Source: Magallana gigas (lineage: Eukaryota). Taken from it: DNA of 64,000 nucleotides. Position numbers and translations under genes: made by a program. Positions 1 through 64,000 of this stretch are shown here, one piece after another. Under the pieces are notes generated by a model. That model was not told where the DNA came from and did no database searches. It saw only the letters and a program-made list of their open reading frames with translations. Within the stretch, counting starts at the first letter, position 1, and each line of letters opens with the position of its first letter. The stretch covers positions 15,438,001 through 15,502,000 of the forward strand of contig NC_088855.1 of the NCBI RefSeq assembly GCF_963853765.1. Reading direction: 5' to 3'.

Positions 1-27020: not shown

Positions 27021-28841
27021 AATTGGTCTTCGTCCGTCGTCGTGCGTTGTGCGTCGTGCGTCTGTGCGTCGTGCGTTAACAATTTTACATTTTTGACTTC
27101 TTCTTGAAAACTACCAGGCCAATCGTTATCGTTTTTGGTGTAAAGCATCTCTATGGTAAGAAGAATCTAAATTGTGAAATTCATGGCTCTACCACCCCTG
27201 AGGTGCCACGGGCGGGGCCAAATATGCAAAAAAAGCCAAATTTTCAAAAATCTTCTTCTCTACTCCCACGCATGTGAGGAAAAAACTAAATGCATGGTTA
27301 TGTTGTCCATGAAGCCCTCTACCAAAATTGTGAAATTTATGGCCCCTGGGTCCGGGGTTCTGGCTCTAGGGTGGGGCCAATGTGGCCATATAGTAAAAAT
27401 GTATTTAATCTTAGAAAATCTTCTTCTCTACTACCATATACATTTGTCAAAAACTAAATGCATGATTATGATGTCCATGAAGCCCTCAACCTAAATTGTG
27501 AAATTCATGACCCCTGGGTCAGGGGTTCAGGCTCTAGGGTTGGGCCAATATGGCCATATAGTAAAAATGTATTAAATCTTAGAAAATCTTCTTCTCTATT
27601 ATCATATATATTTGTCAACAACTAAATGCATGATAATGATGTCCATGAAGCCCTCAACCTAAATTGTGAAGTTCATGACCCCTTGGTCAGGGGTTCAGGC
27701 TCTAGGGTTGGGCCAATATGGCCAAATAGTAAAAATGTATTAAATCTTAGAAAATCTTCTTCTCTACCCCCATATATATTTGTTAAAAACTAAATGCATG
27801 ATTATGATGTCCATGAAGCCCTCTACCAAAATTGTGAAATTCATGACCCCTGGGTCAGGGCTTCAGGCTCTAGGGTGAGGCCAATATGGCCAAATAGTAA
27901 AAATGTATTTAATCTTAGAAAATCTTCTTCTCTACTACCATATACCGTATATTTGTTAAAAATTAAATGCATTGTTATGATGTCCATGAGGTCCTCTACC
28001 AAAATTGTGAAATTCATGACCCCTGGGTCAGGGGTTCAGGCTCTAGGGTGGGGCCAATATGGCCATATAGTAAGAAAAATTAAAATCTTAAAAAATCTTC
28101 TTCTCTACTCCCACACATGTGAGCAAAAAACTGAATACATGGTTATGATGTCCATGAGGGCCTCTACTAAAATTGTGAAATTCATGACCCCTTTGTTAGG
28201 TGTTCAGGCTCTAGGGTTGGGCCAATATGGCCATGTAGTAAAAATGTTTTAAATCTTAAAAAATCTTCTCTACTCCCACACATGTGGGCAAAAAAATGAA
28301 TACATGGTTATGATATCCACAATCTCCTTGACCTAAATTGTGAAATTCATGGCCCCTGAGTCAGGGGTTCAAAACATGAAAGGGGGGGGGGCGCAATATG
28401 GCAATATAGTGTTAATGCATATAATGTTTAAACATTTTCTTCTCTATTCTCACACATCTGTATAAAAAAACTGACTAATAATTATGTTTACCAGGAAGTC
28501 CTCTACTGAAATTTTAATTTTCATGTCCCCTCAAGGATGGGTTTTGACTCTAGGGCAGGGCCAAAATGGATGTATAGATGTTAATGCATATAACGTTAAA
28601 AAATTATTTTCTTTACTCCCACACACCTGAAAGGAAAACTGAATTCATGATTTTGTTGACCAGATCTTTTAGTTTTTCACCAAAATAATAGGTTTCACAG
28701 TTCTTTTTGAAACGTGGTCGTCATTACAAATTTATAATTTTTCTACTCCAGTATGAAACCTAATTAATTAGACTCCATGACAAGTTTGTGTATGGGATAT
28801 ATGCTACTCAGGTGACCGTTAAGGCCAATTGGCCTCTTGTT
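26984..28841 (+). mobile_element. Non-autonomous Helentron/HINE (Helitron-like) carrying ~9 copies of a ~168-bp satellite monomer (Cg170/HindIII-like)
   Basis: 5' T-run followed by hairpin AGGTCACCTGAG-TCA-CTCAGGTGACCT (26989-27015) and a (CGTCGTG)-type microsatellite. Internal tandem monomers start at about 27169, 27325, 27493, 27661, 27829, 28002, 28170, 28335 and 28509. 3' subTIR CTCAGGTGACC (28807-28817), palindrome AGGCCAATTGGCCT and CTTGTT end. This matches the described architecture of oyster satellite-bearing Helentrons; the satellite name is from recall. Confidence 0.88.
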
Positions 28842-30459
28842 CATTTTCTTAAGAGACCCTTAGAATCACCCAGTTTGTAACATGATGAGAGAAAAAAATT
28901 TCTAAATGAGTTGTATGCTAGAGTCAGTTTAATACCAGGAAGTCCAAGGAAGCAAAGTTTCTCCTATACATGTTGTTATAGAGAATTTCAAATTTCAATT
29001 CAGATTTTGATTTAATGGTCATTTAATTACATGTAACTAAACTCAAAGTAATGGAAAATGAATTCATTATAATCTCATAAAAATTGAATTTTTGCACCAC
29101 ACATATGTAGAAAAAATGCTACCAAAAAATCCACAAATATTTTTATTTGGCTGCTTTCCACGGTACAGTTTTTAATTCAACATAGTGAATTCAGGAGAAC
29201 TTTTTTTTAACAAATACTTAAATAAAAATAAAATAAAAAAAATTGTCAGATCCAAAGATACTTTTATCTGTGTTAGCTTTATATAGTGTGTGACCATAAG
29301 AGTATTTAAACTTGACCTTTTTATACCCCTGCACCATGACCATTCCAGACAGAAATCCTAATCCACGCCCTGTCTCTTTTATTTTTGTCTCTGTATCTTT
29401 TGTATCTAGATTTTGCATGAAATTCTTATTTATTTCAAATATGTTTGAATCATTTTTCTGTAAGAATTATGTTTACTTATTACGTTGCTTAAAAGGTGGC
29501 AGAAAATGCTTTTTTGTTATTATGATAATTAAATGTCTTTCAGACAGTACAAATATTACATCCCTTCTGCATCCAAATTCTGTTTTGATACATGTCTTGC
29601 CAATTTAAATATTTTCCCCCGGCTATTTTGTGGATTTTTTTGATTACTCATTATCTTGTTGCCACATGGTTTATTCTCTTGCACAGAGGGTATATTGTTC
29701 AAAATTATGATTTTTTAGAGAAAATGTTGCACTTTAAACCCCAGAAATATTATGTGGGAACACCCAATTCTTATAATTTGCAATTGTTTTCATATCAATT
29801 TTCTTTCTACATGAAGGGATGTAACTTTTGTCAACATTTAAGACAATTAATTAACCTCCCTTGCTGTGATAAATAGAGAGAAATACTGAAATAGAATATG
29901 CATGTTTTGCATTTAATATTTATTTGTAGTGTTGATTTATCTGCGATGAAATTACAAAGAGCTGTAATATATGTAAAAATTGTTATTGTGTTAAATGTTA
30001 AAGCCTTGAAACAAAAGGTATGTGTTATGTTTGTTGCTTCAATGAAATTGTGATCTGTTATTGTGGTTATTTTTAGAAGAGTAATGTGCTTTTGTTAATT
30101 ATATGTAAACAGTTTGATTTAGCATTGATGAAATTTGTCCAGGCTTTATGACTGGTAATCTAGCAAGTGTAACACCCACATTGTGAACTTAGATGCCTCA
30201 TGATGATGATGTTGGGCATATTTATATAAAGCGGCATGATAGCAACAAGTTTTCTGATAACTGTACTATAACTTTTTTTTCCAAAGCCTTGCAAAATTAC
30301 TTACCAAAATTTGCTGTATAATATACCGGTATATATTTTAGGCTGTTTTGGGGCTTTGAAATGTACTCAAGAGTTTATATTTGAAAATTTAGAGCTACCA
30401 CATATTCATGTAGAATAAGTGAAAATTCTTGAAGATGTTGATTCCTTATTGACAAAGTT

Positions 30460-30462
<3 letters not shown>

Positions 30463-30532
<70 letters not shown>
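30463..30532. repeat. (TC)n microsatellite
   Basis: About 35 TC units. Confidence 0.99.
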
Positions 30533-30534
<2 letters not shown>

Positions 30535-32104
30535 TGCACCATACATAATACCATAATCCTATTGAGAGGGAGGACAATCTCATATACATGTATTTAGTAT
30601 GATATATGTATAATGTACTACCAGTATTTTAATCAATTAAGCAGTGGGATTAGAGGGGAATAATAAATACATTCTATATAGGACACCATATTTTAGAATA
30701 TCATTTTGCTGACTCATTTTGAAACACTATACACTGTACAAAATTTGAAGAACAATTAATGCTTGGGTTTGAAGGGAAACAACTTATGGAGAGAGGAATT
30801 TGAACTTGATGGTTAAGTTTTGATATTGAACAAAACAAACACATATAGTACTTCATAAAATCCACAATTTACATAGATTTGTTACATCAAGATTACTATT
30901 ATTTTTTTAATGGTTAAAAAATTCTGATGCATTTACATGGGTCTTACTTCCTGAAATGTATTGTGTAGGCATTGTGGCTTCTAAAGTTTGAGTCTGTAGA
31001 GTCTATGCTATAGAGTCTTTGTCCCTGGCCTTTTTATCCCTTTTACATGTAGCTGTGTTGTCTGTTGTGTATTCTGTGGGCAGTAAACGCCCTCGGGAGG
31101 TCAACCAAAACAATAAAGAATTTATATAGTGGAGGTTTTATATGTTACTTAAATTATGATATCAGTTGTTATCAGTTTCTATTAATAAATTTATTGATCC
31201 CTGTTTTACTTTTCTTTTAATACCACAAAAATGTTGTGCGACATGTTTGATTAGAAACATGATTTGGCTGAGTGCTGAAATGTGTTACGTACTCTTGAAT
31301 ATAATGTATCGTAGAGGGACGGTTGTACAATTTTAATAGCAGTAAAACTGAACTGTATATATATAATCATGTAGCGTTACATGTATACTGCTGAATGTTG
31401 TTAGAGAAGACAGGCAGTCATATATGGCATGAAAGATCGTAGTAATGGAATAATTCGTGTTAATTCACAAAATTTGCAGTAAACTCGCCCAATTTTATGC
31501 ATGGTATAATAAAAATCGTTTTGGGGTAAACCTTGAGAAAAACTTCATAACTTTAGTTTGTCTGATAAACATGATCAAAGTCTAGATATGTAAAGATTGT
31601 ATATTTAATGAAAAACCTTATTGATATACATGTACATGTAAATACTATCATGACCAGTCGTTACGTTAATGTTTCTAATGTTTACGCGTAAATGAACCGA
31701 TATTGTGACATAAATTACGTTTGACGATGTGGTCTTAATCTGCACCCCCCCCCCTTCCAAATATTTTGATAAAGAAGCGTGATATACAGATTGTGAGATA
31801 TATTTTACTGGTTTAGGATAAGACTGGAAGATACGGCCGCTAGGAGTATTGATTTTCACACCTATCCGATGACACCGTAATTGTCTGCCTGGCAGGCTCC
31901 GTAATTACGATTAATGATCAAGAGCCAATTATCAGCCGATAACGGACCAGAAAAAACTCCTAATTAGCGGTAATTAACGCAGTCAGTCCGCCTATACAAA
32001 CACTGATGAACAGACAGACATCTGGTCATTGCATGTCTGTCTGTCGTCCTCATCTGTGAGTATCGAGAGTGACTCCAAGCCCGACGCGTCAGCTGATTAA
32101 CGAG

Positions 32105-32112
32105 TATATAAA
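32105..32112 (+). promoter_or_regulatory. TATA box of the orphan gene
   Basis: TATATAAA 78 bp upstream of the ATG, preceded by a GC-richer, motif-dense upstream region. Confidence 0.65.
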
Positions 32113-32182
32113 GTAGTCTATAAAATCAGGTACATAGATATCGTTCCTATCAATTCTCAGTCGACTTTTGAATAGTATAGCC

Positions 32183-32527
32183 ATGTCTGCCATGTATAAG
32201 TTTGATATGTACGCTGATCTGTATGAGGCGGAGAGCCGACTACAGAATGCTCATCGTCAAGTGTATGCTCTGAACGCGAGGCTCGCGGACCTCGAAGCTC
32301 GCTACGGTAAGGCTCTTCAAAGTGGAAACAGAGTGTATAGGTACAGACTCAGGATGAAGATCATCACCATAGAGGGGCTAATGAACGCCTACTACGAGTA
32401 CACGCTGCTGAAGAAAGAGGAAATAAAGGACCTTCGCTTCAAGCTGTTTGGTGAAGAGGACGAGTTGGAAGACGAGGATGAGGAAGACGAGGAGGGAGAG
32501 GAGGAGGAAACTGAAGTGGAAGAATGA
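32183..32527 (+). CDS. Intronless uncharacterised 114-aa protein (N-terminal coiled coil, basic-aromatic core, acidic tail)
   Basis: GCC-ATG start (a second in-frame GCC-ATG at 32192), GC-rich coding-like composition against AT-rich flanks, TATA box upstream, AATAAA at 32924-32929 followed by a GT/T-rich downstream element. Protein: MSAMYKFDMYADLYEAESRLQNAHRQVYALNARLADLEARYGKALQSGNRVYRYRLRMKIITIEGLMNAYYEYTLLKKEEIKDLRFKLFGEEDELEDEDEEDEEGEEEETEVEE. Confidence 0.8.
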   Translation: MSAMYKFDMYADLYEAESRLQNAHRQVYALNARLADLEARYGKALQSGNRVYRYRLRMKIITIEGLMNAYYEYTLLKKEEIKDLRFKLFGEEDELEDEDEEDEEGEEEETEVEE

Positions 32528-32715
32528 GTTCCTTGTTGGAAGAATGAGGTTCATTTATGAAGACTGAGATCCAACTCTTATGAAGAATGAGATCATCGTA
32601 GAAAGAATGGGATCCTTGTAGGAAGAATGAGGTCCATGTAGGAAGAACTAGGTTCACGTACGGAAGAAGAATGAAGTCCAAGTCCTCGTGTGAAGAATAA
32701 GGTCCAAGTCGAAAG
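32518..32715 (+). repeat. Degenerate ~20-bp tandem repeat (GAAGAATGAGGTCCTTGTAG), ~9 copies
   Basis: Starts at the last codons and stop of the orphan ORF and continues into its 3' UTR. Confidence 0.75.
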
Positions 32716-34164
32716 AGGTATGCTGCAACCCATCGAGAGAGCATCCCTTGTCCCACGTTGTCTTGTTGATGTGTATGATCACTTACAGCTGCCTGTGCCC
32801 TGAAAATAGGCACCGTCAGAGCCTGGACAAGCCGTCGGGACGTAAGGACTCTATTCCACCAACAGTGACAAACTGAAAGAAACAAAGTAACGAATTTTTG
32901 TTGAATTCCATTGTGTTACTATCAATAAACGAGAAGAACGTATATATTTCAGTTTTTTGGTTGTTGTTGTTGGTTGTTTTTTTTTTTTTGAAGCCACGTT
33001 TTAGAAGATGGACCCACTGTTTATAAATTAGATTATTTACAGATGGATTATATTAAATGTAGAGATATTAAGAAAAACTATATATCTAATTTATCTTATA
33101 TCCCTTAAGAAAGGATAATGGACATATACCGTAGTATCCATGCATACTTGTTCTTGAACATGTTCTGAAATAATTTCGAAACAATTCCATAGTATTATAC
33201 TCATAACACCTTCCTTCAATCAAATGCTTCACATTGGTACAGTTTTTGAGGATGACCTGACCAGGCTCAAGGACCATGATGCTGTCTCAGGCTAAATAGT
33301 CATAATTTATACACCTTTATTTTTTTTTAAATCATTAAATGCCACCATATTAAGTTTCTAAAGAATCGTTTTCTTACATTGACCTGCATACACAATTCAA
33401 ACATGCACCGATCTGTAAATCAATTAATATTTGGTGAATTGCCGAAATTTTAAAGATTGGACTGAAAGATTCAAAAAATTTCCTCTCTATCGTGTGCAGT
33501 TCTGCACAATTTATTTTTAAGTATAGTCGTGTTTTGACAAGTGACAATGCAAGACCGTTACGGAGAAATACATGCACCTTTACGATCTGCACTGTGACCG
33601 CTGGCGGTTCCCAATTTGCTTTTTGCTACGATAAAAGTAATGATGCATTTAGCAGAATGATTTTTTTGAATTGTCAAACCTATAAGTATAGCAAATGTTC
33701 ATTATGAATATTATATTAGGTCTAAGTGCAGTTTCTTAATTGGCATGCGTGCATCCAATAAAATTCCGGTGATGGGGGTCCGAGGGAATATTTTGCTTGC
33801 GATAAATGAAAAAAAAAATGGAATGAAAACCCCTTCTTAGATCCATTAATCCGTTGTTGTTTTTGTAATTTGAAATACTTAATCATAATTGCGAACAATA
33901 TAGATTCATCGAGGATATTTTGAGAAGCATAAATCGGGTTAAAAATATTTACCCTGCGCGGGTCTAAGTGGGGTCGATAACCCCCCCTCCGCCTCCATTG
34001 AAAAATTAAAATAAATTCACATAGTAAAAATTCTCGAAAATAGGCCACGGCCTCTCAATGGAAAACAAGATTATCTCTCGGACACCCCCTGAAAAACATG
34101 TTCGTCTAAAGGCCCGAAAAGTTCGGCTGTTGTCAAAAGTTTTTAGGACAACTTATCTAGGCCC

Positions 34165-34264
34165 GGTACTTCCTGTTAACGCATGCGCATGAGATTTTAA
34201 GCGCAATATTTTGAAAGCGATGTTGATGTTTTGATAATTTTCTGGTTTTTGTACTGAAAGACAG
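34165..34264 (+). promoter_or_regulatory. NCAPD2 promoter and non-coding first exon
   Basis: ETS-like ACTTCCTG (34168-34175), NRF1-like ACGCATGCGCAT (34179-34190), CHR-like TTTGAA (34210-34215), donor CAG|GTAACC at 34264/34265. The next exon (acceptor 35130) carries the ATG. Confidence 0.6.
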
Positions 34265-34889
34265 GTAACCAATTAAATTTATTTAATTTCATCAAATGAT
34301 TTATATAGGCAAAAGTTTAAAACAACATGTTGAATGAATTTAACCCCTGTTTTACTCGTCCATTGTGGACCACTAAGTGTTCATCAATTCACATTTGTTG
34401 ATAGCCTAATGAAATGAAAGAAGGAATACATATAAACTCTAAAGTTGGTTTTAGTTACCTAAAAGTGACTTTTTCACTACTGTTTGATTCCGATCTTTGC
34501 ATGTTACAGTTAATAAACACGACAACAGCCAACCAAGTGTGACGGACTATTATTGTCTTGTGTCTTTTTATTATACAAAACAAGATGTTTTATAGCAGAG
34601 CCCTCGTTAGCCTTTTACTTTGTATGGGACTGCATTTATGTTTTACTTATAATAATTTTTCTCTGCACCAATCTTCGGAGACAGGGATAATCATGAAAAT
34701 ATATATCAAAAGCGTTGTGACAGTCTGAGGCAACTGATCACCAGAAAGAAGTTTGAAAACACCTGACTAGAGATTCACGGGGGCTGGGTTCCAGCCCTCT
34801 CTTTCAGGTCATTATTTCTTCCATTCTGTTACATTTGGTGCCAAGAGCGGAATTTCTTACAGGGTAAAGATTCAGGAATGTTGATCACT

Positions 34890-34955
34890 GGATGGCTCAG
34901 TTGGTAGAGTACTAAACTATAGAGTTTCAGGGGGTTCAAATTCCACTCTGATCTG
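34890..34955 (+). pseudogene. tRNA-derived fragment (SINE head or tRNA pseudogene)
   Basis: A-box TGGCTCAGTTGGTAGAG and B-box GGTTCAAATTCC at tRNA-like spacing, followed by a T-run. The acceptor and anticodon stems do not pair, so it is not a functional tRNA. Confidence 0.55.
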
Positions 34956-35139
34956 TTATTTTTACTCACATATCCCAACCCATTACAGTATGGATTAATT
35001 TACCTCAACTTGGAAGCTACAGCTTCCAATATCTTTACACCTTTATAAATATACTTCTTTAAAGATTGTTTCTCTCTACTGCAAGCAAACTGTAAATATT
35101 TATTAAAATATGTGCACTTTTCTTCATTAGGAGTTCAAG

Positions 35140-38100
35140 ATGAGTTTTGAGTTTATCATTCCATCACAAAAAGATGACCTTCTGAACAAAACAGAAATCA
35201 ATCAGTATGTGGTGGATGAGGTGTTGTCGTTCCGAGAGATTCCCAGTGCTTTGCAGTGTAAGTTGATTATGTTTTAATTGTAAAGATGCCATACATTGTA
35301 ATGTATACTGCCTGTTTAAAAAAAAAAATTCGCTTACACTACTAAGATACATACAAAATTAACACTTTTTTTAGATTTTTTATTAAATGGTGACTAAGAT
35401 TGAAAGTTTTAAAATGAGCATTCTTATGTACAGTTTTTTACTATGTAAAAAATGATGATGATTGCATGGAGTTTTTTAAGTAAATTCTTTTTCTTGCAGC
35501 TGTGAAGAGCAGTTTTCGCAGTAATGGGACTCAATGTTTACTTGAAAAGTTTGATGTGTTTTTCAGTATAATTATGTAAGTCATGATCTGACATTTTTAC
35601 ATTAATACCATTTTGATAAGTCTTAGAAAACGTTAAGACCCTTGCATCATACCTAAGAGTTGGAGCCATTGCAACATTTTAGTAAAAATTAGGAAATTTG
35701 AATTAGAAATAGGTCTATTTGACAATCCCAATTAAAGAAAATTTATATGATCCTTGCTGTTTGTTTAGAATATTTATAAAGTAGAGAACATCTTAACAAA
35801 ATTAATAAATTGATAAATTTGTCAACTGTTGATACATGTACTTAATTAAATATGCATCAGATAGGGACTTATCAATGAACAATTTGAATCGTAATATGCT
35901 ATGTGTTGTTGCAGTTTGAAGAAAGATGTGAAACCAGATTTAAAAGAAGATGCCTGGCAGTTAATTTTAAAAGGTAAAATACTGCCAACAACATTTTCTG
36001 ATTGAGTGGAGGTGTTAATTACCATACATTCTTGTTTACATTATTCACTTTATCTACAAAAATTCAAATGGAAAAAAAGATCAACATGCACATCATGTAC
36101 ACTTTATAAAAATCATGTATATGCAGACCAATTTGTATGGTTATTATTATTATACATGTGACTTAACAGCATGTGTAGATTTATACACAAAATCTGACAG
36201 TTGGTAAAAATATTCTTTATGAATAAAAATTTTGATAGTACTGTCAATCATATTCAACAAACAAAATATTGAACCACAATATTGTCAGGTTTTATATTTG
36301 CATCAAATTTTGTAGTTGGCAAGTCATTGGCCACAGAGGTAGCAGGTGTGTTGGAGGACACATCCCTGGAACCAGGGTCTCGCCTGGCGCACCTGAACCA
36401 GGTGAAAATGTTGTGTTACCTGCTCTGTCAGTACATGGAAATGTTTGAAGACGACAGCAATGAAAAATCAGATGTCATCACAACAGGAAAGGTAAACAAT
36501 GATCTGTTTTATATGTTAATTGTGTGTACACTGAAATATATTCCCTGAGAGATACATTAATTTATTTATTTGTCAATAGCATTGAAAAAGTGTACATTTA
36601 TGAAGAAATAGAGTAATTTGTCTATTGATTGTATTCAGGGTCGAAAGAACAAGAAATCAACTGACATGGCTATTGACTGGGAGGTGGAGAGAGAAAACGG
36701 AGTCAAGACACTGCTTCACTTGGTCTCGCTGAATATTTTGAGGCTCTGGGATCCACCAATCGCAGAAGTAGAATTTGTCAAGTAAGTCTTTAAACCACAA
36801 AATATTCAGAAACAATGTAGAATATTGTACAAGATAATGTAGTAGACTGAATCCAAAGTTTTCTAGAGATGTTTCAGTTGTAATAATTATGTCCTTGTAT
36901 ATTTGTTTTACAGCATGATAACAAACTTGGTGTACAAACTACTGGAGAATCCACACATTGTGTATGTGAAGGCTAAGGAGACAAGGACTGCAATATTTAA
37001 CATTGTAGGAGTTATGGTGAAGCGTTACAACCATGCACTCAGTAAGTGGAGTTGATGCACAAAGTACAGTCAAACTTTGTTATCCTGAACTAGATAATAC
37101 TGTTTAATAACTTCAAGATATTTGCGATATCGAAGTAAAATACTATAAAAATAAGTGGTTGGGACTTACAATCACTTCGACATATCCATTGTATTCGAGA
37201 TATTGAAGTTCAAATGTAGTTTATATTCATGTATAGATATTATTTCAGATCAGTCATGTTCCTTCTTGATTTTATTGAATATAATGTGGAAGCCACTAGT
37301 TTAGATATTTGTTTTTTTTACTAATGAGGCTCCTAATGCAAAAACAGTTAAGAAAACTATATTACAGAACCTTCTCAGAACCAATTTCGGGGAAGAGTTT
37401 TATTTACATGTACATGTACGGAATATGAGAAAAGTTAGAAAATGGTTTTTGAATCTTTTTTGTGTAAATTTGAGATTTGCCGCTGACAGTACTGACACTC
37501 GCTATGGAATATGAATATTTGATGTACACATATAAATTTGAATACTAGTACCAGATTATCATGCCATTGATGCTAAAGAGTGCTTTAAAATGATGTAATA
37601 AAGCTGCTCATCATATTACCACCATTAGGCACCATACATTTCCTTACTGGAATTGATTTGTGTACCTGACAGGTGCCAGTCTGAAGATTCTACAGCAGCT
37701 CCAGCACTTTGAGCACCTGGTGTCCCCCCTGGCAGAAATGACCAGCATCATCACCACAGAGTACGGCAACAAGAGCGTAGTGGCAGAGATCATGAGGGAG
37801 GTGGGCAGGAAGGATCCAAAGGACCTGGTCCGAGACAACACTGGAACAAAGTCATTTGCCACCTTTCTTGTGGAGTTGTCCGAGAAAGTTCCTGGAGTGA
37901 TGATGTCCAACATTAGTGTGGTCCTCTGTCACTTAGAGGGAGAGGTAAGCAAGGGTGTTGTGTATTCATATTGGGTGATGAGATTCTTAACTGTCATATG
38001 ATTGTATTTTTACTTTCCACTAGATGATCCCAGCACTGATTGATAAAATTTAAACAGATTTAATAATAATGTGATGACTTGACAATCTGAATTGTCATGC

Positions 38101-41100
38101 AGAGTTTACAGTCTGATGATAAAGCATACAGGTGCATTGACTTTAGACATGCAGATTTGCTTTTACACCACTAATCTAACTTTCTGTTGCATGATGCCAG
38201 CTTTGATAAAACTTGAGTGTATAAATAATGTTATTTTTTGCTGCAGTCCTACACAATGAGGAATGGTGTCCTGGGGGTGATGGGAGAAATCTTACTGAAG
38301 GTCCTGAGTAAGGACAGCTTGGAGGACAAACTGAAGGACACACGAGATCAGTTCCTGGAGAAACTAGAGGTCAGATTAACAGCTGACCAGAGCTGTAACT
38401 CTAGATCTGTTCTGTTCATACTGTATATTGTATCTGTGGACAATATTAAAATTTTAACAAAAAATTGTGCATGTTAATGTCTGGTGAAAAAAGTGGTCTG
38501 TTTATTCACATTCATCATTCTGCCAGTTGCTCAAAATTAATTTCAAATTGTGTTCATTTTATACATACATGCATATAACATGCATATAGGACAGGCAAAT
38601 GTATATAGTAAGTATTTGTTAATTTATGTGTAAATTTGTCTTTTGCGTTTTAGGAACATATCCATGATGTCAACGCTTTTGTGAGAAGTCGAGTTCTTCA
38701 GATTTGGTTGAATTTAGTTAATGAAAAGGTATGTTGATAAATTTGATGTGTACTGATATCAGAAGCACTACGTCCTGTCTGTCTCTACCTTTGTCAGAAC
38801 TTTAATACTTTGTTATAATTCTGAACTGTTTAAGTTAATTTCTTCAAATTCTGGGTCATTTGTGTTTAACAATCACATCTTAAGTCAACATATAATGGGT
38901 TAATAGCCATAAAGTATATTTTGTACTCTTGATATCTGCTATATACATGTCCATTCCACATATATGTTTCTACTTTCCTTTTTACAGTGCCTCCCCCTGC
39001 CAAGACATGAGCACCTGCTGAGTCTGTGTATCGGTCGACTACAGGACAAGTCGTCCCAAGTCAGGAAGCAGGCCATTCAACTCGTCACTGCATTCATCAA
39101 GTCCAATCCATTCGCAGCAAAGGTACTGACTCAGTTTCTTTAGAAATATTGCTCTTGATCTTAATGCTGATGTAAATATATGTACCTGGTAAATATAGTG
39201 TATCCTTACATATTTAGAAGAGAGTTGTATAAATTGAGCAACCCTCTTGTGGTTTAGAAGATTTTTATGGTGTAGAGAATCATGAATCTAGTGTTTATTA
39301 TTGTCTTAATTCTAATCTTGCATGTTTTCCCACAGCTGTCACTTGAGGACCTAAAGGCAAATTATGAAAAGGAGAAAGAGAAGTTGGAGAGCATGGCTCC
39401 AGAGGAACAATCAGTTTTGGAAGGTTAATGATTTTACTAACTACATTCAATGTCTAAATTGATGATGGTCAAAACAATCTGTTAAATAATAGATGACTAT
39501 ACTTTGTGCTTGAATTTTTTTTTTACTAGATCCTTCAGATTTTTATTTGTGATTATTTCTTGCTAGATTCCACATTAGTGAAGATTGAAGAGGAGTGGAA
39601 ACCTCTGGAGAAAAAACTGAGGAAAGCTCTCAAAAAGCTGGAAGGAGAAGAGGAGATGGAAGAGGACAGCAATGAAGAGCTGATTCAGGATGAGGAGTCT
39701 GCTAACAGGTAAGGAAAGTGTCAAAATGACATCAATCAAGAACCAATCCAAGATGTCTGCTAATAGGTAGGGAATGTCTCAAAAGTGCATAAAACAAGGA
39801 GCTAATTCAAGATAAGGAGTCTGTTTATACAAAGGGAATTTGTTAAAATTATACAAAACAAGCTTAGGAATGGATTTTTCAGGAGCAGGAGATTGCCAAT
39901 GTGTTGAAATGTTTCGAATTGGCAACAAAAGTGAGAAGTTTTCCAATAAATGGGGAACATGTTGAAATCATGCAAACTGCACAAGACAATGGATAGAAAA
40001 ATTAAAATTGACGATTAACTGTACATTTTGAAAATAATTACAACTACATGTAGTTATATTTCATGATTACATTTGCTGATTTATATTCTAGTGTCATGGA
40101 CAGGATTTACAACCTTTTGACTGAGGAGAAATTTTCCGATGCCAAACTGTTACTGGCTGCCTTCAAGGATGCCTTCCCAGACAACTCTTTTCTACAGGAC
40201 ATATCAAAAGAAAGTCAGAGGTAAGTTATTAACACATTATCACACTGCCAGCAGTTGGTGAAGCTAATTTTGTTCTGTTTGTTTGCCATTCCATACAATG
40301 CGTCTTTAAAATTTTTTTTTTTTTTTTAAATAAAACAAATTTAGATAAAGAACATGGTTATACAATGTAAGATTAGAAAAAAACTTAAGATTTTAAGTAA
40401 AACTACATCACAATTAACTTGTTTTTTTATAGTTCTACATGTATTTGTATAGAAGAGAGAAATACATGTGTATGACAACCTTATACACAAGAAAAGCTTT
40501 TTTGCACATATATATGTAATGTGGATGAACTGAGATTGATTTCCATTTGTTTACTATGCATTATTCATAGAAGTTGAATTCTTTTGTTTATTTTCAGTGA
40601 GGCTGACACTGAAGATTCTCAGAGATCCACTGATGCCAACATTGACTTGGGTCACATGAAAATGATTTTCTTTGGTAATAGAAAAATATGACATATCTCT
40701 ATATACAGGACATTTACCAAGATTATCCATTTGTTAAGCCATTGTATCATTAAAATATACATATGTAAATCAGCATCTTTTACCTTTATGTTTACCTATA
40801 TGTAGGTCACAAAAAACAAAGTCTGGTGATAACCTCTGGCATTGAAGAGGAGAAAGAGAAGGACCCCATAGTGAATGAGGTTACCAAACAACAAGTCCTT
40901 GTTCAGTACCTTAAGGTAGCTACTCTCCTCAACCTTTCTAATTTGTAGAGCTAAAAAATTGCTTGTACATGTAGTAATTATTGAATCCCTTCCCTCTCCC
41001 TACAAATATGGACGCAGTTAACAAAAATTTACACTGGTTGGTGTGGAATTAATTGTTGTGGTGATCCACACAATGAAGTGTTCATCAAAGTAAGAAAAGC

Positions 41101-44100
41101 GTTGAAAATTACTTATCCATTATAATTATAAAGGCAAGAAATATAAATGAATTGAAAGCATATGCGTCACAGATTTATGAATAAAACTAGCTAGAAATGA
41201 CGATTGATGAAAAAAGCATGCTTATACATGTTTATAGCAACAATGATACAAACATGTACCTTGTAGACACTGTACTGATTTATATACTGGTTCTCCCACT
41301 AGGACTGCTGTGCCTTTGCCACTCAGATCCAGACAGCTGTTCCTGTGATCTGTCAGCTCCTGGGCTCAAAGACTAACACAGATATCCTGGAGGCCATTGA
41401 TTTCTTTGTCACTGGTTTTGAATTCGGCGTGACTTTGACCATGATGGGAATTCGCCGTATGTTGCACTTGATCTGGTCCCGAGAATCGAGTGTCAAAGAA
41501 GCTGTTGTGTCGGCTTACAAACGACTCTACCTCAACCCTCAGGGGGGAAACCAAAGGTAATGGCACCATTTAGGAGGACTAGATAAAACTTCTACACTTG
41601 TGGTTAAAAAACATTTTTACCGAAAAGAAATATATATGATAAGAGTTAAATTTGGCCCCCATAATTCGCCATTTTTTAAGTGTTTCGGGTACAATAAAAT
41701 GTTAACTAATTTTTTAAAAGAGTTGATATAAAATATATTTTTCATCTATTTATTTGATTTATTTGCACTCACTGGCAGTATATGATGTCAGAAGTGACGC
41801 CATTTCTATAATTCAATCAAAATCAGCCAAAAATTGACATTTTTCTTATCTATTTAGGAATGGGAAATATAGAGCGCATGCTTGAACAAGGAAAATTTTT
41901 TTGTCACTTATTAGTCTTGGTTAGATACATCTCTGATTAAAATATTTTATTTGTTCAAGAATGCGCTCTATGTTTTCGGAAGGAAAAACTGCTTGAAAAC
42001 AAGCTGTTTTACGCTAAAAATGCAAAAATGGCGGGAAAAGGTTGTCTTTACAATGTCATATTTCTAAATTGTGGGCACTTGAACCAAAATGAATATGTCA
42101 ACACATCACATACATATCTGTACTAAGAACACAAAGAATTACAGTAAAATGATGATTTTCATTTTAGGGGGCCATTTTAGGCCCTTATCATATATAGTCC
42201 TTAACACAGCATTGTATGCAATTGTAAATGTAAAATTAGTATATTAGCACAAAAATGTATTTATACCCATAGATCTATTTAAGAAAGCAGTATACTTTTA
42301 AAGATATTTTATTTAAAAAATGAATGACTTTGTAGAGCCAAAGCCTTCTCCATTGTGAAGAATCTGTCAGCGTTGTTGTCGGGGGCCAGTCTAGGGGATT
42401 TAACATCTCTGGAGGGATTGGTAAGATATTTACATGTATATTTAAAATCAAACAATCACGGCAGATTGAAATAAAATAAGATAAACAGAAAGTGTGTCCC
42501 AGTGTATATCAAACCCACATTTGCATGTATTTAGGATTATGCCTGTACATTTTAATGAGAATGTGTATTGACTGTAGAGATTGGTAATTTGTAACTGTAC
42601 CTTTTACCCCACTAGGTGGTGGAGCTGATGAAGTCGGGAGAGATTGAGCAGAGTGTGATACAGATGCTGTGGGAGAGGTTTGCCATGAAGGTCCCCAACA
42701 CCACAGTGGAGGACAGTCGGGCGGCGGTCACACTGCTCTATATGATAGCGGGGTAAGGGAGCAGATACATGATTAATGTGTTATAAGTGTATGAAGGGTA
42801 TACCTGTACATGTGTAATGTATTACAAGGGTACCGGTACATAATATCAGGGTAAGATGGTAGCTATAGAGATTATATCTGTTTGAAAGAAGAGTAAGGTG
42901 GTTGACAAAATACTGTAGTATTTTGCATCAAGGTTAAATTTTGTTTAAGGTTAATTGCCTAGTTTGTTTTGAGTGTTATGTCTTTTTTATGTGGATTCCA
43001 GGGCTGACATGGGAGTAGTGAAGAGCAACATTGACGTCCTAGTGAAGGAGGGTCTGGGAGAGAGGGCGGAGAATGACTTTATTCTGGCCAGGGACACTTG
43101 TCTGGCCCTGCTGAAGCTAGGTCCTCCTAAGAAGGTTCAGGGACAACTCCAAGCCGAGCCGTTCCGCTTCCCCCAGAACCACCAAATGTTTGACAGACTA
43201 CAAACACTACTCATCAATGGTAGGCAGAGGAGATGAGAATTTTTTCTTCTAGTAACTGATGTTTATCGCATAAATATTTTTTTGTTGGTGCAAATATTTA
43301 GGCTTTGCTTCCAGAATAAGCACATGTACAGTATTTGTTTTGCAGTATTATTTTTACGTATTTTAAACCAATGACCATAAATATCATAAAATCATTTTTT
43401 GCAAATGAATTGATTTTGGTAAAGATGAAATACAAAGCAATAGCACCATTCAGAAATATCAAGTTGAAACAGTTTGTTACTGATTTAAAAATATGTAAGT
43501 GTATAATGATAATGATGATAATCATTTTTGTAGAAAATTAAAATTAGAAAAATATGTTTATGTGTTAGGTGTTCAACAGTTTGAGAATTCCTATTGGATC
43601 CCGTTTGGAGAGCAGGCCATTAATGTAATATACAAGCTTGCTGAACACCCTGACATTATCTGTGGTGACATCATCAAGGCCCTGGCAAAAGAAGTTATCA
43701 AGGCAGAGCAACTGAATCAGACTCTGAGTCAAGGTAAGACTTGAAACAAGTAATAAAAAAATGTAGACCACGGGTACTTGTATCTCAGATTAAAGGTAAA
43801 GAAGTAAAGACATTGGAAAGTGGAAACATTCATTTGATGTTGATGTTTAAAATGGAAGTAAAGGCTTTATTTACATTAAAGTAAACATTATGTCTATCAA
43901 AAGGTCTTCCAGATAGTATTGATAATAGTATAAAGTAGAATCATTTAAATTCAAAGGGACCAATGATCATGGATTGTCAATAATTTAATGACTCATAAGT
44001 ACATGTAATTTTTTAGATTCACTGGTATATCATCAATAAACTTAAAGTGTGTCTTAATTTTGTTATAAATATATATTAGGAATGTTTGTTTGTTCTGCCC

Positions 44101-47100
44101 ACAATTTACTTTTAATAAGTCCATAGTAGTTAGTTTCATATTCTACATTGCCAGAGACGCCAATGGAGGGGGAGAAGCAAGAAGAGACTGAGTCCAAAGA
44201 GGCTGACCCACAAGACGCCAGTCCCTCCAACAGCCAGGACACCAGTCCTTCTAACAGCCAGCCCAGCAGCCAGCCCAGCTCCTCCGCCACTGTCATCCTG
44301 ACCCGACTCATCGCGTTCGCTGGTCACGTCGCCTTCAGACAGATGGTCCACTTGGATACGTATGTGTTTGGCGAGCTGAAGCGGAGGAGGGCGATACAGG
44401 AACAGAAGAAGGACATGAAAACGCCCAAAGCTGACAGGCGGGGAAGCAAAGTGGTAGGGATGAAATCTCAGTGTTTTTATTTATTGCTGTTAAATATACA
44501 GTCAAACTTTGTTATCTCGAACTAAATGGGACTGTTTAAAAACTGTTAGATATCCGAGTATTCAAGATATCGAGAGTAAAGTACTTAAAAATAAGTAGTT
44601 AGGACATACAAATCACTTCGACATATCAATTGTATTTGAGATATCAGTGTTCGAGATATCGAAGTTCAACTGAATTCATTATTATACACCAAGAATATTT
44701 AAATGCAATTATAGCTGCTGCACAATCTGAAATCTTCTGAAATTTTCTTTGAAGGACAAGAGCACGGCTGAAGCCATTGAAGATGAGCTTGGTTTGGCTG
44801 GAGCTGCCGAGGAAGATGCTGATGCAGAGTACATCCGTAAAGTGTGTGATGTGGAGATTGTCACAGGTAATGTGGAAACGGTCACTTTTATGTTTGTATA
44901 GTGGAAGAAATCGCCAAGTGATGTTGAATCTTTGAGTTTTTTTTGCTATCTCTGAAATAAAATGTTCTTTTGCCTTGTGATAAACCTTCATTTCCTTTAC
45001 AGGAGACTCTTTGCTGGGCAGCATTGGTCCTCTGCTGGTGACTGTCTGCACCAATCAGAATCGATACTCAGACCCACACCTCCGGTCAGCGGCCACCCTG
45101 GCCCTGGCTAAGTTCATGCTCGTCAGGTATGTTCCTGGACATGTGTATACAAAAAATCTCTATTCATGTGTACTTAGAAATGAAATCATATTATCTCTTG
45201 TAAAAAAAAATAACCCTTAAAAAAGGCTTACAAGCATTCCAAATATTTAAGTTCATAAATACACTCTACTTGTCCATGACGATTGTTTGTATTTTATCAA
45301 AAGTTTCACTGACTACTAATAATCAAGTTTGGAGTTTTGCAATCCAAAAGTCCCCCTTTCTTAGTGTAGCTGTTTGTTTATTTTCCAGCTCAGAGTTCTG
45401 TGAGAGTAACCTTCAGTTGTTGTTCACTGTTCTGGAGAAATCGCCTTACCCCACAATACGAGCCAACACAATCATTGCTCTTGGGGATCTTACGGTCAGA
45501 TTCCCCAACCTGATAGAGCCCTGGACCCCACACATGTATGCCAGGTCAGTGAGCAACTGCTTGTTGCATAATCATGTGATGTTTTCTCACTGCAGTGTTA
45601 CCTGTTAGTCTTTGAATTTACCTGTAAGTTTGTGGAATAACCCTTTAGTCATTACATTTACCTGTAGTACCCGAATGTACTTTTTCAGACTGCGAGATGA
45701 ATCTCAGACTGTGAGGAAGAACACCCTCCAGGTGCTAACACACTTGATCCTTAATGACATGGTCAAGGTCAAAGGCCAGATCAGCGAGGTTGCAACCTGT
45801 GTTGTGGACCATAACGAACGAATCTCCAGTCTCGCCAAACTCTTTTTCCATGAGCTGTCTCACAAGGTAAAAACTAGCAGTGCATAATCTCAATTGGCTT
45901 AATCTCCATGAAAGTACCTTTACCATATGATCTGTGGGCCTGGTTTATTGTTTTGCTTAACAAAAAAACTTTTTATGGTTTTCATGTTTAGTTGAAAATT
46001 CAGTTCAAACTTCAGCAAATCCATGTTGTTTGACAAATTATTATGACAGATTGTTGAAGAATAATTTGTCAACAATACCTGTATTTCTATTTTGTAGGGT
46101 AATGCCATCTACAACATAATGCCTGACGTGATCAGTCGCCTTTCTGACCCGGATGTTGGAGTGGATGAGGAAAACTTCAGAATTATCATGAAGTAAGTAC
46201 ATGTGTTCTCTTGTGGTAGAGAGTAAAAAAAAACCTGTAAATTGTGGTCATTCATCGGAACTTGATGTATGTATTACTTAGATTTTAATTTTCTTGATAG
46301 ACTTTCATACATGTTATCAATGATAAACTATTCCTTCCCAGATTAATTATAGACATTGATATTGTTTGCAGGTACCTATTCTCCTTTATTCAGAAGGACC
46401 GTCAGTGTGAAAGCTTGGTAGAAAAACTCTGTCATCGCTTCAGGGCAACAAAGTAAGTAATTGTACTGACTTTAATAGGTCTCCAGTCTTGCCAATTGTA
46501 CACATAATACACATACATGTATATGTACATTGTAGCTCTGATTCGTCAGCTTACCATACTTTAAGAACAGATCTAATTTTTTACATTTTTCTAATAATAA
46601 ATATACATTTGTAAACACTTCTATGAACTCTTTTAGGGAATTCCGTGTAAGATATCTATAAATCTTATTTAAAATATTGCAACGCATCTACAGCATATAT
46701 TTATATGAATTGGATCTTGTATTTTCCTTCATCATTCATCGTATGCTGAATAATAACTGTAGAATATTCATTGTTACATGTACATTGTTCATTTAATGAG
46801 ATAATGTTACAATTTGTTTCAGGACGGACAGACAGTGGAGAGATTTGTCCTTCTGTCTATCTATGATGTCATACAGTGAGAAGTCGATACGTAAACTCCA
46901 GGAGAACTTTGCCTGTTTTGGGGACAAGTTGGCTGATGAGGATGTGTACAGCTGTTTCTGTACCATCATCAGTAAATCCAGGTCATTTGCCAAACCCACA
47001 GCAAAGGTAGGAATATGTCAAAGCAATCAGCTGTAAGATGCTTTGTTAAAAGAATGAATGAGTTTCAGAAATTCAGAAAAATTACCCGGTCTTGTGGTCT

Positions 47101-49300
47101 GCAAGATTCTCTATTTGCAATTATATGCAAGAGTCTTTAAATACAAGTTTTTACAAAGTATATGTAGAAATGTTTGCAAAAATTGATTTGATGAAGTTAT
47201 AAAATGGATTTTAATCATTTTATGCAGATACATGCATACCAGTTGTTTATAAATTCAATGTAGATTAGACCTTAATCTGATGAGATTTATACTGTTTATT
47301 TCAGACCTTGATAGATGAGCTGGAGCAGCGTCTTCAGCAGTGTCACACCAAAGGACTGGAGGACGGGGAGATAGCAGTCAAGGCCAGTCAGGTCTCCTCC
47401 CAGGTGGCCGCACAGACGAAGGGGAAGTCCCGCACAAAGTCTGCCAAAACACCGGCCAAAGGCAGAACCCCAGGTAAATAGTCTGGTCTATAACCCTTTA
47501 AAAGGGCATTGTCACAATTTTGGTCAAATTTTATTTTTCTATTTTTGTTGTTTTTTTGCTTTAGTTTCGTATTTCTGATGATCAACCAAAATTTGATGTC
47601 AGTCGTATGAGTTTTAAGAAAGAGACAGAGCTCATAGTTCTTTGTTATGTAAACAAGGCTTGTGCCATGTTTTTGTTTATAAGTACATTGGTTCAATATA
47701 CCTGTAAAAGTTCTTTTTCAAGCTGATTTTTCTATCTGCTTATTTGATTAAACATAAATTATAAACAGTTCCTAGCATTTGTCACATTCATTTTTAGGTC
47801 TAAACGTAGAAATTTTTTTCACGTTCAAAATGTAAACAAAAACATGACCTGAGCCTTGTTTACATAACAAAGAATTGTGAGCTTTGTATCTTGCTGACAC
47901 TCAAATTTTGGATGACTATTAGAAATGGCTTACTATCACTTTGTAAACACTAAAAACAAGAAAAAAACTGACCAAAACTGACCATACCCCAAGGGGAAAA
48001 ATACTGTGAATATGTTATGAATGAATTTGTTTTTTTGATTTTCATTTGTTTATAAATGCAAGGGCCTGTTCTTGTCTTGCAGCCAGAGGTAAGCGTGGTG
48101 GTCAACGCCGGCTAGACAGCAGCAGCGAAGAGGACTTTGTGGACGGGGTGGAGAATACGACCCCAGCCCCACGTAGCAAACGCCAGCCCAAGGGAAGACA
48201 GGCTCGACAGAAACCCAAGGTCTCGTTTGATTCTGACTCAGACAGTGAAATAGAGCTGTTTGACCTAGATAAATCCTCCCAAGGTCAGTGAGTATCTAAT
48301 GAATTATTAACAACATCTAGTTCATGTGGGGCCCCTCCTAGATATGGCTGATTGTGCTTCTACAATTGTTGCTGCTTCCGTGCTTTTCCGTCTTATTACC
48401 TGCTTCATAGATGATATATATTTAAAACGAAAATATTTTCCTTTTTCGTACAGACTGATTTTGCATTAGTGAAGGTAAAAAATTAATTTTAAAGTCCTTT
48501 TTTTCCTTGGTCATACTGTATGTACTACTATTTTTTCTTTAGTCTTTCCTGGTACAGTTTCCAAAATGCTTACCTTTGTAGAAGTGATGCCCTTAAATTC
48601 GGGTTGTGTCAATTTAACTGTTTTTGCACCTTGCATGTACATGTAGATTGTAGAAGGCAATTTGAATATAATGAATGTTGCAGTTTGTCCTAACAATGGT
48701 GATTTAATTTTAATGCTCTGTAGCTAAATTTGCTATGGTTTTTGCTTATTTGTCGGTCTTTGTTTGCTCTTGTTAAAAGTTTTAAAAGAAGCCTGATTTA
48801 TCTTAACAATTATTTCAAGTGGTGAAACCTTTGTAATCTTACCAGTAACAACTTTTGTCATGTGTTACTACCATTAAATGTAATATATGTAAATGTCCTT
48901 TCCCCAACATTTTGGTAATTGCATGAAATATTACCGATACGTACGGTATACGTAGAATATGTTATCATTAAGTTTATCTAATTCTGAACACAGTTTCAAT
49001 GCTTTTACATGTATGTGGGTCTCTAAATTTGGTGAACAACAGTTGAAGAAGTTACATGCATTGAGATGTTATTCAAAAGCAAACACCAAGATTGAATTCT
49101 ATCTATATTCTGATCACAGTTTTAATGTAAGTACATGTATATAAAGACGCTGATCTTTATCTCCGTCAGGCACTCAGGTGACGGGTGAGGGCGACCAGTC
49201 TGACGACTCGGACCTGATGCCCACAAAGCGCTCAGCCAGGCGTGTCCTGACCTCCCCCCGCCGGATCCTACCCCTCCAGGACCTCAACGGGGACGTCTGA
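35140..49300 (+). CDS. NCAPD2: Condensin complex subunit 1 (CAP-D2), 1479 aa, 31 coding exons
   Basis: Exons: 35140-35257, 35500-35575, 35915-35973, 36316-36491, 36639-36781, 36914-37041, 37673-37944, 38247-38369, 38654-38728, 38988-39122, 39336-39423, 39567-39708, 40092-40220, 40598-40674, 40806-40915, 41303-41556, 42336-42420, 42616-42752, 43002-43219, 43569-43733, 44155-44453, 44755-44866, 45003-45126, 45389-45544, 45689-45866, 46098-46192, 46372-46452, 46823-47006, 47305-47473, 48083-48283, 49170-49300 (TGA); total 4440 nt, phases consistent. Recognisable CAP-D2 motifs: NQYVVDEVLS, HIHDVNAFVRSRVLQIW, GRLQDKSSQVRKQAIQL, RANTIIALGDLTVRFPNLIEPWT, MVKVKGQISEVA, GNAIYNIMPDVISRLSDP. AATAAA at 49484 and 49497. 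Confidence 0.97.
37067..37216. mobile_element. Tc1/mariner (pogo-like) MITE, family copy A
   Basis: TA|CAGTCAAACTT ... AAGTTCAAATG|TA; clearly homologous to 44499-44672. Confidence 0.7.
41625..42202 (+). mobile_element. ~577-bp MITE (possibly Kolobok-type), copy 1
   Basis: Terminal AAGAA(A/C)TATATATGATAAGAG ... CCCTTATCATATATAGTCCTT inverted repeats and an internal 18-bp IR (GAGCGCATGCTTGAACAA / TTGTTCAAGAATGCGCTC). Near-identical to 52045-52620. Confidence 0.85.
44499..44672. mobile_element. Tc1/mariner (pogo-like) MITE, family copy B
   Basis: TA|CAGTCAAACTT ... AAGTTCAACTG; internal sequence homologous to 37067-37216. Confidence 0.7.
47498..47990. mobile_element. Palindromic non-autonomous DNA transposon (TTAA-type, Kolobok-like)
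   Basis: Starts TTAAAAGGGCATTGTCACAATTTTGGTCA and ends TGACCAAAACTGACCATACCCC. Contains a perfect internal 21-bp IR CTTTGTTATGTAAACAAGGCT (47640-47660) / AGCCTTGTTTACATAACAAAG (47852-47872). Confidence 0.65.
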
Positions 49301-49925
49301 CGCACCCCACCCCCCTCCTAGGGCCCCTCAGAGCGGGACCACGCCTTGTTCTGACGAGAGGGTGTATATCGACGGAATCTTGATCTGTTAATTCTTTCAT
49401 CAACGGAATCTTATGCTCTGTTATCTCTCTCCATTGTCTGCTATCTCTTTTGTCATAATTATGAATCGTTATTTAACCATATGAATAAATCTTAGAAATA
49501 AACAATGAAAATCCTTGTTAATTTTTATTGTTAGCTAATGCACAAGAACCAAGAGATGGATTTTGTTGAAGTGAGATATTACTTTCTGCACCAGATGATA
49601 AGGCGTGTCACGTCGGGCGTAAATTGACTTTCATTTTCACCTGTCGATATCCATAATTAACGCAGAGTCGCAGACAAAAAGTACATCACCTCAAAGTACG
49701 TTTTAATTTATTTTTTTTTTGAAAGGTAAAAATTAGAAAAGGCCCAACGGTATTCGAACTAATGACTTACGGATTCGTAATGAACGTTCTTACCCACTCT
49801 GCTAAGCTGTTAGGAAAAACATTGGAGAAAAATATTTATGAAACTTTACTCGATTTCATTGTTTATTTCGATAGGAAATGATAGATAGAGAGAGATATAT
49901 ATAGAGAGAGGTGTCCCATACAACC

Positions 49926-50264
49926 TTAAGGTACCTCACTACACCTACACTTATACTTTTTAAGACACCACGTCACAAGATGGCGATTTAAATGTTTTGT
50001 TAAACTGTTTATATCCTTTTAATGGGTTGTATATCGTCGAAGCTCAGTGGTTAAAGTATTGGCCTTCTTGACCGCAGATCATGAGTTCGAATCTGCCTGG
50101 AGTTAATTAAATTAAATTTTTGAAAATGTAATTTTTCATCCAAAATTACACATATTTTTTGCCTATTAGACTTAAATAATTCTTATCCATTATTATATAT
50201 ATCATAATCAAATAATTTTCTGCTGATTTGAGAAAATATTTCACGATGTAGTGAGCCACCTTAA
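49926..50264. mobile_element. Kolobok-like MITE with TTAA target duplication, containing a tRNA-like segment
   Basis: TTAA|GGTACCTCACTACAC ... GATGTAGTGAGCCACC|TTAA. Internal AGCTCAGTGGTTAAAG ... GAGTTCGAATCT at about 50040-50098. Confidence 0.7.
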
Positions 50265-51309
50265 AACTGGTTACATGTACTTTTGCTGTGAAACATGAAT
50301 GCTCATATCAAAACCAACCACCCGCAGCAAAGAACGGGTTAGGATAACACAGATAATATCTCTCGTCGAGTTGACCACCAAAATGAATTAAAAGTTTCTT
50401 TAGAGAGCCGCGCGCTTTTACCATACTGACCTCTAAGTGCTAATTGTATGTGTACCTATACTACAGTTAATGTGTATCAGCACCTTTACGACTTAGTTCA
50501 AAGAAAGAAAACAGATTTTACAGTGCCTGTAACCCCGGAATATTTTATAACGACTATACATGTATAGCAATATCAAATCATGAGAATAAAAACTTGCTGA
50601 TTCTAAAGTCAAACGCTGCATGCAAGAAGATGTTGAATTTGTGACCGCAATCGTTCTTCCCCTTTTCATTTTTTTTTCAATTTATTTTAAAATAGACTTA
50701 TACGACACGCTATAGCTTTAGATTTAACCAGTGCGCGATGATTAGAAGGTATATCCTAATGGTAATACAAGGAATAGAGAATACAGTGTAATCTATTAAC
50801 TTGTTCTGAAGTAGAGAGCAGTTTATGTAAACAGTGCGAAATAAACCATAGGTATATTTTAAAACAAACATGTAGCTGTGATACTTCACCCATTTTATAA
50901 TATTTCGGTATAATAATTTTTTTTCTCGAATTCGATAGTTATCTGTACCAATTTTAAAAACACTGTTATCTTGGTAGAATTTAGAGCGTATAATGCTAGT
51001 AATAATTAGTCAATGTTCTACAGCAATGGGCGTCAATATTGATGTTTAGTATTCGTACTTCTTCCCAGGAGATGGGTGTCCGAGGTTTGTTGTTTGATTG
51101 GTTTTTTGGGGGTTTTTTTTTTTGGGGGGGGGGGGGTCGATGGTGCAACTTAATATGTTTCACAATTTTACGATATTAGCGAAAGAAGTTACGGTCAATC
51201 GATCTTAAACGAAGTTGAAAAAGATGTAACATATTCACCTAAATGGATAATGGTCTAACCATCTGGGTCCGAAATTACACGAAAGACTTGATTTTATGGA
51301 GATTTTGTG

Positions 51310-51317
51310 TATAAATA
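51310..51317 (+). promoter_or_regulatory. Putative TATA box of the sulfotransferase gene
   Basis: TATAAATA about 110 bp upstream of the ATG at 51423, followed by a GC-richer 5' UTR-like segment. Confidence 0.45.
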
Positions 51318-51422
51318 CTAAACGCCGTGTTGAGGAGGTACATTACCAGCCGCGTGTCGCCGTACACACACGCCGAGATTAACTCTCTCAGGAGAAGAAA
51401 GTCTCCGTCATTTTACAACACA

Positions 51423-53371
51423 ATGGTTATAAGGCTTGGAAGACTCGGGTATTGTTCCCGATATTTGTTGCTACCGGCATTACTGTCCATTTTGTGTAAG
51501 TATGAATTTTAAAAATATCCTCAAATTATTCACTCAACGTGGTAAAGCAGTAATTCGATGAATTATTGTGCACAAGTTTGGATTTCTGATATTTCTAAAG
51601 TTTCCACTGAATGCAAATGATGGGTTTGATTTAATTTAAACAGATTTTATTGACTAATCAAATGGATTAGGCAACAGACAAAGCCTATATAAACCCTCTC
51701 CAAAATACAAAGTCAAGAAGTGGTGTTATTAAATTATCATAGAATATAGTATATATAACTTATAGCATTATTTACCAGTTTACAGAGTGATTTATTATAG
51801 ATATTTTTTGTATACAAGACAAGAGATAATTGGATATTAAATAATAAGCTTGACTTTTGTCGTATAATTATAAATTGTAAGTTAATTTGTCGTTTAACAT
51901 ATACATGAACACATTCATACCTACATTTATAAACCAAATGATGGGTTTGATCGTAAGTCTTGTAAATGTAGAAGCATCCCCTCCCTAAGTTCGCCCTAAA
52001 AAGACTTTCCCGTCGTATAAATTACTTTTTTCTGTTAAAAATGAAAGAACTATATATGATAAGAGTTAAATTTGGCCCCCATAATTCGCCATTTTTTAAG
52101 TGTTTCGGGTACAATAAAATATTAAGTAATTTTTAAGAAGAGTTGTTATAAAATATATTTTTCATCTATTTATTTGATTTATTGGCACTCACTGGCAGTA
52201 TATGACGTCAGAAGTGACGCCATTTCTATAATTCAATCAAAATCAGCCAAAAATTGACATTTTTCTTATCTATTTACGAATGGGAAATATAGAGCGCATT
52301 CTTGAACAAGGAAAAATTTTTGGTCACTTATTAGTCTTGCCTAGATACATCTCTGATTAAAATATTTTATAGAATGCGCTCTATGTTATCGGAAGGAAAC
52401 ACTGCTTGAAAAAAACCTGTTTTACGCTAAAAATGCAAAAATGGCGGGAAAAGGTTGTCTTTACAGTGTCATATTTCTAAATTGTGGGAACTTGAACCAA
52501 AATGAATATTACGTAAACACATCACTTATACATATCTGTACTAAGAAAACAAAGAATGATAGTAAAATGATAATGTTCATTTTAGGGGGACATTTTAGGC
52601 CCTTATCATATATAGTCCTTTATTGAGGGATTACATGATTTGAAACATACTTGTACATGTCTTCCTGAAGTTGAACAATTCATGGGTCGAACGCATTTTT
52701 TCTATTTAAAAAAAATCCCTTGATAAATTGAGAACCATCCCCCCCCCCCATCCCTCTAGGGTTAGAGGGAGGGAGGAGAGAACCTCCTAGTTGATCCAGA
52801 TTACTAGTATAGTTGTTCAGGGTATGGGAAGTTTTTCATTGGGGATTCCTTCTCTACAACATCGGCATAAAATCGGGAAAAGGTAAAGACCTCATTTTGC
52901 TTCTTCAGAATAAGTGTAATATATAAACATATGAAGGAGAGGTTCGTGTTCATACCTGGGGAGACAGGTACATGTAACAAGACTTCGCTACCCACTATTA
53001 GCCTCCAGCGGAAGAAAAGACGGATTGATTATGTATTTTTTATCTATGTATTTTCACATCAGTCGATAAACATAATTCTCGGTACAGTCTTGTCTTCACA
53101 TCAGTAAACTAGTTAATGCCCAATATATATATACGAACATACAAATAGGTACATAGTGACTACATACAGTTCATGGCGTTTTTTGTTTTTGTTTTCTTTT
53201 TGTTTTTGTTTTGTTTTTTGGTTGAATATCAACATTTTGAAAATACTCTACTGTATTCAACTACTGATGTACATATAAAGTTTTCTTACTAAATATTTAT
53301 TCAAAGGATATCGGGTCTTAATGCATTTATTGCCGACACGAAAAAAGTCATGTACAATCTCCGCACAAAAA

Positions 53372-53449
<78 letters not shown>

Positions 53450-53855
53450 TAAACAATGAAGTTGTCTGATTGAGACATAGAATCTGTAAAAAAAAAAAAA
53501 AAAAACCATTGTCCCGTTATGTTGAAAATTAACAAAAATACTTTTTGATTAAAGGAATGATTGTGAATGTCCTTTACTACGTCCTTATGTAATTACTGCA
53601 ATAGACAAAACAAAGTTAGTGGAACTTTTATAACGCGATATTTTAAATTGTTATTTCAAATACAGCATCTTCGCTAGCCGAGTGTTCGATTCACTATTCT
53701 CGGACACTTGGTCAGCAACGAAGGAAATCAAATGATTGACACAGAGTAGCGCGTAGATAGTTACATTTGATAGATACTCCTCACATTGACATTTTGACAT
53801 TGCAGCAATTAAAGCCTCTACACCGCAGCATCCCCTAACTTCGCTGTGATATTTA

Positions 53856-53912
<57 letters not shown>

Positions 53913-56448
53913 ACAGGAAACTGCTATCTTAGTGACATAGGGCTATGAAAATATCAATTACCGGATAATATTGTTATGCATATACTAGGCTACCCAATGA
54001 TCAAAGAAAGCATTTTATTGATTGAGTAAAATAAAACGACATGATGCAATCAAAGAACTGAATGTACTCAAAGGTTTTATCACAGACATAAATAACCACA
54101 CACTCAGAATGAAAATTTAATACAACAGAATTGTGAAGAAAACAAAATCGTTGAATTCTTAATTCTTAGTATGACAATGGAATAAATAACCTCTAGCAAT
54201 TCTTAACAAAGGAAATCAATGCAATTTCAAATAACAGTTTGAGAAAGGAGAAAAGTATAAAAGTATTATGTGATTAGGAGGATGGAAAAAATGAAGAAAT
54301 GGTTTTTAAAAAAGCAAAAAAAGAAAAAAAAAAATCGAAAAAAATCGTTACTATCAAATCGATTCATAAACTATAAATATTTATTACACTTGCAGGTGTA
54401 GTGTACTTGGGATTACTCAAAGACAGTGTCATGAGAACACCCATCATATACAGTAGTGTCGACAACATTGCGCGAATAGAGGGACAACAGGATCGGGCAC
54501 CTGCCGGTAGGGATATACATGTACAGGCATATAAAAGACATCTTATACAGCATTTTCTTTTTTTGCATAATTCAGAGATTATTTATCTAAAATACCATAT
54601 GTGTATTTTTGTAGAATTCACGTATACATATATTTTACATCATTTTAAGCTATTTTTTCATTTTTAAAACAGCGTGTATTTTACAAGACCCATCGATGAC
54701 GGCGCAATGTTACTTACATTTCTTTTTTATAAAACATGAAGATATTTTCATGAAAAGAATCTGATGTTTCACAAATGGTCATAAGTGGATGAATGTTCGT
54801 AGACTGATCTAAACGTGCGATTTACGTGCATGCGAATTACAAATCTACACGTATGGGAGACAGAGAACGCAAAATAAAAAGAAGTCCAAATCCCGAACGA
54901 CCAGAAATTAATGAGAAGAATCATAATGTTCTCTGTATACTAATATACATTGCTGTTATTTTTTCCTCTGGACTATTGCTATCTGATGTTCACAAAGCAA
55001 TTGCTAATTATTTTTCCATGCACCATGTTTATAAGATCAAAGACTTATGAATAGTTACAAACATATAACGTCGTTATAATACACTCTTCTTTTTTTCCAT
55101 TGTCGGTTTGAGAAGAAAAAAATAGAGTTAAGAACATACTAGTTGTGGCGTACCAGAGAAGTGGGTCAACTTTCACTTCCGAGATCCTTCAACATGGAGA
55201 CGAAAAGTCCTTCTTCAGCATGGAACCTCTGTGGCAGACCTACAGGACCTGTAACATACGGAGCGAGGGCATATGTTGTCTCAACAACAAGTGTCGGTCT
55301 GTAGAGTGTGCATGGTTTAAGGATGAAAAAGGTTTTATTAGATTTGTAGGAACGCTTCATCGTCGTTCGAATTTCGAATTTACAGTTTGGGTAAACGTTG
55401 ATGCGCACTGGTTTATTCGTCAGATAAAATCTAGAAAAATCTAGAAAACGGAGTCAAACACAAATGTACATTATTAATTTTTAAGATCAGAATTTACACA
55501 CTTTAAGTCATTTTAAGTTTTAAGAATTTTACATTTGTATTTGAAAGATAGAACACCAGTTTTACTTTTTTAATTCTATTCGAAATTAACTTTACCATTT
55601 CGACTAAAACAAAACGTCCAAGACTTTTTTCGTTTCGTGTTCACAGATCACCATTGCACAAGTACGAAGAGATAGAATATGCCTTGTCAGTGCTACAGAA
55701 GATCTACACCTGTAATTTCAACGCTTTGTCATACAAGATTCTCAAATCCTTTGTAGCCTTTCCTAGCACAGGCCAAGGCTATCTAAGATCTGCTGGATGT
55801 TTCCAGCATAAAAGGGAAAAGAATGTAAGCCATTGTGTTCAACATCTGACAGACCTCTGTAGATCTTCCTCTGTCGTCATTATCAAGGTACTAAGAATCG
55901 ATATGGAGTTAGCCAGGGTTTTAAAGACGTATCTAAACAACCTGTCTATCATCCACCTCGTGAGAGACCCCAGGGCCATTATGAACTCCCGAGCCAAAGG
56001 TCACTTCCTATCTAACGACCCGCTTTCTTCACAGTCCATGGCACTTTGCTCGGTCATGTATAAAAACATAATGAATGTGCAACGATATGATTCTTGTTTT
56101 ACGCTACAGTTCGAACATTTAGCAAAGGAACCCGAACTAGTTGTCAGGCGACTTTATAGCTATTGCGGGTTAAACTTTACCATGGAAACCTCTCGGTGGT
56201 TAAAGCTACATACTAACGCCTCCCAGCGTGACTTGTTTCAACTTCCGGTAAATATAAAGGCCCACAAGATTACCTTTCTTAAAAATTCGATGCACGTTTC
56301 TCAAGACTGGAGAAGAAGAATGTCATTGAAAGACATTGGAATTATTCAAAATTCTTGTCACGAAGTGTTAGGGGTGCTTGGATCCCGCGTTTTTGCAGGA
56401 GAGTCGGAACTTCGAAATGTAAGCATAAGTGTTTTTAGCGCAATTTAA
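51423..56448 (+). CDS. Golgi carbohydrate sulfotransferase (CHST1/3/4/5-like, Gal/GlcNAc-6-O family), 389 aa, 4 exons
   Basis: Exons 51423-51495, 54396-54506, 55113-55296, 55647-56448 (TAA), phases consistent. Type II membrane anchor YLLLPALLSILCVVYLGLL spans exons 1 and 2. 5'-PAPS-binding loop ILVVAYQRSGSTFTSEIL, conserved MEPLW, 3'-PAPS-binding IIHLVRDPRAIMNSR. AATAAA at 56587. The orthologue cannot be assigned from sequence alone. Confidence 0.9.
52045..52620 (+). mobile_element. ~576-bp MITE, copy 2 (sulfotransferase intron 1)
   Basis: Near-identical to 41625-42202. 21-bp TIR AAGAACTATATATGATAAGAG / CCCTTATCATATATAGTCCTT matches at 19 of 21 positions. Confidence 0.88.
53377..53445. repeat. 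(CT)n microsatellite
   Basis: About 34 CT units. Confidence 0.99.
53858..53909. repeat. (GA)n microsatellite
   Basis: About 26 GA units. Confidence 0.99.
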
Positions 56449-56782
56449 ACGCACCTAGAAAATGATTCGATAGCTTCACTTAATGTTTTAACTGTAGTTT
56501 GAAAGCGAAAATAAGGCAATGGGCATCAATTAATACCCGTGTGTTTCATCGATGTTCATAAACTGACACAAACAAACAAGCATGTGAATAAATATAAAGA
56601 AACAACTGTCATTTACGTGATGGTTTACTGAAAACAAAACAACTGGGAAAACGAAACATCTTATAATTTATATAAATCAATTTAGACACCTTCGTCAGTG
56701 TAATATAAAATCTAATTGTTAAATTATTATTATTATTATTAATGACTGTGCAAAGTCACTTCCGGTGAGCGGTCAGCCATTT

Positions 56783-59700
56783 TTATCTGGGAGCATCACC
56801 ACATTCCCCTTTTAAGAAGGCAGGACCAAATTCTCCATTCCGTATCACAGTTCGGCGACTGGTGTCATATCGGTAAAATCTGTAAATAATATGTAAATAT
56901 ATCATTCAACAGTGTTCCCAATAAATTATTCCATATGGATTTTTTTGCATTTATTTTTTTTTTGGATGAAACATATACATTTCTGTAGAAATAATATAAA
57001 GCACTTAGTTGAATATTTAGCACAAATTATTAAATTAGATGCTAGTATATATACCAAAAGTTACATGTATACCAGTACTATTAATCACCTGGCTCTTAGT
57101 ATCAATAGCTTAGCTATAGAAAACTAGAATTTCGTTTTGATACATTAACCAATGATAATATCACATATTTCTGAGCATCCACGAACTTAGCTATTTGAGG
57201 TTTTAAAATAATGTTTATTTCAATTTGGATGCAAAGACTTATTATTCTAAATTATCAAACGACTTTTGTATGATTGTCCTGTTATAAAATACACACCTGT
57301 TTCCTTTAAAGAAATAAACAGTTCCGGAGTCCCATCTTACGGCAGCATCGATCATACTCGGAACTCCTCTGTACTGATTGGAAATGTAACGATGAGATCC
57401 AACTATAACTTCGCCATTCATTCTCATCCTCCAAAGGATACCACTCTGTTCGAAAGCAAAAATGAAAAACTGAAATCAACTTTCACATCACTTCCCTCAT
57501 CATTCCTATACAAATTTGGAACAGAAAAAAACATCGTCTGATCTGTTGAAAACGATCAGACGTAAAGGTTGATACGTACTCCAAACACTTCTACGTCATT
57601 TCCGGAGGCAGATGTGGCGATCACGGCCCGTGGTCTCTCGGGCATTGTTCGAGGGCCGCCTTGTACCAATATTGTACCCATAGGATTCCTCATTCGGTCA
57701 AACTCCCAAAGTCTTTGACCTGCAAATTAAATTACGCCTTCTTCAAAACATGACATTGGAATATCACAACTGTAATTCTATTACATCATACGTTCAAAGG
57801 TCTGACAATAATTGTCACCGAATATTTGAAGCATATCTTCTTTAATTAAGTAATACCTCGCATAAAATAAGTGCGACCAAGACTTGGAATACTATAGGCT
57901 GCGTCCATAGACCATGGAGCACGCCGAAAGAGGTTATTGGTTCGAATTCTGTCTAGGAAGCCTCTCTCTGTTATTCTCATGACGTAATTGCCTTGGATGA
58001 ACACAAACAGTGTACCATCAAAATCTGTAAAATAAAAATGATAAAATGGTCAAAAAGAATTAAGTCTAATACTTTGGCAATATACACTGTACAAAACCAG
58101 ATTTTTCGCAAAAACAAATTTTTAAAGTTCAATACCATAAAGATATACTTCTTTTTATTTGAATCTAATAATTTATAGGTAAACACGAATGAAATCTCAC
58201 CTCTGACAGCAGCTTGTATCTGAACGTTACAAAATTCCGGAATTTCTGGTCTTGGGGTAGGTCTGGGGGTAGGTGCCGGGGTGATTCGAGGCCGAGGTGC
58301 TGGTGTGGTGGGGCGAGATGTTGTCATAGGATAGGGGGTGGTCAGCGGCCTCCCTGTTGGCGGACCTAAAGAGTAATCAGACAGAAGTTGAGATTTTTTT
58401 AAAATTCAAACAAAGACAATCTTATTTCAATGCTGTAAAATTTCAGATATCATTTTGCATCTAAACTATACAACGAATACTACATGTACATGCTTATTTA
58501 ACATGCCAACTCTTCAAAGAGAAACTTCCATTTGATTTATCAAATTGACATCAATTATTATGCGAATGCGACTATTTCTTTATTTTTTTCAGAATCTGTT
58601 TCCTGCATATATATACACACCATACAAACTCTGCATCCCTTTCACGTCATCGTCATGCAGCGTGAAACTCGCGTTATATCCGGAATAATACGGGTACATG
58701 AGCGCCCCCTGTACGTCTGAGTGAAACAACCCCATGGTGTGACCAAACTCATGCACCGCCACCGTGAAGAAATCGGTCTTGGTGTTTCCCACTTCGTCAC
58801 CAAACCCCCAGTTTTCCTCGTCATCGAAGTGGACATCGCCATTGGATGGGAAAAAAGCATGCGCGAGTACTCTACCTAAAAGTAGTAAAACATGGATTAG
58901 AAAAATTTTAAAGTTTATAAAAGAAAGTTTTTTTTCCCATTAAGTTTGAATAATTACAGATACAAAAAGAAACTTTGAAATTTTAATCGTTTATCGTTTT
59001 TATAACGGCATGATGCCGGGCATGCATGGTCGTTTGAAATCCGGACTTTTGGGAACAGATCTTTGCAGTTTTACATAACTTTTGCAACGTATCAGACTTC
59101 ATTGGAAACAACGAGTCATTCTCAATAAGGTAGCCTCCCACATAAAAAGGAACCTATCTTCGCATCGGGATTTAGGTTTTCCAAAAAAAAAAACCCACAG
59201 TTTATAACCATTTTTAAAATTTACTTAAAGTTTCAGCAGAACTAAGGGCTCTCTGAAATAAGCATAAATAAATTCAGTAGAACACGGTTATAGCGAACAC
59301 GCTTATAATGAATTGACGCTTACAGCAAAGTGATTTTAAGTCCCCGTGACTAGATAATATGTTGAAAACTTGACGGATATAACGGTTTCGCTTATAACGA
59401 AGTAAAATCACCCGTCCCTGGCACTTCGTTATAATAAGGGTCTCTTACTGTAAATAAATGAAGGGTAAAACCACAAAAAAAGGTTTAAGCATCCAAACTA
59501 TATTTGGGATCCCCCCATAATATGTATAGAAATAACCTACCGCGGCCATCAAAGGAATTGCTGGCACCGTCCCCGTGAGTTCGAACCTCGAAGGAAATGG
59601 TTATATCGGACTCGCCGGCGACCTCCCTAAAAGTTAGTGGGGTCACATCGGACCAATGCCTCAATGCTCGAGCAATCTCTCTCCTACCAACAGACAAATC

Positions 59701-62700
59701 AACAGTATTATACTACTAGTATTATACCTTGTGCTTTGTATATCTGGTTTGTTTCGTCCATTACTCAAGAAAAAAAACCCTCTGTATTATTCTTTATATG
59801 TTTTTTTTTTAATTATTTACTCAATGATTCGTCTAACTAAACTGATGTAACGCTAAATATACCGAGTTTTATCTTGATCAAGCTGTCTGGTAAATTTGGT
59901 AATTTTCCACGTCAGAGCTGTTTTCCGCCATTTTGGGCCTTGAATAGTAGATGAATAGTCATTAGAAAAAGTAGCAAATCAGAAGACAGCCACTGAAAGT
60001 AAAAGATATTAAGGTTAATATCAAAACTTACCAAGATTGAATTGTTGAGGTTGGAGTTCAGGGTTCATGACTTCATCCTTTTGCATAACATCTTCACAAG
60101 CACATCGTCGTTTGTTCATGACCACTTCGTCTGCGGGACCAATGACCCCTGTGACCTCGAGATTGCTGAACATTTGCCACCATCTGAAGACAAGATGAAT
60201 TCATGACATTCGTTCGGTTTTTTTTTCAGCAAAGTAAGTTTTGGCCGTCTTTGCACCGAATTTCACATGCATAATAAGGATACGAAACATAATCCCAGAA
60301 GTAAAAAAAGTATGACAAAATTAAAAAAAAAAATGAAAAGGTAACGATTATTTCCCAAAACCTATTTACATGCACATGACTATATGAATACACAAGTATA
60401 TCATAAATCATGTGACACTCCAATCTCCTAGCCAATCTTGTTGAACCCAAAGTACAGAAAAAAAGACCCTGAAACGTACTACTACACCAAAAAAGCGTGC
60501 GACTTTCGTGCGAGAAAAGTTTCGTGTAAACCGTTTAGCGTTTCGTGTAAACCGTTTAGCGTTTCGTGTGAATCGTGAAGCGTTTCATGTAAACCGTTTA
60601 ACGTTTCGGGCAAAGCGTGCAGCGTTTCGGGCAAAGCGTGTAAATCGTTTCGGGCAAAGCGTGCGAGAACCGTGTGAAACGTTCATCAGATTTCATTCGG
60701 AACTCTCTGACAATTTAATTGTTTCAAAATAGCGCTCGTGTTAAACATTACTTTAAACTGATTGGCAAAACTCCTTTGAGATATTCTCGTGAAAAAAATC
60801 TGTAAGAAATGATATACTTATCTTTTTACAAAATTGAATTAATTTTTAACAAACAAAAGAAAAGTACGCGTATTGAAAGAAGACTGGTTACTGAGACTGT
60901 TCGGTTGTGTACAACCAGTACACATAACCTCGGACATCGGGTAAGACCTGCACCTGGCTGAACCTGTCAATCAAACTCTGTGTATTCGTTTTCATTGGAT
61001 GGTCACTATTTTTTCAATAGCCAATAGAAATTTAATGACTTGAAGGTAGTCGGAATCAGTATTTGATGATGCACACAATTTCAATGATAGATTATTTAAC
61101 ATTAATTTGAACAAAATTAAATGTAAACATAGAAAAAAAAATATTCTGTTCATTTCTATGAAATGCGGGAAGTAAATTCTTCTAAATCCCGATTGAAATA
61201 TTCTACAAGTTATTATTTTAATTATTTAAACACTGATAACGGAAAACAACAAGTAATTAACGCACTGAAATTTTCCTATAATGCACACATGCAATTAATT
61301 ATTATGGGAATCTATATGCATGGTACTTAATTCAAATAGATTATGATAAATATATTGTACGCCGTTATGCGGGGCGCCGGTTATGTATACGAATATTGAG
61401 ACAAAAATCTAAATCATGTTTTAATTTTTTGTTCTTTCCGAAATCCAAAACAGTAATGACAACTTTCTTTATTGTTTAATCCATTGATTTTTCTCTGTGA
61501 TGTTATGTACGGAACATTTATTTAGGCGAATGATTCGACATAAAAAAAATTAATCGGTTGTTTTATAGCATTTTTCTAACTTATGTGACTAATTTTATTT
61601 TACATAACTTTCAAAATTATCAATGTAAATAATTACAGGTTTATTTACAGTTAGTATTTTTACATCGTATTCTCTGAAACCAATTAAAATATTAATGTGA
61701 GAAGAAAAAACAAATCCCGCCGAATACTGAAAAACCAAATTATCAATGTAAATAATTACAGGTTTATTTACAGTTAGTATTTTTACATCGTATTCTCTGA
61801 AACCAATAAAAATATTAATATGAGAAGAAAAAACAAATCCCACCAAATACTGAAAAACCGATTTCAGTTTGTAATCATACGGATTTTATTTTTGGTATTG
61901 AATATTGTGTTACGGTAACTTTTTTCTCTGGAATTTTTATTATTTACGGGACTAATAAGAATCATGGATATTTCTTTTGTGCAATAAATATATTTATAGA
62001 AGTAATATTTTGGCTAATTCTTTGAATAAATAATTTTTTGATTTAAATATAAGTACCAAATTAATTTAATTAATCAATTCAATACTTATGTACATATATG
62101 TTTCTAATATCAGTATATCTATTATTTCGTGTTTTCTTAAAATTAATTCTTACTAACAGAGTCAGGGTAAAAATCCGAGAGGACCCGAATCGATCAGGAT
62201 AAAAGCGTGTCCAAAGCGTGTGAAAAGCGAGCAAATCGTTTCGTGCGAGAATCGTTTCGTGTAAACCGTTCAGCGTTTCGTGTAAATCGTTTAGCGTTTC
62301 GGGTAAAGCGTGCAGCGTTTCGTGTAAACCGTTCAGCGTTTCGTGTGAAACGTTTAGCGAGCGTGTAGCGAGCGTGCAGCGAGCGTGCAGCGAGCGTGCA
62401 GCGAGCGTGTGGTGTAGTAGTACGTTTCAGGGTATTTATGTAGAAGAGATGTATTGGAAAATCCGCCATATGATACGATGTGACAATCCTCGTATAATTT
62501 TCTGAAGATATTAACCAATGGTAGGGCGTTTAAACCTATATTATACTGGTAGATACCTCGCAATGTTAGAGATATCACTTAAACATACATGAAGTATAAT
62601 ATCTATTTAACAAAGAAAGAGACATCCATCCGAAATCAAAAGATATCCCCCTGAATTAGTAAAAGAGATTTTGATTTTGGTTTATGGAGTGTTCTTTGTG

Positions 62701-63325
62701 AAATAGACAAACGGTGCATATTTGAATTATGAAGAATAAGGTATCTTGAAATTTGAAAGACGTCACAGGAAATTGAAAGGTTTTTCTCCTTTGTACTATA
62801 GTTACAACAGAGCTTGTCTTATTTCCTCTTTTACGAGCCAATGACCACCAAAAAGTACTTGAGATTGTGTTTCATACAAAATTACTAACCACATCCGGGA
62901 ACTTTGAGTGACTAACCCTTAAAACATGTTGTTAGTCATAATATGAATAAGTATCCGTTGCAATTCATTTACATTGTCCGTTAACATAAATTGCACCAGT
63001 TTATACCTGCTTGGTCTACTGCGCTTCTATGATTCCACTTGTATAAACCAATGGCTTGTTCGATAATTTGCCATGTCATGATAAGTATACGTCGGAGTTT
63101 GGGATTTTTTGGGGATTTCTGAAGATGCTAAACCAATGGAGTTTAACGTTGATTGTTATGTACATCATGTTTTACTTATCAATTAATACGGTAAATGAAC
63201 TCGATCTGTGGAATGCCGTACAATTATTTTTATACTCACTTGATTGCGTATATTCTATTTTCTTCACTGGCCCGTCGATTGGTGTTGCAGTTTTCAATCA
63301 GGTATCCATATTTACACAAATAAGT
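56783..63325 (-). CDS. Secreted matrix metalloproteinase (M10A, with hemopexin domain), 5'-partial; 476 aa recovered
   Basis: Exons (minus strand, 5' to 3'): 63325-63240, 60183-60032, 59938-59863, 59683-59541, 58875-58621, 58365-58201, 58024-57857, 57719-57580, 57445-57297, 56879-56783 (TAA), phases consistent. Prodomain YLCKYGYL...[15 protein letters not shown], structural Zn/Ca site [28 protein letters not shown], catalytic [11 protein letters not shown], Met-turn ALMYP, Pro/Thr hinge, Cys-bounded hemopexin domain ([22 protein letters not shown]...GEC). The signal-peptide exon was not found and probably lies beyond 64000. Confidence 0.95.
59275..59450. mobile_element. Tc1/mariner (pogo-like) MITE in MMP intron
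   Basis: CAGTAGAACAC ... GTCTCTTACTG|TA imperfect TIRs, ~176 bp. Confidence 0.55.
60466..62433. mobile_element. 1.97-kb non-autonomous DNA transposon with perfect 23-bp TIRs and CpG-rich subterminal minisatellites
   Basis: ACCCTGAAACGTACTACTACACC (60466-60488) and its exact reverse complement (62411-62433). 21-bp-unit arrays (GCGTTTCGTGTAAACCGTTTA) at about 60495-60685 and 62205-62410. No transposase ORF. Lies in the MMP intron 60184-63239. Confidence 0.85.
61614..61859. repeat. 123-bp direct tandem duplication (2 copies)
   Basis: Copies 61614-61736 and 61737-61859 differ at only a few positions. This explains the repeated peptide in ORF 61595..61846. Confidence 0.95.
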
Positions 63326-63459
63326 CTAAAAATTGCAATTTTACACATTATATTAAAATACAATTCATACTTTCATAAAATAAACTCGACCCAAGGTTAA
63401 TCCGTTATTACTTTAGACTCTCTCCTTAACTAATACCATTCTTAGAGTGGGTGTTAAGG

Positions 63460-63768
63460 TATTAACTATATCGAACACGCCCGAGAATATTAACTATATC
63501 GAATACGCCCGAGAATATTAACTATATCGAATACGCCCGAGAATATTAACTATATCGAATACGCCCGAGAATATTAACTATATCGAACACGCCCGAGAAT
63601 ATTAATTATATCGAACACGCCGGAGAATATTAACTATATCGAATACGCCGGAGAATATTAACTATATCGAACACGCCCGAGAATATTAATTATATCGAAC
63701 ACGCCCGTGAATATTAACTATATCGAATACGCCGGAGAATATGAACTATATCGAACACGCCCGAGAAT
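63460..63768. repeat. 28-bp minisatellite, ~11 copies (CCGAGAATATTAACTATATCGAATACGC)
   Basis: Tandem array visible directly, upstream of the recovered MMP exons. Confidence 0.95.
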
Positions 63769-63950
63769 AAGAATTGTGAGGGTTTATTGCAAAAATGTAC
63801 GTAAAATAAAAAAAAACCATCCTATTTAGAGGGTTAGAAGATAGCCATTTCAGCTATATTGGTCCTCTTTTAAAAGAAGATCTCTGTATAAAGATATAGA
63901 ATACTTAAACAAATAAGTTATTTTAAATAAAATATTTAAATTTTTTCTTC

Positions 63951-64000
63951 AAGAACTATATATGATATTAGTCAAATTTGGCCTTCATAATTCGCTATTT
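63951..64000 (+). mobile_element. Start of a third, more diverged copy of the ~577-bp MITE (truncated by the window end)
   Basis: AAGAACTATATATGATATTAGTCAAATTTGGCCTTCATAATTCGC matches the 5' end of the copies at 41625 and 52045. Confidence 0.75.

Follow-up and report, generated by a model that had tools for sequence, protein, structure and literature searches.

Replication-dependent histone mRNAs have been described as the only transcripts with histone-type 3′ ends (PMC10730174), and in mussels the histone genes are linked to 5S rDNA (PMC6204057). Here we describe a mollusc gene family that meets both systems, starting from one member in a 64,000-nt stretch of the Magallana gigas genome (contig NC_088855.1, positions 15,438,001–15,502,000; hereafter the window). 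As in replication-dependent histone genes, there are intronless family members with a stem-loop and a histone downstream element (HDE), one of them massively tandem-amplified and linked to 5S rDNA, and the window gene shares the intronless, compact, TATA-containing unit. As with the polyadenylated variants H3.3 and H2A.Z, other members, the window gene included, bear poly(A) signals. The proteins differ from histones in lacking a histone fold and any Pfam Histone match, and stem-loop processing of the paralogue mRNAs is predicted.

The acidic histone chaperones offer a second comparison. Nucleoplasmin/NPM and NAP1/SET are, like the window protein, small proteins of the abundant type in which a folded domain of the oligomerisation kind is followed by a long D/E tract; the family's paralogues are, besides, apparently wired to the histone expression pathway. 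A sequence-only reading of the window had called the acidic tail nucleoplasmin-like. This holds for the composition of the tail only and does not extend to the fold: the beta-sandwich pentamer core of nucleoplasmin is absent (no Pfam Nucleoplasmin match, an all-alpha hairpin model), as is the NAP domain (no Pfam match, no earmuff in the model), and unlike these chaperones the protein has no evident bipartite NLS. HMGB1-type proteins provide an analogy, with a basic, aromatic-rich folded part and an uninterrupted D/E tail that could fold back on it; the HMG box is absent from the window protein and the likeness is architectural only.

A compact intronless gene

Features of the locus are collected in Table 1. 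Those named in the sequence-only reading were all recovered in place: a TATA box TATATAAA at 32105, GCC-ATG (32180–32185), the 114-aa ORF, AATAAA at 32924 and a GT/T-rich element downstream. Of the two TATA boxes, it is not TATATAAA that is conserved; the distant orthologue keeps the TATAAAA at 32119–32125. In the promoter-proximal block, invariant runs persist in alignment even against a species with 77% protein identity. Five TAATTR sites fall within 31878–31976, the densest cluster in the window, against ∼0.2 expected per 99 nt. The 20-nt tandem repeat begins in the last codons and the stop codon and occupies the proximal 3′ UTR.

Table 1. Features of the window gene and its predicted protein (window coordinates)
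Feature	Position	Strand	Remarks
Conserved promoter-proximal block	31856–32050	+	Long invariant runs against two orthologous contigs
TATA box 1, TATATAAA	32105–32112	+	In window and close species only (three orthologous sequences compared)
TATA box 2, TATAAAA	32119–32125	+	Conserved in all three orthologous sequences
Probable 5′ UTR	32141–32182	+	Presumed transcript contig has its 5′ end at 32141
CDS, 114 aa and TGA stop	32183–32527	+	Uninterrupted ORF; purifying selection
Helix 1 (predicted), residues 3–47	32189–32323	+	pLDDT >90; near-invariant Q26, L30, R40, Y41, A44
Helix 2 (predicted), residues 50–89	32330–32449	+	Antiparallel on helix 1; R53, Y54, L56, R57, G65, Y70, Y73
Disordered acidic tail (predicted), residues 90–114	32450–32524	+	pLDDT ∼50; 20 of last 24 residues D/E
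20-nt tandem repeat, ∼7 copies, consensus GGAAGAATGAGRTCCWTGTA	32518–32668	+	
3′ UTR	32528–32945	+	Contig coverage to 32818; rest inferred
Putative poly(A) signal AATAAA	32924–32929	+	From sequence
T/GT-rich downstream element	32950–32990	+	From sequence

A 710-nt contig (run X3) starts at 32141, 22–36 nt downstream of the two TATA boxes, and is colinear and unspliced through the ORF to 32818; X3 is a small, transcriptome-sized assembly, and its RNA nature is guessed from this size. Together with the uninterrupted ORF and its flanking signals, the contig bears out the earlier proposal of a complete intronless unit. The gene upstream is polyadenylated at 31203 and coverage is zero at 31336–31737; the locus is therefore not read-through. 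No reads on the gene were seen in three poly(A)/single-cell RNA runs (X21, X22 and X24) sampled at ∼1%. One candidate read-through isoform, P0003, was rejected. Most of the positions at which it differs from the window are C-to-T changes, and in-frame TGA codons are read as W; this is what would be expected of bisulfite-converted DNA whose contig was translated under a different genetic code, and it marks P0003 as an artefact.

The length of the ORF alone is not above chance, because an antisense ORF of 148 aa overlaps it. Even so, the locus is best explained as a gene in its own right, without introns, driven by a TATA promoter and followed by a poly(A) signal, and with high confidence we take it to be a real coding gene belonging to a mollusc hairpin family.

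A large mollusc family under purifying selection

The sequence-only reading had taken the gene for an orphan, which proved wrong: the genome holds at least 25 diverged intronless paralogues. A six-frame search of the same genome gave 75 matches, and more than 20 paralogous loci matched at E between 7e-17 and 1e-10. Profile search returned 1194 representative proteins at E ≤ 1e-3, 699 of them at E ≤ 1e-10. Named members come only from bivalves, gastropods and Octopus, all of them mollusc "hypothetical protein" entries, of the type of UniProt K1PRP6, K1PXN9 and K1Q6W4. A motif that the sequence-only reading had likened to small uncharacterised lophotrochozoan proteins thus does mark a real family of such proteins, but one whose named members are all molluscs rather than lophotrochozoans at large.

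The family signature lies near the hairpin tip, RY..A in helix 1 and FRY.LR...EG...Y..YA in helix 2. Its residues Q26, L30, R40-Y41, A44, R53-Y54, L56-R57, G65, Y70 and Y73 are all present in the window protein and are 80–99% conserved across 275 aligned members (conservation was measured over sets of 12 and 275). The window protein departs from the consensus at F20L, C24H, F52Y and A74T. Like the other members it is a single-exon ORF of the ∼90–150 aa class predicted as a two-helix hairpin.

Founder proteins are 75–89% identical across mollusc classes, from Octopus to oysters, and therefore do something important. In this subfamily, the most conserved one, the tail is basic and rich in S/T. 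An acidic tail is thus neither a family-wide trait nor the ancestral functional core.

The absence of a named domain, noted from the outset, extends to the whole family, which has no Pfam model. Pfam gave no match to the window protein even at E ≤ 10. Scans of 12 members of the family, of founder proteins and of longer homologues were equally empty but for a SWIM finger in one Ostrea gene model of 401 aa, probably a fusion introduced by gene modelling. Nor was any transposon or viral relative found: the 2.2-kb locus is single-copy as DNA, unique in the genome, and there was no relative in IMG/VR viral contigs (queried with the array paralogue described below) or in phage records (tblastn). A literature search on the accessions of family members found no paper in the collection searched.

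Homologues, on whose constraint the sequence-only reading had staked its gene, have dN/dS well below 1. The ratio was 0.06–0.12 against a 93%-identical orthologue, ∼0.16 against a 77%-identical one, and 0.13–0.38 between paralogue pairs. In a haplotype that was not preselected (X3), all three CDS differences were synonymous. In a second (L039), which was retrieved by protein lookup and so is not an unbiased sample, four of five were synonymous and one was a C-terminal replacement; contigs L071–L080, retrieved by exact protein identity, were excluded from pN/pS. The acidic tail is kept in orthologues at saturated dS, and its length is polymorphic in populations, with variants of 105–117 aa. Judged from these substitution patterns, the window gene and its family are under purifying selection.

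Predicted protein structure

The protein is 13 kDa with a net charge of about −15. AlphaFold2 modelled it (mean pLDDT 85, core >94) as a long antiparallel alpha-helical hairpin, with helices at residues 3–47 and 50–89, followed by a disordered, strongly acidic tail whose D/E count agrees with the sequence-only reading; the hairpin is predicted confidently.

Searches with sequence and structure led back to molluscs or to generic folds. A PDB sequence-profile search gave coiled-coil noise only (best E 0.026, a dynein coiled coil), and an ESM Atlas feature search gave scores below 0.8. Foldseek against PDB, AlphaFold DB clusters and ESM Atlas found only generic hairpins and uncharacterised mollusc proteins, the best AlphaFold DB and ESM Atlas matches being uncharacterised mollusc family members. 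The N-terminal region of ING4/ING5, Rop, ESCRT-III and the seryl-tRNA synthetase arm likewise have two antiparallel helices of ∼40 residues, with query-normalised TM-scores of 0.6–0.7 but at 10–20% identity to the window protein, Foldseek E >0.1 and no shared motifs; for the ING, Rop and ESCRT-III hairpins Foldseek E was ≥ 0.27. Such likeness is expected for any long hairpin, and the predicted fold, being generic, points to no function. Complex prediction with the H2A and H2B histone folds of the same genome scored 0.00, which weighs neither for nor against binding.

Histone-type 3′ ends in paralogues

A histone 3′ stem-loop with HDE follows the ORF in the chromosome 8 clusters, at two chromosome 5 loci and in a Pinctada homologue (paralogues L003, L022, L025–L027, L029, L031, L036 and L038; Pinctada L045). 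The Rfam Histone3 model (RF00032) matched at or above its gathering threshold 27–40 nt past the stop codon in the chromosome 5 array copy, in all chromosome 8 copies and in Pinctada P0196; paralogue L022 scored 33 bits. In the paralogues CGAAAAGA lies 12 nt past the stem, the very spacing found in the H2A and H2B genes of the same genome. One stem-loop paralogue is repeated ∼49 times inside a 5S rDNA array with a 1667-bp unit, present in every unit in the same orientation.

The window gene bears a poly(A) signal in place of the stem-loop. There was no RF00032 match at E ≤ 1 in window positions 30683–34024 (L001), and pattern search found no perfect 6-bp stem-loop for the gene. Histone genes were not found in 10 kb, on one side each, of two chromosome 8 paralogues (L040 and L041) and of the chromosome 5 locus at 37.4 Mb (L042).

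A stem-loop and HDE also occur in at least two other, unrelated families of non-histone ORFs in the genome, one RING-like and one of 133 aa, so what the element marks may be an expression programme and not a role in chromatin. The papers searched included none on an ORF within the 5S spacer of oysters and none on mollusc stem-loop genes other than those for histones.

Possible functions

Our best explanation, to which we give about an even chance, is a hairpin family tied to histone synthesis, with the window gene as its polyadenylated, hyper-acidic variant. The family would supply a protein required in parallel with histone synthesis, in S phase or rapid cleavage cycles, and the window gene would be a replication-uncoupled member, comparable to H3.3 beside H3. 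The conserved basic-aromatic hairpin tip may be where the protein makes specific contacts, the likeliest partners being nucleic acid or an acidic patch on a protein; the acidic tail may bind basic partners such as histones or mask the protein's own basic tip. The histone-type 3′ ends of several paralogues lend the chromatin or S-phase idea independent but indirect support. A link to histones or chromatin we nonetheless hold only tentatively, and a histone chaperone in the strict sense is unlikely.

The leading alternative, which we consider possible if somewhat doubtful, sees in the protein a coiled-coil adaptor or oligomerisation protein of generic type, belonging to the cytoplasm or cytoskeleton and playing no part in chromatin; the paralogue 3′ ends would then reflect S-phase or cleavage timing only, and the tail would serve solubility or regulation. 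It is consistent with the generic hairpins among the fold matches (ciliary microtubule inner proteins as well as those described above), with the occurrence of the 3′ element on the unrelated RING-like and 133-aa ORFs, and with a founder subfamily that lacks the acidic tail. However, the conserved residues are not confined to heptad core positions but are surface-type Arg and Tyr grouped at the hairpin tip, and histone-type 3′ ends are, by published description, otherwise confined to replication-dependent histone mRNAs (PMC10730174).

That tip, with invariant R40, Y41, R53, Y54 and R57, could instead contact RNA in the manner of the Rop and seryl-tRNA synthetase hairpins, the tail acting as an autoinhibitory mimic, in a protein of 5S rRNA or ribosome storage or of histone-mRNA metabolism. 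The paralogue in every 5S rDNA unit, in constant orientation, and the presence of Rop and seryl-tRNA synthetase arms among the structural look-alikes would fit such an RNA or RNP binder. But the linkage may serve amplification only, mussel histone genes too being linked to 5S rDNA (PMC6204057), no RNA-binding domain was matched, and the structural likeness is not significant (E >0.1), leaving this reading improbable.

We give slightly less credence still to a small stress- or infection-inducible protein of a lineage-expanded bivalve family. An intronless gene with a TATA box would allow fast induction, the family is strongly expanded, and the three sampled RNA runs lacking expression suggest that expression is conditional. 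Against this, the protein lacks a signal peptide and any immune domain, founder identity of 75–89% across mollusc classes is atypical of immune effectors, and the histone-type ends point to cell-cycle control. Finally, although ORFs of similar length arise by chance nearby and none of the listed sequencing runs containing the locus is recorded as RNA, a non-functional ORF (one arisen by chance, a pseudogene, what is left of a transposon or virus, or a piece of a neighbouring gene) is very improbable and largely refuted by the selection data, given dN/dS far below 1, signature residues conserved over hundreds of homologues, single-copy DNA with no viral or phage relatives, and termination of the upstream gene at 31203.

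Returning to a family tied to histone synthesis, a stronger version can be stated: a mollusc non-histone family wired into the replication-dependent histone mRNA pathway, acting as a previously unrecognised stoichiometric partner of bulk histone synthesis, with the window gene as its replication-independent, hyper-acidic variant. This full version we regard as rather unlikely. If true, it would mean a new chromatin, histone-storage or S-phase protein, and, together with the RING-like and 133-aa ORFs, would make oysters the first animals shown to have such ends on several non-histone families.

By itself, the window gene is one well-supported member of a large, conserved mollusc family without a name or a characterised relative. 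The surprise is the family context, in which a histone stem-loop and HDE follow non-histone ORFs, one of which sits among 5S rDNA repeats. Should processing of the mRNAs follow the prediction, the family would be a candidate for a new factor of chromatin or S phase, these genes would have been systematically missed in oyster transcriptomes made from poly(A)-selected RNA and in annotations derived from such data, and oysters would offer a natural system for learning what else cells couple to histone supply.

The protein family and its range

The sequence-only reading had called the window gene an orphan, a label contradicted by 75 six-frame matches in its own 564-Mb genome and by a 12-member profile, which retrieved 1194 representative proteins with E ≤ 1e-3 (699 at E ≤ 1e-10). 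Diverged single-exon paralogues, 27–45% identical to the window protein, lie on chromosomes 2, 3, 4, 5, 6, 8 and 9, and UniProt K1PRP6 (Magallana gigas) is identical to the product of one of them. Members with a source name are all molluscan and termed "hypothetical" or "uncharacterized"; the genera named are Crassostrea, Ostrea, Pinctada, Mytilus, Mizuhopecten, Sinanodonta, Mactra, Dreissena, Elysia, Lymnaea, Biomphalaria, Arion, Batillaria, Nucella and Octopus. No Pfam model matched any family member searched.

Recent paralogue pairs gave dN/dS of 0.13–0.38. For the window gene, dN/dS was 0.06–0.12 against an orthologous contig with 93% protein identity and about 0.16 against one with 77%, where dS is saturated; both orthologues retain the acidic tail, at variable length. 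In the tree, the window gene joins its 77%-identical orthologue and then two chromosome 9 paralogues (support 94/88). Purifying selection acts on this undescribed mollusc family of small hairpin proteins, of which the window gene is an ordinary, well-supported member.

One subfamily (G000:C2:37,058,289-37,059,519, L034; LOC105349009 / K1Q6W4) is 75–89% identical between bivalves, gastropods and Octopus and, judged by sequence, looks like the ancient founder. It has no acidic tail, its tail being basic and S/T-rich, and no stem-loop. The subfamily is present on more than 700 Logan contigs.

Histone-type 3′ ends and a 5S rDNA array

Roughly 49 of the matches, on chromosome 5 (G000:C5:44,125,000-44,206,000; loci L003-L020 and L044), form a 5S rDNA array with a period of 1667 bp. 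Each unit pairs the 5S gene with an intact family paralogue and a histone 3′ stem-loop (see table), which is followed by a histone downstream element (HDE). Another 5S array, at C4:10.18 Mb, is built of a 1086-bp unit described before (PMC6204057); the 5S gene is all that the two arrays have in common. Our literature search turned up no published ORF within the oyster 5S spacer.

Stem-loops also follow the ORF in all chromosome 8 cluster copies (35–38.5 bits), in the C5:37.4 Mb paralogue (33 bits) and in a Pinctada imbricata homologue (39.1 bits). About 12 nt past the stem, stem-loop members carry CGAAAAGA, or CAGAAAAGA in Pinctada; the H2A/H2B genes of this genome have a downstream element of the same spacing and sequence as the stem-loop paralogues. 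Read from sequence, then, histone-type cis elements are present on several paralogues. The window gene lacks both stem-loop and downstream element and has a poly(A) signal in their place. An H2A gene at G000:C8:10,799,371-10,801,216 (L068), with canonical stem-loop and HDE, encodes a product ending in SQEY (H2A.X-like).

A stem-loop scan of the genome, in which 75 candidates were scored, found at least two further families of non-histone ORFs that end in stem-loop and downstream element: one dispersed, multi-copy and proline-rich (about 450 aa, with a RING-like cysteine motif at the C-terminus), the other a 133-aa helical ORF. Their loci (L050-L053, L058 and L059 on C1, C4 and C9, and L057 at C1:29.03 Mb) have a canonical histone stem-loop 27–30 nt past the stop, then CGAAAAGA. 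Neither the about-450-aa family nor the 133-aa ORF matched Pfam. According to reviews, only replication-dependent histone mRNAs have this kind of 3′ end (PMC10730174), and our literature search found no report of non-histone genes that have it.

Features of the window gene and of the chromosome 5 array unit
Feature	Location	Strand	Basis
Conserved upstream block	about 31856-32050	+	alignment; conserved even in distant orthologue
TATA box 1, TATATAAA	32105-32112	+	read from sequence
TATA box 2	32119-32125	+	alignment; kept even in distant orthologue
Start ATG, GCC-ATG context	32183	+	read from sequence
Unbroken 114-codon frame; TGA stop 32525-32527	32183-32527	+	ORF search
AATAAA poly(A) signal	32924-32929	+	read from sequence
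T/GT-rich run	32950-32990	+	read from sequence
5S rRNA gene	C5 array	one common strand	Rfam, 117 bits
Intact 116-aa paralogue (UniProt K1PXN9 type)	C5 array	same as 5S	
Histone 3′ stem-loop, 27 nt past paralogue stop	C5 array	same as 5S	Rfam Histone3, 35.4 bits (gathering score 34)

The window gene

A sequence check found every gene feature listed by the sequence-only reading at its position. The protein has 16 K/R against 31 D/E, with D/E making up 20 of its last 24 residues. The length of the ORF is not significant by itself, as an antisense ORF of 148 aa overlaps the frame, and the case for a gene therefore depends on other evidence.

Transcription is suggested by a 710-nt contig from sequencing run X3, colinear with the genome without a joint from its 5′ end at 32141 to 32818 (reads mapped to 30800-34800); the run is a small assembly, called transcriptome-sized for its 47,897 contigs totalling 15.8 M letters, and its being RNA is a guess. 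The two TATA boxes lie 22–36 nt upstream of this 5′ end. Read-through is excluded because a poly(A) tail marks the end of the same-strand upstream gene at 31203, beyond which 31336-31737 has no RNA coverage. The gene is neither broadly nor highly expressed, since three raw RNA runs, each sampled at about 1%, yielded no reads on it.

As DNA, the 2.2-kb locus occurs once in the genome. The X3 contig, which was not chosen by protein sequence, differs in the CDS at three positions, all synonymous. DNA contig L039, found through a near-exact protein match and so not an unbiased sample, is 98.85% identical over 31747-33920 and adds four synonymous changes plus a single replacement, E114A, in the final residue. 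Population variants of the protein range from 105 to 117 aa. Logan protein P0003, a candidate read-through "isoform", was rejected as an artefact: its differences are mainly C-to-T, with in-frame TGA codons read as W, a pattern that fits a bisulfite-converted DNA contig translated with another genetic code.

Between −305 and −207 relative to the ATG (31878-31976, 99 nt), five TAATTR (homeodomain-type) sites form a cluster denser than any other in the window, where about 0.2 would be expected; two adjacent TAATTA sites lie inside the orthologue-conserved block. A 20-nt tandem repeat of about seven copies (32518-32668) starts within the last codons and stop, so the C-terminal EE-stop sequence recurs in every repeat as GAAGAATGAG. 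Between the window gene and the upstream gene region, a 168-bp tandem repeat (27281-28371; 6.5 copies, 87% match, 336-bp higher-order period) resembles a satellite. The downstream same-strand neighbour (36282-39143, +) resembles condensin complex subunit 1: separate exon fragments match Cnd1_N (E=1.2e-4) and HEAT (E=1.4e-4), both below Pfam curated cut-offs; adjacency to such a chromatin gene may be coincidence.

Predicted structure and possible role

AlphaFold2, given a 12-sequence alignment, predicted a single antiparallel hairpin of helices 3–47 and 50–89 with a disordered tail at 90–114 (mean pLDDT 85; core 94–97). Near-invariant residues of helix 1 (Q26, L30, R40, Y41, A44) and helix 2 (R53, Y54, L56, R57, G65, Y70, Y73) lie opposite one another at matching height close to the tip of the hairpin. 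In this model, they form a compact basic-aromatic patch, the likeliest specific binding surface. Fold searches returned only generic hairpins at non-significant E-values and uncharacterised mollusc proteins. The "nucleoplasmin-like" description thus holds for tail composition; given the predicted hairpin and these fold matches, membership of the nucleoplasmin/NAP family does not.

We suggest that the family may be required in parallel with histone production, with the window gene as a putative polyadenylated, uncoupled and most acidic variant. The tip patch would bind a specific partner, and the acidic tail could bind basic proteins or mask the tip. The putative chromatin link is weakened because the founder subfamily has no acidic tail and because unrelated families have the same 3′ elements. 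The sequence-only reading is confirmed as an observation, and its proposal of a mollusc chromatin or early-embryo factor is partly supported. The family's association with the histone mRNA pathway and with 5S rDNA is out of the ordinary and merits experimental follow-up. For functional work on these proteins, the founder subfamily is the best place to start.
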